DNA of 61,258 bases. It comes from a virus. Its lineage: Duplodnaviria; Caudoviricetes. This document shows, piece after piece, positions 1-61,258 of this stretch. The DNA lies in IMG/VR virus record IMGVR_UViG_3300035204_001041, positions 1 through 61,258 of that record; one strand, written 5' to 3'. Both the position numbers and the translations under genes were made by a program. Under the pieces are notes generated by a model. That model was not told the DNA's origin. It searched no databases and saw nothing but the letters and a program-made list of their open reading frames with translations. Positions within the stretch are counted from its first letter, which is position 1; each line of letters opens with the position of its first letter.

Positions 1-45
1 AATCTAACCCCCCCCTATTCAAAGGTCGGGGTCATGCCTCCCCCC

Positions 46-77
46 AAAAAATAACCCCCCCCAATGACGGGGAGGGT
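46..77 (-). terminator. Intrinsic terminator after ORF 87..479
   Basis: Minus strand reads ACCCTCCCC-loop-GGGGGGGGT followed by TATTTTTT. Confidence 0.65.
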
Positions 78-86
78 CTATGCGGC

Positions 87-479
87 CTACAAGACCCAGA
101 TTGTCTTGGTGCGCCAGGCGGCCACCGTGCGGGCCGTGTCTTCGTCCTGCTTCACAGTGTCACACTCCAGCCACATATGTTCCCATTCTGCATTCACTGG
201 GTCAAATATGTACTTGTGGCATGCAGTTGGGCGACACGCAAGAAGCTCTTGCTTATTCATTGTCTTTGCTGGGCTGCCACCAACCAACGGTAGCGTCGTG
301 CGGTCCATGTTGATAGCCTTGACATCACCACCGTCGATCAATGCCGTTACCTTGGTCAAAGTCGTAAAATACCATGTAAGCAACTTGCCCGTGTGAGACA
401 GGTAGCCGTCGTAGTGGCAGTAAATGACCCTGTATTCATCATCGCCTGTCTTTATTGCTATGTGTGCTGCGGTTCCCAT
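87..479 (-). CDS. Hypothetical phage protein (N-terminal MGT..IAI...IYCHYDGY type)
   Basis: 130-aa ORF with GGGAG RBS; the YCHxDGY N-terminus is a recurrent small phage protein pattern. Confidence 0.8.
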   Translation of the reverse strand: MGTAAHIAIKTGDDEYRVIYCHYDGYLSHTGKLLTWYFTTLTKVTALIDGGDVKAINMDRTTLPLVGGSPAKTMNKQELLACRPTACHKYIFDPVNAEWEHMWLECDTVKQDEDTARTVAAWRTKTIWVL

Positions 480-622
480 GTCATTCTCCCTTTTGTGGTT
501 TTGTGGTTACGGGCCTTGCGCCCACCAATATAATACCACCGCAGCGGCAATGACACTACAGTCGCCAGCATATAGTTTGAGGTCGCTGTCAGCGTGAAGT
601 CGCTGTCTTGCGGCCAAGGAAA

Positions 623-718
623 GGTCGCTTTCATTTAGATAAAGTTGGTCGCTTTCATTTAGATAAGAAAGGTCGCCCTCATTCAGATAAAGTTGGTCGC
701 TGTCTTTATCAGGCCGCA
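623..718 (+). repeat. 24-bp-period tandem repeat, 4 units starting GGTCGC
   Basis: GGTCGC at 623, 647, 671, 695; unit about GGTCGCTTTCATTTAGATAAAGTT; last unit starts GGTCGCTGTC. Confidence 0.9.
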
Positions 719-751
719 AAAGGTGACCCCCGCAGTGTCAGCCGGGGGGTC
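718..751 (-). terminator. Probable intrinsic terminator after ORF 769..1170
   Basis: GACCCCC...GGGGGTC stem (725-751) with a short T run on the minus strand. Confidence 0.5.
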
Positions 752-768
752 TTGAATCCTTTTCTTTT

Positions 769-1170
769 TTAGACCTCCGGCCATCCAGGCAGATCAAAGT
801 GACTACCAATGTTCATATCAAGAGCGTGCTCAATCAACACAGGCCAAGTGACCTCGGCACCCTCAATAAAGAAGGGGTCCATCATTGTTCTAAGCTCCGC
901 TTCGCTCAACTTCAGCAGGTGCTTCCTACGCGCATCGCGGATCTCCCAAGTCTGTACGCTCCAATCGCGACTGTGCCCTCGCTTTGTGAGCTTGGAAACC
1001 GCCTTCTTGTAGACAAGGTAGGTTCCAAATGGACCAGGCCGGACGATCTCCCTGATGTCATTGAACGACATCCCATGGTAGACATACAGGCAGACCACCT
1101 GGCGCTCCGTGTCACTTAGCAAGTGACCACGGCTCTTCATCGCTGTTTTCAGTTCTTGGGTATTCATCAC
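769..1170 (-). CDS. HTH protein with sigma-70 region 4-like N-terminus
   Basis: LSDTERQVVCLYVYHGMSFNDIREIV matches the region 4 HTH pattern; GGAGGTG RBS. Confidence 0.6.
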   Translation of the reverse strand: MMNTQELKTAMKSRGHLLSDTERQVVCLYVYHGMSFNDIREIVRPGPFGTYLVYKKAVSKLTKRGHSRDWSVQTWEIRDARRKHLLKLSEAELRTMMDPFFIEGAEVTWPVLIEHALDMNIGSHFDLPGWPEV

Positions 1171-1355
1171 TCACCTCCTTCGTTTATCTGTTGTTCAAGC
1201 CACTCGCCCTCGATCTCCTGCTTCAACGCCTCGTGCTCCTGCTTCTCGTACTCCTCGTATTCTTCAGGCGACATGGCCTCTCGGGGATCTTCAACCTCCT
1301 CTTCGATCGGTTCGGCTGCAAGGTATTCAATGTATTCGTATTCCCAGTTCATCAC
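1167..1355 (-). CDS. Small acidic hypothetical protein
   Basis: 62 aa, very Glu-rich; GGAGGTGAGTGATG coupling at both ends. Confidence 0.75.
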   Translation of the reverse strand: MMNWEYEYIEYLAAEPIEEEVEDPREAMSPEEYEEYEKQEHEALKQEIEGEWLEQQINEGGE

Positions 1356-1426
1356 TCACCTCCTTTGTAGTAGAGAACCTCGACTCCAGCGTAGAATAAA
1401 ATAAGAACAATGATGATGGGAATCAT
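1352..1426 (-). CDS. 24-aa hydrophobic micropeptide MIPIIIVLILFYAGVEVLYYKGGE
   Basis: Translated by hand; ATGA overlap with the upstream stop and TGATG overlap with the downstream gene; fills the gap exactly. Confidence 0.65.
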   Translation of the reverse strand: MIPIIIVLILFYAGVEVLYYKGGE

Positions 1427-1710
1427 GCTGCCCTCCCCGTCTCGGCCTGACTCAACCAATCTTGCAAAATGCGAATCTGCTGCAGACTATCCTCAGTCAC
1501 CAAGCTCACATTCGCAAGCAAGTCATAAAGCTCAATGCTTCCAGCAGGCTTCCGCTTCGTTGCGGTGGCCGTTTTAATTACGCGATCAAGCTGCACAAAG
1601 ACAGTGCTACCGTCCTTGACGGTACCGCGAACACTGTAGATACCCACAAGAGGCTCACCGATGTGAAACTCGGCTGGCAAGTCTTGGAGGTTTTGGAATC
1701 GGCGTTTCAT
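1423..1710 (-). CDS. Hypothetical protein
   Basis: 95-aa ORF directly downstream of the promoter at 1759-1812. Confidence 0.7.
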   Translation of the reverse strand: MKRRFQNLQDLPAEFHIGEPLVGIYSVRGTVKDGSTVFVQLDRVIKTATATKRKPAGSIELYDLLANVSLVTEDSLQQIRILQDWLSQAETGRAA

Positions 1711-1758
1711 TTCTATTTCCCTTTCGTTTTGTGGTTGTTTTGCCCCATTGGCTTAATT

Positions 1759-1812
1759 ATAATACGGCGGCGGTAACAAGATTGATACCCGTCGCGGCCA
1801 TAAAGTGTGAAC
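1759..1812 (-). promoter_or_regulatory. Phage promoter, family member 1
   Basis: Minus strand: TATCAA-tcttgttaccgccgccg(17)-TATTAT; spacer related to the copies at 3667, 4197 and 6580. Confidence 0.7.
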
Positions 1813-1939
1813 ACGACCATCAGTGGTCAAAAAGGAAAACCGATAGACTGCGAGCAGGGAAGTGACACCGACCCCCAAAGGGTAGACCCAAGACAGCGAC
1901 TACCCCTCGCGTAGTACCTATAGGGGGTCGTTATCGCCG

Positions 1940-2030
1940 GGTCGCCCTCTAAGGTCGCCCTCACGGGTCGCTTTCTATGGTCGCGCTCATAGGTCGCCTT
2001 CTATGGTCGCTTTCGGCGGTCGCTGTCCTT
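1940..2030 (+). repeat. 13-bp-period degenerate array, 7 units starting GGTCGC
   Basis: GGTCGC at 1940, 1953, 1966, 1979, 1992, 2005, 2018. Confidence 0.9.
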
Positions 2031-2101
2031 ATTCCTCAGTCTTTTTCTGGGGTCTTATTCCTTAGTCTTTTTCTGCGGGTCGCGGTCCTTATTCCTTAGT
2101 C
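2028..2101 (+). repeat. Three iteron-like copies of CTTATTCCTYAGTC
   Basis: Copies at 2028-2041, 2054-2067 and 2088-2101. Confidence 0.85.
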
Positions 2102-2982
2102 CTCATTTTTTGGACATTCTGCAGTCTTTGTAGTGAACAGCATTTGCGGTCGCGTTCTGCTACGCAGTCCTTGCTTTTCCACAGTCGGTGTCCACTACTA
2201 AAGACCACTATGAACGCGACCCCCGGTACCTACTACACCAAGCGGTCGCCGTCTTGTTGACTTCCTTTTCCACAGCGGTCGGCTTCTGCTTAGTGCTTTT
2301 TTGCGTACTGGGTCGGCCTCGTTCCCTCACTGCCTACAACCCAGACCCCTATTGAAAGTCGTTATCATTTGGGACGGTCTTTATCTAAGCTTTCGTTATT
2401 AGGTCTATTTTCGCTATTTTCATTATTTCTATTATTCCTTTCTAATCGTTGCGCATGCGAAGCGCAGTGTCCTTCTGTTGCGCATTGATAGTGTGGGTTC
2501 GTTTTCGGTATTTGCATTATTTGGATTATCCGTTCGTTTTGTGAGGTAAACCTGTCGTAGTGATCGCAAGCTATCGACTCCTTTGTGTTGCTCCCTACCT
2601 GCATGCATAAGGGCTACCCCTACCTATGTGTGACCCCTATGTCAGAAGGCGTTGTGTGCTTATCGATGTATGTCTATGAGTAGCGACACTACTAAGCGCA
2701 TGTGCATGTGTCTTTGGTGGTCTTTGTCTACTACTGTGTGTTTAGACCTATGTATGTCTTTATCTGCGTATGCATGAGCATTGTTGTCGTTGGTTGCTTG
2801 ATCAGTTCCATGCGGTCGCTTTCCCATAGGTGCGCTGGCCGGTGACCAATGGTGAACCCCTACCTACAGCGGGTCGTGCTCATGCTTACGGGGATATGAC
2901 CCCCCCTATTCCAAATCCAAGGCCCCCCTGACCTAAGAAATCTATGCCCCCCTATGTCGTGTAAGGTCGATCCCCCCCACTC

Positions 2983-3017
2983 AAAAGAAAGCCCCCAGTC
3001 ATTGCTGACCAGGGGCG
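2983..3017 (-). terminator. Intrinsic terminator after ORF 3037..3600
   Basis: Minus strand: GCCCCTGGTCA-GCAA-TGACTGGGGGC-TTTCTTTT. Confidence 0.8.
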
Positions 3018-3036
3018 TTCTGTTGTTTAGTATGCT

Positions 3037-3600
3037 CTATGCATCGTTGGGGATCTCTACGCCTTCCGGTGCAAGAAGCACACGACGCTTGGAGGGATCC
3101 TTGTTCGTTTGCAAGCGATAGTTAGGATAACCGTTCGCAATCGCCGCACGGCCACAGGTCATGTTGTCCTTCCAACCGTGCTGGGTCTTCAACCACGTTT
3201 CACCCAACGTCGCGTTGAGGATGTCATCGTGGGTAACTGCAACGATACCCTGCTTGCTCTTGCGCCCTGCTGCGATGGCAGCTTCAATGGCAGAACCAAA
3301 CTTGGTGATCGTCTTGCTGCGAGCCATGCGTCCATCCCGACGTTTGATCTCACGCACAAAGCGCGTTGTGTCTTCGCCATCTACACGGTTCAGGTTTTCA
3401 ACCTTCGCCGCCTCAGCAAGTTCGGCAACACGGTCCGCCAACTTGTTAGGCACAGTCACGCTTTGCGACTGCTGAAGCATCTTGACGAATACGTCTGCTG
3501 CCTGGTTGTCGGCTTTCGTTAGCCGGGGTGCTTTCACAGCCTTCGTTGCTTTCGCTTTGGGGGCTGCTGTCTTCTTTGCTTGTGCTTGTGCTCTTGCCAT
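3037..3600 (-). CDS. Basic hypothetical protein with Lys/Ala-rich N-terminus
   Basis: 187 aa, GTAGGAGG RBS, with its own promoter and terminator. Confidence 0.85.
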   Translation of the reverse strand: MARAQAQAKKTAAPKAKATKAVKAPRLTKADNQAADVFVKMLQQSQSVTVPNKLADRVAELAEAAKVENLNRVDGEDTTRFVREIKRRDGRMARSKTITKFGSAIEAAIAAGRKSKQGIVAVTHDDILNATLGETWLKTQHGWKDNMTCGRAAIANGYPNYRLQTNKDPSKRRVLLAPEGVEIPNDA

Positions 3601-3666
3601 TGTGTCCTCCTACAGACTTTAGGTTGGCTTGGTTGATTGAATGCCCACTGCATCCTATCTATGATC

Positions 3667-3720
3667 ATTATACGCCAGCGATTACGGGATTGCAACCTGT
3701 CCAGCGTTTTTAGTGCGACA
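3667..3720 (-). promoter_or_regulatory. Phage promoter, family member 2
   Basis: TTGCAA-17-TATAAT; upstream TGTC-N15-GACA inverted element. Confidence 0.8.
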
Positions 3721-3740
3721 TGCGTATGTCGCTGTTTGAT

Positions 3741-4148
3741 TCATTCGTCACCTCCAAAGGAATCTGCCCACTCTTGGAGTTCTTCCGTTGTCATACTCTT
3801 CCAGTCCGGGCGGGGTCTAAATCCATTCCTGTCCTTGTAGAGATCCGAAATCAGGCTGATCAGATCTTCGCGTTCTGCCCGCATAAGTTCCAACAGGAAA
3901 AACGGGTCGTACTCCATGCATGCTTCCTGCTGTGCCTTTTCTTCCACGATTCCAAACTTCTTGTCGCCTGGTAGCGTGCATCTTGTGCAGACCCACATGA
4001 ACTTCTTTTTTCGGTAAATCTGTACTCCTGCCGGTCCAGGCGATTGTTCGCATGGGCAACCTCCACGGCATTCGCAGCGCTTCAAGTAAGCCTCTGGAAA
4101 GATGGCTCGCATCTCTTCTTCTTCTGTGGTTGGTGTAATCGTTGACAT
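3741..4148 (-). CDS. Cys-rich hypothetical protein (possible Zn binder)
   Basis: CECRGGCPC and CTRC; start placed at ATG 4148 behind an AGGAG RBS (ORF track starts at 4190). Confidence 0.75.
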   Translation of the reverse strand: MSTITPTTEEEEMRAIFPEAYLKRCECRGGCPCEQSPGPAGVQIYRKKKFMWVCTRCTLPGDKKFGIVEEKAQQEACMEYDPFFLLELMRAEREDLISLISDLYKDRNGFRPRPDWKSMTTEELQEWADSFGGDE

Positions 4149-4196
4149 TTTGAACTCCTGTTGCTGGGTTGATGTTGTTACCGTTTTCATGTTTAT

Positions 4197-4250
4197 ATTA
4201 TACGCCAGCGGTAACAGGATTGAAATATGTCGTGCGCTTTTAGTAGGACC
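4197..4250 (-). promoter_or_regulatory. Phage promoter, family member 3
   Basis: TTTCAA-tcctgttaccgctggcg-TATAAT; upstream TGTC-N15-GACC. Confidence 0.8.
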
Positions 4251-4576
4251 TATGGCGAATCCTTTGTGACCGTGTAGGTTCCTATCTGGTAGCGCTCATC
4301 GCTCAGATCGCTCTGGTCAAACCGAACAAGTAAGCCTGACCAAGCATCGTTCCCCATGACACCTGCCCATCCACCCATAGGTCCGGCATAGTCAATGATG
4401 CGCCGGTCAAACTCCCTCAAGTGGATCCATATGCCCTTGTAGTGAATGTAAGAGAAGTCACACTGCGCTTCCTCTTCACCAAAGTCATCTACTGCTTTGT
4501 CGTAGACTTCTTTAGGCACGTCCTGCCATGGAATGAATGCTCGGCTTTTGTTGTCGGTCGTAATCGTGATCGTCAT
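4250..4576 (-). CDS. Hypothetical phage protein
   Basis: 108-aa ORF, ATGA-coupled to the upstream gene. Confidence 0.8.
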   Translation of the reverse strand: MTITITTDNKSRAFIPWQDVPKEVYDKAVDDFGEEEAQCDFSYIHYKGIWIHLREFDRRIIDYAGPMGGWAGVMGNDAWSGLLVRFDQSDLSDERYQIGTYTVTKDSP

Positions 4577-5061
4577 TGCCTTGTCTCCCTAGAAGCATCA
4601 ACACCCTCTCGCCAATCAATGCGGTTGCCTTCTACCGGGGCAAGCTTCGTGCCGTTGAAAACCCACAAGTCCCCATTCGTATCGTCTGCGTAGACAACCT
4701 CACTGTCTATGTTGATGTGGGTTGGCGTAAGACCAAACTCTTCTCCGGTGCCCGTCACTCTTACCGTGATGGATAGGCTCTCCGTTGTCTCCTCAATGTA
4801 CCATCGCCAACCAGGCATCTCGTTCACCAAGAACGCAACTTGGTTGTCTTTCGTTTCCGGCACACCGATATGGATCTCGCCGTTCTTCAACTTCTCATCA
4901 ACGTAGACCCTAAGCTGGTACTTCACTTCATCGCGTACGCATTTCGCGCTCGTCCCTGGAAGACCACTCAAGTCTGGGTGGAAGTAAGGTGAATAGTATT
5001 CCATCGCATCTTCACGGTGGCGGAAGTGCGAAGTTCCAATGATTATTTTTTTGGTGCTCAT
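4573..5061 (-). CDS. Hypothetical protein
   Basis: 162-aa ORF, overlap-coupled at both ends. Confidence 0.8.
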   Translation of the reverse strand: MSTKKIIIGTSHFRHREDAMEYYSPYFHPDLSGLPGTSAKCVRDEVKYQLRVYVDEKLKNGEIHIGVPETKDNQVAFLVNEMPGWRWYIEETTESLSITVRVTGTGEEFGLTPTHINIDSEVVYADDTNGDLWVFNGTKLAPVEGNRIDWREGVDASRETRQ

Positions 5062-5441
5062 TTTTTCCCTCTCAGTTCTAAGCCATACTGTTTCGCTCTC
5101 TCTTCTTGTTGCTTTTGGAAGATCCCCTTCCTTTTCATGTAAGCTTCCTCACCTGCTTTGTAGAACAACTCTTCCGCATCATCAAAGACTTCTTGGTGAA
5201 CCTCTAAGTTGTCTTCAAGCTTTTCTGCGGCCTTTCGGATGACACCAACGCAGTCCTCACATACGGCCTCAATGTCTTCTAAAAAGCCTTCTGGCAGTTC
5301 TAAGGTCTCCAACTGTACCAACTCATCAGTCCAGTATTCCTTACCGCAGTAAGGACACTCACAGTCACAGTTAGGGTCTGGTGGCCCCATGTCTAACCAG
5401 TAGTCGTTCGATCCATTGTAGGGCAGTTCATCACTCATCAC
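5058..5441 (-). CDS. Zn-finger hypothetical protein
   Basis: CPYC...CEDC; GGAGGTG RBS. Confidence 0.75.
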   Translation of the reverse strand: MMSDELPYNGSNDYWLDMGPPDPNCDCECPYCGKEYWTDELVQLETLELPEGFLEDIEAVCEDCVGVIRKAAEKLEDNLEVHQEVFDDAEELFYKAGEEAYMKRKGIFQKQQEERAKQYGLELRGKK

Positions 5442-5697
5442 CCACCTCCATAGGTCCTAACAGGCCCGTTGTTCCTTCTTCTTTCAGTCCTGTATTGATC
5501 ACGATCTGACCATCCACATCTTCACTGATGAGTGCATCAGGTAGCAGCGGAAGGAGCGCCATCATTAGTTCGTCTACTGACCGCCACTGCCTCCCATCAA
5601 TGATGTGGAAACTCAGCAAGACCGCACAGGCTGTCTTCTGTGTGAGAACACCGTTGTCTACATACGCACGCAGCGTGTCTACCATCTCTGCCATCAC
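5431..5697 (-). CDS. Hypothetical protein
   Basis: 88-aa ORF with GGAGGTGAGTGATG start context. Confidence 0.7.
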   Translation of the reverse strand: MMAEMVDTLRAYVDNGVLTQKTACAVLLSFHIIDGRQWRSVDELMMALLPLLPDALISEDVDGQIVINTGLKEEGTTGLLGPMEVGDE

Positions 5698-5864
5698 TCA
5701 CCTCCTTCGGCTTGACTGTTGCAGTAGACACAGATGAAGTACTCGTATGGAATCTTGCGGATTGGCTCTGCAACCTCATACTCATCACCTACTGTGACGT
5801 TGACGGTAAACATAGGCGTTTCACCCGCGTGTGACTCGCACTCAGGATTGCTACATTTCAGCAT
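5694..5864 (-). CDS. 56-aa Zn-ribbon-like protein (MLKCSNPEC...CVYC...EGGE), absent from ORF track
   Basis: Translated by hand; fills the gap exactly, with TGATG coupling at both ends. Confidence 0.75.
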   Translation of the reverse strand: MLKCSNPECESHAGETPMFTVNVTVGDEYEVAEPIRKIPYEYFICVYCNSQAEGGE

Positions 5865-6316
5865 CACTCACCTCCTTGCGAGAACACTGTGTATTCGCCA
5901 AACTTAGGTGAGGACGTAGTCCCGTCTGCCCACCTTACAGTAGTGACACCCATGGAACCGTCTTCGGCCATCTCATAGTTGTCGTGCTCAACCCAATCAA
6001 TCACCGTGCCTTCCATTTCGTCTTCATTACGGCACACCTGATCACCGACTGCCGGGTCATCACCCGAACCATACACAACAAGAGCAAAGTTCTGTCTCTT
6101 GCTGGGGTGGATCTTCTCTATGATTTCCAGTGCTTGTTCAGCGCTTTCAAGTTGATAGTGGACCTTTGTCCTTCCATTTGGCCCGCGTGGGATGTCGGTT
6201 TCAGGGCTAAGCTTCGCAGTCCTAAACATCACCCAAGATTTAGAGCAGTATGGGCAGACATTATGAATGCTGAAGTGTTTATTGCTGTCGTATCTGCAAT
6301 CCTCGTCTTTCATCAC
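5864..6316 (-). CDS. Hypothetical protein
   Basis: 150-aa ORF with CPYC; coupled start. Confidence 0.75.
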   Translation of the reverse strand: MMKDEDCRYDSNKHFSIHNVCPYCSKSWVMFRTAKLSPETDIPRGPNGRTKVHYQLESAEQALEIIEKIHPSKRQNFALVVYGSGDDPAVGDQVCRNEDEMEGTVIDWVEHDNYEMAEDGSMGVTTVRWADGTTSSPKFGEYTVFSQGGE

Positions 6317-6534
6317 GCACCTCCTTGTGCTGCACTTTCAACATTTAGAAACTGCGGTGGCTCATGGGCAGTGTCCGCGTGATCCTGAAGCAGCTTTCGC
6401 AACAGGTTTGCGTCCCCTTCCTTGAAGCACTGCGCGACTAAAATATCGCCAGGCGTGCTTACACGAACGCTTGTCCGCAACCAGACATAGCTGATGCCAT
6501 CATGTGAATGAGTGACGTAATAATGGAGTCCCAT
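6313..6534 (-). CDS. Hypothetical protein
   Basis: 73-aa ORF, first gene after the promoter at 6580. Confidence 0.7.
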   Translation of the reverse strand: MGLHYYVTHSHDGISYVWLRTSVRVSTPGDILVAQCFKEGDANLLRKLLQDHADTAHEPPQFLNVESAAQGGA

Positions 6535-6579
6535 TTGATTTCCCTTGCTGTGATTAGTTGGGGCATTCCAACTGTTTAT

Positions 6580-6633
6580 ATTATACGCCAGCAGTTACTA
6601 TGAGGTAAGTGTCGCCCGCAATATAGTGGGACC
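6580..6633 (-). promoter_or_regulatory. Phage promoter, family member 4
   Basis: TTACCT-catagtaactgctggcg-TATAAT; upstream TGTC-N16-GACC. Confidence 0.75.
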
Positions 6634-6699
6634 ACTGGTGTCGCATGCTGCGGCCGGAAGACACTGATGGTCGCCATCACTTATGGTCTTGCTCGGCCT

Positions 6700-6790
6700 G
6701 GTCGCTATCCAAGGTCGCTATCCAAGGTCGCTATCCAAGGTCGCTATCCAAGGTCGCTATCCAAGGTCGCTATCCAAGGTCGCTGTCTGT
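6700..6790 (+). repeat. 13-bp tandem repeat (GGTCGCTATCCAA)x6 plus one GGTCGCTGTC unit
   Basis: Perfect units at 6700, 6713, 6726, 6739, 6752, 6765; variant unit at 6778. Confidence 0.95.
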
Positions 6791-6847
6791 TGGTCCGTTT
6801 TCTATGGTCGCGTTGCTTTGTTCTATGAGGATATTTTTTGCATTCCC

Positions 6848-7414
6848 TCATTTTTTGGATCTCTTTTTTTCCTGGCGCTGATCTTCTTCCCAAACCTCAG
6901 CAACAATCTCTTCAATCCACTTCAACCCACCATGACATGAGCCACCTACAACACGAGCATAAGTTTTTGGTGGAATACCAGACCTCAAAGCCTCGGCAAT
7001 AACTTTCTTTGCCATGTCCACATGATGCTGAGCTTCCAGCATTATAGTGCGCCGGTTGTCGTAATACAGTTGGTGTTCTCTAGCTCTTAGCACCTGCACA
7101 CCAAGACCTTCCCTTAGTGCTTTTGTAGAGTACTCATATAGAATGCCCAAGCATGAGTACATGCCTTCACCAAAGTAGTCATCTGCCTTAATCCAGTCAT
7201 CATGTTGATCGACTAACTCAGGCGGCATTTCGCCAATGAACCCAGTGTGATCAACGAACACACACTTTTCCGGTAGCCGCTCATCCTCTACCAACACTGC
7301 AAAGTCTAAGTCGCCATACCCTTGTGGGTCTTCACACGATGGCCTCACATAAAGAGTCAGCTTCTCTAATCTTCCAGAAGTTCCGTACCCAAAATCATAT
7401 TCGTTCCATTCCAT
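6848..7414 (-). CDS. Hypothetical protein
   Basis: Start placed at ATG 7414 behind a GTAGGAGGG RBS (ORF track starts at 7579). Confidence 0.75.
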   Translation of the reverse strand: MEWNEYDFGYGTSGRLEKLTLYVRPSCEDPQGYGDLDFAVLVEDERLPEKCVFVDHTGFIGEMPPELVDQHDDWIKADDYFGEGMYSCLGILYEYSTKALREGLGVQVLRAREHQLYYDNRRTIMLEAQHHVDMAKKVIAEALRSGIPPKTYARVVGGSCHGGLKWIEEIVAEVWEEDQRQEKKRSKK

Positions 7415-7460
7415 ACGCCCTCCTACATGCGCTTGTTCATGGTTGCTTGTCGTGCCCCCG

Positions 7461-7841
7461 CTATGCGGAAGGCAATGTTTCCGCCTTCTCGTGGTATTGC
7501 TTCGCTGTACTTGAAAACACAGGAAGCGATAACCCTCTTGTAGAAACATAAGTAGCCACAACAGAAGCAAGGGCATCAACCACTTGCCTTTCTGTCATTC
7601 CACCATTCTCTGCTGATTCGGCCAGTACGAGTACTGTGCCTTCAAATATCGGTCTATCCATTTGTAAAACCCCTTCGGTTTCTGTTTTAGTAATCGTAAC
7701 CCCCCCCGGTTCAGTACCCCCCCCACTGTTCACAGCCGCAACCTGAGCAGCAGCCTGGAGTAAACATTTGTGAACAACATCGGCTAACCATGAAGTGGCT
7801 TTAGCCTTCATGCGATCCACAATGGCACCCCTAATCTGCAT
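7461..7841 (-). CDS. Hypothetical protein
   Basis: 126-aa ORF in the operon. Confidence 0.65.
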   Translation of the reverse strand: MQIRGAIVDRMKAKATSWLADVVHKCLLQAAAQVAAVNSGGGTEPGGVTITKTETEGVLQMDRPIFEGTVLVLAESAENGGMTERQVVDALASVVATYVSTRGLSLPVFSSTAKQYHEKAETLPSA

Positions 7842-8205
7842 TTGTTCTATGCTCGTCTAAGACTGAAGTAAGCCATTCGGGGGTCTTGCAAACCTGCCAT
7901 TCCGAACAAGTAGTGCATTCGATCACTGTCACCCCCACAGAAGTCACATGCCAAACACAGTCGTGTTCTGCTTTAGCGCAATACCCCATACCCACAGACA
8001 GATAAACGCGGACCTCTTTGTTGGCGTTTTCACCCAACTCGGGGTTGTCTGGTAAACGAAGCCAGTTCGGGTGCGTGTTCCCCTTATACAAAACGGCTGG
8101 GCCACACTCACCTTGCCATTCGGCATCTGGCCCTGAGCCTCCTGTTTCCACCAATGCTTGTTGGCCAGGACGCGAAGCCCTCGCCCAGAATACATCTTGT
8201 CCCAT
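7831..8205 (-). CDS. Cys-containing hypothetical protein
   Basis: Start placed at ATG 8205 (TAATG overlap, GGAGG RBS). Confidence 0.7.
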   Translation of the reverse strand: MGQDVFWARASRPGQQALVETGGSGPDAEWQGECGPAVLYKGNTHPNWLRLPDNPELGENANKEVRVYLSVGMGYCAKAEHDCVWHVTSVGVTVIECTTCSEWQVCKTPEWLTSVLDEHRTNAD

Positions 8206-8513
8206 TACAAGGCCCTCCAGGTATCTTGACCTAATGCCATCACGTTCTTCCTGCGCGTGCCGTCCTCTTGCTTGTAGACCCATTCCACATCCTCGCCGGA
8301 ATACTGGGCGATACGGTTCGCGTCTAAGGTAGCCTCAGCTACCATCTCCTCAGTGCTTTCATATTCTCCACCACCACCGACACACGCACCGAACCAATCG
8401 TGAGCGATCACATCCCAGGTGATCTCCATTGCTTTCTTTAGTTGGCGAACTTGTGCTGGAGTGATTCCGTGCTTCGTAGCAACACTTTCTACATTCATTA
8501 CCTTATCCCTCAT
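8205..8513 (-). CDS. Hypothetical protein
   Basis: 102-aa ORF in the operon. Confidence 0.75.
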   Translation of the reverse strand: MRDKVMNVESVATKHGITPAQVRQLKKAMEITWDVIAHDWFGACVGGGGEYESTEEMVAEATLDANRIAQYSGEDVEWVYKQEDGTRRKNVMALGQDTWRAL

Positions 8514-8709
8514 AGTTGATTACAGCGAAGGCCTTGTTATGAATCCTTACTGCATGTTCTGCTTGTCTTTTAGTTTCAAACTCACCGAGCAACTTATCTT
8601 TAGGCTCGATGTCACCTCGATGTCCCCAACCTATCCCCCAGTTACCATTCGGTAGTTGGTAGGCGAAACATACGAGGCTCACACCTCTTTGGTTCCTACT
8701 GGGCATCAA
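8503..8709 (-). CDS. Hypothetical protein
   Basis: 68-aa ORF, overlap-coupled. Confidence 0.65.
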   Translation of the reverse strand: MMPSRNQRGVSLVCFAYQLPNGNWGIGWGHRGDIEPKDKLLGEFETKRQAEHAVRIHNKAFAVINYEG

Positions 8710-9068
8710 AGCACCTCACCGACTTTGATCCACTTGGTCTGAGGTTCCCACGTTTCAATCAAGTAGGCATCACTAAACCATGGCTTCTCCGGGTCGTATT
8801 GAAAGCTGTGGTTCGCGCAGCGAAGAACAAGCTCTTTGGTTGTAATCCCAGGCGTTGTATCTACGGCGGTAATCTTGACGTGTTCTCCCACCCAACGGAT
8901 GTCGCTTAGCTTAGAAATGTTGTACTGCTCTTTCCAAGATTGGAGTGATGAGCGGATAAGCTCATTGCAGTAGCGCCTCGCGCTCCCGTAGGACGTAAAG
9001 TATATAGTCCCACAGGAGTTAGTCGGCGCGTCAAATGCGGACGTAAACTCTACTAGAAAAAACCTCAT
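8706..9068 (-). CDS. Hypothetical protein
   Basis: Start placed at ATG 9068 behind GAGGTG. Confidence 0.7.
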   Translation of the reverse strand: MRFFLVEFTSAFDAPTNSCGTIYFTSYGSARRYCNELIRSSLQSWKEQYNISKLSDIRWVGEHVKITAVDTTPGITTKELVLRCANHSFQYDPEKPWFSDAYLIETWEPQTKWIKVGEVL

Positions 9069-9069
9069 T

Positions 9070-9735
9070 TTAATCCACCTCTTTTTCAAAGTTCTCAAGC
9101 GTTTCAGTCAACTCAATAAATACGTTCATCTTGTCAGCGGCAGCACCGTCTACGAGCACACGATGAACATGGTCCTTGGCGTCCTCCTCGCTATCATTCA
9201 ACTCTTGCCGCAAGTACCGATACAAGTAGCCAGGAAGCACCTCTTTCTTGAGGTTGTTGGGGAACTCTTCCAAGTACCTCACCATCTGGTACTTGGTGTA
9301 GACCCGCGTGCAGTCATTTAGGACTACCTTTGTTGTCGGGTAATCATCAGGCAAATGGCTAATCAGCCTCATGATCGTTGCAGGCGGTTCATGCCAAGCA
9401 AGAAGCTCAGTCTTCAGTGCTGTTTGGTTCTCAGCACAAAGGCCGCGCTGGAAGTCTTGGATCGCCTCATCAGTTCCGCAATCGCTACAAACCATTGTAT
9501 CGTTATCTCTGCGGGACAATGCGTTTGCGTGCCATTCAACAGCATTCAGTTTCTTCTCACCACATCTCGGGCAATCAGCGCAATATGAAGTCTCGTGCGC
9601 TTCTTCAACCATCACCGCGCATTCTGACTGAATGACCGGGTGCCACATTGGTGAGATCTGATCTCCTGGCGTGTAGTTTTCACGCGCCCAACGGCGGAAC
9701 TTTGCTTTTTCTTCTTTGTTTAGTTTACGGAACAT
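9070..9735 (-). CDS. Mosaic hypothetical protein with Zn-finger segment (CPRC...NALSR...CSDC)
   Basis: 221 aa, GTAGGAGG RBS, directly after the promoter at 9767. Confidence 0.8.
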   Translation of the reverse strand: MFRKLNKEEKAKFRRWARENYTPGDQISPMWHPVIQSECAVMVEEAHETSYCADCPRCGEKKLNAVEWHANALSRRDNDTMVCSDCGTDEAIQDFQRGLCAENQTALKTELLAWHEPPATIMRLISHLPDDYPTTKVVLNDCTRVYTKYQMVRYLEEFPNNLKKEVLPGYLYRYLRQELNDSEEDAKDHVHRVLVDGAAADKMNVFIELTETLENFEKEVD

Positions 9736-9766
9736 TATTTAGTGGCCTCCTACCTCCACTGTTTAT

Positions 9767-9830
9767 AATATACCACGGGGCTGGTTAGAGCGAAAGCTCA
9801 TAGTTAGCCAAATAGCAAGTTTGTGCGACC
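9767..9830 (-). promoter_or_regulatory. Phage promoter, family member 5
   Basis: CTAACC...CGTGGTATATT (extended -10); upstream GGTCGCACAAA. Confidence 0.75.
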
Positions 9831-9833
9831 CGC

Positions 9834-9992
9834 CTATATCTTGTCATAGTCCTTTGGAAGAATGACTAATGAAGCAACGTATGCAGCCACAATGATTGGC
9901 CAAAATAGACCAAGCAGCCTGACTGGGGCAATGAATGCATCACCCCAATCAAGAGCATTGAGAAAGAAGACTTGGCTAAACAACGATCCCAT
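9834..9992 (-). CDS. Small membrane protein
   Basis: 52 aa from MGSLFSQ; hydrophobic C-terminal half. Confidence 0.55.
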   Translation of the reverse strand: MGSLFSQVFFLNALDWGDAFIAPVRLLGLFWPIIVAAYVASLVILPKDYDKI

Positions 9993-10605
9993 CTTCTTCC
10001 CCTTCTGGTGGCCAAGACCAGCCACCCTCAAATGCGAGATCGTGCCACACGTTTCGCCAGTTGTCGTAATGCCTGAACCACTCAATAGAGTTGAGCGTTT
10101 CCTCCTCAACCATGCAGAACTCACGAGACAAGCGTGATGCTTCCATAAGTCTCTTATGCAGCCCTTCTAAATCATGGACACAAACCTTGTCGTAGTCTGT
10201 GACGAGCTTCACTATCAGATCGGTAATGGTGTCTACAAGTGGATCAATGGCGGAGCAGTGTCGGTCTAACAACTCATTGTTGCCGTCTTCACTACTGAGA
10301 ACCCCGGCAGCATACTCCCATGGAACTGACTGTAATGGCGCGAGCGCTGAAGGCAAAATCTTCACAGAGGCAGGGTAGTTCTTTAGCTCAAAGAAAACCG
10401 GCTCTACAGCGGTAGCAATACCCCTGACGACCTGGGCGATTGAAAGCCCAACCAAATGATAAGTATTGTCGCACTCGCCATAGTAACAGCCCCTACATCG
10501 TGCCATTGACCAGTGCATAGTCTTAGGATCTACTGGCAAGACATAAGGTTCATCTTTGAACCAGCCCTTTACCTCTACAAACTGTCGCTTCAACGCTAAC
10601 TCCAC
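9976..10605 (-). CDS. Hypothetical protein
   Basis: 209-aa ORF, GTG start after GAGGAG. Confidence 0.75.
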   Translation of the reverse strand: MELALKRQFVEVKGWFKDEPYVLPVDPKTMHWSMARCRGCYYGECDNTYHLVGLSIAQVVRGIATAVEPVFFELKNYPASVKILPSALAPLQSVPWEYAAGVLSSEDGNNELLDRHCSAIDPLVDTITDLIVKLVTDYDKVCVHDLEGLHKRLMEASRLSREFCMVEEETLNSIEWFRHYDNWRNVWHDLAFEGGWSWPPEGEEDGIVV

Positions 10606-10609
10606 TTTT

Positions 10610-10867
10610 CTACTCCTCGGCTACATCAGCCTCTTCTAGTTGTTCTATTGTTTCCTCAAGTGTTGTAGAGGCTTTACCAACCCAATGGGTTTCATTGCTT
10701 AGCGCCATTTCTATGCTCGCATTCCAACCACGATATGCAGCATCCCTATTGATCACATCTGAGCACCCATTGACAATCCACATCGCTTCGTCTCTAAGCG
10801 CTTCCATTGTCTGGCGGATTTCCTCTAAACGATTTGCTGCTGCTTCAATGGCTTGGCGTTTTTCCAT
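10610..10867 (-). CDS. Hypothetical helical protein
   Basis: 85 aa; GTAGGAGGGCAAC-ATG leader. Confidence 0.8.
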   Translation of the reverse strand: MEKRQAIEAAANRLEEIRQTMEALRDEAMWIVNGCSDVINRDAAYRGWNASIEMALSNETHWVGKASTTLEETIEQLEEADVAEE

Positions 10868-10886
10868 GTTGCCCTCCTACCATATA

Positions 10887-10939
10887 AATATACCACGGGC
10901 ACGGTTAGATGTACAGTTCCAAAGTAAACCTTTACGACA
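10887..10939 (-). promoter_or_regulatory. Phage promoter, family member 6
   Basis: TCTAACCGTGCCCGTGG-TATATT; upstream TGTCGTAAA. Confidence 0.75.
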
Positions 10940-11450
10940 GGTGAACCAGGCTTTCTAAGTACCCATCTCGTCCGAACTGAACACCAATCATGCTCAACTC
11001 ACCAAGCCCTAAACTGGCGCTTCCAGAAGCCGATTTACGACCAAGTTGCTTCTGCATATGCCAGCGCTCCCACACGGGTCGCAATCGTTCCCAGGGCAAT
11101 GTCCAGTAGGTCTTGCTCGGCTTGTGGTGCAAGATGACTGCGCTCAACCCCTCTTGCTTAGACCATTGCGTCATTCGTATTGCCTGGTGCTCATGCAAGT
11201 TCTTCAATGCCCACCTTGGGCCAGAACACTCTTTGGCCTCAATCATGACTGGGGAACCGTTGGTCAACAGCACATAGTCAGGCGGCCCTTCTTTCTCGTA
11301 GCAGGCCACAAATGTCCCACCACTCGCTTTTCTAAGTATGCGCATGGGGGGCGGTGTCCTAATGACGACCGCACGACCCTGCGCCTCATAGCGAGCATGG
11401 TACATCTCTAAATGCTGTTCCCAGGCTTTACCCCTGTTCGCGTGGCTCAC
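10932..11450 (-). CDS. recU: RecU-like Holliday junction resolvase (PD-(D/E)XK fold)
   Basis: ANRGKAWE N-terminus, PPDY, IEAKE and NLHEHQ motifs follow the RecU pattern. Confidence 0.8.
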   Translation of the reverse strand: MSHANRGKAWEQHLEMYHARYEAQGRAVVIRTPPPMRILRKASGGTFVACYEKEGPPDYVLLTNGSPVMIEAKECSGPRWALKNLHEHQAIRMTQWSKQEGLSAVILHHKPSKTYWTLPWERLRPVWERWHMQKQLGRKSASGSASLGLGELSMIGVQFGRDGYLESLVHLS

Positions 11451-11754
11451 TGTCTCTCCTGCGCCGACGCTTGATGTAAATCCGGTCTGAGTTGATTACG
11501 ATCTCTTTATTCAACTCTGCTGCCAGCATGACCAACGCAGCCCATGAAGGCCGCCTACCATCTGATCCTGTCTTCCACTGCGAACATTGCTGCGGCTTGA
11601 TGCCCAGGTGGGCAGCGAGATCGCGGTTCGATGCTTTAGGGTTCTTCTCCAACCAAATCGTGGCAAGCTCGCCAAAAATGTGATTGACAGGAAGCGTTCT
11701 TGAATGTTCAGACATAAGGCTCAACAAAAGGTTTGGTTCTGTATTTTCGCTCAT
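11428..11754 (-). CDS. XRE/Cro-type HTH DNA-binding protein
   Basis: SNRDLAAHLGIKPQQCSQWKTG...RPS. Confidence 0.75.
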   Translation of the reverse strand: MSENTEPNLLLSLMSEHSRTLPVNHIFGELATIWLEKNPKASNRDLAAHLGIKPQQCSQWKTGSDGRRPSWAALVMLAAELNKEIVINSDRIYIKRRRRRDSEPREQG

Positions 11755-12236
11755 GGCGATCTCCTTTCTACTTTATTGGCAAAGCGTAAAACTCTCTTTC
11801 GTGAAGAGAAGGCAGTAATGCCAAGCCTTGCTTCTGTTTCTTTTCCGCTAAGCCCCTCAAACTTAGCGAATACTGAATCCCATTCACCTTCAGTTGCTAA
11901 AGGGCGAATGATTGCTATTTCAGCAGCGGCATGCATACGGCCTTGAGGGTTGCTGCTGTCTTTAGGTTCGATCTCAATCAGTGCATGGCTGTTTCGTTTT
12001 TCACTACTTCTTAGATCTGAACACACAGCGCGAACCTGCCAGTAAAGCCAGGTCTTTGCTGTGCCTTTGTCAGCATCAAAGTTCTTTAGCTTTTCCACAA
12101 CCCTGATCATCAGGGCGCTGTGTATGTCTTCAAACTCTAACGCTGACTTGCGTGCCTCTTTCAATGCTGTGTTCTTTATCAACGCAGCATTCTGTAAGAC
12201 CCAAGCCCACTCTTTAGCGTTGCTTCCATGATCCAT
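11751..12236 (-). CDS. Phage sigma-70-family (ECF-sized) sigma factor
   Basis: Region 2-like EDIHSALMIRVVEKLKNFDADKGTAKTWLYWQVR plus C-terminal HTH GLSGKETEARLGIT; start placed at 12236 behind GGAG. Confidence 0.75.
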   Translation of the reverse strand: MDHGSNAKEWAWVLQNAALIKNTALKEARKSALEFEDIHSALMIRVVEKLKNFDADKGTAKTWLYWQVRAVCSDLRSSEKRNSHALIEIEPKDSSNPQGRMHAAAEIAIIRPLATEGEWDSVFAKFEGLSGKETEARLGITAFSSRKRVLRFANKVERRSP

Positions 12237-12348
12237 TTTGTCTCCCGGTTTCTTTATCTTTCTGTGCGGCACCAGCAGCGAAACCCCAGCCAAGGCCACA
12301 GAAGACCCCCATGATGTACGCTGCAATGAAAATCTGTGCTGTACTCAT
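12214..12348 (-). CDS. 44-aa single-TM micropeptide (MSTAQIFIAAYIMGVFCGLGWGFAAGAAQK...)
   Basis: Translated by hand; ATGA overlap with the rmlC stop. Confidence 0.55.
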   Translation of the reverse strand: MSTAQIFIAAYIMGVFCGLGWGFAAGAAQKDKETGRQNGSWKQR

Positions 12349-12935
12349 CCGTCTACACTCCTGTTCCAGTTGAACTCTTCATGCGAGTGGGGATCAGCCC
12401 TCCACTCATCGGTTCCGTCATATTCGTGGCTTACAAGGTTTAGAACCCAAGCCTCTTCGTTGCCCAATGCCTTCCACCCATGGACTACTCCAGGGGGAAT
12501 ACAAACTGTTTCTGGTGATCTGGTCGCCTCAAGCACCTTCGTTTCAAAGGTAAACAAAGGCCTGTCGTTCATAAATGCTTTCCTGGCATCCCAGGTCACA
12601 AGCATGATCTTGCCACGCACGCAAAAGAATCTATCTGTCTGCTTCAAGTGGCAGTGCCAGCCTTTTACGACGCCCGGTAGGGTCGTGCTCACATATGCTT
12701 GGCCTACTGCACGGTCAGAATTGTTGAATTCCCAAGAAGCCCTCCAAAGCTCTATTAGGGAACCCCTTGTGTCTGTGTGCCACTTCAATGGAAAGCTTGG
12801 TGCCTGCTCACCTTCTGCGTCCGGGAAATGTATCCCCTTGATCGGCGCATCGTGAGCTTGCTTATAACCAAGACCACCCAGGAACTTCTTGAAAGAAGCG
12901 CACGTTGTATCAAGCAAATTTACATCTATCTTCAT
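12345..12935 (-). CDS. rmlC: dTDP-4-dehydrorhamnose 3,5-epimerase (RmlC/RfbC-like cupin)
   Basis: HTDTRGSLIE, PGVVKGWHCH, QTDRF and IPPGVVHGW motifs. Confidence 0.85.
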   Translation of the reverse strand: MKIDVNLLDTTCASFKKFLGGLGYKQAHDAPIKGIHFPDAEGEQAPSFPLKWHTDTRGSLIELWRASWEFNNSDRAVGQAYVSTTLPGVVKGWHCHLKQTDRFFCVRGKIMLVTWDARKAFMNDRPLFTFETKVLEATRSPETVCIPPGVVHGWKALGNEEAWVLNLVSHEYDGTDEWRADPHSHEEFNWNRSVDG

Positions 12936-13345
12936 GGGTGAACTAACCTAATAGGGATGATTTCAATGGATGGTGGTTCGTTATAAATCTCTTGCCACCT
13001 GTTTCTAAGCACAGCGTAGACATTGCCTTTCGCGGTAGGGCCGCCTTTAAGAATCGCCCACATCCCGGCTTCAGCAGCCCAGCGCACATCGGGATCTTGC
13101 AAGGCGCTCGCGTATAGTGCCCTCAAACGGCGATCTAAGCGCGTCCAGCGGTTGGCCCACCGTGCAACCCTGGCAAGATCGGTGTGAGCTACACAGCCGC
13201 CTTCTGACAGGGCCATACGCACGTCCTCAATAAAAGCCCCAACAGGCTCCCAGTGAGACAAATCTTCAACTTGCGACACAAGGGTCAGCAGAGCCATACG
13301 ACTTGCAGTTTCGTTCGCTGCCCAACGCTCATCAAGGGATGACAC
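12932..13345 (-). CDS. Hypothetical protein
   Basis: Start placed at GTG 13345 behind GAGGAGGTG. Confidence 0.7.
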   Translation of the reverse strand: MSSLDERWAANETASRMALLTLVSQVEDLSHWEPVGAFIEDVRMALSEGGCVAHTDLARVARWANRWTRLDRRLRALYASALQDPDVRWAAEAGMWAILKGGPTAKGNVYAVLRNRWQEIYNEPPSIEIIPIRLVHP

Positions 13346-14861
13346 TTGCCACCTCCTCTTCGCGTGAGATCTGGTCCACATCAACGATCTTGTCGCACAG
13401 TTGGTTCAGCGCATATGAAAAGCTCCCGCCACCAACCGCAAGACCATAAACCCTCGTATTGTTCTCTTCCTTGGCCCACTCAAGCTTCTCCATAACTGAT
13501 GGGCTGATCTCCGCTTCACCGTCAGTAACGATCAGGAAGTCTGATTTTGAAGAGTACAGGTTTAGCTCAGCATTCAAAGTAATCGCTGCCTCAAAGGGCG
13601 CGTCAAAAGAAGTGCCGCCCTGAAACCGCATGCTGGTCAGTGCAATGCATACTTGGGGAGCACCACCCTCAAGCTTGGTGCTTTCCGTCAGCTTCTTCAC
13701 GTCGTACTCAAAGGCTTCGCCTTTAGCGTTGATCGAGTAAACGAAAGTCACCCGCCTATTGAAGCCAATGAAGGTAATGGGGCGCTTTTCTTTCTGTGCG
13801 ACTCCCGCACAACTCAACGCGATAGCTGAAGCCCACAATCCTGCATCGCATGAATCCATGCTTCCGCTGGTGTCAACCATTACGATCATTGGCCCACGGC
13901 CTTCTTTCTTTACACCTTCCATGCGGTACTCAGCCATCTTGCGCTCGGCAAGCTTAGCAAGCTGATAGGTCCTCATCTGTGGCACTTTCAGCATTGCCAT
14001 TTCGCTTGGCAGCATACGCATGAAGTCATCGCCACGAGTCACACCAGTAATGACACCAACACCGCTCGGATCTCTTTCTTTACGGGAAGCCTCTGACAAC
14101 CGGCGCAACCTTCCAGCAAGCTTCATCAACTTCTTTAGGCGCTCATTTCGGCTAAGCTTCTTTGCCAACTCAAGGCGCGTATTGTCTTGCTGCGCAAACA
14201 TCGCAGGGGCTTGGTCATAACCAGGCTTCAGCCCAGCCATTGCTGACTTCACTTCTGCCGCCTCTTGGCCTGCATCATTGCAAGCTGACCTCATTGCTGC
14301 ACGAAACTCATCTGTTCCAGAAGGGGTTTGCTCCTGGCCTGCTGGTGAAGGCGGCATCCCTAAAAGCTCTTGTGCCTTTCTCTTTTGCTCTTGCTTCTTC
14401 TCTTCCTTCATACCCTCAAGCAACGAAGGCAAAGCCTTATTGAAGGCTTCCATCATCTTTCCGGTAGCCAGCGCAGTGATGTCAGGATCGCCCTGGACTT
14501 GCCTACGCAATGATTCAAACTCTGGCAATGAAGAGATAAGCTCGTGCGCACGCTGAGTAACCTCAGTTCCAGTACCGGGGTTCTCAACTTGCTCTAAGTC
14601 CCTGGAAGAGTAAAGCTTAGAAAACACCTCTTTAGTCGTTCCCTCGCTAACCCGGCTTATACGCTGAGCTTCTTTAGCGAAATCAACGCCAGTGTTGGAA
14701 CCCAACACATCCCCTTTCAAGATATTAGACATCCTGGTAACTGAAATGCCAAGTTCAGGCACCGACTGGATGCGGCTCTCACTTAGGTAGTGGAGCCACT
14801 TATCCAAGCGCAGGGTCAGGTCTAGATCCTGAGTACTATTATCCCACTCTGAAAAGCTCAT
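13332..14861 (-). CDS. VWA-domain protein (ViaA-like MoxR partner)
   Basis: MIDAS motif VDTSGSM, GGTSF, LIVTDGE; ViaA-like GVTRGDD..RMLPSE segment. Confidence 0.9.
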   Translation of the reverse strand: MSFSEWDNSTQDLDLTLRLDKWLHYLSESRIQSVPELGISVTRMSNILKGDVLGSNTGVDFAKEAQRISRVSEGTTKEVFSKLYSSRDLEQVENPGTGTEVTQRAHELISSLPEFESLRRQVQGDPDITALATGKMMEAFNKALPSLLEGMKEEKKQEQKRKAQELLGMPPSPAGQEQTPSGTDEFRAAMRSACNDAGQEAAEVKSAMAGLKPGYDQAPAMFAQQDNTRLELAKKLSRNERLKKLMKLAGRLRRLSEASRKERDPSGVGVITGVTRGDDFMRMLPSEMAMLKVPQMRTYQLAKLAERKMAEYRMEGVKKEGRGPMIVMVDTSGSMDSCDAGLWASAIALSCAGVAQKEKRPITFIGFNRRVTFVYSINAKGEAFEYDVKKLTESTKLEGGAPQVCIALTSMRFQGGTSFDAPFEAAITLNAELNLYSSKSDFLIVTDGEAEISPSVMEKLEWAKEENNTRVYGLAVGGGSFSYALNQLCDKIVDVDQISREEEVASVIP

Positions 14862-14881
14862 TGTTATCTCCTACTGATAAC

Positions 14882-14933
14882 AGTATACCACGCGCCGCGT
14901 TAGAAGAAAACTTCACGCGGCATTAAGTATGAC
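14882..14933 (-). promoter_or_regulatory. Phage promoter, family member 7
   Basis: TCTAACGCGGCGCGTGG-TATACT; upstream GTCATAC. Confidence 0.7.
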
Positions 14934-16141
14934 TACTTGATACCGTATGCTCCGGTGTTCTTGGCAATAGCCCTTGCAACTGATTTCTGCATGGCGACAA
15001 GCTTATCAACAGCCACCTTGTACTCGTAATCATTCAAGTCAATCGCACTTGAATCCGCGATACGCTCAAGCTCTGTTTGGCCCATCTTGATGACTTGAAG
15101 TACAGCACCAAGGTGGTCAACGCCAGGAGCCTTGAGATCACAGTCGCGGTAACGCTGAGTCACGCCATCCATAACCTTGGCAACCTTCACGATTCCAGGG
15201 CATGCATGGTTCGCTACCGCTTCATACACTACCGGGCGATCTTCATGGCGGTTCCACATCACTCGCGTCAACACCATTAGATCTCTATCCGTTGCGATAG
15301 TGCGGCCTTCAAGCACTGCATGCGCTTTCACCGCTGCAAGACATTGTGCCCAACGACGATCACTCAGCTTCACGCCAGACTTGATCTCCAAGCTATCCCA
15401 AATGTCCAACATGGTTTCAATCACGCTTTCAGGGATCACAACCTTTGATGTCACTTCTTGAAGAAGCTCTCTCGTTTCCACACTCATCTGCTCGCTTACA
15501 TCTGGCTTAGCCCCATTGCGGGACATCATAAGAAGCTCGCGGCGTGCCCCACGGTCACTAAGGTAATCCGTCCACTCCCTAAACATGAAGCGATCATAAA
15601 GAGCATCTAGAATGCTTGACTGTGGGTACTCGTTTGAGCAGCCAATAATCGTCTCAAGAGGCATACCGATACGATCTGCGCCTTGGTCAAACTCCCGCTC
15701 CTCAGCGGCAGTGAGCAATGCATTCAGGATTGGATCGGATCCCTTGAAGATTTCATCCTTCAAAGCAAACTTCGCATGCGGCAGAAAGCCGTCCGTCTTG
15801 CGCACATACTCACCCTTCTCAAACTTGCCGAAGTCCAGCGGGCCAAACAAGTCTTCAGGAAGAGTAAAAGCAGTAATCAAGCGCTTGAATACATCATCCC
15901 CTTGGAAGTTGAAAGCCTTGGCGATCAAGTAAAACATCGTTGTTTTCGCCGTACCCGGAGGCCCAAGGAAAAGAACGTGCCGCTTGCAAAGAAGCGCCAT
16001 GATCGCGCTATCAATCTCTTGGTTCCTATTGATCAGCGCTGACTTCAGTTCTGTACGAACCGTCATCAAAGATTGGTATGCGTCGTGGGCAGGCAAATCG
16101 CCCCCGAGCAAGTTGTGAGTTTCAAGGTTCTTAGTACCCAT
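14933..16141 (-). CDS. MoxR-family AAA+ ATPase (RavA-like)
   Basis: Walker A GPPGTAKT, EDLFGP, Walker B DEIFK, SNE, ALYDRF, SDRRW. Confidence 0.92.
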   Translation of the reverse strand: MGTKNLETHNLLGGDLPAHDAYQSLMTVRTELKSALINRNQEIDSAIMALLCKRHVLFLGPPGTAKTTMFYLIAKAFNFQGDDVFKRLITAFTLPEDLFGPLDFGKFEKGEYVRKTDGFLPHAKFALKDEIFKGSDPILNALLTAAEEREFDQGADRIGMPLETIIGCSNEYPQSSILDALYDRFMFREWTDYLSDRGARRELLMMSRNGAKPDVSEQMSVETRELLQEVTSKVVIPESVIETMLDIWDSLEIKSGVKLSDRRWAQCLAAVKAHAVLEGRTIATDRDLMVLTRVMWNRHEDRPVVYEAVANHACPGIVKVAKVMDGVTQRYRDCDLKAPGVDHLGAVLQVIKMGQTELERIADSSAIDLNDYEYKVAVDKLVAMQKSVARAIAKNTGAYGIK

Positions 16142-16174
16142 GATGCCCTCCTACCGGCTTAGGTTTCTAAAGTA

Positions 16175-16226
16175 ATTATAACACGGCAACGGTTAGATAA
16201 ATATCATAAAACAACTTTGTGCGACC
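16175..16226 (-). promoter_or_regulatory. Phage promoter, family member 8
   Basis: TCTAACCGTTGCCGTGT-TATAAT; upstream GGTCGCACAAA. Confidence 0.8.
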
Positions 16227-16240
16227 GCACCGCTCAGCAC

Positions 16241-16268
16241 AAGAAAAAGGGGGGCTTTCACCCCCCTC
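16241..16268 (-). terminator. Intrinsic terminator
   Basis: Minus strand: GGGGGG-TGAAAG-CCCCCC-TTTTTCTT. Confidence 0.85.
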
Positions 16269-16272
16269 AGTT

Positions 16273-17328
16273 CTATGCTGCGTTCAACGCTTCCATGTGA
16301 TCCGCAAGGTTATCAAGAAGCTCATTGTAGTCGGCAGGCGGCTCCTCACCGACAATGGCTGCGTATGATTGAAGGACTGTTGCCTTCTCAAGCAACTCCA
16401 GCGTTTCACGCACTGTCGGCTGCTTAGGTCCAGCATTTAGCTCTTCTTCTTTGAGATCAATCACCTCATTGGCTCGCACTTGCATCTCTTTGACCCGATC
16501 TTGAAGATCTCCCAAAGAAACAGAAAGCGCAGCCTCCATGGTGCTGGCTCGCTTGAGGATGTTCTCAAAGCGCCCCATGACGGTTTCAATGGTATCGCTA
16601 CGCACGCGGCGTGACATCTCCATCCAACCCTCAACTTGTTCACCAATGGCCTCAAGCTCATCGCCAAGTGACTCAGATACTCCAGCGGCAACCGGCTGTT
16701 CCCAGCCATGACCATCTGGAACAGATGCTACATGCAAGCTGAACGAATCCATGCCCGCAAGAGCCTGCTGTGCTTCTGCAACATTCGGCTCAAACTCAGT
16801 TGGGACAAAGTACCAACCTTTCTTGATCGAAAAGCCACAAGACCTTGAGAGCATCGGCATTACAATGCGGTCACGCACAGCGTTTCCATCGTAAAATGCC
16901 TGCTTGTGACTGATGCGCTTTCTAAGCTCATCAGCATAGGCCGAAAGCCCAGGATCAGCCCAGCTTCGTGCATGACGATCCCAAATAAGGGTTTCGTTCT
17001 GCCGCTTAGCTACTTCATCATCTGAAACTCGCTTATGAAATAGCAAGCCGATCTTAATATAGGCACCATCCTCAGCCACAACTTCAGCTTGGCAAATGGT
17101 TCTCTTGCCCTTCCGCTTACGGAACTCACGCACTGCTGCTTTCAAAGCAGTATCAGGATCAATATCAGGTACTTTCGTGTCATCTAAACCTGCCCTTGCG
17201 ACTCTTGCTCGCAACTCGTCTGGGGTGATGTAGCAGCTATTGAACTGCCACCATACGCTGAACCCAAGGCCCTTAGCCAAATCGCTAACGATGCCCTGTG
17301 CTCGACTATTTTGTTCTACGGTACTCAT
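16273..17328 (-). CDS. Coiled-coil protein resembling DUF3150/DUF6744-type MoxR-VWA-associated proteins
   Basis: LGFSVWW...ITPDEL N-terminus, GWYFVP, helical C-terminus; lies next to the AAA+ and VWA genes. Family name is tentative. Confidence 0.6.
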   Translation of the reverse strand: MSTVEQNSRAQGIVSDLAKGLGFSVWWQFNSCYITPDELRARVARAGLDDTKVPDIDPDTALKAAVREFRKRKGKRTICQAEVVAEDGAYIKIGLLFHKRVSDDEVAKRQNETLIWDRHARSWADPGLSAYADELRKRISHKQAFYDGNAVRDRIVMPMLSRSCGFSIKKGWYFVPTEFEPNVAEAQQALAGMDSFSLHVASVPDGHGWEQPVAAGVSESLGDELEAIGEQVEGWMEMSRRVRSDTIETVMGRFENILKRASTMEAALSVSLGDLQDRVKEMQVRANEVIDLKEEELNAGPKQPTVRETLELLEKATVLQSYAAIVGEEPPADYNELLDNLADHMEALNAA

Positions 17329-17377
17329 TTGATTACCCTCCTACAAGAAATAGCAGCACCATGCCGCCATCACATTT

Positions 17378-17430
17378 ATAATACCACGGGCACCGTTATA
17401 AACAACTTCAAAGGCTAACTTTGTGCGACA
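17378..17430 (-). promoter_or_regulatory. Phage promoter, family member 9
   Basis: TATAACGGTGCCCGTGG-TATTAT; upstream TGTCGCACAAA. Confidence 0.75.
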
Positions 17431-17436
17431 CCCCCT

Positions 17437-19416
17437 TCAGGGGGCAGGCATTGGGAAACCACCGTTCATTCCTGATCTTCCAGCGGGTGTCTCACCCCAC
17501 GAATCAGCATAAACGCATGCCTGCGGGTCATAGAACAAAGTAAGTCGTGCGCCTTGTAAGCCAAACTCACTTCTACATTTATCTATGTGAACGGCTGCTG
17601 CCGGGTGTTCAACAGTACGCCCTGGGAGCACACGCTCTACCACAATACCAGTATGAGCATCCTGTCTGATAGCACTGGCTCCTTTCAAGTCACCGAGCTT
17701 TACACGTCGCTGCTGCGCAATAGACATATTGTTCGGATGGCAAATAAGAACAATAGTCATACCAAGCTGAACTGATAGCGTAGCGTAGTCACGAACTACG
17801 GCCTCAATAGCTTTGCGCTCATCATCTGCACCCTGGACCATAAACCCTAAGTGGTCAATCATTGCCCACCGTATGTCACGCCTTCGCGATGCATAGCTCA
17901 GCAAGTCACGCATCTGATCTGACGCAAGCTCACCATAATGATCGACCATGTAGATAGGTAGGGAACCAAGGGTCGCCATCGCTGACGCTCTTGTTCCCGC
18001 ATCTACTAGGGTGAAGTCACCGCCGACTTCTGCTCTCAGTAGTTTCTGCACGGTTCCTATGGGTCGTTGCTCAAATGAGGTCAGTAAAACCCCGACACCA
18101 CGCCTCGCTTGTTCCAGTGCTAGCCAGGTCGCAAAGCTCGTCTTCCCTGCTGCTGTGTCGCCAGTGACGACAATCAGTTCTGGCCTCCACCCACCAAGGG
18201 CTTCGTCCATTTTTTGCGATCCTATTGGAAGGCCTCTATGTGCTTGTGGTGAGCTTACTAGCTTTTCTACCTCTAAAGTATAAGCGTCAACCCTGACCAA
18301 TCCCGCTTCCAACAATGGTTGTGAGTTTTCCAAACATGCAATGACCCGTTTAGGGGAATGCCCTTGCCTCAGACATTCTGCGGCATCATTTTCTGGCAAC
18401 TTTGCTCTACTGCACCGATCACGGCCAAGCTTATCAGCGACAGTTTTTGCGCCTTTATCTCCAGCGTCATCTACGTCATAAACCAATATGAAATGTTCGT
18501 ATGGCTCCAATACATCCAGCCATTCATCTGCCCAAGTGCCTGCCCCCGCTGTACCGCTAACTACGTTCTCTTGCACCCCGAACTGCCACATGGCAACCAC
18601 ATCAAGCTCACCCTCGCAAATAATGATGTCCGCACATGGATCCTCTTTGATTTGTTTGATGCCAAACAGGGTGGTTGGTCTACCTGGGCAGCGTAGGTAG
18701 ATCTTCTTTACCTCCCCGGTATTGTGACATCGCTTACACCCATCCCCAGAACAGTAAAGGCATGGGCCAGGAACACTCCTAAAGCGCATGTTCACGCACT
18801 TGCCGCTCTTGTCTAATACTGGAATAGCAGCGTACTGCTCCTTTACCTGTCCAGCATTGTCTCTGACCAAGAGGGCACCGATATACCAAGCCTTCAGAGT
18901 CTCTTCCCTGAACCCGCGTGACTGAAGGTACGCAAGTGTCTGGGCACCATCGGCAGACCACAGGCTGTCCTCACACTCTGCCAAGATGTTCTTGTGCCAG
19001 GCAAACTTCTTATTGAAGTAGGAAGGGCCTGCACTTTTCGGTTTCTGTGCAGGAATCGCTTTTGTAATCTGAGCACCCCCCCACTTGTTATTCTGGTTTC
19101 CCAGCATTCCCCATTCCTGCATTTTTTGCTGAACTCTTTTTTTGCCGTCAGGACTTGCTTCTGCAAGAGTTTTCCCTTCCACAGCAAATGAAGCCAACTG
19201 CAAAGCATCACCTGATGCATCACACTGGAAACAACGCCACCCAGTACCTTCTGAGTTGACCCCAATAGGCCCCCTACGATCAGTGCTCCCCCTCGTTTCT
19301 GCGCCACACCTGGGGCACGGAGAAAGCCCATTGCCCCTCGTCCGTTTTAGGTTGAGGTTACTGCCTACACGCCAAACATCTGCACTCTTTAGTTCCTCAA
19401 TCCACGTTTTCGGCAC
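17437..19416 (-). CDS. Primase-helicase fusion (Zn finger + TOPRIM + DnaB-like SF4 helicase; T7 gp4/Twinkle-like)
   Basis: CPRC...CFQC; CEGELD and YDVDDAG TOPRIM motifs; GDTAAGKT, IDHL, DLKGASAIRQDA. Confidence 0.93.
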   Translation of the reverse strand: MPKTWIEELKSADVWRVGSNLNLKRTRGNGLSPCPRCGAETRGSTDRRGPIGVNSEGTGWRCFQCDASGDALQLASFAVEGKTLAEASPDGKKRVQQKMQEWGMLGNQNNKWGGAQITKAIPAQKPKSAGPSYFNKKFAWHKNILAECEDSLWSADGAQTLAYLQSRGFREETLKAWYIGALLVRDNAGQVKEQYAAIPVLDKSGKCVNMRFRSVPGPCLYCSGDGCKRCHNTGEVKKIYLRCPGRPTTLFGIKQIKEDPCADIIICEGELDVVAMWQFGVQENVVSGTAGAGTWADEWLDVLEPYEHFILVYDVDDAGDKGAKTVADKLGRDRCSRAKLPENDAAECLRQGHSPKRVIACLENSQPLLEAGLVRVDAYTLEVEKLVSSPQAHRGLPIGSQKMDEALGGWRPELIVVTGDTAAGKTSFATWLALEQARRGVGVLLTSFEQRPIGTVQKLLRAEVGGDFTLVDAGTRASAMATLGSLPIYMVDHYGELASDQMRDLLSYASRRRDIRWAMIDHLGFMVQGADDERKAIEAVVRDYATLSVQLGMTIVLICHPNNMSIAQQRRVKLGDLKGASAIRQDAHTGIVVERVLPGRTVEHPAAAVHIDKCRSEFGLQGARLTLFYDPQACVYADSWGETPAGRSGMNGGFPMPAP

Positions 19417-20551
19417 CTTTGCTCCCCGTTTTCATTACATAAAGATTGTTTCCATCTGAAGCGCGTTCATCACAGACAATGGCGTAGCCATGCCCCCTAA
19501 GCTCTGACACTCTGGCTGAATACTTCAAGGCTATTCCAGCAAGCTCTGAAGTCCTTACCCCACGATCTCCTCGCTGTTGGAACAGCAAAAGCATTTTCCT
19601 ACACTGCGCATTTAGGCGCTTAGGGCGTGGGTTAGGGCTGGTCTTAGTGCCTGCGGGCGCTTGTGGCGCTTGCGTATTGCTCACCATTGCATTTGGTGAT
19701 CGCCCACTCGCCACACCATTGGGTGACGGGCGGCGTGCCCTATATGCTGCCATTGGGCCGAGGTCAGTGCCATCAGTAGACTGAACAGCAGGGCCTTGCC
19801 TATCAAGCCACGCCTCCACCATCTGCAACCGTGACTCTATTTTCTTTGCTACAAACAAGTTGTCTAAGCCCAGGTAGGTTCTTCCGTTAGGGTTGTCACC
19901 CCTCCACCACCTTGGGCCAGGCTCATCAGCCTTGTACGCATAACGAATTAGGTTTACCAACTGTTCTGCACTTGCGTTTCTTAACCCCCCCCTAATGTTG
20001 TCCCTGGTTGCCGGGGAAAGCTTGCATGCATTAGGCCGCTTCTGTAGTTTCCGCCATTCTTCAAATACATGCTGTACATCTGCACTTGTAGAAGCAACTC
20101 CAGCGCCCTTAGATATCCCCCATGCTCTTGGGCATGCTTGTTTAGCTGCCTGTTCTGTCACCTTACCCGCATAGCCGCGCCTGATATTCAGCACATCCAT
20201 GACTTTGGATTTTGGGGGTGCTGGCAAGTCGGGGTTTCTTGCAACCTTCAGGGCACCAGAAGAGGGCTGATCGGAACTAAACCTAGGTATCCAGGCAAAC
20301 ATCCTGCCGCCTTCACCTACCCGCCAAACACACAACTCTCCTATGTCACAAAGCTCGGAAAGGAAATCTGGCGCAACTATTTCTACAACCCCATCGCGAT
20401 CAGCACGGGAAACTAACTCTAAATACTTCAGCTTCGCCTCTGGGCATAGTCCAGCTATTTTGCTGTCCACCCAAAACCAAGAACGAAGTACACGATCTTG
20501 ATTACTCACTACATACTCCTGGTGAAAGGCATCTGTTTTCGTCCACGCCAT
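19397..20551 (-). CDS. Putative replication initiator / replisome organiser with C-terminal wHTH
   Basis: Upstream of the primase-helicase; VFEEW...WWRGDN...GLDNLF segment; C-terminal ELAGIALKYSARVSELRGHGY HTH. Confidence 0.6.
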   Translation of the reverse strand: MAWTKTDAFHQEYVVSNQDRVLRSWFWVDSKIAGLCPEAKLKYLELVSRADRDGVVEIVAPDFLSELCDIGELCVWRVGEGGRMFAWIPRFSSDQPSSGALKVARNPDLPAPPKSKVMDVLNIRRGYAGKVTEQAAKQACPRAWGISKGAGVASTSADVQHVFEEWRKLQKRPNACKLSPATRDNIRGGLRNASAEQLVNLIRYAYKADEPGPRWWRGDNPNGRTYLGLDNLFVAKKIESRLQMVEAWLDRQGPAVQSTDGTDLGPMAAYRARRPSPNGVASGRSPNAMVSNTQAPQAPAGTKTSPNPRPKRLNAQCRKMLLLFQQRGDRGVRTSELAGIALKYSARVSELRGHGYAIVCDERASDGNNLYVMKTGSKGAENVD

Positions 20552-20616
20552 GCCTTCCTGCGCGTGCTCCCATGCCCAGGAGCAAGGACTAAAGCCAAAC
20601 TAGTAGCCGCTACTAC

Positions 20617-21129
20617 TTAGAACGGGATGTCTGCCTCTTGGTTTTGGTTAGCTTTAGCAATGCCTTTCAAGTGAAAGTCTTCAGCATCAGCCACAAGGCG
20701 TTCCATATTTTCTGTAATGTCTCCGCTCCACGATTTATATCGCTGGCATCGCATTTTCACCGAACCATCATCTCTAGTCTCCGGCTCACAATCTACTAAG
20801 ATCGGGGTGGCGGTAAGGATGTTGTCCGTAGCCTGCTGGTTCTCCGCATCCCATGGTTCTTGCACACCTGAAGCACGCGCAAACTGGGCAAGCTTCCATG
20901 CAGCACGCTCGGTTAGCGTAAATGTGTCCCAAATAAAAGCACCTACATCAGTGCCGCCATCGGGATCATCAACACACACAAAGCGCACGTCGATCTTTAC
21001 GTTGCCTGCTCGCGACTCACCCCATTTGGTGCCTGCCGCCCACAAGACCTTTTGCCCTGCACGGATTTCTGGTCGGCGCGGTGCTCCGCCTCCCGCATTT
21101 TCATCAACTGGATTTATCATTAAAGCCAT
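20617..21129 (-). CDS. DUF669-like single-stranded DNA-binding protein
   Basis: SRAGN..I, AAWKLAQF and acidic DIPF C-terminal tail; follows the Sak4-like ATPase. Confidence 0.75.
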   Translation of the reverse strand: MALMINPVDENAGGGAPRRPEIRAGQKVLWAAGTKWGESRAGNVKIDVRFVCVDDPDGGTDVGAFIWDTFTLTERAAWKLAQFARASGVQEPWDAENQQATDNILTATPILVDCEPETRDDGSVKMRCQRYKSWSGDITENMERLVADAEDFHLKGIAKANQNQEADIPF

Positions 21130-21138
21130 TAGTACCTC

Positions 21139-21960
21139 CTACTGGCTGACTTGGTTGTTGTTTGGGCGCCTACGGCGTCCGGTTGAACTTGTTTTTTTCT
21201 TCTTTGGATCCGGCGCAACATCTTGGGTGCCTTCCGGCCCCGTTGCACCAATCTTTTCTAAAATCGCTCCTACATTCGGCTCTTCCACAGCGTCAAGCCC
21301 TGGAAGGCTCTTAGTCATATAGTTTGAAGGGCCGCGAAACATTACACGGTGTTGGACATGCACTGCCTCGTCCTGCACCACCTGTTCCCGAAACACATAG
21401 CCGACTGCTGAAAAGTACCCACAGATCTCGTTAGGCATTTTTCGCCCTTCAAACGAAGGCATCGCATGGCGAGTACCAGTAGCCTCATCGAACTCATATT
21501 GAGCAAGGGCAGTACACACGACAGTAAAAGGCAGGTCACGGACTGTGCGGATCATCTTGCGCATACGATCCGTAAGCAGCCCCCAATCAGCCAAAGTGAA
21601 CTTTGCTGCGGCACCAGGCGTGGCACCTTTCTGCTTCATAATGTCGTCTTTAATAAGCCTCTGCATTTCTGTAAGGCTATCGATCACAATGGTTTCACAC
21701 CCAGTGAGTTCCTTAAGCCTGCCATTGAAGCAGTCCTTGAAGAACGCATACACCTTGTCTAAGGAATCTGCCTCTACCACAACCGCTTGCGGATTAGTCG
21801 CTTGAATAGTCATCAAGCCATTAGGCTCAACTAACAAAACCACCGGCTTTGGTGAAAGGCATGCGAGCCTGGTCTTGCCTGAACCACTGTCTCCCAGAAA
21901 CAGCAGCTTCGCAGTTTTCGGCAACTCATGTGCCTGTTTGTATTCTAAAACATCGGACAT
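21139..21960 (-). CDS. Sak4-like / AAA_24 ATPase (single-strand annealing recombinase)
   Basis: GDSGSGKT, TIVIDSLTE, DWG motifs. Confidence 0.85.
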   Translation of the reverse strand: MSDVLEYKQAHELPKTAKLLFLGDSGSGKTRLACLSPKPVVLLVEPNGLMTIQATNPQAVVVEADSLDKVYAFFKDCFNGRLKELTGCETIVIDSLTEMQRLIKDDIMKQKGATPGAAAKFTLADWGLLTDRMRKMIRTVRDLPFTVVCTALAQYEFDEATGTRHAMPSFEGRKMPNEICGYFSAVGYVFREQVVQDEAVHVQHRVMFRGPSNYMTKSLPGLDAVEEPNVGAILEKIGATGPEGTQDVAPDPKKKKTSSTGRRRRPNNNQVSQ

Positions 21961-23360
21961 TGGGTATTCTCCTCACTGGATAAACCAGCATTTCTATGTA
22001 GCCATTGAAGTTTTTCGCGCTGAATGAAACCAGTGTTAGGCATTCCCAAATAGCCCTCGATCATCTGATCCAGAGAATGGCCCCCCTCCATACAAATGCC
22101 AGCGAATGAACAGCTTGAGCCTGGGCCACGGCAAAATGGCACACGAGGAAAGCCGCTCAACACATCCTGCTCTGTCTCTGCCGTGACAAGAGATCTGTAC
22201 ATTTTCGCAAACCGCTGAACATCAACAAACAGTTCACGCCGATACCGATCAAGCACTTCCGCAGATGGGTGCCCCCACTCACGGTGATAAAGCTTTGGGT
22301 CTACCTTTTCCTTTAAGTCATGCACAAGTTGTTTAGCTGACTGAACATACTCAACATCCAGGCTAACGCTGCTTTCCATAAGCGCCCGCATGCTTTCCTC
22401 AAACTTCCAGCTAGGGCACGTTTGGGACGTAGCTAAGGAGAGCCGCCCATTCTTTAGCACTCTTGGTGTAGCGTGCTTGCGGCTGGATGAAACGTCCCAA
22501 ACGTACCCTTTTACTGTTCCTGGGAATGTCTTATTTTCTGATAATGCTAGGACATAGCCTGGCACTTGGTTGTCTAAGTGGAGGTCTTTGCCATACGAAA
22601 GTGGGTTTGCAGAGGTCTTAAACTCTAAAACGTATACATCGTTGGTTTTCTTATGGCGCAATATCGCATCAAGTCTGCCGACTTGGTACCAAGGAAGGCG
22701 CACCATTTTCCATGGTTGTTTTTCTCTAAAAGAAGCAACCCTCCAGCCTGCTGCTGTTTCTACAACAGGCACCTGGGAAGAGTATATTTTGCCGGTATCT
22801 GGGTGCCTTACAGGCAGGCACACTGGCACCTCTACACCCACAATGTCGTAGTTCTCAGGCCCTTTGTCTCCATAGCGCTTTAGATAGCCAGAAGCAGCGT
22901 CGTAAAGCGACTGTATGATGCCGTCTGCACCACCATACTTTTCCGCAAAACTGTCCCAGTAATCCCGGTTGCTATCAACCTCTTCCCTTATACGCGCAAG
23001 CGGGCCTAAAGAAGTCCCGTGGCACATTTCACAATCTGCATTGTGGTTCCTACCATGTTCTACACCTGAACAGATGAGCATGTACTCGGGCTTATATGCG
23101 CATGATTCACCGTCTACGCTGCGCGTAATCGCCCAGTGTGTGTAAATGTCCTCAAGTATGGCGTGGTAGAAAGATCCCCAACGCATGGCGATACTTGGCG
23201 GTGTCGCAAGGCTGCGCCCATACGAAAACATCCACCGCCTACTGCACCAGGCTTCGCGCCTTTCACTGTTACTTAGGACCATCGCGCCATCAGGCAAACC
23301 CGCAATATGATTATCGTCATATCTGGGCGCAATAGTCTTTTTTGGGCGAAAACGCCTCAT
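21945..23360 (-). CDS. PD-(D/E)XK exonuclease (Cas4/RecB-like, Fe-S type)
   Basis: WCSRR, GSFYHAILE, GRLDAI...LEFKT, QVPGY, C-terminal C..C...C cluster. Confidence 0.85.
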   Translation of the reverse strand: MRRFRPKKTIAPRYDDNHIAGLPDGAMVLSNSERREAWCSRRWMFSYGRSLATPPSIAMRWGSFYHAILEDIYTHWAITRSVDGESCAYKPEYMLICSGVEHGRNHNADCEMCHGTSLGPLARIREEVDSNRDYWDSFAEKYGGADGIIQSLYDAASGYLKRYGDKGPENYDIVGVEVPVCLPVRHPDTGKIYSSQVPVVETAAGWRVASFREKQPWKMVRLPWYQVGRLDAILRHKKTNDVYVLEFKTSANPLSYGKDLHLDNQVPGYVLALSENKTFPGTVKGYVWDVSSSRKHATPRVLKNGRLSLATSQTCPSWKFEESMRALMESSVSLDVEYVQSAKQLVHDLKEKVDPKLYHREWGHPSAEVLDRYRRELFVDVQRFAKMYRSLVTAETEQDVLSGFPRVPFCRGPGSSCSFAGICMEGGHSLDQMIEGYLGMPNTGFIQREKLQWLHRNAGLSSEENTQCPMF

Positions 23361-23460
23361 GTTGCCCTCCTACCGGCTATTACCCTTATAGGGTTACGCA
23401 CCAAAATCCGCAACGGTCACTGACTACTTATACTTCACCAGCATGCCAAAAAGTGTCCGG

Positions 23461-23697
23461 CTAGTTGCATGGGATACTATAGTGAAAACCATCCTTAGAT
23501 TTTATCGTCACGCTTCTACTTGTTACCCGAACTACACGGCCAGCATTGCCCATATTCTGGCCTGTCATAAATGCTGAACAAGGCACTGCATTACCTCGTC
23601 TATGCAGCCTATCTTCCTCCCAAGACTTCAATGGCCTGGGCGGGATGTAGCAGGCGCTCAATAAAACACTAAAAAGCAAAGATAGCCTAAACATCAC
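23461..23697 (-). CDS. Small putative lipoprotein
   Basis: Hydrophobic N-terminus ending in the lipobox LLSAC. Confidence 0.6.
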   Translation of the reverse strand: MMFRLSLLFSVLLSACYIPPRPLKSWEEDRLHRRGNAVPCSAFMTGQNMGNAGRVVRVTSRSVTIKSKDGFHYSIPCN

Positions 23698-23891
23698 CCA
23701 CCTCCTTCGGTGATGGCAGTGATTTGGATATTGCAGAACTTGATTGTGTCCACCACGTCAGATGGGTTGTGCTTTAGCAATGCTGCACGGGCAGCCTCTC
23801 TATTTTCCGCTTGGATTTCTATTGAGAAAATCCCTACTGATCTGCTGTTTTTACCCAACACTTCGATAGCGATTAAGAATCTACCCATCAC
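23694..23891 (-). CDS. Hypothetical protein
   Basis: 65 aa, GGAGGTGAGTGATG start context. Confidence 0.7.
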   Translation of the reverse strand: MMGRFLIAIEVLGKNSRSVGIFSIEIQAENREAARAALLKHNPSDVVDTIKFCNIQITAITEGGG

Positions 23892-24135
23892 TCACCTCCA
23901 CAATGAAGCTCATCACATATTCAGGGATAGTTTCTTCAAATAGGTGTGTGAACTGACTAGGTGCTGGGACAACTCGCTGATCCTTGAAAATATCGTCACT
24001 AAGGATCTCAACAAGATGCTCTGCATCTGCTTTGGATGTGCATGAGATCGTTGATCCCTTGAACCGCACAAAGATTTCGCCACCTGGGCCGCCCCATATA
24101 TGGGGGCGGTAATCATACTTTTCTACTTGTGCCAT
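23881..24135 (-). CDS. Hypothetical protein
   Basis: 84 aa, TAGCCGGTAGGAGGG leader. Confidence 0.75.
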   Translation of the reverse strand: MAQVEKYDYRPHIWGGPGGEIFVRFKGSTISCTSKADAEHLVEILSDDIFKDQRVVPAPSQFTHLFEETIPEYVMSFIVEVSDG

Positions 24136-24183
24136 ATTACCCTCCTACCGGCTAAACACACAAACACCCTACCACTAAAAAGG

Positions 24184-24414
24184 TTAGCGCACAACCCTAT
24201 TGGTCATACTGTATGTGCCTTTTTTGGACCGCGTAGTGTCTGGCTTAATGAGCCTTACATTCTTTAGTGGGTAGTCTATGATCTCCCTAACCTTGCCAAG
24301 CTTGAAGATTACCTTCACCCTCTGGTGGCCCCACTTATTGAAAAGCTCAATGACAGATCCCTTTCTGCCATCATGCGTTTCAACCTCGTCATTGATTCTA
24401 ATCTTTGCCAACAA
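24184..24414 (-). CDS. Small basic SH3/KOW-like hypothetical protein
   Basis: 76 aa, abuts the helicase stop; IRINDEVET...GSVIE pattern. Confidence 0.6.
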   Translation of the reverse strand: MLAKIRINDEVETHDGRKGSVIELFNKWGHQRVKVIFKLGKVREIIDYPLKNVRLIKPDTTRSKKGTYSMTNRVVR

Positions 24415-25935
24415 TCACCTCTTCCTTGTATTTTTCAGCGCCTCTAACAGAGCGCTTAGTGCATTAGTGCGAGAAACCAGGGCTGGTATTTTCGCGTTTA
24501 TCGCATTCCTATAGGCAAGGGCGCGAGCCTGCCATTGCCTATGATAAACCGGATCTTGGTCCACTAAGTCTACCACCACAGGGGTAGCTTTTCCTTCACA
24601 AACCCTCATAGCTCGGCCAATTCTTTGTATTGCTCTGCCACCAGCCTTCCCAGTGCTAGCATTTACTAAGAAGTCTAAGTTCGGAACATCTAGCCCCTCG
24701 TCAGCTAGTTGCGTAGCAACAACAGCCTGTAGCCTTCCTTTTCTAAGATCTGATAGTGCCCTTTCTCTGGCCTTTTTGTGCATTTTCCCGGTAACTGCTT
24801 TGCAGTCTATTCCACGCATAGAGATTTGGTCTGCAAGCCAATAGGCCAACTTTACGCGAGGCACCAAAATTAGGCAGGTTCGTCCATCTTCAGCACCAAT
24901 CATGGAGATTTCTACAAGCAACTCCTTACGCTCTTCATCGTCGCACAGGTAGTTTAGCGCTTTTGCGCTTTTCTTAGTCCCGCCGTGCTGTTTTCCCCAT
25001 GCGCTCAAAGGCACGCTTACACCAGTCGATATAGGGACGATAGAAGGCATGATTAGGAAGCCCTGTTCCACCAAATGCCTGGGCTTCATGGAGTACAACA
25101 TCGGCCCAATAAACATTGGCAATAGGCACCCCCAACCATCAGGCCGGTCAGGTGTCGCGGTTAAGCCCCACCTGTAGCGAGCAGGTAGTTCTTTAAACAA
25201 GGACCTAAAGCTATCTGCGGGCGCATGGTGGCATTCATCCAGTAATACTGCCCCTGCTGATTTGAGCAATGGGCCACGCTTCAGTTGGTTAGCATGAAGC
25301 GTCTGAACCATCGCCACACAAATCTCGTCGTCTTTCAGTGGCCGCCATCGGTAATCACCACCACCTGAACTCACTTTACGCACATCGCAAGCGTACATAT
25401 TCTCAAATACACCGCACCACTGAAGCAACAAGTCTTCCGTATGCACTAAAACAATAGAAGGCTGGCCAGAAGCCACAATAGCAGCCGCACCAAGGACAGT
25501 TTTCCCGGCACCACAAGGCAATGCAATGTAGCCCTGGACCCTGTCTAGCATCAACTTTACAGCCTGCTGTTGGTAATCCCTAAGATTCACCCCCAAATCC
25601 ATTAGGGGCACTAAATCACAAGATCTTTTAGTGACCTTGATGTTCCCATCAACATTGATAGACGCGCCATTCCTGCTAGCGAGTGAAGAAACTGTTGTGT
25701 ATGCGCCCCTGGGCAGCACCATCTCCTCTTCCCAAGTCGGGCCTGATCTCATCCTATAAAAATTAACGTGCCTTTGAACATGGGTACTATCCAATCCAAT
25801 CTTACGCCTCTTCTCCAACTCTGGGTTCTTGATTACAAAGTGCTGAGCAATCGCCCAACGAAGAGATTTTGGGATCGATTTGTGATCAAGAGAAAGCTCT
25901 GAATCAACCCTGGCGTTGATGATTGTTTTACTCAT
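24415..25935 (-). CDS. Superfamily 2 (DEAD/DEAH-like) helicase
   Basis: LRDYQ, PCGAGKT, DECHH, GLTATP, EGLDVP, QRIGR; start placed at ATG 25935. Confidence 0.93.
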   Translation of the reverse strand: MSKTIINARVDSELSLDHKSIPKSLRWAIAQHFVIKNPELEKRRKIGLDSTHVQRHVNFYRMRSGPTWEEEMVLPRGAYTTVSSLASRNGASINVDGNIKVTKRSCDLVPLMDLGVNLRDYQQQAVKLMLDRVQGYIALPCGAGKTVLGAAAIVASGQPSIVLVHTEDLLLQWCGVFENMYACDVRKVSSGGGDYRWRPLKDDEICVAMVQTLHANQLKRGPLLKSAGAVLLDECHHAPADSFRSLFKELPARYRWGLTATPDRPDGWGCLLPMFIGPMLYSMKPRHLVEQGFLIMPSIVPISTGVSVPLSAWGKQHGGTKKSAKALNYLCDDEERKELLVEISMIGAEDGRTCLILVPRVKLAYWLADQISMRGIDCKAVTGKMHKKARERALSDLRKGRLQAVVATQLADEGLDVPNLDFLVNASTGKAGGRAIQRIGRAMRVCEGKATPVVVDLVDQDPVYHRQWQARALAYRNAINAKIPALVSRTNALSALLEALKNTRKR

Positions 25936-25942
25936 AAAAATG

Positions 25943-26015
25943 AAGGGGGAGGAGCAATCGTCGGGTGGGAACGACAAGGTTGCAAATGTAGGAGGGCAAC
26001 CCGCTCCTCCCCCTT
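25943..26015. ncRNA. Predicted three-way-junction RNA/DNA structure between divergent genes
   Basis: Perfect 13-bp closing stem (25943-25955 / 26003-26015) enclosing hairpins GTCG/CGAC and GGTTGC/GCAACC; T-rich flanks. Expression not shown. Confidence 0.5.
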
Positions 26016-26140
26016 GTTCTTTTAGGTCTTTTCAGCAATTTTCGCATCTTTTGTGCGTTTTTGCCACCAGCAGCCTATAAATAAAACAATGCCCCGCCCA
26101 GGTTAACGGCCCAGGCGAGGCGAACACCAGTAGTGGAGTA

Positions 26141-27718
26141 GTGTTAGTGACTGCCAAAGCAGCCACATTGCAATCGTATCACCCTAGCGTACTGTCAACA
26201 ACTATTGCTGGCTCTACGCTCGGTGAAAACAGCCCATTAGTAGGCTTACAATCCAGTAATGCCTACAATCTAGCGTGCCCGGACACATCTGTATCTCGGG
26301 CTAATCGTGCTTTGTACTGGGTTTTCGGCGAACTCAAGCAAAACACCATGCAAAAGCTCAAAAATGGCTTCTGGTACATAGAAATATGCCCAACTTATTT
26401 ATCCTCTATTGAAGGCATCAGTAGGTGGGCAGCAAGCGAAGCTTGGCACCAATCAAAGAAAGCAATCCCATGGCTTGAAGTAAAGCTCAAAAGTGCAGTT
26501 GCTATGGGTGCAAAGATCAGGAGCCTAAAACGAGGGCAAAAGTGGGGTAGGCACCTACTTCTCACTGAAGATGGTAAGAAATCTTACATTAGGTGTGCAA
26601 AACTTTGCCGTGATGCAGGTTTTTTTGAAGCCTTTGGTGAGCCGCACAATGCTCAACAGCCCTTAGTTGGGGTGGTTGGCCTGCCACACGCACTAAGAGG
26701 CTTACAGTGCGATTCAGGCAAGCGTACTGCCGCCGTTAGCTGCCCGCTTGGGCACCAACACAAACACGCAGATAAATCACCTTCACTTATTTTGTGGCGC
26801 AATGGCTCAAGCCCTACAGGGGGAGCAAAGTGCTTCACTTGCGGGGCCAAGTTTGCGGTTCGCTACAACCAGCAAAATGCACAACTATACACCCCCAGAT
26901 TAGAGAAGGTTAAAAGCGCCCAAACACCCAAAACCGCGCCTTTTTTTAGTCACCAGCACAATAAAAACCTAATAGGTTGTAAAGGTACTCCTATAGGCGG
27001 TCATGTTGCTACTACGGATCGTTCTTATAGGCATGTTGGGGCTAGGTTATTTGGGGTGTGTGTTGACGGCTCCGCTCAAACAAAGCGGTCCATTGGCTCA
27101 GGGCTAAAAGGCGGCCCAATACAGGCCCTAAAATGGTCCGAAAACAGGAGTAAAGGCGAATCAGCGCGTGGAAAAGCCAACTTATTGAGTAGCTGCATTG
27201 ATTTAGACCTTACAAAGCAAAGCAAACACTGGTCACCAACATCTCTGGTATCTGTTTCATCCATGCGCCCGTCTGAATGGGTCAATGTTGGCCCCTATAA
27301 AAGACCATCTAAGTGGACTGCTGCACGCCAAAAGTGGCTTCTGTTTGATTTGGACGACATATGCCTAGAAAACGCCGAAAAAACACTACCAAATAGCATT
27401 TTAGAGCTTTTTGGCGGACATGATGAGTTTACTGGAACTGCGGCTGTTGTACAGACTGGCCCTGTTGGCCTTCAAATATGGGTAGAGCTAAAAAATGAGC
27501 GATTTAGCCCTGATTCTTGGTTTTCCCAAGAAAATGTCCGCTCTTGGTACAGATCAATAGGAAGCGCGATCTTGAAAAAAGCACAAGAAAGCGGCTGTTT
27601 GGGTGGAAAAGTAGACATGGCAAGCTGCGCACCTGGCAGGTTTGGAAGAAGGCCAGGGTGGAGGCTATTGCCTGATGGGAATGTCTTTAGATCGAGTCTT
27701 TTGGGTGTGAAAAACTAA
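26141..27718 (+). CDS. Zn-finger + AEP/RepB'-like primase-domain protein
   Basis: CPLGHQH...DKSPSL...CFTCG (CHC2-like); C-terminal LFDLDD, VQTGPVGLQIW and D......RFGRRPG. Start uncertain. Confidence 0.6.
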   Translation: MLVTAKAATLQSYHPSVLSTTIAGSTLGENSPLVGLQSSNAYNLACPDTSVSRANRALYWVFGELKQNTMQKLKNGFWYIEICPTYLSSIEGISRWAASEAWHQSKKAIPWLEVKLKSAVAMGAKIRSLKRGQKWGRHLLLTEDGKKSYIRCAKLCRDAGFFEAFGEPHNAQQPLVGVVGLPHALRGLQCDSGKRTAAVSCPLGHQHKHADKSPSLILWRNGSSPTGGAKCFTCGAKFAVRYNQQNAQLYTPRLEKVKSAQTPKTAPFFSHQHNKNLIGCKGTPIGGHVATTDRSYRHVGARLFGVCVDGSAQTKRSIGSGLKGGPIQALKWSENRSKGESARGKANLLSSCIDLDLTKQSKHWSPTSLVSVSSMRPSEWVNVGPYKRPSKWTAARQKWLLFDLDDICLENAEKTLPNSILELFGGHDEFTGTAAVVQTGPVGLQIWVELKNERFSPDSWFSQENVRSWYRSIGSAILKKAQESGCLGGKVDMASCAPGRFGRRPGWRLLPDGNVFRSSLLGVKN

Positions 27719-28056
27719 ACCCTTCCATAGTCATCTTGAATACGCACTACATCACCATCATCGTGTGTGCTTACTTCAGCAACAATGACGTAGTTACAAC
27801 CTTCCGCACAACCCATTCTATGCACGCTTTCAGGGGGGATATGTGCCCCCATGCCTGGATCAAGCTCTGTATGCGCCCCATCTTGCTCGAAAGCTAAACG
27901 GCCATGCAACACGATAATCGTTTCCTCTTTGCGTTGATGGTACTGCAATGAAAGCCGTTGACCTTTTTCAATGCGCATCAACTTCCCAGTATATTTCCCA
28001 GGAACATCAGCCCATATCAATGTGCTTCCCCAAGGTGAATGTTTAGTTTCACCCAC
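27715..28056 (-). CDS. Cupin (mannose-6-phosphate isomerase type II C-terminal-like)
   Basis: PWG...GQRLSLQYHQRKEET...HIPPESVHR...EVST...DVVRIQDDYGR. Confidence 0.85.
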   Translation of the reverse strand: MGETKHSPWGSTLIWADVPGKYTGKLMRIEKGQRLSLQYHQRKEETIIVLHGRLAFEQDGAHTELDPGMGAHIPPESVHRMGCAEGCNYVIVAEVSTHDDGDVVRIQDDYGRV

Positions 28057-29092
28057 CGATCACCTTCCCCTTAAGGCTTGGCCAAATTTTCCGAGACAAC
28101 TTGTTTCTTTGCGGTTTGTTGTGGACGTTTTCTACTGTTTCTAAATCAGCCTTGTTTGGTAGGGATAATTTAGGCAAAAGACCAGCCCTGGTGCCGCTTT
28201 TAGCATTGCATCTATCACAAGGGCTAAAGCCACGTTCCTTTTGCTGTAGGAACTTACGGGCCGCAGTAAACTCTGGCCCCCACCAAATGCTGTGAAGCGT
28301 TCTTTCTTTCACATTTCCACAGGTGTACTCATGGCCCCAGTCCATGCAGCAGATATTGACGTTCCCGTTGTAGCAAACGGTGATTTCCCTAAATGGCTGC
28401 GTACAAGTCCTGCTGTATGGCTCATCAGGGATCGGCTGATCGGCGGCATTTCCCGCATGGTTCATAAGTGTTCTTGAACCGCTTTCGCCGCTACGAATAC
28501 CAATGTCATCCATAACGATGATTAAACCTGTGATCTTCCTCTTGTAGTTGTAATAGGGCGAGATCCCTTGCGGAATGCACTCATCATAAAAGTCTAAGAC
28601 CTTTACCCTGGAAACTTCGCTTGCAAGTTGCTGTAGCTTGGTTCTTTCAGGCTCATATGTGTCTAAAATCACAATATCAATGCCTGCATCAAACGCTTTC
28701 ATAGCGTGTGTTTCTACGGGGTTTCTGCTTTTTTTATCCCGCATCCATGTTCGACCATTAGTCGTTAGTTGAAACTGCGTATTGGGCAAATATCGCCTAA
28801 AAAGGCCGATTATTTCTTCCCACTCTGGGTGTAGGGTTGGCTCTCCATGCATTGCAAACTCTACGCGAGCATTAGGGCAAAGCTGGGCTAGCTGTTTAGC
28901 GGTAAGTTCAGCAACCTCTATGCCCATGAAGTGGTATGGCTGGCCAACTGCTTCCCTGATCCCATTTAGTCCACAAAAAGTGCAAAGCCGATTGCACCCT
29001 TCTGTCAGTTCTAACTGAACGGACCAAGGCGCATGCAGCCCCTCGCTTTTCCCACTTTTACCGACTTGCTTTTTCTTTTTTAGAATGGGCAT
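28049..29092 (-). CDS. Radical SAM enzyme with SPASM/twitch domain
   Basis: CNRLCTFC, HGEPTLHP, TTNG; C-terminal CTQPF...CCMD...CDRC. Confidence 0.92.
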   Translation of the reverse strand: MPILKKKKQVGKSGKSEGLHAPWSVQLELTEGCNRLCTFCGLNGIREAVGQPYHFMGIEVAELTAKQLAQLCPNARVEFAMHGEPTLHPEWEEIIGLFRRYLPNTQFQLTTNGRTWMRDKKSRNPVETHAMKAFDAGIDIVILDTYEPERTKLQQLASEVSRVKVLDFYDECIPQGISPYYNYKRKITGLIIVMDDIGIRSGESGSRTLMNHAGNAADQPIPDEPYSRTCTQPFREITVCYNGNVNICCMDWGHEYTCGNVKERTLHSIWWGPEFTAARKFLQQKERGFSPCDRCNAKSGTRAGLLPKLSLPNKADLETVENVHNKPQRNKLSRKIWPSLKGKVIGG

Positions 29093-29093
29093 T

Positions 29094-29807
29094 TTAGAGG
29101 GCTAAAAGAATCTCGTCTTTTCTCTTAGGGTTGTCCTTTAGCATTCCCGGCCACTTTTCTTTCAGTTGCCGAATGGTTTGCTGTTCCAACTCACTTGTGC
29201 GGTAATCGCACGCGCCGCCCTTGTTTGTCCTGTGAGCAAATGTTGCCAAGACTGCGTTGCATCGGGCGATCACACCATATTTCATCAAATGCTGAAGAGT
29301 ATAGTCATAGTCTTCTTTCAACCTTAGCTCTTCATCAAACCTAAGCGTTGTTGGCTTCACCATAATGAAATCACCAACCACAAACGCACTGGTATGAATC
29401 GGCTTTTTCGGGTTGAAAAAGAAAGCATTAGCGGTAGGCGCTACTCCACACATATATGCACCGGATGTTTCCAATGCATTGGACATGAGGCTTACTGCAT
29501 CATCTAAAGATGCTTCTTTCTTCTCAGCCTTATTAGAGGCAACCTCAAGCCTCCTTAGATCATCACTAAGCTCAATAGCTGGAAGATCATGTGCAAATGC
29601 ATCATCTAAGATGGCATTTCTGCTGCGGCATAGGCCGCCAGACTCAATGACATTAGTGGCACCCATGATTTTGTATGCCTGGGCTTCACCATCCCCCACA
29701 TACCAAGTCATTGGGCCGCAAAGCTTCTCCATTTTTGGGACGTTTTTAGCCCTCTTGTGGGAGATCACACCAATGAATAGTTTCACGCCACCAATGCGCC
29801 TAATCAT
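29094..29807 (-). CDS. TET-associated glycosyltransferase (TAGT/GREB1-like, GT-A fold)
   Basis: ISHKRA, SRNAILD, LSDD, FDEELRLKEDYDYTLQH, NKGGA; lies in the TET operon. Confidence 0.8.
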   Translation of the reverse strand: MIRRIGGVKLFIGVISHKRAKNVPKMEKLCGPMTWYVGDGEAQAYKIMGATNVIESGGLCRSRNAILDDAFAHDLPAIELSDDLRRLEVASNKAEKKEASLDDAVSLMSNALETSGAYMCGVAPTANAFFFNPKKPIHTSAFVVGDFIMVKPTTLRFDEELRLKEDYDYTLQHLMKYGVIARCNAVLATFAHRTNKGGACDYRTSELEQQTIRQLKEKWPGMLKDNPKRKDEILLAL

Positions 29808-31078
29808 GCTTTATCCCCATTATATACATAAATGATATTGCCATTATGGTCTGTGCCATCTGGTTCCATGATCCCTTCAAACATTTTGTATGGAGATTGC
29901 CCGGCATTTGGGTTGTTCCACAACCAATTCATGTAGTCATACATTGTATGATCTAAAAACTTGGCCCTTGCGTCTGTTCCGCGTGTATTGAAGCCAGAAG
30001 CTCTTCTCCACAAGAAGCCTTTCAAGTGATCCATTTCGCCATTCGCGGTAATGTCATCCCAGGTTACTTTCCCGGTTCTCTTACACTTTAGAAGAGCCTC
30101 AGTAAACTGCCCTTTGCTGGCATTATGGTCTTGGCCTAGGCCACAACAATTTGAATCACAACTGCGCTCTTTGAAATGTGCGTCAGAAACATAGAAACGC
30201 ATACCTATTTCTTTACACAAGTCGTCCATTTCATCTATAAATGGTTTTTTGACTTTTCTATTCAATCTCAAATAACCGTGAGCGTAACTATACTTTTTAT
30301 AAAAAGATAAGTAATTAAACCCAGAGGCCCTTGACATTACTTTTAGTTTCTCTTTCAAGCCTTTACTGCGCTGCTCTAAACAGAAAAACTCAGTAGACAT
30401 TGACATAGCCCCGCGTTCGTGGGCTTCCCTAATAAGGTCTAAATGGCCAGGAGATGTGATCCCTATCATAAACGGCCTAAGTCTTAGAATCGCCCCACCA
30501 CAGTTTAAATTCGTTATGTCTTCAATAAGCTTTAGCCTTGCCCGAGGAGGGGGCGTCCCTGGCTCTACAATTTTAGCTTTCCATGTATCTTGAGTAATAA
30601 GGGTGACTTTTACAGTCCATTTAGGATTATTCCTAAATAATTCAGCATACCGTTCGTCCCGAACCCACCACGTTCCCTTTGTGGAAAAGGTTAGTGGGTA
30701 GTCTAACTCTCTCAAGAACCTAAGTATTTCTAAGCCAACGCCGTGTTTTTTTTCTAACGTACAGAATGGATCTGCCATTCCGCCCCACTGCATTACCTTC
30801 TTAGATTTTATATATTCACCAAACTGAGAGGAATCAGGATCTAAGAAATGCTTCTTAAAACTTTTAACATTTACAGCTTTAGGTCTATTTGCTAAATAGG
30901 CTTCTCTTCGACTTGCCCCACATTCTTTTTGGAAGGCAGCGAAGCAATACAAACACCCCCAAGTACAAAGACTGTACTGATCAAATGTCATGGGCATTGA
31001 ACAATCAGCAACCTCATTGCTCCACCTAGGGGAGTGATAATACCCTTTGTCTAGTTCTGGTATCATAATTCTGCCCAA
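29804..31078 (-). CDS. Radical SAM enzyme, spore-photoproduct-lyase-like
   Basis: CTWGCLYCFA, GGMADPF, STKG, EPGTPPPRARL, LRLRPF; extra CCG. Confidence 0.85.
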   Translation of the reverse strand: MGRIMIPELDKGYYHSPRWSNEVADCSMPMTFDQYSLCTWGCLYCFAAFQKECGASRREAYLANRPKAVNVKSFKKHFLDPDSSQFGEYIKSKKVMQWGGMADPFCTLEKKHGVGLEILRFLRELDYPLTFSTKGTWWVRDERYAELFRNNPKWTVKVTLITQDTWKAKIVEPGTPPPRARLKLIEDITNLNCGGAILRLRPFMIGITSPGHLDLIREAHERGAMSMSTEFFCLEQRSKGLKEKLKVMSRASGFNYLSFYKKYSYAHGYLRLNRKVKKPFIDEMDDLCKEIGMRFYVSDAHFKERSCDSNCCGLGQDHNASKGQFTEALLKCKRTGKVTWDDITANGEMDHLKGFLWRRASGFNTRGTDARAKFLDHTMYDYMNWLWNNPNAGQSPYKMFEGIMEPDGTDHNGNIIYVYNGDKA

Positions 31079-31743
31079 CCAAGATCTCTAACTGGGAACA
31101 TTTTTTTATGTTCTAAATTAGATTCATCACCTATATTCAGGCGAGTTTTGATTGCTTGTTCCTCTTTATCACAAGTGTAGACCAATACTATTGTTTTAGC
31201 CCTATCGTCTAAAACGCCATCAATGCGCTCTAGTTTATCTGGTTCAAGATCAAGGCCATCAAATAGACCATTTGGCATATCTAAATTTTCAATTAGAGCA
31301 TCAAACTCATCATTACCCCAACCCAATGTAGTTAGGTCTATATTCCTGCTAGCATCTAGCTCTTGAAGAAGCCCCACAAGTATTTCTGAATCCCAATTTG
31401 CAGCTTCAGATAATTTATTATCAGCAATGGCATACGCATTAGCATCTTCTTCATTTTTAAATTGGTGCTGCCTTACTGGTATTAGTCCTGGGCCTGGAGC
31501 GAAAGGGGGGGTAAATTCTGGGTCCTTTTCTAAAAGTAATTTAAGCGCTGCCATTCTGGTGTGGCCAGCTACCAGTCGATTTTTGCCTTCCCAAACCACA
31601 ATTGGGGATACGAATCCAAATCGTTTAATTGATTCTGCAACAGCGGGAATTGCTTCGGTATTGTCTCTTGGGTTCCTATCCCAATCAACAAATTGATCTA
31701 ACGGCAACCATTCGGCGGCTGCCAATATTTTAGCCTTACCCAT
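31063..31743 (-). CDS. ParB/Srx N-terminal domain protein (copy 2)
   Basis: NPRDN..AI..VAESIKRFGF..PIVV...AGHTR...IADNKL. Confidence 0.88.
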   Translation of the reverse strand: MGKAKILAAAEWLPLDQFVDWDRNPRDNTEAIPAVAESIKRFGFVSPIVVWEGKNRLVAGHTRMAALKLLLEKDPEFTPPFAPGPGLIPVRQHQFKNEEDANAYAIADNKLSEAANWDSEILVGLLQELDASRNIDLTTLGWGNDEFDALIENLDMPNGLFDGLDLEPDKLERIDGVLDDRAKTIVLVYTCDKEEQAIKTRLNIGDESNLEHKKMFPVRDLGWAEL

Positions 31744-32614
31744 TTAATGTTCCTCGTTCTTTAGCTTTTGCAAGCTCACCTTCAGGAGAATCACACCCTA
31801 AAATCCCTTCACGGTAATAATGAACAACCGAGATTCTCTCCCAATCCACCTGTTTTTCACCAACAGTATCGTAAGGGGGTACGTTCCCATGCCAAACGCA
31901 AGGGTTGAAAACGATTACGTCGCCATGCCGCAGATCAACAGCGAACCTGTATTCTGGAATAACTAGCTCAAAGCCTTTGTATTCGCCCTTACGAAAGCAA
32001 AGCAGGCAGCCCATTCCATCTTTCAAATCACCGCCATCTTGATGGTAAGCAGAAGCAACAGAGTTGTTGATAGTGAGCGTTGTAAATGGAGTTTCTGGGA
32101 TGATCCATGCACTGTGGGCTTTTTCTACATACTCCATCTGCTTCTTGTATTTCGCAGATGAAACACTTTTGAAGACTTTGGCTACTTCCTGCAAACAAGG
32201 CTGTATTTGTTCCCATTTTTCGGGGTGGTGCTTCAAGAAAGCTGTCTGTCTACAGAAAGGGTGCCTTCCACCTTGTGCTTCAAAAAAGCCAGCTACACAG
32301 CTAGAAACATTGCTGGTTCTTGTTTGCTTGGAAAAGGTGCCATCTGGCAATAGCTGCGGAACCCTTGTTTCCCCAGCGTAAACACCCCTGTTGTCGCTCT
32401 TAAAACGCTTCATGTAATGGTAGACAGGGTAAGCCTGATCCATGATTTCATCAGGTATAGCGGCCCGCCGATAGCCGACTAAAAGAGTTCCGTCCGAACT
32501 AAAGACATCACATGATTCAGTTAGAATAAAAGAGTAATGCTCTTTAGGTGGGTGCTTGCCCTTCCAGGGCCGGATCTGTTCTTCCGGTATCTTTGAACGG
32601 ACAACAACCCTCAT
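31736..32614 (-). CDS. TET/JBP-family Fe(II)/2-oxoglutarate dioxygenase
   Basis: PFCRQT, TPFTTLTIN, HxD motif AYHQDGGD, distal WHGN, RISVVHYYRE. Confidence 0.9.
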   Translation of the reverse strand: MRVVVRSKIPEEQIRPWKGKHPPKEHYSFILTESCDVFSSDGTLLVGYRRAAIPDEIMDQAYPVYHYMKRFKSDNRGVYAGETRVPQLLPDGTFSKQTRTSNVSSCVAGFFEAQGGRHPFCRQTAFLKHHPEKWEQIQPCLQEVAKVFKSVSSAKYKKQMEYVEKAHSAWIIPETPFTTLTINNSVASAYHQDGGDLKDGMGCLLCFRKGEYKGFELVIPEYRFAVDLRHGDVIVFNPCVWHGNVPPYDTVGEKQVDWERISVVHYYREGILGCDSPEGELAKAKERGTLNG

Positions 32615-33279
32615 TTAATAGACTCCGCTGCCTGCTGTACAGTCAGGTAAACAGTGTCCGTGATGTTGTCAGTATCATGCACTTTAGAGAGCTTGTTTAC
32701 CCACATTTGAAAGATGGGGGCTGTTTGATCATCCAAGAAAAGCTGGACCATACGAACACTGCTGTTGGGCATATGCTCTGGGGTAGCTCCCTCTGGAATG
32801 CCTGGTGCAGCCTGACCAACATACTCTTCCGCTGGTGGCTCTAAGCTAAGTGCCTCAAAGTCTCCTGCAAACTGCGCCAAAAGCCCCTCAATCTCTTCAC
32901 CACTAAAGCCTAGGGAAGTAGGATCAAAGTCATCACTTACATGCGACAGCGCTTGAAGGTGGCTTGCAAGGGTCTGCTCGTCCCAACCTGCCAACTCACC
33001 CGTGCGGTTCAAAGAGATAGAAAGTTTGCGTGCTTGTTCGTCACTTACGTCTAGCAAGACAACATCAACCTTAGACTTTCCAAGGCTTTTCAGGACGCTC
33101 AGCCTTCCGTTTCCTCCAATGACGCGCATAGAGTTGTTTTGAACAACTAAAGGCTCAACCTGACCGTGTTCTTCAAGACTTGCCTTGATGGCAGCAAGGT
33201 TTTTCTCATCGTGAACGCGGGGGTTAGCGTCATCAGGAATCAGGCTATCAATATCTACACTTTGAAAGTTCATATACAC
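32611..33279 (-). CDS. ParB/Srx N-terminal domain protein (copy 1)
   Basis: NPRVHDEKNL..IKASL..HGQVEPLVV...GGNGR...LNRTGELAGWD. Confidence 0.88.
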   Translation of the reverse strand: MYMNFQSVDIDSLIPDDANPRVHDEKNLAAIKASLEEHGQVEPLVVQNNSMRVIGGNGRLSVLKSLGKSKVDVVLLDVSDEQARKLSISLNRTGELAGWDEQTLASHLQALSHVSDDFDPTSLGFSGEEIEGLLAQFAGDFEALSLEPPAEEYVGQAAPGIPEGATPEHMPNSSVRMVQLFLDDQTAPIFQMWVNKLSKVHDTDNITDTVYLTVQQAAESIK

Positions 33280-33280
33280 C

Positions 33281-33556
33281 TCAAAAAAAAGAAGAGATCA
33301 AAGCGGCAGCACAACTGCCGACCAATGTACCGATAAGCGAACCAATCATAACTGCTTTGGTGGAAAGCTGGTTTCTTGACTGTTCGTATTCAGGGGGAGC
33401 TAGAACAAATGCCATTTCAGGCATTCCTGCACGCTCTACCACAAAGTGTGAAACCACCGTCCAGCCCTTTTCCATTAGGGCTGCGAGCGCGGGATCTTCT
33501 ACTGTCCGTTTTGGATCAGCCAGAGATATAAAATGAACCGTAAGCCTTTTGCTCAT
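33281..33556 (-). CDS. Hypothetical protein with C-terminal TM helix
   Basis: 91 aa, hydrophobic tail. Confidence 0.7.
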   Translation of the reverse strand: MSKRLTVHFISLADPKRTVEDPALAALMEKGWTVVSHFVVERAGMPEMAFVLAPPEYEQSRNQLSTKAVMIGSLIGTLVGSCAAALISSFF

Positions 33557-33813
33557 TTTGCTCGCCTGGTTCTAATGATTCCTTTGTTGAAAACAGCGGA
33601 CCTTATTCTTCCCCCATAGTGGAAAAACCCTAGCCTCTCATTTGGGGCGCTTGCTTTGTGTCGCTTTTCCATTTTTTGGAATGCGGCTTTGTCAGCAGGA
33701 TTCATTTCTGACCAATGGGCTTCTTGCAACAAGGTGCCAGCCGTGATCTTCAGTGTTTTCTTCACCGAGCCACCCTCAAAAAACACCATGTCTTTTATTG
33801 CTTTATAAGCCAA
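33553..33813 (-). CDS. Small basic hypothetical protein
   Basis: 86 aa, overlap-coupled. Confidence 0.7.
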   Translation of the reverse strand: MAYKAIKDMVFFEGGSVKKTLKITAGTLLQEAHWSEMNPADKAAFQKMEKRHKASAPNERLGFFHYGGRIRSAVFNKGIIRTRRAK

Positions 33814-34693
33814 CGTTCATCCTATTAGAAACCTGCACGATGGTTTTCTTGATTACATCTCCATTTAGCTCAAACGCAAAATCTTTCTCTCCATCAACCT
33901 TTTGGGCTTCAATCTGATTGCTTGCGTACATCATTCCAATGGATTCAATCAGATCGTGCCAGCTTGCAGGCCCCCCAATCTTCTCCATTTCTTCTTGATA
34001 AGTACCTAAAAGTTCATCGAAATGGAAGCCGGGTTGTGGCACCACTAAAATAGAAGAGGCAATCTTATATGGCTCTGTGACCTCTATACGGCCAAGCTCA
34101 ATAGTCTCAACCACCAAGGACTGTTCACCTTGCTCAACCACCAAGCCGCAGAAGCTTTGCTCTTCGTCAACTTCGATTAATGCAACTCTTCCGCATAGAT
34201 CGTTTTCAGGCTCTGGTGCTGGCTCTGGCTCGCTTGCGCCAAACAAGTGAAGCTGGTGTGTGTCTAGCGCCAAAGTGATGATTTCATCAAGCTTGTACAC
34301 AAGTGCAGAAGCTGAGTGGGGAAGCAAACCATGCAGGCGAAGCCTTACTACAAGTGCTGACTCCTGCCCATTTACGTTGACAACGCAATGCCTAATGTCA
34401 GCATGGCCAGAAGCAATCTTTTCCGGGGTAGGTGATCCCGCATCAGTAATACTCACATGCAGTAAATCGTAGCCACTACTTGACTTTACGGAACCTTTTG
34501 CGCCCTCCTGTCCAGCACGCCAAGACTGCAAAGCCCCCGGCACATATTGGTTAGCAATGACTGCGTCTGCTTCATCCGTCATATTGAAGGAAATATCAAT
34601 GTCCCAGGCGATCTCCCCGGTTCCATCGCGGCGTGGGGTAGCACGGCACAAACGGCCATCAGCTTTTGTGGGCATTTCTTTTAAGCACAACAT
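33803..34693 (-). CDS. Hypothetical protein
   Basis: 296 aa, AGGAG RBS. Confidence 0.8.
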   Translation of the reverse strand: MLCLKEMPTKADGRLCRATPRRDGTGEIAWDIDISFNMTDEADAVIANQYVPGALQSWRAGQEGAKGSVKSSSGYDLLHVSITDAGSPTPEKIASGHADIRHCVVNVNGQESALVVRLRLHGLLPHSASALVYKLDEIITLALDTHQLHLFGASEPEPAPEPENDLCGRVALIEVDEEQSFCGLVVEQGEQSLVVETIELGRIEVTEPYKIASSILVVPQPGFHFDELLGTYQEEMEKIGGPASWHDLIESIGMMYASNQIEAQKVDGEKDFAFELNGDVIKKTIVQVSNRMNVGL

Positions 34694-34814
34694 TGGCTTT
34701 CTCCTGCTTTGTTTTAGGCTTTAGAACTAAAAAACGCACCCATCGCGTTTAGTTATTATGAATAAATCAGTCGGCCTGTTGTTTACCTAACTGAAAAGCC
34801 TCGTACATATAGAG

Positions 34815-34848
34815 GATAAGACCTAAGCTTAGATAAGGCCTAAGCTTA
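34815..34848. repeat. Two tandem 17-bp repeats GATAAGRCCTAAGCTTA
   Basis: 34815-34831 and 34832-34848, one mismatch; each contains the palindrome TAAGCTTA; intergenic. Confidence 0.8.
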
Positions 34849-34915
34849 CCGCCCTTCTTTACCGCATATCTAGCCTCTAAAAGCCAGCCAACAAACACTG
34901 GGTCATCTTGCCACT

Positions 34916-35212
34916 TCATTGGGAGTTGCACTTGCTGAGAAGATCAGTGAGCAAAGTGAAGTTGGAAACCATATTCTCGTGCGCTGCCTTTAGATCCCTG
35001 ATTTCCCGTTTAGCTTTTTTTAGCTCATCAGCATCATCAGGGCATGTTGGTTGCACAACCTCGGCTGGTTCTGGCTTGTGAGAACTGTGGGTAAGTTCAA
35101 GCCCGCCCACACCCAGGGCACCGCCTCCCGCAACATAGATAAGAATCCAGGCCCAAGGCGGCATTTGGGAAGGAAGCATTTGGGACACTGGGCTTTTATC
35201 CCCGTCACCCAT
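34916..35212 (-). CDS. TM + coiled-coil hypothetical protein
   Basis: 98 aa; hydrophobic segment followed by a heptad region. Confidence 0.7.
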   Translation of the reverse strand: MGDGDKSPVSQMLPSQMPPWAWILIYVAGGGALGVGGLELTHSSHKPEPAEVVQPTCPDDADELKKAKREIRDLKAAHENMVSNFTLLTDLLSKCNSQ

Positions 35213-35220
35213 TTTTACTA

Positions 35221-36504
35221 TCAGGTACCTTCTTCATCAATGACTCCCCAGGCATTTGTACCATTAGAAATCAGCCAGACTTTCCCGGCTGCGCTGGAGA
35301 TAGTTTTAGAAGTAGCCCCCCCAATAGTATCGCTACCAGCACGGTTGATTACACAAGTCCTACTAGCACCAGAGTTGATAGTTCCACTAAAATCTTGGAT
35401 GTAAAGCAAGAACCCAGGCCCAGCAGATGCGGCTGTTGGGAGGTTTAGGTTTACCGTGTTGGAGGAACAATCTGTATCGATCCAAGTATTGGCTGTGGTA
35501 AGGCTGGTGGGTCCAGCAGCAGCGATTGACGTGAATGCTTGGCGAATGCCTTGTGAATGAATGGATAACCCAGCAAGGCTAATGTTTTTAGAAGCTGCCG
35601 CAACAGAGACATTTCCAGAGCCGTCAGACGCAATCATCGAGTTTGTTGCAGCGTCAGCAAGAGTGTTGCCGCCAAGCTGCAAGTCTCCATCAATGCTAAG
35701 GTTTCCAGCACTGGTAAGAGTCATAACCTCAGCTTGAGTACCGTCTTCTGCAAGTTCAAACCGCATTTGCGCGTCGTGAGTGGCGTTGTCGGTCGTCCAC
35801 GACTGTTCTTTTACGATTTGGATTTTACCCGCTGGAAGATTCTGATCGTCGTCTGTATCGTTCAGATTGAACTGAATACCGACCATGGCTCCGGTGCCTG
35901 CTGTGTCATCGTTGTTTGTAAGCGTGATTCCAGTAAAATCGCCATTCACCACTTTAGCAGCCGTAATGGCATCGCCAGTACCTAATGTCCCGCTAACGCT
36001 GACGTTAGTAGGCAATCCGACAGTTACGGTAGTTCCAGAAACACTGGTATCAACTTCATTTGAAGTACCAGAAAAAGTGAGTGTCCCACTAGTGGTGATA
36101 GCGGTACCGGAACCGCTATCTGCCGCTGGGGTTACGCTCGTTACTGTACCGTTGTTGTCGGCAGCAATGGTAACTGTCGTGCCACTCACAGAAGTGGTGA
36201 TTCCTGTTCCACCAGTAGTTGTAAGCGTGCCGCTTGTAGTAATGGCACTACCGGATCCGCTATCAGCAGCGGGTGTGATGCTTGTGACTGTCCCAGACCC
36301 ACCACTCGCAGCGTCTGGGTCAGCGATCTTTACCCAAGAAGACCCGCCCCACTGATAGATGGCTGCTTTGCCGTCTCCATCGTCAAGTACCTCTCGAATG
36401 TCGCCCTGCTCGTTCCCACTTGTTGGCAGGTTACCAGGGGCAGCTACAGGCTCTTTCCATTGAGAAGAAGCTAAGGGCTTTGGTGGTGTTGTCCTGTTTG
36501 CCAT
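35221..36504 (-). CDS. Thr/Gly/Ser-rich virion fibre/adhesin-like protein
   Basis: Internal repeat GTVTS(I/V)TPAADSGSG.AITTSGTLT x2; C-terminal LPTA...IQD...AGSDTIGG fibre-type domain. Confidence 0.7.
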   Translation of the reverse strand: MANRTTPPKPLASSQWKEPVAAPGNLPTSGNEQGDIREVLDDGDGKAAIYQWGGSSWVKIADPDAASGGSGTVTSITPAADSGSGSAITTSGTLTTTGGTGITTSVSGTTVTIAADNNGTVTSVTPAADSGSGTAITTSGTLTFSGTSNEVDTSVSGTTVTVGLPTNVSVSGTLGTGDAITAAKVVNGDFTGITLTNNDDTAGTGAMVGIQFNLNDTDDDQNLPAGKIQIVKEQSWTTDNATHDAQMRFELAEDGTQAEVMTLTSAGNLSIDGDLQLGGNTLADAATNSMIASDGSGNVSVAAASKNISLAGLSIHSQGIRQAFTSIAAAGPTSLTTANTWIDTDCSSNTVNLNLPTAASAGPGFLLYIQDFSGTINSGASRTCVINRAGSDTIGGATSKTISSAAGKVWLISNGTNAWGVIDEEGT

Positions 36505-36512
36505 GTTGCCCC

Positions 36513-36920
36513 CTAATCTACAGCTTCAACATCAAGGCTGATGGCAATAGTGTGGTCTGCTGTTGAATCGTCTACTTTGACAGCTACGATAAGTTTCCCT
36601 AATGGCCCTGTCATTTCAGAACCAGAGGCGGTAACTGCATAAAAAAGCGGGCCAACCGACAAGTCATCATCAAGTGGTTCTGACTGCAAAGGGTAAGCAG
36701 CAACTACTGCATTTCCAGTACCACCAGAACTTTCTCTGATTTCCAAAGCAACTTGGTTGATGCTTGTACCTGCCGTGACGTCAGCGCGAATGCGCCTAAT
36801 CAGGCCCTTTTGTGGAACAGTGACCTCCACTTCTTGGAAGCTATCCGCTACACTTGTTCCAGTTCCAGTTGCATGTCTAATAGATAGGCGAGAGCCGCCA
36901 GCAGGACGTGGGTTCCCCAT
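36513..36920 (-). CDS. Beta-rich hypothetical (possibly virion) protein
   Basis: Start placed at ATG 36920 behind GGAGG. Confidence 0.7.
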   Translation of the reverse strand: MGNPRPAGGSRLSIRHATGTGTSVADSFQEVEVTVPQKGLIRRIRADVTAGTSINQVALEIRESSGGTGNAVVAAYPLQSEPLDDDLSVGPLFYAVTASGSEMTGPLGKLIVAVKVDDSTADHTIAISLDVEAVD

Positions 36921-36974
36921 TTGTACCTCCAAGATATTCGAATCATATCAGCGACTAAGCTTTGAGGCGAGTAC

Positions 36975-37385
36975 CTATTCTTGTTGTGTTTGGTAAAGCT
37001 GGTAGGCGACTAATCCAATCAGCACACCAACAGCAGCGCCTTCAGCCCTGCCCAGCCACCTGTTCACTACTGGTTGCTCCATGAATGGAGTAGGCGTATT
37101 GATGATTTCTTGAAGCTTCTGGTTGTCCTCTTGTAGCTGATCAAGCTCTACAGTACAGACTGTGTGCAACTGGTTCGCGTAGATTTTGTAGTTCATCAAA
37201 TCAGCGCCATCAGAGGTCGGGAAGCAGATCGCCCCACAGTTAGCAATGTTTTCCTCTGAAAACCCAGAAGGCAAAGAAACACCTGCTTGTGCGGGATACG
37301 CTTTGGCGCATTGGTTTATCACTGGATTATGTGGGGCCGGAAGATCGGGGATTTCGGCAAGTAGTGAAAACAGTACAAAGATCAT
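36975..37385 (-). CDS. Lysis-cassette membrane protein (possible spanin-like component)
   Basis: N-terminal hydrophobic segment, coiled coil, C-terminal TM; downstream of endolysin and holin. Confidence 0.5.
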   Translation of the reverse strand: MIFVLFSLLAEIPDLPAPHNPVINQCAKAYPAQAGVSLPSGFSEENIANCGAICFPTSDGADLMNYKIYANQLHTVCTVELDQLQEDNQKLQEIINTPTPFMEQPVVNRWLGRAEGAAVGVLIGLVAYQLYQTQQE

Positions 37386-37651
37386 GGCTTTTTCTCAGTA
37401 TTCCAGAGCGCCGCTAAGGCTTCTTCTGGAGAGTCTTCTTCAACTGCTTCCACAACAGCCTTTGTGGCTACCTCTGCTTTTATGTTTGCTTCTGCCTTCT
37501 GATTAGCCGCATGTTGCTCAGCAGCCCGATCTGTTGGTAGCGCCGCCTTTTTAGCTTTACCCCCAGAAAAATAGGCGCTGACGGCCTTTAGGAGAGCCAT
37601 CAAGCCCCCAGCCGCCAGCGCCCCAATGGCTAGTAGTGCGCCATCACGCAT
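37382..37651 (-). CDS. N-terminal TM + helical protein (possible i-spanin-like)
   Basis: MRDGALLAIGALAAGGLMALL then an Ala/Lys/Glu helix; start placed at 37651. Confidence 0.5.
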   Translation of the reverse strand: MRDGALLAIGALAAGGLMALLKAVSAYFSGGKAKKAALPTDRAAEQHAANQKAEANIKAEVATKAVVEAVEEDSPEEALAALWNTEKKP

Positions 37652-37652
37652 C

Positions 37653-37892
37653 TTACTCAGCCTTCTCTTCCGGCTCCTCCGGTTTTTCTTCTGGAGCCTC
37701 TTCCACAACGGCTTGTTCAGCCGGTGCTGCGGGTGCTACCACCTCTTCAGCCTCTTCTTCTACGCACTCTTCGCAACACGAAGTAAGCAACATAGAAGAA
37801 GCCATAATGAAGAGGATTGCGATCCAAATCAGTTTTGAGTGAATCTCATTAATTCTCTGCATGTCATCTCCCCGGTTCAAAAAACCATTCAA
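37653..37892 (-). CDS. Acidic putative lipoprotein
   Basis: Hydrophobic stretch ending LLTSC, then a Glu/Ala/Pro-rich tail; start may be 37862. Confidence 0.55.
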   Translation of the reverse strand: MNGFLNRGDDMQRINEIHSKLIWIAILFIMASSMLLTSCCEECVEEEAEEVVAPAAPAEQAVVEEAPEEKPEEPEEKAE

Positions 37893-37897
37893 GCAGA

Positions 37898-38116
37898 TTA
37901 GGCTTCTGGTGCCGGTGGTGGAGCACCTTCAAGGGCCTTACCGTCAACGTAGCCTTGGCCAAACAAGTAAGCTGCGACGACACCAGCACTAAGCTGGAGC
38001 GCCTCGCCAAGCTGTACTTCTTCGCTGAAGAACTGTGCTGCGACAGGCATTAGGGCACCCAACAGGGCAAACCAGAATTTTCGACTTTTCAATTTTTCGG
38101 GCATCTTTTTCTCCAA
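37898..38116 (-). CDS. Holin (two TM helices)
   Basis: KLKSRKFW..LLG...AYLFGQGYVD pattern; adjacent to the endolysin. Confidence 0.75.
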   Translation of the reverse strand: MEKKMPEKLKSRKFWFALLGALMPVAAQFFSEEVQLGEALQLSAGVVAAYLFGQGYVDGKALEGAPPPAPEA

Positions 38117-38154
38117 AAGCCACTACTGGCTTAGAAGTTATAGGACAATTCCGG

Positions 38155-38952
38155 CTAAAGATCACCCTCTGTGATGAGCGTGTAAGTAAATACTTCGGCT
38201 TTAGACGCCTTCCAAATACTTACAGCTTCCTTCCAGTCAGCCAGCCGTGCAAACACTTGGCAACCGGCTGACCACTTGTCCACACGGGTAGAGTTCTCTC
38301 CAGCATGGTGTAGGTTTACACCGTACCAGCCCTCTACGCCTTCATCGTGGCCCCAGTCTAGAATGTTGTCCCTATTCCCGTCACGCCAAACCCGGATAGG
38401 TGCTGCACGTTGGCACAAAGTTTCATACTTTCCGCGATGCATGTCCCATTTGTAAGCACGGTATTGGCCGGGAACCAAGATAGCAGTGCCAGCAGCACGC
38501 CCATAAACTTCTGGGTGCTCAAGGCAGTAAGCCCCTGGGTCCGTTGTGCAACGGTATTTGTGGTGTTGCCAAAGGTTGTTCTTGACCCAAATCAAATGCA
38601 TCTCATCATCAAAGCTATTTGAAATTGGGTTTTTAGAGCGCACGCCAATCGTGTTGATTTGGCCATCGGTGTAAACCTCATAGCCTTTCTTTTTTAGCAC
38701 TTCGATAATGGCTGGGGGATCGTCACTAACTTCTGGTTGTTTAGGGGGATCTGCATCTCTCAAAGCAGACAATGTGTTTGGGCCTACGATCCCATCTACA
38801 CCAAGCCCTTTGCTCTTCTGGAAACGCTTTACAGACTTTTCCGTACCACTACCAAAGATGCCATCGACACCCACTTGCCCAAAGCCTCTATCATTCAATA
38901 GCGCTTGAACCTCTTTTACATTCTCACCACGATTACCGTATTTGATCAGCAT
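38155..38952 (-). CDS. Endolysin: PG-binding domain + YkuD/L,D-transpeptidase-like catalytic domain
   Basis: VDGIFGSGTEKSVKRFQ...DGIVGPNT; C-terminal GVNLHH...WSAGCQV. Confidence 0.8.
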   Translation of the reverse strand: MLIKYGNRGENVKEVQALLNDRGFGQVGVDGIFGSGTEKSVKRFQKSKGLGVDGIVGPNTLSALRDADPPKQPEVSDDPPAIIEVLKKKGYEVYTDGQINTIGVRSKNPISNSFDDEMHLIWVKNNLWQHHKYRCTTDPGAYCLEHPEVYGRAAGTAILVPGQYRAYKWDMHRGKYETLCQRAAPIRVWRDGNRDNILDWGHDEGVEGWYGVNLHHAGENSTRVDKWSAGCQVFARLADWKEAVSIWKASKAEVFTYTLITEGDL

Positions 38953-39112
38953 TGATAGTGTCTTCTTCAGTTTTTACTTTTACGCCGTTGGCGTGGCGGT
39001 GGCCATTCTTTCTCTTCTTTTCCAGGCCGGTAAGTTCTACCTGTGCGGCTTTTAATTCACACGTTGCTGCGTCTAAGAGAGCCAGTACCTTTAGGCAGTC
39101 ATCACGTCGCAT
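38933..39112 (-). CDS. 59-aa hypothetical protein, absent from ORF track
   Basis: Translated by hand (MRRDDCLKVLALLD...); fills the gap and overlaps both neighbours. Confidence 0.5.
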   Translation of the reverse strand: MRRDDCLKVLALLDAATCELKAAQVELTGLEKKRKNGHRHANGVKVKTEEDTINADQIR

Positions 39113-39422
39113 CCTGTTTACCTATTTCTCTGATTTCCTCTGCAAGCGTTGTAAGTATTGACTCGACTGCTTGGAGTTTTTCTTCGATTCGTATAAGGGC
39201 ATTTTCATCGGCTCGCTGTAAAACCTCTACTTTCGTAAGCCTTTCTAAAACATTAGCTCCGTCTACTCTATCACGGAATGATCTCAAAGAGTCTATTTGA
39301 TCGCGAGAGTCCTTTAGCCACGATTTAGCCTCCGTTTTATTCCGCGCTGCTATCTTGTCTGCGGCGACGTACATACTTACGAGAAGCGCCGCCCCAGCTA
39401 GTATCAGATCCATTTGTTCCAT
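39102..39422 (-). CDS. N-terminal TM + coiled-coil protein
   Basis: 106 aa, upstream of the endolysin. Confidence 0.7.
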   Translation of the reverse strand: MEQMDLILAGAALLVSMYVAADKIAARNKTEAKSWLKDSRDQIDSLRSFRDRVDGANVLERLTKVEVLQRADENALIRIEEKLQAVESILTTLAEEIREIGKQDAT

Positions 39423-39732
39423 TGTCTGATTGCTCCCCGTTTACTTCTTGCTCGACTGTTGGAACAACATCCACAGCTTCTGTTTCTATTTCTACCTGTT
39501 GTGTTGGTTCTTGTTGGGCAGGCTCTTGGTGGTTTCCTTCACAAATGAAAGAAATCTCTTCTTTTTTGATCACCAATGTGTCTACCGAAATGGTTGGGAA
39601 TGCAGCATCCCCAACACCTATGACGTTGTAAAGTACCAAGTGCGACGAGAGGAGTTGATGTTCCCCCATCTGATCAGCACAAACAGTAACGACTCCATCT
39701 TGAGCCTCCCATCGCACAAGGACTTTACGCAT
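39337..39732 (-). CDS. Hypothetical protein
   Basis: 131 aa, follows the fibre gene. Confidence 0.65.
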   Translation of the reverse strand: MRKVLVRWEAQDGVVTVCADQMGEHQLLSSHLVLYNVIGVGDAAFPTISVDTLVIKKEEISFICEGNHQEPAQQEPTQQVEIETEAVDVVPTVEQEVNGEQSDNGTNGSDTSWGGASRKYVRRRRQDSSAE

Positions 39733-39734
39733 GA

Positions 39735-41519
39735 TTATGCCCAGTATTGGACGTAGAGCACGTCGCCGGATTCTGGAGCAGAACCAAAGGTGACTTGGGT
39801 AGCAGACCCGTTGTCAGCGATTTGGTACTCATCAATGTCATCAGCACCAGAAGACACCTGGGTCAACAACTGACCGTTCCGGGCCACCACTGCAACTCGC
39901 CAACCAGCTTTGAGAATCCGGGTGGTAAGATTGAACACAGTAGCAGTTCCGTCACCTGAAAACTCGTCATAACGAGGAGCAAACGACACCATGCCTGGCT
40001 CAACTGCATCGGAAGCAATGGTCACAGCACCAGTAGAAGCCATGGTAGCGTCTCCGCTCATTGCGACAGGGCCGTAGGCTGACCCATCAGCTACCAGGAA
40101 ATGCCCAGCGGTGTTGGTGGCCATACTCAAGTCATTACCAGCGATGGTCAAATCACCATTGATGGTCGCGTTAGCGCCATTAAGCGTGATTGCTGCGGCC
40201 CCGGTAGAGGAAGCAATGTTGTTTCCTGTCACTTGCAAGTTTCCGGTCACTGCGCTGTTTCCAGAAGAATCGAAGGTGATGCAAGCAGTGCCATCATTGT
40301 CAGCGATAGTGTTTCCGTTGACCTGAAGGTCACCAGTAACAATGGTATCGCAACCACCACCAAGAGTCAGATTGACGCTTGCGGTAGCCATGCTTGCGCC
40401 GATTGTGGCGGAAGCATCAGTGAAGTCAATGCCAGTCATTCCTGCAAGGGTAGTGCTAGACGCACCCAAGGAAACGGCAGTGCTTCCGATGGTAACTGCG
40501 GAGTTCGACAACTTTCCATTTGCAATGCTGCCAGCCAACTGGGCATTCGTAATGGTTCCGGTCAGGCTTGACGTAGGGTAGCCCGTCGCGTCAGCGAGAT
40601 TGAATGCTGGGGTAGCATCGGATGCACCCAGGGCCAAACTAACACCACCAAATGAAACGCTGGAGTTTGCCAGTTTGTCGTTCGCAATAGAACCAGCAAG
40701 CTTGTCGTTGGAAATAGATCCAGCCAACTGAGCATTGGTGATAGTTCCACTGAGGCTCGACGTGGGGTAGTTGGTTGCATCTGACAAGTTGAATGCAGGC
40801 GTGGCATCTGTGGCACCGAGAGCAAGGGTAACCCCACCGATAGCGATGCTGCTATTAGCCAGCTTGGCGTTGGCAATGGAGCCACCGAGCATTGCGTTGG
40901 TGATTCCAGAAGCCTTCACGCGAAGTGCATCAGCGTTGATTTCAAGCGAGGAGTCGTCTACATTGACAGAAAGGGTATTGCCGCTTTTAGCAAGACCATT
41001 TCCAGCAACAATCGAACCAGCGCCGGAGAACTGGGCAAAGGTGATAGCAGTTGTGCCGACAGTCGGGTTGGTGTCGTTTGTGCAGACCCAGCCCGAATCA
41101 GCGTTTACCGTACCACCACGAACGAAAAGCGCCGCGCCTGGGAACTCGCTTGCTTCATCCATGTCGTCTGTGCGGGACCATGCACCGGCTTTGACAGCAT
41201 AGATTCCGTTTTCGGCTCCAGAAGTTTGATCCTTGACCAGAATACGGTCGTCAGCACTAAGGGCGACGCCATCGACAGTCTGTGTTCCCGACAATGTCAG
41301 GTTTGCTGTACTTGCTGCTTTTACCGAGTCTTTCCAGTGAAGGCCGGAAGCAACAGCATCAACATACGACTTCCGAACAAGGTCGTTTGCCGCAGATGGG
41401 TCTTTTGCCCATTGAAGTGTTGCGCCAGAAGTAAAAGCGTAAGAACCGCCGTCAAGCTTGACCTTGTCTGCTGTGACCGCGTCGTTCTTAATTTGGGATG
41501 TGACGAATTGTAGAGCCAT
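39735..41519 (-). CDS. Tail fibre-like virion protein with internal repeats
   Basis: KSYVD...WKDSV...ANLTLSGTQTVDGV...RILVKDQT...ENGIY domain; repeated GSIAN.KLANSS...ATPAFNL.DAT.YPTSSL; start placed at 41519. Confidence 0.75.
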   Translation of the reverse strand: MALQFVTSQIKNDAVTADKVKLDGGSYAFTSGATLQWAKDPSAANDLVRKSYVDAVASGLHWKDSVKAASTANLTLSGTQTVDGVALSADDRILVKDQTSGAENGIYAVKAGAWSRTDDMDEASEFPGAALFVRGGTVNADSGWVCTNDTNPTVGTTAITFAQFSGAGSIVAGNGLAKSGNTLSVNVDDSSLEINADALRVKASGITNAMLGGSIANAKLANSSIAIGGVTLALGATDATPAFNLSDATNYPTSSLSGTITNAQLAGSISNDKLAGSIANDKLANSSVSFGGVSLALGASDATPAFNLADATGYPTSSLTGTITNAQLAGSIANGKLSNSAVTIGSTAVSLGASSTTLAGMTGIDFTDASATIGASMATASVNLTLGGGCDTIVTGDLQVNGNTIADNDGTACITFDSSGNSAVTGNLQVTGNNIASSTGAAAITLNGANATINGDLTIAGNDLSMATNTAGHFLVADGSAYGPVAMSGDATMASTGAVTIASDAVEPGMVSFAPRYDEFSGDGTATVFNLTTRILKAGWRVAVVARNGQLLTQVSSGADDIDEYQIADNGSATQVTFGSAPESGDVLYVQYWA

Positions 41520-41618
41520 TGTACTACTCCAGTAGTGTAGTGGGGTAAAATTGCAGTGGAATACTGCAACCAATAAATATCAGAAGTTAGGCGTACTTGG
41601 CACCTGCTTTTTAATTTT

Positions 41619-42005
41619 TCAGCTAGCGGGTTCGTATACTGCCACAAGGATTGATCCAGAAGGCGCAGCTTCACCAAACTGAGTACTGAACGTATTTGCA
41701 CTTTGAACAGTGACTTCTTTGCCTGATCCAGTTCGTTGCCTGGCCCCATTGAAGTAAACAACCAAGCTGGTTCCTACAAAATTTTGCTCTGTAGTAAACA
41801 ATGTTCTCTCACTGTCCACTTGTGCAGTAAGATCTTCTTCTACTGTAGCCGGTGCCCCGCCATCGGCTGCGGGGTACCAAGCTTGATTGCTTGAGTCCCA
41901 TTTAAGGACATACCCATTGGTGGTTGCGCCAGTGACATCATCGCGCAATTTAGGTGCATGGTTGGCGCGATTTAGAAGAACAAGCCTTTCTTTTTCAGCA
42001 GCCAT
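41619..42005 (-). CDS. Small virion/tail-associated protein
   Basis: GYVLKWD...WYPA and LVVYFNGARQ; C-terminal domain resembles the C-terminus of the fibre gene. Confidence 0.65.
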   Translation of the reverse strand: MAAEKERLVLLNRANHAPKLRDDVTGATTNGYVLKWDSSNQAWYPAADGGAPATVEEDLTAQVDSERTLFTTEQNFVGTSLVVYFNGARQRTGSGKEVTVQSANTFSTQFGEAAPSGSILVAVYEPAS

Positions 42006-42015
42006 ATGCCCTGCT

Positions 42016-43680
42016 CTACACTGATGAAGTGGAAACTTGCCCACCTAGTTTAGAATAATAGGGCGACCAAACCCTAATGCCTAGAACAACCAAGCCGGTT
42101 GTGTAAGTAATAGATACAACTGTTGCTGCCATCTCTTCCCAAGAAAAGTCTGAGTCGGTGAGCTTTATGTTATCGCCCAAAGATACAGAGAATAAAGCCG
42201 AGGCTATACATTCGTATTCTACATAATACGATGGCAAAGCCAAGTGGGAAACCAGCCAGTCTAGTACAATGCCTGCGGTATTATCGTCGTTGATATAGGG
42301 GCACTGTATCGTTTCGTGTTGGCGCATCCCTATATTCTGTGTGCTTATTTGGCAGATTGGATTGTTTGTGTGGTCTGCTACCGCTACTCCCTCGTAAACA
42401 TCTTCCATTGCATTGAACTTGTACTCAACGGTAAAGCTGTTGTAGCACTTGTTTTTAGCTTGTTCTGCAATAGCAGTAGACCTGTGCATCACTGGATACG
42501 CTTGAGCATTCAATGTGAAACCAGACTTTGGGCCATTCCTGTCAATGACAACAGGCCCATACCCGCCAATCATCCACGCCATGCTGACCATTGGAAAGTT
42601 TGCAAGCAACCCAGTTTCAATGAACGATAAAGTGCCAGCATCATTGTTAGAGCCAGAGTTAACCAAGGTAGTAGCCGCCATAGACGCACACCTTGAGATG
42701 CTCCTTGTAAAAGCATGATAGTTGATGCTTGCTTTAGAAAAAGCAGTGTAGTTCTCAACTAAGTAAAGCGCCTGGCTCACTGGGTTTGGAGTAGAGTCAC
42801 CACCCCTAACTTCCACATAAACTGATTCCGTGTAGTCAGTTGAGGGGTTGTTTGTAAGCTCTACCCCTATGTATGGGACACCATCTGAATCTGAGCTAAA
42901 CACAGACCACCCGTAAGTAATGTCGCCTGTTCCGTAGCCAACACCATCTACATAAATCTGATCTGAACCACCCGTATCAATCACCGCATTGCCTAAACAC
43001 GCCATTAGTCTTTGTGTCCCACTTGCGCCGATTGTCCACACACAAGGAACATACTCGTACTTGTTCAAGACAATAGGGAATCTAAACCCAATAGATTCTT
43101 TAGGCGCTGATGGGAACTTTTTTTCGTCTACGACATACGGTGGCAAAGACAGGTCCATTGACTCTTTTGGATCTGTAATGCTGAACTCTACTGTCCCTCC
43201 ACCTTCATTTGAAAACGTAACCCCATCATCCATTTCACCGCGCATCATTACAATGCGGTTGTCATAATCACCGCCATCATATTGAAGAGATACCTCAGCT
43301 ACGCCAGCCAGCAACCGGCCATTGCCAATAATGGAAGATGCGTCTACCAACTCATTAGGCAGAAGGAACGAGAATGATCTGGCAGAGCTACTACTGTCAC
43401 CAAGATCAACTCTAGTTGAGATCGAAGGTTCATCACCCATTACTGGGAGGTAGTTGTAAGACTTTCCAGTAGATGAAGAGGTAGTGCTACAAGCCCTGCT
43501 TGAAATAAACACTCGCTTGTCCACGCCAAAAACAACGTCAATACACACGATCAAACCGCGAAGATCTGGGTCTACTCTTAGGTAGTCCAGCCAATAGGTA
43601 GTGATCGGCCCTTGGCCTGAGTATTCAGTTGAATCCCAAACCCTAAAAGCTGGGTGATCTGTGTAAAGCGTAGAAGACAC
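42016..43680 (-). CDS. Tail tip / baseplate hub-like protein
   Basis: 554 aa, second gene after the tape measure; C-terminal LGDNIKLTD...ATVVSITY typical of hub proteins. Confidence 0.6.
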   Translation of the reverse strand: MSSTLYTDHPAFRVWDSTEYSGQGPITTYWLDYLRVDPDLRGLIVCIDVVFGVDKRVFISSRACSTTSSSTGKSYNYLPVMGDEPSISTRVDLGDSSSSARSFSFLLPNELVDASSIIGNGRLLAGVAEVSLQYDGGDYDNRIVMMRGEMDDGVTFSNEGGGTVEFSITDPKESMDLSLPPYVVDEKKFPSAPKESIGFRFPIVLNKYEYVPCVWTIGASGTQRLMACLGNAVIDTGGSDQIYVDGVGYGTGDITYGWSVFSSDSDGVPYIGVELTNNPSTDYTESVYVEVRGGDSTPNPVSQALYLVENYTAFSKASINYHAFTRSISRCASMAATTLVNSGSNNDAGTLSFIETGLLANFPMVSMAWMIGGYGPVVIDRNGPKSGFTLNAQAYPVMHRSTAIAEQAKNKCYNSFTVEYKFNAMEDVYEGVAVADHTNNPICQISTQNIGMRQHETIQCPYINDDNTAGIVLDWLVSHLALPSYYVEYECIASALFSVSLGDNIKLTDSDFSWEEMAATVVSITYTTGLVVLGIRVWSPYYSKLGGQVSTSSV

Positions 43681-43682
43681 CC

Positions 43683-46600
43683 CTAGATCTCCTCTTCAAA
43701 CTTCACTGCTACATCACCAACTTGGTACCACTTGCTTGTGTTTTCATCATACGCCCAGCCTACATTCTGGTTGTTAGTGCCGGACATAAACCGGCAGTAC
43801 ATTGTGTTTTCGTTTGTTGGGCCGCTGGTATCCAAACAAAGCACCATTGGGTTTTCCGAATAACCAGCAACCTCACTGATCATAGACCTCAAGCTTTCCC
43901 TCCAACGATCTACATCGCCCACAACCTTGCCCGTCAAAACTTTCCTTGGGTCGCCTTGCTTATACGCGGTTCTAATCCCGCTTTTTGAGGTGTAAAGAAC
44001 CACATTTCCAGCCTGGGCATCGGTCATTGCCCAATCCATCGGTACGGTAAATGGCAACGTAAGGCCAGCGACAATGTTGCTGATCTTGAAATAACCTTCA
44101 GGTGGGTTGGGGTTGGTTGCAGTTGTTCCGCCAGAAGTCATGGCCAACGTCATTTCGTTGTATTCCATGTCTTGGTCAAAGAAGAAGGTTTTATTTCCGC
44201 TGTAAATGTGGAGTGTAGAAAGCACACTTACTGCATTTTGCATAAGCGTATTCAAGCCAGAGATAGCAATCCAGTTGCCCCTATTTCCAGAAATCTGGTA
44301 AGAGGTCTTGTTTCCGTTTAGTGCTTCAATGTCTACATACTTTCCAGCCAACTCATTTTCTCTCCACTTAGCTGCATCGTTGTACGGCACACTGAACGAA
44401 AGCTTTGTGTTGCTTGTTCCTGCTGCACCCTGATCGCCTAAGCTAACAATAGAGCTTGTGTATTCAGTGAAGTCGATAGAGAAGCTTGTGCTCGCACCTG
44501 GGTATTGGTAGCTGAGCGTCATATTGCGAGTGTTAGCCCCCCACACACTAAACGCTCTATGCACAAAGCTGTGCATGTAACCGTCATTGCTGGCTTGCCC
44601 TGCCCGCCATGCCAGTGTTTCTGTAGAACCCCCTCCAAGATTATTGGAGCGCCACTCATACTTCTTAGAAGCAAGTGGTAAGCGATCAATCCCATATTGA
44701 AAGTCGATCTTGCCTGTGTAGGTGTCTCTGACCATGGCAGAGTTACCGCCCCACCTAGCCTTCACACCCTGAGCCAACCCCTGGCCCCAAGGGGCGCATG
44801 GAAACCCTCGATTGTTAGCGGTTTCATTAAAATCAACCTGCGAGAGAGAGCCGCCTTGGTTTAGGCGAGAAATAAGAAACTGCGACCACTCCGAAATTAC
44901 TGGTGTGGAGCCACCTGTTGGTGTTGGGCCAATGCCTAAGCTTCCAAACCATACAGCCTCTTGCTCGTTAGGATTGTTAGACATTGTCTCGTAAGACAAA
45001 GTCAACAGCCCTGAAGAAACCCATTGCGGGTACCGAACACCATGAAGGCCAACGATTAGCTCACAGTATTGGTTGGTTGTTCCGGCCCCACTATTACGAT
45101 GCTTGTCATCATACAGTGCTAGCCTACAATCCATTGTCGCGTTGTACGAAGCCTTAGTAAGCGCGTACAAAGACGTACCGGCTACACTGTCGTAAACGTG
45201 GAATACAAAGTTGCTTCCACTTCTAACCATGTCCACAGTAACGACTGCTTGGCGAGTAGCACCAACCGTACCGTTGAAGCTATTGACAATACGAGCAGAC
45301 ACGCCTGTGATTGGACCATTAGGTGCTAAAGCAGAGGTAGAGCTAGTAGTTGCTGTCCATGTTGGGCTTGCTGGTGACAAACCATCTGGCATTTGATTTA
45401 GATTGATAGTCCACGCAATAAGCCCCCTGCTACCAATGCTTTGAGTCAAACCTGACGTAGCATTTTTAGAAAAAATCTTATACAGGTTGGATCTGTTGTT
45501 CACATTGTCGATGTCGCTAGTGATTTCAAGCAGCAAGTCCTCACTGTCAATCTCGATAGTTGCTGCGCCTGCGCCTGAAGCTACTTGCTGGGCTGTCCAA
45601 AAACGATTCGCAGCAACAGGCATTGTTGCCGCTGTTGCAGAGCCATCAGGGCACCCCATAGAGGCATTCCAATAAGCACAAGCCATGCCTTGGGGGAATG
45701 GTGCCCTCCATTCATTTTCTGCTCTTAGCGGCCTATATGACCAACCGCCCCACTCTAAAACACGAGTCCCAGTAAGGGCTGTACTTTGATCAGCAGAATC
45801 ATAAACCCGGTGCCCGGTAATGATCCGATCACCTGCCCAAACACCACGAATGAATGTTGGAGTATAGGCTTGTGATCCATTCATTCCAAGATAGTCACGC
45901 TGCTCAGAGTTGGAGTACGATCCCCACGATCCAGCAGTATGGTTGGTCACATTGTAATTTGGTGCGCCATCATTCTTATAGACTGAAATGTCTTCTAAAC
46001 GATCAATGGGGATGATTCTAGAAGTAAGCCCATGCCACCCTAAATCAGTTAGGTTTCCAGACGAAGCGTCGTAGCTTGGCAAGTAAGAATTACCAAACAC
46101 GAAAACGTCGGAAGGCCCTGCCACTGCACAGAACGCTTGAGGGACGTATAGGTTGTTCTTTACCGTATAGTTAGTGGCAAGGTAAGAGACAGGGGAAGCC
46201 ACTTCCTCCATTTTCCCATCTCTAAATGCAGTAAAAACCGCAACTTCCCTAGACCCATAAGTAGTGCCAGGGCTTGGTCCCCATTGCGCAGCATACATAA
46301 TGAAGGTCCCATCACCAGCAGGGGATCCGCAAATGCTAAAAACTTTCTCTACATCTGCCAATGCACTACTGCTCAGGCTTCCAGGGAAGCCTTGCTTTTC
46401 CCTCACACCAGCATTTGGATCTTGGTTTCCTGTAGAGGAATCTACACCGTAGACATTCTTCCACGAAGCTCCACGGTTTGAAGAGGCAAGTGCATAAAAG
46501 CCTCTCTCATTAGAAGAGATCCCGACCTCGACAAGCCCCATGTAAAACCAGTTTCCAGAAACGGCGACTTGGAATGCATCTAAAGTCCTGTACCCTTCAA

Positions 46601-48728
46601 AGTAATTTTGAATGATCCCATCTTCTTCAAACAACCAGTTTAGGCCGCCATCTGTAGAAGTGTATCGGGCAATGTCGTACCAATCACTAACCCAGGCCGT
46701 ACCAGATTCCGCTGCCGGGGTTGTATACCCGATGAACATATGCATGACGCCATCATCAGTCTCTACAATACTCAGGCCCCAAGTGGAACTAATGTCAGCC
46801 ATGTAGTTGACTGTGTTTGTTCCAGAAGTTTCTAAGTTTCTATTAGTAAGCAAACTTAGCTTGGCAAAGCTGAAAACAGACTCGTACCCACTGTCATAAG
46901 TGCCGTACATGCTGTTGTTTTTGTATGCTATTTCAATCTGGTTGTTCCTAAGCCGGTAGAACAGCACCCGATCATATTGCGTGGAATAAGCTACCTCTAA
47001 AAACTTGCCTACCCCTCCGCCAGCGCCAAGCGTGCCTGTACCCTCGGCAAATGGTTCATAAGCAACCCAGGGCAGTTTAGGGTCGTCGTACCCCATGTAG
47101 AAGCTTGCAGACGGGTTTGCAGGGAATTCTTTAAATCCCCACAACCACTCTGCATCTTCAAGAAGTCCGCCACTTTGGGCTATTCTCAAGTTTAGGTCTT
47201 GCGGTGTCCTATAAACAGTCGGGCCTTGATCTTCTAGCCATGTGCCCTGAAGGAAGGCAAGCATATTCCCGTCGTTGATTGCATCCGGGTAAGAAGAACC
47301 AGGGTATGGCCCACGCTGCGTAAAGCTGTACCCAATCGTTGCTGTAGTGTCGTACTTGTTGTCTTTCAATAGCTCAGGATCTTGAAAGATAAGTGCGCTT
47401 TTGGGTGATGTATCTGTTCGGGTAGAAGCTTTTAGCGCACGCCTTTTCTTATTCCAAAGAACCTCTGAGGTGAGGCTATACAGGTGATTCCTGTCGCCTA
47501 AGCCGCCCCCTCCAACAAAAGTGACATCAACAACTAAGTTGGCATGATCAATATCAGAAAGCTCAATGACATCAGTTCCAAGCCAGCCTGATCCATAAGG
47601 AATAACTTGCATTAGGATAGCGGAAGACGTACCACCGTATGCTTCTGTTTGGGTGGATACCCCGTATTCACCACTAGCTGCCTTCTGGCTGCCATCTCTT
47701 GTTAGAGATGCACCGACTGTAGTAGAAGCACTGTGCCCTGTAATGGGCGCACAAGCATTTACAGCGACAATAGTAGGCGGAGTGTAGTCAGTATTAATCA
47801 CTGCCGAAGCAGGCTTTACATTCACCTTTATAGACAAAGTGCCTGCATCAATACAGTCTGCACTCGTAGTGGTGTTGATCGTAGTAAGCGCAGTCAACAC
47901 TGCTGCATCTGTTGCTGTGCTCGCCTGGTCAGTAAAAGAGCCACGGTTGACAATGCGTTGTGTTGGCAAACCGAAAATATAGTGATCGAGGTTAGTAGGA
48001 TCATCGAAAGACGAGTTTACATCAGCAAAGATCTCTGACTCGTTATGAACCACCACGTCATCAATATAGAAGTTTTGGACACTGGTAGTCCCTGGCCACC
48101 CAAACTCAAATGTTTCCCATGTTGCGGAACTGCCACTGTCTGTTCGCTTGTGCTCAGTGACCCCATTGATAGCAAGCCTGTAATAGCGTGTAGTTAAATA
48201 CTGATATGCCCCGAAAGTAATCCAATACCACTTCCCTTTTTCCAGGGGCGTAGGGACAGTTTTCCCAGTAGCACCGCTTCCGGTGTTGTTAAGGGAAATG
48301 CCAAGCGCATAATCGCCTGTGCTTGTCGCAATAGGCATAAGTGAGGGGCCTGGTGCAGTACCATCAGCCGTTGTCCTAATAATGCAAAGGGGATCATTTG
48401 CAGTGCTGGCATCTCCATCAGCCCTAAAAGCAAACGAGACAGTAAAAGACTGAAATGATTGGGCAGTTCCACCAGACGACATGCGAATAGACTGTGGGCC
48501 TACTGTTTGATTGGTCCTGTCGAGCTTCAAGGAGTACTTACTAGATGCGCCACCCGTGGCACTACCAGCGCTGTGGACAACGGTAGAAGCAAAGTCCGGG
48601 TAGTTTCCAGATCCGTCATCTGTGACGCGCCAACCAGAAGCACCATACGCACCACCAGTCGCAATAGCGTTTAGGTAAGCGTCATACGCATGACCAGTTT
48701 CAAATCCATGATGCCAGATCCAGCCCAT
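43683..48728 (-). CDS. Large multidomain tail protein (LamG-like + Asp-box beta-propeller + possible distal-tail C-terminus)
   Basis: 1681 aa directly after the tape measure; GKWYWI...INGV...YIDDVVV; Asp-boxes YTSTDGGLNW and SSNRGASW. Confidence 0.7.
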   Translation of the reverse strand: MGWIWHHGFETGHAYDAYLNAIATGGAYGASGWRVTDDGSGNYPDFASTVVHSAGSATGGASSKYSLKLDRTNQTVGPQSIRMSSGGTAQSFQSFTVSFAFRADGDASTANDPLCIIRTTADGTAPGPSLMPIATSTGDYALGISLNNTGSGATGKTVPTPLEKGKWYWITFGAYQYLTTRYYRLAINGVTEHKRTDSGSSATWETFEFGWPGTTSVQNFYIDDVVVHNESEIFADVNSSFDDPTNLDHYIFGLPTQRIVNRGSFTDQASTATDAAVLTALTTINTTTSADCIDAGTLSIKVNVKPASAVINTDYTPPTIVAVNACAPITGHSASTTVGASLTRDGSQKAASGEYGVSTQTEAYGGTSSAILMQVIPYGSGWLGTDVIELSDIDHANLVVDVTFVGGGGLGDRNHLYSLTSEVLWNKKRRALKASTRTDTSPKSALIFQDPELLKDNKYDTTATIGYSFTQRGPYPGSSYPDAINDGNMLAFLQGTWLEDQGPTVYRTPQDLNLRIAQSGGLLEDAEWLWGFKEFPANPSASFYMGYDDPKLPWVAYEPFAEGTGTLGAGGGVGKFLEVAYSTQYDRVLFYRLRNNQIEIAYKNNSMYGTYDSGYESVFSFAKLSLLTNRNLETSGTNTVNYMADISSTWGLSIVETDDGVMHMFIGYTTPAAESGTAWVSDWYDIARYTSTDGGLNWLFEEDGIIQNYFEGYRTLDAFQVAVSGNWFYMGLVEVGISSNERGFYALASSNRGASWKNVYGVDSSTGNQDPNAGVREKQGFPGSLSSSALADVEKVFSICGSPAGDGTFIMYAAQWGPSPGTTYGSREVAVFTAFRDGKMEEVASPVSYLATNYTVKNNLYVPQAFCAVAGPSDVFVFGNSYLPSYDASSGNLTDLGWHGLTSRIIPIDRLEDISVYKNDGAPNYNVTNHTAGSWGSYSNSEQRDYLGMNGSQAYTPTFIRGVWAGDRIITGHRVYDSADQSTALTGTRVLEWGGWSYRPLRAENEWRAPFPQGMACAYWNASMGCPDGSATAATMPVAANRFWTAQQVASGAGAATIEIDSEDLLLEITSDIDNVNNRSNLYKIFSKNATSGLTQSIGSRGLIAWTINLNQMPDGLSPASPTWTATTSSTSALAPNGPITGVSARIVNSFNGTVGATRQAVVTVDMVRSGSNFVFHVYDSVAGTSLYALTKASYNATMDCRLALYDDKHRNSGAGTTNQYCELIVGLHGVRYPQWVSSGLLTLSYETMSNNPNEQEAVWFGSLGIGPTPTGGSTPVISEWSQFLISRLNQGGSLSQVDFNETANNRGFPCAPWGQGLAQGVKARWGGNSAMVRDTYTGKIDFQYGIDRLPLASKKYEWRSNNLGGGSTETLAWRAGQASNDGYMHSFVHRAFSVWGANTRNMTLSYQYPGASTSFSIDFTEYTSSIVSLGDQGAAGTSNTKLSFSVPYNDAAKWRENELAGKYVDIEALNGNKTSYQISGNRGNWIAISGLNTLMQNAVSVLSTLHIYSGNKTFFFDQDMEYNEMTLAMTSGGTTATNPNPPEGYFKISNIVAGLTLPFTVPMDWAMTDAQAGNVVLYTSKSGIRTAYKQGDPRKVLTGKVVGDVDRWRESLRSMISEVAGYSENPMVLCLDTSGPTNENTMYCRFMSGTNNQNVGWAYDENTSKWYQVGDVAVKFEEEI

Positions 48729-48738
48729 TTAAACCTCT

Positions 48739-51700
48739 TTAGCTCTGGCTGGAAAAGCGGCCCCTAAACAAGCCAACTTTAGCACCAGATGCTCTCCTCA
48801 AGTCTTTCTTAAGTGATGGTGTATTTCCTCGCTTCCCTGCTGTGTAAAGTACATCATCAAGGGTCTTACCTTCTGCAACCACTGTGACGCGGAGATCACC
48901 GCCCCCACCGCCGCCAGCACCAGCCACCTGCAAAGCAGAGCCAATAGCATCAACAAACCCTGGAACCATTTCAAGGCTCATTTGGGGTGCAGTGGACGGC
49001 CCCACACCCAAGCCAGTGAAGGCGTTTCCAATCTGGGCCACTAGATCCGCAGGGGTCTTGGCAGCCAGGAAAAGATCGTTAGGCGCAAAGCGAGCCATCG
49101 TTCCCTTACCGCCAGCAGACATGACGCCCGGTGTGTCTTCATACTCTTCAGGGTTGAAGGTCTTTGTTTTGGCTTTTCCAAGAGTCAGGATTTCTGTGAC
49201 CATGTCTTTGAGCATTTGCCAAAGACCACCAAACAAATCCACAAAGAACTGTTTGATGCCGCTAAAAACGTCACCCCAACTGAAGTTATCAATCCAATCT
49301 GTGAAAAGGCCAAAGAACGCACCAACCAGTTGTTTGCCCTGTTCCCAAACGGAGGCCAACACGCGCGGAATAAAAGCGATCACTTCATTGATCAGGATCG
49401 GGACCAGCTTAACTACTGCGTAAATAAGAGATGGCATGAGCTTTACTGCTGCTGCCACCAACATCGGGAGTGCGCCGATAATAGCGATAATAAGATCAGG
49501 AATCGCTTGAATGACGGCTTCAACAAACGCAGGCAGCGCATAGATTAGCTGCTCTATGATGCCCGTCGTACCCATGATAAGTGTAGTGACAAGCCCAGGA
49601 AGCGCTTTAGTAATCACCTGAATTAATGCTGGGAGCGCCTTGGCTATTGCGCCCGCACCTTTCGCAAGGGCATCAAAGAAGGCCGTAATAATATCAGGCA
49701 ACGCTGCTACGATTTGGTTGATAAACTGAGGCAGCAAGCCAACCACATATGTAAACGCATCCCCCAAGAACGTGAGAAGCATAGGCAGGTTATCTAAAAT
49801 AGCCTGCAAGATTTTGGGGACTTGATCGACGATTGCAATGATGAAATTTGGAAGGCCAGCTACTAGCGCCTGTAAAATTGGGCCAATAGAGCCAACTATT
49901 GCATCAATCACAATGCCTATGTTTGATGCAAAGGCTTGCAGTAAAACAGGGATGTTGTCTGCAAGGGTCTTTACAAACGATGGGATCTGCGTTGCGATTT
50001 CTTGAAGAATCATCGGCAGTCCGGCAACCAGATCTGAGAAGAAGCTTGCTGCGTTAGCGAACTGCTCGGCAATCTTCATTGCACCAGCTTCACCAACACT
50101 TCCAGGCATGCCTGCTAGCTTGCTTTTAGCTGCTGCAAGCTCAGCGCCTTCTAGTTCACCACTTGAAATCTGGGCTTGAAGATCAGCCCGCTCCTGCATT
50201 AAATCGCGTGCTTCACCAAGTGTTGCCAGTACATCAATGTTGAGGCCAGTGTATTTGGCGACAGCATCTAAGACCTTATTCCAGGCACCGGCTACTTGGT
50301 CTACAACCTTCTTTACGCCACCAGCAACACTCTTGAAAACCCCCAGGGTTTTGGTAGCTACAGAAATGGATCTGGCGATGACTGCGCCACCTTCATCTAC
50401 AACATCGAACAAAGCAACAACGGCAGGGTGTACTTCTGCGTCGAAGAAGTCTAAAACTTGTTTACCGTATTTGAATATGGGCGCTAGAGCACCCAGTACG
50501 GCTTCACGCATGCCTTCCGGTAAAGCCTGAAGGGTGTCGTTGAACTGCTTCATGGCCGCAAGCTTGGCCTCAAGCATTTCCTTTTCAGCATCGAGTGCGG
50601 CTTGAAGCATGGCCCTTAAAGCGTCGTCTTGAATGGCCTCTGCTTGCTGCCACTCTTTTTCAATCTCTATCAGGCGTGCTTGTTCATTTTGGCCAAGCGT
50701 TTTGTGTGCCTCAAGCTGAAGGCGCTCTTCTAGCTCAAACAACTCATCTTGCTGCCTAAGCCTTGTGGTGCTCAGTAGCTCTGGGTTCTCCTTCCTTACT
50801 TCCTCAAGTTCTTTCTGGTGCTGCCTTTCTAATACAACCCTTTCATTTAAGGAATGCATTTCCAGGGAATTCCACCTTTCAATCTCTGCTTCGTGGGCTT
50901 CTCGCTGAATCTCAGCGATTCTTTCCTGTGTGGCTAACTCCGCTGCCGCTCTAGCCTCTCGGTAACGGCCCTCTACTCTCCATCTTTGTTCCTCGTTGTC
51001 TTCAACGAGCGCGAAAGCAAACTTGAAGTGGTCCTCCATGTCCCTCAAAGTTTTCTTAAGCTCTGCCCGCTCTCGATCCTGGGCGCCCATCTTTGCATCA
51101 AAGATTTCTTGTGCAGCCTCCTCTTGGATTTCTACCCAATCTGTGGCGACTCTAAGTGCGTGGGTTGCTGCAAGCGTTTCAGAGTCGGCTTCCAGTTGAG
51201 CTTGAAGCTCAAGGTATTTGCGGCTCCCCTCACGACGAAGCTTCATAGCTTCTTCAAATACCTCTTCGAGATCTGCTAGTTCTCGTTGAAACGAAAGCTT
51301 CCTTTCACCTACGCTATCTCTCAGGAACTCTGCATTTGCATCCTGCCAATCTTCTAAAATCTTTTTGCGCTTTTTGTTGAGCGCATCAAGAGCAGACTCC
51401 CATTTCTTCAGCCACTCTTTCCTTGCGGCATCTGCGGCATCTGATTCTGCTTTTTGCGCTTCGGCAGCCTGATCAATTCGCTGCCTGGCGATTCGGGCTA
51501 GTGCGCTTTTCCAGTTTGATTCCAGATTTCTTATTGTTTGGTTGTTTTGGCTTTCTAGTACAGCAATTTGGCTTTGGTAAATCTGTACCTGAGCGCCAGT
51601 GATTGCGTCAACAGTGGCCTCAATGCCAAGAGCTATCTTTTGGGCTGCGGTGAAGTGTCTGATGTCAAAGATTTTTTCGGCATCAAAATCTTCGGCTCGG

Positions 51701-53883
51701 GCAAACCTATCTAGCCAACGCCCAACGCTTGCGTACTGGTCATCAAATTCAAGAGTTAGCCTTGCGAGAGAATCTCTATAGTTTTGCAAAGCCGCCGTGG
51801 AATCAGAGAGTTTCTCCATATGCGCAATCACCTCTTCAGGATTCATTGCGTCATAGAGATTTTCACCTTCCTCCGCTGCTGCTGCTAGCTTCTCTTCCCA
51901 CTTGACGGCATCAAATGCCTCTGCGGCTACTTCACTCACGTCTTTTAGGATTTCAATCCCTTGTACCCACTCACCGCCAATTACGGTTTGGTCACCCCAA
52001 TAAACGCCGATCATCTTGCCGGACTTGACCATTTCCGCCGCAGTATCTTGAGTCATGTCCAAGATGCGATCTAGGTTGCGCTTTGCTGTTGCGCTTAGCC
52101 GGTCATACATCCCCTCATCTTCAAGAGTGAGACGCGCTATTTGTTGAGCGCGCTCAAGCTCGTTTCCAACTTGCGTCTCTTGTGTCTTTTCGAACCGTTC
52201 AGCTTCCTGCCTAAACCTGCGGAGCGCAGTAGTCGCATCCATCAGATTTCGAGAAACGCCGCCGCCTATACCTGCTAGCCTTTTGAAACCGCCCCAAAGC
52301 TTCTTACCGACTTTGTAGGCACCGTAAGCAGCCACCCCGTAGACACCGGCCCGGAGAGCAACTTTCGATAGGCCGCCTGCCAGCCTGCCCATATTATAGG
52401 CGATGCCTTTACCTGCGCCCTTCTTCATAAACGCACCAAGCGCCCCCGCAGCGCCCGCGCCTGAGCTTGATGCTTGCAGCAGCCCCATGGCTACCGCTGC
52501 CTTGTTGACAGCAGTAACGAACGCCATGACTCTATTGACAGCAAAGATGGTAATCATCACCTTTGCGACTTCTTGCAGGATTGGAAGCCATTGCATGAAC
52601 TGCTGTATGACTTCAATCATAGCGACAATAAGGTTGTTTAGGCCATCACCCCACGTTGGCGCATTGATAATAAAATACGCCTCAATAGTCTCCATTGCTC
52701 TTGTCCAGGCATTCTCAGTTCCCTGGGCATCTTCAGCAATATCTTGTGAAACTGTATTGAATGCTTGGGCAATCGTACCCAGCATTCTGGTAAGAGGCTC
52801 TTGGTAGTTATCGAAGATTGAGAGCAGAATGTCTTGGAACGCTGACTTTACGATAACGGCTTGATCAAGGACGTTAGCGGTTGCTTTGCTGTACAGTCGC
52901 TCAGTTTCACCTGCCGATTGATCCAGCATCCTCAACAAGTCAGCGTAGTTATCCCTACCTTCTTGCGCAGCCTGGATAATGCCGAACATATTTGCACCAG
53001 CACGCTGGCCAAACAGAATTAATGCATCAGTAGAGGTGATGGTGGTTTCACCAAGATTATTAATAATCGCGCCAAAATCATGGAACTCTGGGTTTATGTC
53101 CTTCATGGACTTACCCAGTTTCCTCATCACCGCTTCTTTCTTTTCAGAAGTTACGGCAGCGGCTTGCATCGCCATACGGAAGTTTGTACCTGCCAAACTA
53201 CCTTCAAGACCAATGTTTCGGAACTGGGCAACAGCAGCCGTAGCTTGCTCAATATCCATACCGAATGCAGAACCAACAGTACCGGCGTACTTCATTGCTT
53301 CTCGCAAACTGTTGATATCCAACAACGAGTTTGTAAGCGCAACTGAGTAAACGTCAGTTATTCGGCTAGAATCCTCTGCGGTAATGTTGAACTGCGCCAT
53401 TGCAGAAGCAAGCATTTGTGCAGAAGTGGCTGCATCTGTTCCAGCAGCACCAGCAAACTTCAGTACAGTTTCGACGTTAGTTATAACGTCGGCAGCACTT
53501 TGACCTGTCCTAGCAAGGATCTGCATTGCCTGGGCAGACTGAGTTGCACTAAACATAGTAGTGCGGCCCATTTCACGAGCCTTCTCAGTCAGTTGCTCCA
53601 ACTCTTCCGCAGTGGAGTTAGTAATGGCACCCATAAATGCCATTTCGCGATCAAAGCGGGCACCTACGGCGGCACTAGCACCCATTAGGCCAGTGAAGCC
53701 AGCAGTAAGCCTCTTAATTGCACGCCCTGTGTGCTGATCAAGAGACTTACCAAGCTGTTTGCTTACTCTAGTTCCGGTTTTTCCGAGATTCGTTAAAGCA
53801 GAACTAGCTTGAGAAACGCCAGTAGTGAACTCTTTAGAAGAGAACTTAGCGATAATCTTCAAAGTGCTGGTTACGTCTGCCAC
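48739..53883 (-). CDS. Tail tape measure protein (TP901-family core)
   Basis: 1714 aa; KAREMGRTTMFSATQSAQAM..LARTG, EAMKYAG, GLEGSLAGT; long helical and 11-residue repeat regions. Confidence 0.95.
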   Translation of the reverse strand: MADVTSTLKIIAKFSSKEFTTGVSQASSALTNLGKTGTRVSKQLGKSLDQHTGRAIKRLTAGFTGLMGASAAVGARFDREMAFMGAITNSTAEELEQLTEKAREMGRTTMFSATQSAQAMQILARTGQSAADVITNVETVLKFAGAAGTDAATSAQMLASAMAQFNITAEDSSRITDVYSVALTNSLLDINSLREAMKYAGTVGSAFGMDIEQATAAVAQFRNIGLEGSLAGTNFRMAMQAAAVTSEKKEAVMRKLGKSMKDINPEFHDFGAIINNLGETTITSTDALILFGQRAGANMFGIIQAAQEGRDNYADLLRMLDQSAGETERLYSKATANVLDQAVIVKSAFQDILLSIFDNYQEPLTRMLGTIAQAFNTVSQDIAEDAQGTENAWTRAMETIEAYFIINAPTWGDGLNNLIVAMIEVIQQFMQWLPILQEVAKVMITIFAVNRVMAFVTAVNKAAVAMGLLQASSSGAGAAGALGAFMKKGAGKGIAYNMGRLAGGLSKVALRAGVYGVAAYGAYKVGKKLWGGFKRLAGIGGGVSRNLMDATTALRRFRQEAERFEKTQETQVGNELERAQQIARLTLEDEGMYDRLSATAKRNLDRILDMTQDTAAEMVKSGKMIGVYWGDQTVIGGEWVQGIEILKDVSEVAAEAFDAVKWEEKLAAAAEEGENLYDAMNPEEVIAHMEKLSDSTAALQNYRDSLARLTLEFDDQYASVGRWLDRFARAEDFDAEKIFDIRHFTAAQKIALGIEATVDAITGAQVQIYQSQIAVLESQNNQTIRNLESNWKSALARIARQRIDQAAEAQKAESDAADAARKEWLKKWESALDALNKKRKKILEDWQDANAEFLRDSVGERKLSFQRELADLEEVFEEAMKLRREGSRKYLELQAQLEADSETLAATHALRVATDWVEIQEEAAQEIFDAKMGAQDRERAELKKTLRDMEDHFKFAFALVEDNEEQRWRVEGRYREARAAAELATQERIAEIQREAHEAEIERWNSLEMHSLNERVVLERQHQKELEEVRKENPELLSTTRLRQQDELFELEERLQLEAHKTLGQNEQARLIEIEKEWQQAEAIQDDALRAMLQAALDAEKEMLEAKLAAMKQFNDTLQALPEGMREAVLGALAPIFKYGKQVLDFFDAEVHPAVVALFDVVDEGGAVIARSISVATKTLGVFKSVAGGVKKVVDQVAGAWNKVLDAVAKYTGLNIDVLATLGEARDLMQERADLQAQISSGELEGAELAAAKSKLAGMPGSVGEAGAMKIAEQFANAASFFSDLVAGLPMILQEIATQIPSFVKTLADNIPVLLQAFASNIGIVIDAIVGSIGPILQALVAGLPNFIIAIVDQVPKILQAILDNLPMLLTFLGDAFTYVVGLLPQFINQIVAALPDIITAFFDALAKGAGAIAKALPALIQVITKALPGLVTTLIMGTTGIIEQLIYALPAFVEAVIQAIPDLIIAIIGALPMLVAAAVKLMPSLIYAVVKLVPILINEVIAFIPRVLASVWEQGKQLVGAFFGLFTDWIDNFSWGDVFSGIKQFFVDLFGGLWQMLKDMVTEILTLGKAKTKTFNPEEYEDTPGVMSAGGKGTMARFAPNDLFLAAKTPADLVAQIGNAFTGLGVGPSTAPQMSLEMVPGFVDAIGSALQVAGAGGGGGGDLRVTVVAEGKTLDDVLYTAGKRGNTPSLKKDLRRASGAKVGLFRGRFSSQS

Positions 53884-53950
53884 TAGCTTATTCCCGGTTT
53901 ATTGGCTCAATGATAGCTGATTTCAAACCTTTAGTTCTGTACTAACTTTA

Positions 53951-54852
53951 TTAGAAATCAAACCCCGCTGATCGGATTGAGTTTATTAGTTCGCTTTCTT
54001 TTGCTGCCTTATTCTTTTGCGATGATTGCTTCTTTGCCCCAGTCTTTCCTTTTTTCATTGGTTTACCACCAAATGCTGTGTTGACCATTTCTGCAACCAT
54101 GTTCACCTGCTCCATCTTGTAAGAAAGAATGCAGTAGATGCATGTTTCAAGTTGTTGAACACTAAGGTCAAGAACATCGTCTAACGTCCAACCAGAGGAG
54201 AATAAGATGCCAAGTCCACGCTCTATATCCTCTATCCCTATTGGATTTCCGTTGCGTTCCGCCCCAGCACTGCTATCCCGCCCCCGATCTTCTTGATGAA
54301 CCTTTCGGAAAAAGGGACAAGAGCAGTAATCAAGTCCTCCATAGGCAGTACATCAAGGGGGTCTTGGCCCGCCAAAGCATTAGGGTAAGCAGCCGTAAAG
54401 ATCTCACCTAGCTTTTCCGAAATCACTTCATTCGTTGCTAAGGCAAGAATTCCATCTACGATATTAGAGCCGCCATCACTGCCCCATGCGCCAAGGGCTT
54501 CATTTATCGCGGGATCCGCAATCAACTCACGCATCAATCTAAAAACTTTCACTTGCTGTCGCGCAGCAATAGCTCCTGGGAGAGTAATCTTCTCTCCGGT
54601 GCAAGTTGTCAACTCTACCTGATCCGGTGGAACCAACTTAGCGAGCAAGTTTTCAATCTGTGTGAAGAACGCATTGTCTGCATTCATAAGATCTTGTGTT
54701 AGTTGCACCGTACCGTTTTCCCCCACGGGTGGGGTTGTGGTTTCAGTCTCGGTTCCTGTCTGTTCTTGCATATTCACCTCCTGGGCGTTGCATGACTGTA
54801 TCATTGTCGGCGCAACTGAATCAAGTGCGTCAGAAGCCCGCACAATGTTCAT
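53951..54852 (-). CDS. Tail assembly chaperone, -1 frameshift (GT-type) long product
   Basis: Slippery C CCT TTT at 54310-54316; the -1 frame is open to TAA at 53951. Confidence 0.75.
54238..54852 (-). CDS. Tail assembly chaperone (short product)
   Basis: Between tail tube and tape measure; true start probably the ATG after GGAGGTG near 54771. Confidence 0.8.
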   Translation of the reverse strand: MNIVRASDALDSVAPTMIQSCNAQEVNMQEQTGTETETTTPPVGENGTVQLTQDLMNADNAFFTQIENLLAKLVPPDQVELTTCTGEKITLPGAIAARQQVKVFRLMRELIADPAINEALGAWGSDGGSNIVDGILALATNEVISEKLGEIFTAAYPNALAGQDPLDVLPMEDLITALVPFSERFIKKIGGGIAVLGRNATEIQ

Positions 54853-54955
54853 AGCCTAAAGTTTAGGCGAGTACCACTGGGGCGCTATGCAAGAACAACA
54901 AAGGGGGCACTCGCGTCCGTTGCGAATGCCCCCACCTGCTGTCGGTCGTAAACTA

Positions 54956-55501
54956 TCAGGTTTCTCTATTGAAGAATACAAGCTGCTGGGTTTCAGCCAA
55001 AGCGCCGCCTGCCCAATCTGTGGTGCTACGCAGACAGTAAAACGAGTACTCAAAGGAGTGCTCATCTTGCCCAAACGTAGGCGAGACTCCAGAATCACTG
55101 GCAATCTTCCATGCATAAACATTCATGGTGTTTCCAGTCACAGCCATGTAATGGCGAATGTGACAAGCAAGCTCTTCAACCAGGGGATCACCGCCCCACT
55201 TCAAAGCAGTACCGGCAGTGTTGGTTGCGCCAGCGCCAAGAGCGCGGCTCATGTTGTGGAAATCCCACTCAATGCTGGTGAACTTAACCATCACCGATTG
55301 GGCTTGTGTGAATGTGTAGACATTGAGGCGCGGATTGCCTTGGCTAATAGCCCGCTTCTCAGAAGTCATTTCAATAGAAACACCGTCTTCACTGATCGCT
55401 CCAACATCAGTGCTAGGTGTTGTACCAGCAGGCCCCAAAAAGAGCACAGCGGGGCCGAACGAAATATCGTTCGTGGTAATAGTAGGTACATTATATGGCA
55501 T
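54956..55501 (-). CDS. Major tail tube protein
   Basis: 181 aa; ISFGPAVLFLG...DVGAISEDGV pattern; position before chaperone and tape measure. Confidence 0.8.
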   Translation of the reverse strand: MPYNVPTITTNDISFGPAVLFLGPAGTTPSTDVGAISEDGVSIEMTSEKRAISQGNPRLNVYTFTQAQSVMVKFTSIEWDFHNMSRALGAGATNTAGTALKWGGDPLVEELACHIRHYMAVTGNTMNVYAWKIASDSGVSPTFGQDEHSFEYSFYCLRSTTDWAGGALAETQQLVFFNRET

Positions 55502-55602
55502 CGGATCGCCTCTCCGTTAGGGTTCAATAATTTGTGCAGCGCCTAATAGGCGTCCAATGCTCTCGTAAGGAATACCACGTCCGTGGTTTATAGTCTACCC
55601 TA

Positions 55603-55962
55603 CTATTTTCTTCTTGAGTCTTCCAACGTGTTTTGCTCCCCACAACGCCTGCACGGCACCATAATGGTTCCACCAACCCCAGGAATGACGTAGGCAACAA
55701 AGTCCTTATAGCGGACCCTAAGTTCTTCTTTTTCTTTGTTGTAGATACCAAGACGAGCGCCACAGTTTTGGCATGCCCACACTTCATCACGCATCGGCTG
55801 CTTGCTGTCTGTTTCCTCGGCTTTGTGTTCATTTGCCTGGGCATTATTAACAATGACAAGGGCTTGAACGTGTTGGAGTTGGGCATCCATCTCGTGAATG
55901 ACCATTTCTATTCTTTCAAGGCGCTCATCGGTTGAATGAGGTTTCTGTCGATTAGCTTGCAT
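55603..55962 (-). CDS. Coiled coil + Com-like Zn-ribbon protein
   Basis: CQNCGARL...VPCRRCGEQN. Confidence 0.65.
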   Translation of the reverse strand: MQANRQKPHSTDERLERIEMVIHEMDAQLQHVQALVIVNNAQANEHKAEETDSKQPMRDEVWACQNCGARLGIYNKEKEELRVRYKDFVAYVIPGVGGTIMVPCRRCGEQNTLEDSRRK

Positions 55963-56146
55963 TAGTTACCTTCAGTTTGATTTTGAAGCCGCACTTACAA
56001 GCCTCTCTTCGCACGTTCCCTACCGGGCCTGTGGTAAGCGATTCACCTGGCTTCAGCCTAAAAATCTCGGACCCGCAATCAGGGCACCGAATGATAGCAC
56101 CAGGGCCATCTGGAGCGTTAGCCGCTCTCCAACTTTGCGTTCTCAT
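55952..56146 (-). CDS. Small Zn-ribbon protein
   Basis: IRCPDCGSEIF...CKCG. Confidence 0.65.
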   Translation of the reverse strand: MRTQSWRAANAPDGPGAIIRCPDCGSEIFRLKPGESLTTGPVGNVRREACKCGFKIKLKVTNAS

Positions 56147-56574
56147 TATAGCTCCCTATGTGCCAAACGAACTGCGTATTCACCCTGAGCAAAATATGCA
56201 CGCACGCTTTCATTCCAGCCTTCTACTGGGCGAACTGTCTCTACAGAAAACCCAGCAACCGGAACACCATCTTTCCTTAATGTTGCATTCTGTAGGGCTT
56301 CAAAACAGGCCTGGTAAATCTCAAGACAGTTACCCGCGCTTTTTCTAGAGTAAGCGTACAAATCCATAGTCACAAGCTCGTACTCGCCATACGGGCCAAT
56401 GCGGCCAGAAACAAAGTCGATAATCACCATTGGGTAATCAACCGTCTTTGCGTCCGGCTCTTGGATATGGGCACCCCATACCCGGCTGCTGACAAGATCA
56501 GTGACAGTTGAAGAAGACAACAATGTTGCCCTCACCAATAGTTTACTGGATTCTAAGTTTACTAAGTGCGCCAT
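56146..56574 (-). CDS. Tail terminator / tail completion protein
   Basis: L....V..LV..RV...YP..I...DLYAYS pattern; follows the gp10-like gene. Confidence 0.7.
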   Translation of the reverse strand: MAHLVNLESSKLLVRATLLSSSTVTDLVSSRVWGAHIQEPDAKTVDYPMVIIDFVSGRIGPYGEYELVTMDLYAYSRKSAGNCLEIYQACFEALQNATLRKDGVPVAGFSVETVRPVEGWNESVRAYFAQGEYAVRLAHREL

Positions 56575-57062
56575 TATTTAACCGAATCTAAGACTTTGTT
56601 CATTATGGCGAATGACATATCATCAGCGCCTTTTTTGAAAGTCTCACCAAAGGTATTTCTGCCAAGCATTCTCTTGGTCCCTTTGAAAACATAGCGATTG
56701 TAAGGGGCAACTGAAGAGTCAGAATAGATACTAAGCGTTGGCCTATTTTGGCCCTTTATCTCCGCCTTAATACTCCTTGCGAGCTTTCCTTTATGTGAAT
56801 GGACTACCCAAGGCTCAGTTTGATGCACCCCAATGCTTCCATGGCGCCTAGCGTAAGGGTGCCCCAATTTAGCCAATGATTTCAATGTATGATCTCTTCT
56901 CAGCAAAGCGGGCATTAGGTGGTTTTTCAAATAAACTTCAGCACCAGCCGCAAGTGCATCCTTTGCCACTTGGCCTCGTACAGACTTTTCAACACGCTTC
57001 AACAGTCGCTTAGCAACATAAAAGTCATTTGCATCCAGTACAATTTGAACAGTAGCCGCCAT
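56574..57062 (-). CDS. HK97 gp10-like neck protein
   Basis: GKLARSI...APYNRYVFKGTKRM.GR motif. Confidence 0.75.
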   Translation of the reverse strand: MAATVQIVLDANDFYVAKRLLKRVEKSVRGQVAKDALAAGAEVYLKNHLMPALLRRDHTLKSLAKLGHPYARRHGSIGVHQTEPWVVHSHKGKLARSIKAEIKGQNRPTLSIYSDSSVAPYNRYVFKGTKRMLGRNTFGETFKKGADDMSFAIMNKVLDSVK

Positions 57063-57067
57063 ATGCT

Positions 57068-59989
57068 TTACAACTCAGGTGTGGTTTCTTCTACTGTACC
57101 ACCAAAGTCTTTCGGCATTGAAAGCTCGTTCTCATACTCAGAGAAATCTTGTGTAGATTCAAGAGCAGCCAAGAAGAGTGCTTGTAGCGCCTCAAAGTCA
57201 ACATCTGTTGGCTTAGGGTTGCCCTCAGCCGCATTTCCAGCCACCGGAAACGGCAAGGTGTATTGAGCCAAAGATGCAAGCTGCTCTTGCAACAGAGCTT
57301 TAAGTGGGTGTGCTGGTGAAAGCCTCTCTTCCGCGCCACTCAACAACGCAAGGCCCTGACGCAAATGCCAGTTAGCAAGCTCTCTAAACCCTAGGTAAGA
57401 GTCGCCAGCCACAACCACTGAGTTCTGGAAGCATTTGCCTGCTTCTTCAATCATCCCGTCGTTCATGTACTGCAAACCAAGCGAGCACCAACTACCAGTG
57501 TTCAGTGGATCATCTTCAATGGTGAGAGCTAACAGCCGGGTATAAAATTCAAGTTTCTCCTGCATTTTATCATCATCTAATCCAAGCCCAATATGATCGG
57601 TTTCAAACGGGGCAAAGCGCACTTGTGGGTGAAGCCCCATGCTGCGCACTTGGTTTAGCCCTTTCTCTACAGTCTCGTGTACACGGCCTGAGTATTTCAT
57701 CACCCCCCCACGATCCAAGAGGAACATTCTTAGGGTTTCGCTGTAGTTGAACGTCTTGTCTTTACGCCAGTTGCGGAACTTAAACATCCAACCCCAAGTG
57801 TTGGAGCATTCAGCCATCCTTCTGATGGAAAGAAGGTACAGGAACTCTTGGTTCCAATGCTCATCATCATCCATAGTAAGGAACCAACGGATCCTGGGGT
57901 CTTCTTTGGCCCTTAGTACATCAAGGGCTGCATTCCTCACTTCAGAAAGATCGTCATTGAAAGGCTTGTAAACCCATTCTGCCCCAAATGTCTCAGCAAC
58001 ATCTTTAAGGCTTTGCTGTGGCTCAGTACCTTCTGGGCCTGTCCACACAAGAACAATCTGATCGCACAGCCCGTAGACGTGATCTAAGAAACGGTAGAGG
58101 CCGCCAAGCTGGCTTTCCTTATGAATAAGCATTGAGAACGCAATGCCATTTCCTGGAACATACGGGCTTAGCTGCATGTTTTCTTCATTGACCAAATGGC
58201 TGTAACCGCCACCAGTGAGCAGCATATCTGGTGATGGATCAATGGTGGTGTAGAACTGGTGTTTGCGTACACGGTCTTGGTGCCTGATGTACCCAAAGTG
58301 CCTGAAGCGGATCCCTGCCACACGCCGAGAACGGGTAGTGACTTCCGGTGAGTTACCGCAATGAAGCCCAACGTCGTTCTCTTTATCAATGCGGCCACCT
58401 GTAATGCGTGCTTTAGCTTCAGGGTGTTTGTTGACCCTCCACAAGCGGCAACCATGCATTCCACTGGTATACCCACTAGTCCAAGGGGGGTCTACCCGGC
58501 AAACCCTGGGTGTATCCCAGTGGTTTAGCCAACCAAAATCCCAAGCATGAACATTGGGGTTGGGGTGGCAAATGAGGCGGCGGAAAAGTGCCCGATCTAC
58601 ACGGTCCTCAAGAAACTCGTCGTGATCAATAGAAAACACCCAATCAGCACCCATGTCTTCAGCCATTTCAATGCTCTTGTTGCGCTCGTCACGCTCATTG
58701 AAATCTCCATCCCATACATCAACAGTAATGGGCACGTCGTGCTCGCACTCCCTTACAGCATGAGCAAGGAACTCTTCCATTGCATTAGAGATGCTGCTTA
58801 GGTTGGACGCGTTTCCACAAGCGCGAATGAGCTTTTGTGAGATCGGGTTTAGGGCTTGCTGGTTGAAGTCGTATGCCCCTTTGATTTCCATTGGGTTGTT
58901 GGTAAGCAATACAGCGAAGCCGTCTACAACCTGTGCGTTTCTACGAACACAATCAAAGAACATAGCAAGATCATGCATAGTGCCGATTTTTACACGCATG
59001 CATGCAATGACTTTCTGATCATCATCATTCGCTGGTGCCCACTTCTTTGCGTACACAGAAGCGTTCATTAGGCCGCGATCCATTTCTGGAAAGTGTTTAT
59101 CTAGTGTTTGGTGGCCTTGGTGGTGGACATAACAATCCGATGCAATGCCAAGCTTCCACCCTTTTCTAACAGCCCGTGCAGCAATATCGTTGTCATCATA
59201 TCCGCCGATACCAAATGCGGGGTCGAGAAAAAAGGTTCCATCTTCCCCTGCTTCAATCAAATCCTGCAAGCATTCACGCTTGTAAGCAACACAGAATCCA
59301 GACAAGAAGTCAGAGTTGAGCACCCGGCCAGTTTTCCCAGCTTCCCATTCTGCTGAAAAGTCATCAAGAACCTTGTGGGATTTGTGCCCGTAAAACTCTT
59401 CTGCTTTCCCTTCAATGTTTCCGGTGGGGATAGATTGAGATCCAGCAACAAATGTTGAAAGAGGCCCAACTAAACCAAGGCGACCGTATGACTCAATTTC
59501 ATCACCCTCGCCGTAGTAATAGGACTCATCCATATCAACTTTGCTTTCAAAGAAAATACGATCAGTGTTTAGCGCAACACCAAACTTCTTGGCCCAGTTG
59601 TGGGTAACTACAACGTCGTCATTCATAATAATGACGTAGGGCGATAGGCTCTTAAGGCTGAATACACCTTCATTTACAGCGCCAACCCAACCTGCTGGTG
59701 CGCCCATGTCGATCCAGTTCAAATCAACAGACTGCTTAACAACCCCGTTTGATCCAAAACCGTTGTACTGTTCACACAAAGCCGCAACTTGGGCTTTAGA
59801 AGCGGAAGCTTCAGCTTTGCCTTCTTCAGTTGGGTTGCACACAACAGTAAGCTTAAATTTAGCTTTAGGTGTCATGCGCAAAATGCGTTCAACTGAAGCT
59901 GAAATAAGCTCCTGTGACCCCATTGTTGGGATGATCACATCAAAGTGATTTTGATCGTCATTAACGAATTGGCTGTCTTCTGTATCCAC
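57068..59989 (-). CDS. Multidomain glycosyltransferase (three GT2-like domains + TPR-like C-terminus)
   Basis: Domain 1 VIIPT/MNDDV/GGYDDND/VHH; domain 2 ERN/SIDHDE/HFGY; domain 3 EVRN/TMDDDE/GRVHE; TPR-like DPLNTGSWCSLG...EAGKCF. Confidence 0.88.
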   Translation of the reverse strand: MDTEDSQFVNDDQNHFDVIIPTMGSQELISASVERILRMTPKAKFKLTVVCNPTEEGKAEASASKAQVAALCEQYNGFGSNGVVKQSVDLNWIDMGAPAGWVGAVNEGVFSLKSLSPYVIIMNDDVVVTHNWAKKFGVALNTDRIFFESKVDMDESYYYGEGDEIESYGRLGLVGPLSTFVAGSQSIPTGNIEGKAEEFYGHKSHKVLDDFSAEWEAGKTGRVLNSDFLSGFCVAYKRECLQDLIEAGEDGTFFLDPAFGIGGYDDNDIAARAVRKGWKLGIASDCYVHHQGHQTLDKHFPEMDRGLMNASVYAKKWAPANDDDQKVIACMRVKIGTMHDLAMFFDCVRRNAQVVDGFAVLLTNNPMEIKGAYDFNQQALNPISQKLIRACGNASNLSSISNAMEEFLAHAVRECEHDVPITVDVWDGDFNERDERNKSIEMAEDMGADWVFSIDHDEFLEDRVDRALFRRLICHPNPNVHAWDFGWLNHWDTPRVCRVDPPWTSGYTSGMHGCRLWRVNKHPEAKARITGGRIDKENDVGLHCGNSPEVTTRSRRVAGIRFRHFGYIRHQDRVRKHQFYTTIDPSPDMLLTGGGYSHLVNEENMQLSPYVPGNGIAFSMLIHKESQLGGLYRFLDHVYGLCDQIVLVWTGPEGTEPQQSLKDVAETFGAEWVYKPFNDDLSEVRNAALDVLRAKEDPRIRWFLTMDDDEHWNQEFLYLLSIRRMAECSNTWGWMFKFRNWRKDKTFNYSETLRMFLLDRGGVMKYSGRVHETVEKGLNQVRSMGLHPQVRFAPFETDHIGLGLDDDKMQEKLEFYTRLLALTIEDDPLNTGSWCSLGLQYMNDGMIEEAGKCFQNSVVVAGDSYLGFRELANWHLRQGLALLSGAEERLSPAHPLKALLQEQLASLAQYTLPFPVAGNAAEGNPKPTDVDFEALQALFLAALESTQDFSEYENELSMPKDFGGTVEETTPEL

Positions 59990-60017
59990 ACTGACCTCCT
60001 GGGCTTTGGTGTGTTTA

Positions 60018-60650
60018 TCAGGTTGTGTATCGTGTTGCTCTTAGAAGGTAATGTTCCGTCCTCATGCCGTATCCGACACGAATGTCTCTTACTGCTCTAA
60101 CGAGCCATTGATCATTTGTCTGTATATCAGTAGCAATATCATCTACCTGCGGCGTCCAAACTTCTTCTTTATCTACACGCAAGTAAGCCCCATCCTGCTC
60201 GTTGGTTCCCATATTTAAAGCTGGGTAATTGGGCTGGCCTGAAAAGGTAAACCAAACAGGACGGTTAGAAGCAACTGCCGTACTAACGAGATTTGGGGTG
60301 CCGTCAGCGCTAACTGATTTGAGGGATACAGTGGCGACTGTAGTCTCATCGGCCAAACCTGTGGTGGTTAGGCTTGTAATAGTCGCAAACTTAGTGGTGG
60401 TAACTTGCACCCCGTTAGCCGTAAACGTGAGCGTTTCGCTCTTGGTAGCACCGCTTGTATTAGTCCCAGAGACTACTACAGTGCCACTGCCTGTGGTGCC
60501 CCCTGAAACCAGGACCTCTACATAGCTACCTCCGCTTGGAATGCTGTAGGTAACTGTCATGCTTGCTGCTGCTGTTGTAGCATTCATCAAGTACGCTGTA
60601 CGCCTGTAGAACGTAAACCACCGACTGCCTAAGCTTGATGCGATTGCCAT
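60018..60650 (-). CDS. Putative head-closure / head-tail joining protein with Thr-rich insertion
   Basis: Position in the neck gene order; C-terminal PQVDD...WLVRAV...EHYLL. Confidence 0.5.
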   Translation of the reverse strand: MAIASSLGSRWFTFYRRTAYLMNATTAAASMTVTYSIPSGGSYVEVLVSGGTTGSGTVVVSGTNTSGATKSETLTFTANGVQVTTTKFATITSLTTTGLADETTVATVSLKSVSADGTPNLVSTAVASNRPVWFTFSGQPNYPALNMGTNEQDGAYLRVDKEEVWTPQVDDIATDIQTNDQWLVRAVRDIRVGYGMRTEHYLLRATRYTT

Positions 60651-60652
60651 GA

Positions 60653-61258
60653 CTAACGCCCCCGGTGTCGGCTAAGGTTTACTGTTCGTGGATCTGTATT
60701 TTTCAATAACTCTGAATAACCAGTGTATTTAGGATGCCTCCACTTTTTACCACGATTCTGTTTTAGAATGAACATTGGGTGGTTTGAAATGTAATCAGAG
60801 TGGTATTGCAGTTCGTAGAAATCTACCGGCATGTTTGGCTTCTGGTGTTCCTCCCAGGCCCCGTGCTTCACTTCGTAGATGTTTCTTTGTTTCTCTTCGT
60901 AGCCCCAGCGTTTCACATAGCCCTTGCGTTCAGATGTTTCGTGGACCCACCAGTGGATGCGGTCCATGCTGGCTTCAACTTGCTCTTTTGGGCGATGAAT
61001 CCAAACTACAGCGCAATCAGTTTCTTCTGGTAGAAGATCAACTCGCCATGAGTTTGCAGGCAACTGCATTACAAACCTGTACTGCCCTTCCACAAGCCTG
61101 AGAACTTCGGGCCAGTGGTTCTTTACATCTGTTTCATCAACCCAAGTTACTCCAAGATCCTTGGCCAACATCTGTGAGCAGATCGTTGTACCTGAACGCT
61201 GGCAGCCTGTGATGATTACTTTGTTGTACTTAGAAAGCGTTTCAAGTACGTCTTCTCG
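60653..61258 (-). CDS. Sulfotransferase-family protein (5' end beyond window)
   Basis: Frame is open to the window edge and reads VIITGCQRSGTT (PAPS 5'-PSB-like); VVWIHRP...ASM (3'-PB-like); ELQY. Confidence 0.7.
   Translation of the reverse strand, partial: REDVLETLSKYNKVIITGCQRSGTTICSQMLAKDLGVTWVDETDVKNHWPEVLRLVEGQYRFVMQLPANSWRVDLLPEETDCAVVWIHRPKEQVEASMDRIHWWVHETSERKGYVKRWGYEEKQRNIYEVKHGAWEEHQKPNMPVDFYELQYHSDYISNHPMFILKQNRGKKWRHPKYTGYSELLKNTDPRTVNLSRHRGR

Follow-up and report, generated by a model that had tools for sequence, protein, structure and literature searches.

A conserved three-way-junction RNA domain in the helicase leader of a phage, with a hairpin loop complementary to one class of the phage's own ribosome-binding sites

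The window (the whole 61,258-nt stretch of DNA that was analysed) belongs to a phage that is apparently a lytic siphovirus, with the element described here apparently among its replication or middle genes. The source phage was described as marine. No tRNA or tmRNA was found in the window. The minus strand contained an SF2 DNA helicase gene (24415-25935; ResIII 5.6e-24, Helicase_C 1.7e-17), and a divergent 525-aa gene on the plus strand (26141-27718), read as primase-polymerase-like, formed the other boundary of the intergenic region; a 48% identical homologue of the latter was present in the same arrangement in L162. The element (25943-26015, minus strand) ended 7 nt from the helicase ATG at 25935. 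There was no Shine-Dalgarno (SD) sequence in the 20 nt 5' of the helicase start (CUCCUCCCCCUUCAUUUUU), and the sole GGAGG near this start was found in the 5' arm of the closing stem of the element, about 70 nt upstream. An earlier sequence-only reading had placed the element just 5' of a helicase ATG lacking an obvious SD, and both points were confirmed.

An intrinsic-terminator-like hairpin followed by a T-run (26091-26121, minus strand; 12 pairs, of which 9 were G-C) lay 5' of the leader and covaried in relatives, and the element was 75 nt downstream of it on the same strand. A candidate helicase promoter (26019-26047, minus strand) consisted of ATGCGA (26042-26047), a 17-nt spacer and TAAAAG (26019-26024), and ended 3 nt before the closing stem. 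This layout, written as RTGCKR-N17-TAMRRN, was present in 6/6 leaders, which represent 3 clades and have spacers unrelated to each other, and occurred once in 122516 window positions, which suggests that 26019-26047 is the helicase promoter. An archaeal-type promoter reading was rejected because sigma-70-like -35/-10 pairs and intrinsic terminators were present.

An invariant 23-nt block, AAAACGCACAAAAGAUGCGAAAA (26039-26061, minus strand), included the candidate -35 as well as a short palindrome. An AUG within the block, at 26047, opened a frame through the whole element that was open in 4/4 sequences despite frame-shifting indels, and the other two frames across the element had stops in L003 and L004. 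In the window the 26047 frame ended at a UAA overlapping the helicase start (AUGAGUAA), while in relatives it stopped 15 nt before the start (L004), was fused in-frame (L003) or overlapped by about 25 nt (L082); by rough estimate, the probability of such an open frame by chance was about 0.04-0.1. The invariant block was also considered as part of a GGTCGCACAAAGTT repeat and this was dropped, as only an 8-mer was common to both, at about chance level.

The element was a three-way-junction RNA domain of 73 nt, delimited by folds, a covariance model and pair counts, in which 25943-25955 paired with 26003-26015 to form a perfect 13-bp closing stem around two hairpins on either strand. On the minus strand, the purine-rich and SD-like 5' arm of the closing stem was AAGGGGGAGGAGC (26003-26015), and 3/13 pairs of this helix 1 were changed on both sides between lineages. 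The 3' arm, GCUCCUCCCCCUU (25943-25955), led into CAUUUUU, after which came the helicase AUG. Hairpin 1 (25978-26001, minus strand), placed by folds, covariation and unpaired probability, had a 6-bp stem and a 12-nt loop, CCUCCUACAUUU (25984-25995); the plus strand at 25988-26000 reads GTAGGAGGGCAAC. Hairpin 2 (25959-25976, minus strand), placed by folds and pair counts, had the loop UCCCACCC, which was variable in relatives. The predicted fold of 25943-26015 had -39.4 kcal/mol and a z of -4.39 on the plus strand, and -39.2 kcal/mol and a z of -5.65 on the minus strand, with 0/200 shuffles as good in each case, and the domain fold persisted when a leader context of 176 nt was folded. The closing stem and two internal hairpins that had been noticed from the letters were real on both strands and far stronger than in shuffles (z -4.4 to -5.7 at about -39 kcal/mol on the in silico folding that had been proposed as a check).

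The minus-strand loop of hairpin 1 had a predicted unpaired probability of about 1.0 in the window and of at least 0.87 in 3/4 leaders; an alternative fold in L004 halved its predicted accessibility. The complement of the hairpin-2 loop was not enriched in the window (11 matches vs 14.4 expected, none at leaders). Rfam gave nothing meaningful for 25000-28000 at E up to 1, for 25900-26130 at E up to 10 or for the whole window at the gathering score, and the search of 231 nt returned only chance hairpin matches far below threshold. The structured domain is an unannotated conserved RNA without an Rfam family, even if it is only a cis-acting leader.

The fold recurred 5' of the orthologous helicase in four related uncultured phage sequences, L082, L003, L004 and L005, whose helicases were 95% (L082), 74% (L003) and 73% (L004 and L005) identical in amino acids to that of the window. 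Covariance-model matches (models R1 and R2; 51 and 60 helicase loci) were confined to the window and these four, and the best match elsewhere (E 0.43) was the antisense of a ribosome-binding site (RBS) in L083. Two exact-pattern scans of viral contigs returned the same three records and no further family members, a genome-contig scan yielded only relatives at most 39% identical, and blastn of a 3.4 kb query against GenBank phages gave no match. Helicase relatives at 50-58% identity (P0004-P0008) also existed. About three independent lineages carry the element. In a strain about 94% identical to the window (48 differences in 801 nt), none of the differences listed fell in 25883-26021. A purine-rich hairpin in L014 was judged to be a chance match, lying inside the helicase coding frame of a phage of 77% GC.

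In a model-fitted alignment of the 4 distinct sequences, 94.6% of cells were paired, compared with 85.8 +/- 2.3% in shuffles (0/500 reached 94.6%) and 50-60% with slid partners, and 7/24 base pairs were altered on both sides. The hairpin-1 stem showed 2 compensatory pairs and 2 changes from G-C to G-U among relatives. The search for covariation that had been suggested earlier was thus answered by compensatory stem changes in relatives. The loop block GCCCUCCUAC was invariant in all relatives, while the flanking stems changed by compensatory substitution. Translated in the frame that stays open through the element, the loop gives PSY in the window and in L003 but ALL in L004, and coding therefore does not account for the invariance of the loop. 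The two G-U pairs in hairpin 1 of L003 and L004 would be A-C on the opposite strand, and in both relatives the motif is base-paired, not exposed, in the predicted plus-strand fold. The G-U pairs fit only the minus strand and therefore point to an RNA read in the helicase sense.

The predicted starts of the phage included two RBS classes, class a (GUAGGAGGG(C/U)AA-AUG, with leaders also written as GUAGGAGGGC-led) and class b (AAGGAGGUGA-GUG). The motif GUAGGAGG occurred at 9/75 predicted starts, all between 3.6 and 24.1 kb and all belonging to first genes after intergenic gaps. These candidate target RBSs, all on the minus strand and identified by sequence match and duplex energy, were GUAGGAGGGUAAU-AUG of an 84-aa gene (24136-24148), GUAGGAGGGCAAC-AUG of a PD-(D/E)XK nuclease gene (23361-23373), GUAGGAGG of a 170-aa gene (21135-21142), GUAGGAGGGUAAU of a 351-aa gene (17332-17344), GUAGGAGGGCAUC-AUG of a MoxR-type AAA+ ATPase gene starting at 16141 (16142-16154), GUAGGAGGGCAAC-AUG of an 85-aa gene (10868-10880), GUAGGAGGCC of a 221-aa gene (9744-9753), AUGUAGGAGGGC of the gene starting at 7414 (7417-7428) and GUAGGAGGAC of a 187-aa gene (3604-3613). 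The site of the 7414 gene formed the best loop duplex in the window (-17.2 kcal/mol). Exact complements of the 13-mer at 25988-26000 lay at 10868-10880 and 23361-23373, which upholds the perfect match claimed by the sequence-only reading for the leaders at 10867 and 23360. The 12 nt and 11 nt that it had given for the leaders at 7414 and 16141 were also found, the former (AUGUAGGAGGGC) shifted 2 nt into the loop and the latter (16142-16154) with one mismatch to the 13-mer.

The 13-mer with up to 2 mismatches had 7 matches vs 1.4 expected, a number reached by 0/100 shuffles, and the 10-mer with up to 1 mismatch had 10 matches vs 2.7 expected (0/100 shuffles); matches no better than chance had been raised at the outset as an outcome that would undo the idea. 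When all 61238 positions of the sense strand were ranked as partners for the 12-nt loop, class-a RBSs took the first 7 places and 9 of the first 11. A near-copy at 26421-26433 on the plus strand was judged to be due to chance, since it lies inside the 525-aa ORF and the minus strand there was unstructured (z +0.73). Complementarity was 10 nt in L003 and L004, the 13 nt being specific to the lineage of the window. Three relatives (G001-G003) each contained one antisense copy of GTAGGAGGGC, in the loop, together with 3-4 sense RBS copies and 0 copies of a reversed control pattern. Distinct GTAGGAGG contexts in the window and relatives comprised 27/32 RBSs, 4 leader loops and 1 other.

Predicted duplexes of class-a RBSs had -15.1 to -24.3 kcal/mol with the loop vs -10.2 to -13.6 kcal/mol with a canonical 16S tail, and those of class-b RBSs had -10.6 to -14.2 kcal/mol with the loop vs -15.1 to -17.6 kcal/mol with the same canonical tail. 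Duplex energies were used in place of RNAcofold for element-target pairing; the RNAcofold result was uninformative because loop-loop pairing is outside its model. The target SDs had a mean predicted unpaired probability of 0.33-0.99, several of them in mini-hairpin loops. The loop and the RBS motif were co-conserved, and there was no loop-target covariation because both were invariant. A weak PHROG match to an 'RNA-binding protein' at 13332-14861, considered as a link to Ro and Y RNAs, had no Pfam support and was dropped.

The reading preferred here, held tentatively and at somewhat less than an even chance, is that the element is a minus-strand antisense RNA embedded in the helicase leader, resembling the c4 RNA of phages P1 and P7 (Rfam family name 'C4 antisense RNA'), which occludes class-a RBSs. 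The element would be the structured, very stable and Y-shaped 5' domain of the helicase transcript, with a closing stem of 11-13 bp and two hairpins, and the loop of hairpin 1, (GC)CCUCCUAC, would serve as an 'anti-RBS' for the class found at the start of about nine genes that lie close to promoters, downstream of the helicase. Pairing in vivo would begin over 8 loop nt and may extend to 10-13 bp as the hairpin stem opens, hiding the SD from the 30S subunit and presumably lowering translation of class a; class-b RBSs (AAGGAGGUGA-GUG) would escape through better pairing with 16S rRNA. The domain might work as part of the helicase mRNA or, if transcription ended or the RNA was processed at the U-run that follows the stem, as a separate RNA of about 75-85 nt. 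The trans-acting anti-SD RNA silencing a gene class, as first proposed from the letters, is in part borne out by the covarying fold, the strand indicated by G-U pairs, the invariant loop, the specificity for RBSs and the one antisense with 3-4 sense copies in relatives; the conserved match is 10 nt rather than 13. Several points argue against the antisense reading. Of the 10 loop bases that are conserved, five make up the universal anti-SD core, part of the RBS flank (GGGC) could be kept for its own mini-hairpin GCC-N-GUAGGAG-GGC, relatives having one feature have the other by descent, and a single RNA would need to suffice for 9 or more mRNAs, each with its own promoter. The small number of lineages, the restriction of the 13-nt match to one of them, a hairpin-2 loop whose complement is not enriched, the halved accessibility in L004 and the negative Rfam searches count against it as well. 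A bolder version, rather doubtful at present, is a private translation code in which class a is weak for 16S and perfect for the phage RNA loop. RNA accumulating from the helicase promoter would out-compete ribosomes and shut the class off while AAGGAGGUGA genes continue, an RNA-only timer of a multi-gene translational regulon in a lytic phage, with loop and RBS class co-evolving.

A purely cis-acting helicase leader, in which the 5' fold protects the mRNA and/or limits expression by hindering the 30S subunit or as an attenuator, the short 26047 frame may hand ribosomes to the helicase start and the loop match has no function in trans, is a serious alternative, though a somewhat unlikely one. 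It is consistent with the nearness of the element to an SD-less start, with a candidate promoter from which transcription would start at the foot of the stem, and with L085 and L087 (helicases 44-45% identical in amino acids), in which the promoter-like layout recurs, followed by a long GC-rich stem and, just after it, a helicase start without an SD. If the frame from the invariant AUG at 26047 is translated, ribosomes would melt the fold, which would likewise point to a cis role; however, that AUG lies inside the -35 element if the promoter is correctly placed, and would not be transcribed from it, and the rough chance estimate for the open frame is only as low as given above. The stem followed by UUCAUUUUU is terminator-like, and the attenuator suggested by the sequence-only reading would suit the window, where a U-run follows the stem, but the U-run is 3-5 nt off the stem in L003 and L004. 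A cis-acting leader also leaves unexplained why 10 loop bases are invariant amid drifting stems and a differing frame, and why their complement is exactly the RBS class that is not 16S-like, including the GUA flank. The same displacement of the U-run weighs on the idea of an ordinary, possibly bidirectional, intrinsic terminator with incidental inner hairpins and sequence, which had been named at the outset as a scenario that would undo the first proposal and which we regard as very unlikely. The 13-bp GC-rich stem, the AAAAG upstream of it and the U-rich tracts UUCAUUUUU (minus) and UUGUUCUUUU (plus) would suit a terminator, and the stem and U-rich tail were present in the window although a terminator scan (loop 3-8 nt) did not call the element. 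It carries, however, a branched insert of 47 nt with invariant sequence and a covarying inner hairpin stem, whereas other terminators of the phage (before 16141 and at 26091-26121) are simple hairpins, and it is flanked by divergent genes, with a start codon 7 nt away and a canonical terminator 75 nt upstream on the same strand; no plus-strand gene lies 5' of it.

The position between the helicase and the divergent gene read as primase-polymerase-like, the neighbouring invariant and operator-like palindrome CGCA-N7-TGCG and the similar fold energy of both strands in the window would suit a DNA-level site between two replication genes, either an origin or cruciform or the site of a protein that also recognises GTAGGAGGGC elsewhere. 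This appears improbable, since the G-U (G-T) pairs of L003 and L004 fit one strand only, binding to duplex DNA would not require covarying stems around the site, and the other motif copies stand at a fixed distance 5' of start codons and at variable distance from promoter-like -10 boxes. Least credible, with hardly any chance of being right, is a plus-strand decoy RNA with GUAGGAGG in a hairpin loop, which would titrate a translational repressor, CsrA-like or of the phage, that normally binds those RBSs, a role that had been offered earlier as the plus-strand option. Its hairpin loop in the window does expose AAAUGUAGGAGG, identical to the RBS class, but A-C mismatches remove two pairs from this hairpin in L003 and L004, where the motif is paired in the predicted folds. 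Plus-strand covariance-model scores were 25.3 vs 112.1 bits (window) and 15.6 vs 34.3 bits (L004), a comparison biased by a model built on the sense strand. To the left of the element there is neither a gene nor a recognisable promoter on the plus strand, whose sole promoter-like site is on the right, and one GGA hairpin on its own does not resemble decoy RNAs, which carry multiple sites.

The leader-embedded antisense RNA preferred here was compared with known systems. The c4 RNA is about 77 nt long with three stems, and its ends are closed by stem P1 (PMC5320573); it is cut from a longer transcript by RNase P, its loop b' pairs with and occludes an RBS downstream in the operon and its loop a' pairs with a site upstream of that RBS, and it acts on icd/ant in an immunity operon (PMC5320573, PMC12197685). 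In silico the element had the size, three stems and closing stem of c4 (73 nt predicted vs about 77 nt; a closing stem and two hairpins). Both are small multi-stem RNAs at the front of an operon, with ends closed by a stem and a hairpin loop that complements an RBS lying farther down that strand, so that pairing would block translation. They differ in that c4 has two recognition loops (a' and b') and one RBS target in an immunity operon, whereas here one loop has apparent targets, the motif is common to about nine RBSs with their own promoters, and the setting is an apparently lytic siphovirus, in its replication or middle genes. The element also had no match to the C4 covariance model even at E up to 10 in the 231-nt search.

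In Gram-positive bacteria, RNAIII, RsaE and RoxS/FsrA use C/U-rich hairpin loops to pair with the G-rich SDs of several mRNAs and block initiation. The element likewise exposes a C/U-rich loop matching G-rich SD regions. Those RNAs come from bacterial genes of their own, carry several redundant C-rich motifs and have loosely defined targets. The element, in contrast, forms part of an mRNA leader, and its one loop matches an extended RBS peculiar to the phage exactly over 10 nt. T4 RegA, a phage protein that represses translation and recognises start regions of the phage's own early and middle genes, is similar in being a phage-encoded factor for a set of its own translation starts, but the candidate recogniser here is an RNA loop. 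With terminators, attenuators and 5' stabilising stem-loops, the element shares a GC-rich stem followed by a U-run and a probable mRNA 5' end; it differs in its branched 47-nt interior, invariant loop, covarying inner stem, divergent genes and adjoining start codon. It also differed from cis SD-sequestering leaders and RNA thermometers, as no helicase SD lay within 20 nt, and from CsrB/RsmZ-type decoys, with one hairpin only and that not kept on the plus strand in L003 and L004.

To our knowledge, little has been learnt about regulatory RNAs in phages that are lytic or uncultured, and the phage antisense RNAs that we know of mostly have one target each. If the antisense reading is true, a compact mRNA-leader domain would control about nine phage genes through one kissing loop, with this control tied to an RBS dialect that is recognisable as a second one in the same genome, and the logic of c4 would extend from one RBS to a multi-gene class. 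An exact antisense copy of a phage's own over-conserved RBS in a conserved hairpin would then be a rule for finding such regulons in metagenomic phages.

The element at 25943-26015 was located within a 205-bp region separating two divergent genes, the SF2 helicase gene on the minus strand (ATG at 25935) and, on the plus strand, an ORF of 525 aa (26141-27718), which was the sole long plus-strand gene. The element stopped 7 nt ahead of the helicase ATG, and the helicase start had no SD sequence, in agreement with the sequence-only reading. Read in the helicase sense, a canonical terminator-like hairpin and T-run (26121-26091, minus) was followed by a 23-nt block (AAAACGCACAAAAGAUGCGAAAA) found invariant on alignment of relatives, then CCUAAAAG, the element, and CAUUUUU directly before the helicase AUG. 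The terminator-like hairpin was strong, covaried among the closer relatives and was separated from the start of the 525-aa ORF by only 20 nt; it may halt antisense read-through from upstream minus-strand genes, or make up a hairpin at the 5' end of the plus-strand mRNA. The 525-aa ORF produced no Pfam or PHROG match, had a homologue (48% identity) of matching position and orientation in one relative, and contained a C..H..C..C zinc-finger-like stretch and the motifs LFDLDD and TGPVGLQIW, from which it was read as a putative primase-polymerase-like protein.

Structure prediction on either strand gave the perfect 13-bp closing stem enclosing two hairpins that had been claimed from the sequence alone. 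The fold had an energy of -39.4 kcal/mol (z -4.39) on the plus strand and -39.2 kcal/mol (z -5.65) on the minus strand, with none of 200 shuffles as stable on each strand, and it remained the minimum-energy structure when contexts of 85 nt and 176 nt were folded. The plus strand at 25988-26000 read GTAGGAGGGCAAC, and the loop of hairpin 1 on the minus strand was CCUCCUACAUUU.

The protein search returned helicase homologues at 73%, 57-58% and lower identity. The loci compared were a metagenome contig, L082 (helicase 95% identical), three IMG/VR records, L003, L004 and L005 (73-74%, with L004 and L005 the same in the leader region), a fragment without the leader (L083), and many further relatives at ≤45% identity. 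The entire leader was alignable across the closer relatives, and inside the element GCCCUCCUAC was invariant while the stems differed. The predicted unpaired probability of the loop was at least 0.87 in three of four leaders; L004, with about 0.5, was the exception. A strain with about 94% identity to the window was represented by contigs with 48 differences in 801 nt, none of those listed lying at 25883-26021, and 31 differences in 240 nt of flanking helicase codons. A covariance model built on the window and L082 detected L004, L005 and L003 (E 2.6e-6 to 3.6e-5) with no other match in 51 sources, a four-sequence model found nothing at E <0.4 in 60 further helicase loci, and two exact-pattern scans of IMG/VR returned the same three records only; the sequence family of the element is therefore narrow.

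In a model-fitted alignment of the four distinct sequences, which was biased towards the modelled structure, standard pairs occupied 94.6% of cells compared with 85.8 ± 2.3 in shuffles (0 of 500 equalled it), and pairing dropped to 50-60% when partners were slid by 1-3 columns. Changes on both sides were found in 7 of 24 pairs (closing stem 3, hairpin 1 2, hairpin 2 2), representing few events over about two lineage splits, and hairpin 2 was poorly conserved. Hairpin 1 of L003 and L004 (GGCCGC/GCGGUU) contained two G-U pairs that become A-C mismatches if the plus strand is folded, and plus-strand folds of these two sequences lost the hairpin and paired the motif, which argues that the functional strand is helicase-sense (minus). 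The element would thus act as RNA or, less likely, as single-stranded DNA of that strand. The sequence-only reading had allowed both strands; its minus-strand option fits the G-U pairs, and its alternative of a plus-strand GGA-loop decoy is a poor fit, since the hairpin is not kept in L003 and L004.

A 39-codon frame was observed at 25928-26047 (minus), with its AUG within the invariant 23-nt block; it crossed the whole element and ended at a UAA overlapping the helicase start (AUGAGUAA). A frame from this AUG was open through the element in all four sequences despite frame-shifting indels, and was fused to the helicase in L003. Conceptual translation of the loop gave ALL in L004 and PSY in the other three sequences, so its invariance is not a coding effect.

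Exact reverse complements of the 13-mer were present directly ahead of the ATGs at 10867 and 23360, as had been claimed, and complements with one or two mismatches ahead of 16141, 17328 and 24135. The 13-mer had seven matches (1.4 expected; 0 of 100 shuffles reached seven), and the 10-mer GCCCTCCTAC with ≤1 mismatch occurred 10 times (2.7 expected). Among 75 gene starts predicted by a crude ORF and SD rule (starts and promoters being our own calls), 14 had GGAGG 4-12 nt upstream, preceded by GUA in nine. Two sharply distinct dialects of ribosome-binding site (RBS) were observed in this one genome. Class a, with the consensus GUAGGAGGG(C/U)AA-AUG, comprised nine minus-strand starts (24135, 23360, 21129, 17328, 16141, 10867, 9735, 7414 and 3600), all heading first genes after intergenic gaps, most of them at variable distance behind promoter-like TGGTATAWT or TATAAT boxes. 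Class b, AAGGAGGUGA-GUG (minus, e.g. 1170, 1355, 5697 and 5867), preceded genes overlapping the preceding gene by 4 nt.

When the 12-nt loop was slid along all 61,238 sense-strand positions and duplex energies were ranked, class-a RBSs accounted for all seven best duplexes (-15.6 to -17.2 kcal/mol) and nine of the best 11. As comparator for the loop with its closing G-C, a canonical 16S 3' tail was used, which may differ from that of the host, and 3D constraints of loop pairing were ignored; the loop was favoured by 3.5-13.6 kcal/mol at class a, and the tail by 0.9-7.0 kcal/mol at class b. Neither the GUA nor the GC flank of class a pairs with the conserved 16S 3' end, and therefore something besides the ribosome must keep them. 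In the window and the relatives' loci, GTAGGAGG had 32 distinct contexts, of which 27 were RBSs (start codon 4-10 nt past GGAGG), four were leader loops and one was neither. The three IMG/VR relatives each contained exactly one antisense GTAGGAGGGC, equal to the loop. Sense copies numbered 3-4 per record and all lay downstream of the helicase; the reversed control pattern had no copies. The conserved RBS block (GUAGGAGGG, then C or U) and the invariant loop segment ended at the same point, with variable sequence beyond both sides. Several target SDs were predicted in mini-hairpin loops (e.g. GCC-N-GUAGGAG-GGC), so that loop-loop pairing would be possible; the mini-hairpin would also give the GGGC flank another reason to be conserved. 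No covariation was found between loop and targets in about three lineages.

If the loop pairs with class-a RBSs as a leader-embedded antisense RNA, the features to be expected are those seen here: a stable scaffold with an open loop of invariant sequence, a non-ribosomal RBS dialect that the loop matches exactly, and one-plus-several copies in every relative. We tentatively put this reading at slightly below an even chance; the effect on class-a genes would, by analogy, likely be repression. Among described systems, the c4 RNA of phages P1 and P7 comes nearest. Published accounts give it three stems in about 77 nt and derive it by cleavage from the leading part of a longer transcript; its loops bind mRNA, one of them covering an RBS (PMC5320573, PMC12197685; context PMC8201110). 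The element gave no match to the Rfam c4 family and differs from c4 in having one active loop but many apparent targets. Comparison with Rfam and with GenBank phage nucleotide sequences only returned no prior description of it.

A purely cis-acting helicase leader, serving as a 5' stabiliser, a block by the SD-less start or an attenuator, is the main rival and somewhat less likely. Ribosomes could perhaps arrive through the frame from 26047, whose UAA overlaps the helicase AUG, and a cis role is compatible with loop-RBS pairing. Downstream of the stem were UUCAUUUUU in the window and L082 and GCC(CC)UUUU(U) in L003 and L004, making termination after the stem plausible in the window, though not clearly conserved; a plain terminator, the sequence-only reading's own example of a refuting outcome, fits the data poorly, as does a DNA-level site.

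An RTGCKR-N17-TAMRRN layout was found in six of six leaders, including those of two more distant relatives, L085 and L087; it ended 3-5 nt ahead of the closing stem, its 17-nt spacer was constant in length and unrelated in sequence, and it occurred once in the window's 122,516 positions. It is a candidate sigma-70-type promoter of the helicase transcript, in which case transcription would begin at the stem base and the fold would be the extreme 5' end of the RNA. L085 and L087 are freshwater relatives with helicases 44-45% identical to that of the window. Their leaders (2915-2980 and 2918-2983, respectively) contained a long GC-rich stem (14-15 bp, 2 compensatory pairs) with an SD-less helicase start 13-18 nt further on, and unpaired CU-rich stretches within it (UCUCCC or UUCCUCC, and CUCCUUG or CUCCUGG). 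The covariance models did not detect these leaders, and the 4.5-7.5 kb compared was too little to define an RBS dialect; a reading of them as diverged versions of the element's leader is suggestive only.

The window, an IMG/VR virus record of 61,258 bp with an estimated completeness of 82%, had no nucleotide match among GenBank phages, and the DNA runs containing the stretch were labelled seawater or marine metagenome. Nearly all genes were on the minus strand. A tape-measure-like protein (1714 aa) and separate head and tail matches identified a tailed phage, and the presence of sigma-70-like promoters and intrinsic terminators points to a bacterial host. Replication-type genes at 3-25 kb included a primase/DnaB-like helicase, a PD-(D/E)XK nuclease, a MoxR AAA+ ATPase and the SF2 helicase. 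The MoxR-type ATPase at 14933-16141 (minus) lay beside a 509-aa protein with no Pfam match and a weak PHROG 'RNA-binding protein' hit as its sole match. Two promoter-like repeats were observed, CTAACC-N~10-TGGTATAWT at 9-24 kb (upstream of 17328, 16141, 14861, 10867, 9735 and, weakly, 24135) and CGCTGGCGTATAAT, some with a TTGCAA -35, at 1.7-6.5 kb (upstream of 6534, 4148, 3600 and 1710), which suggests two temporal gene classes. The sequence (GG)TCGCACAAAGTT occurred three times, all on the minus strand (16213-16224, 17417-17428 and 9817-9828; two exact, one with 1 mismatch), each copy flanked by a terminator-like hairpin on one side and a promoter-like box on the other, and could be a candidate regulator site. 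A radical SAM/SPASM protein was found beside a small cupin protein at 27715-29092 (minus), and (A)GUGGGGGGG(U) runs were present at four minus-strand positions (57711, 19084, 7726 and 2980).
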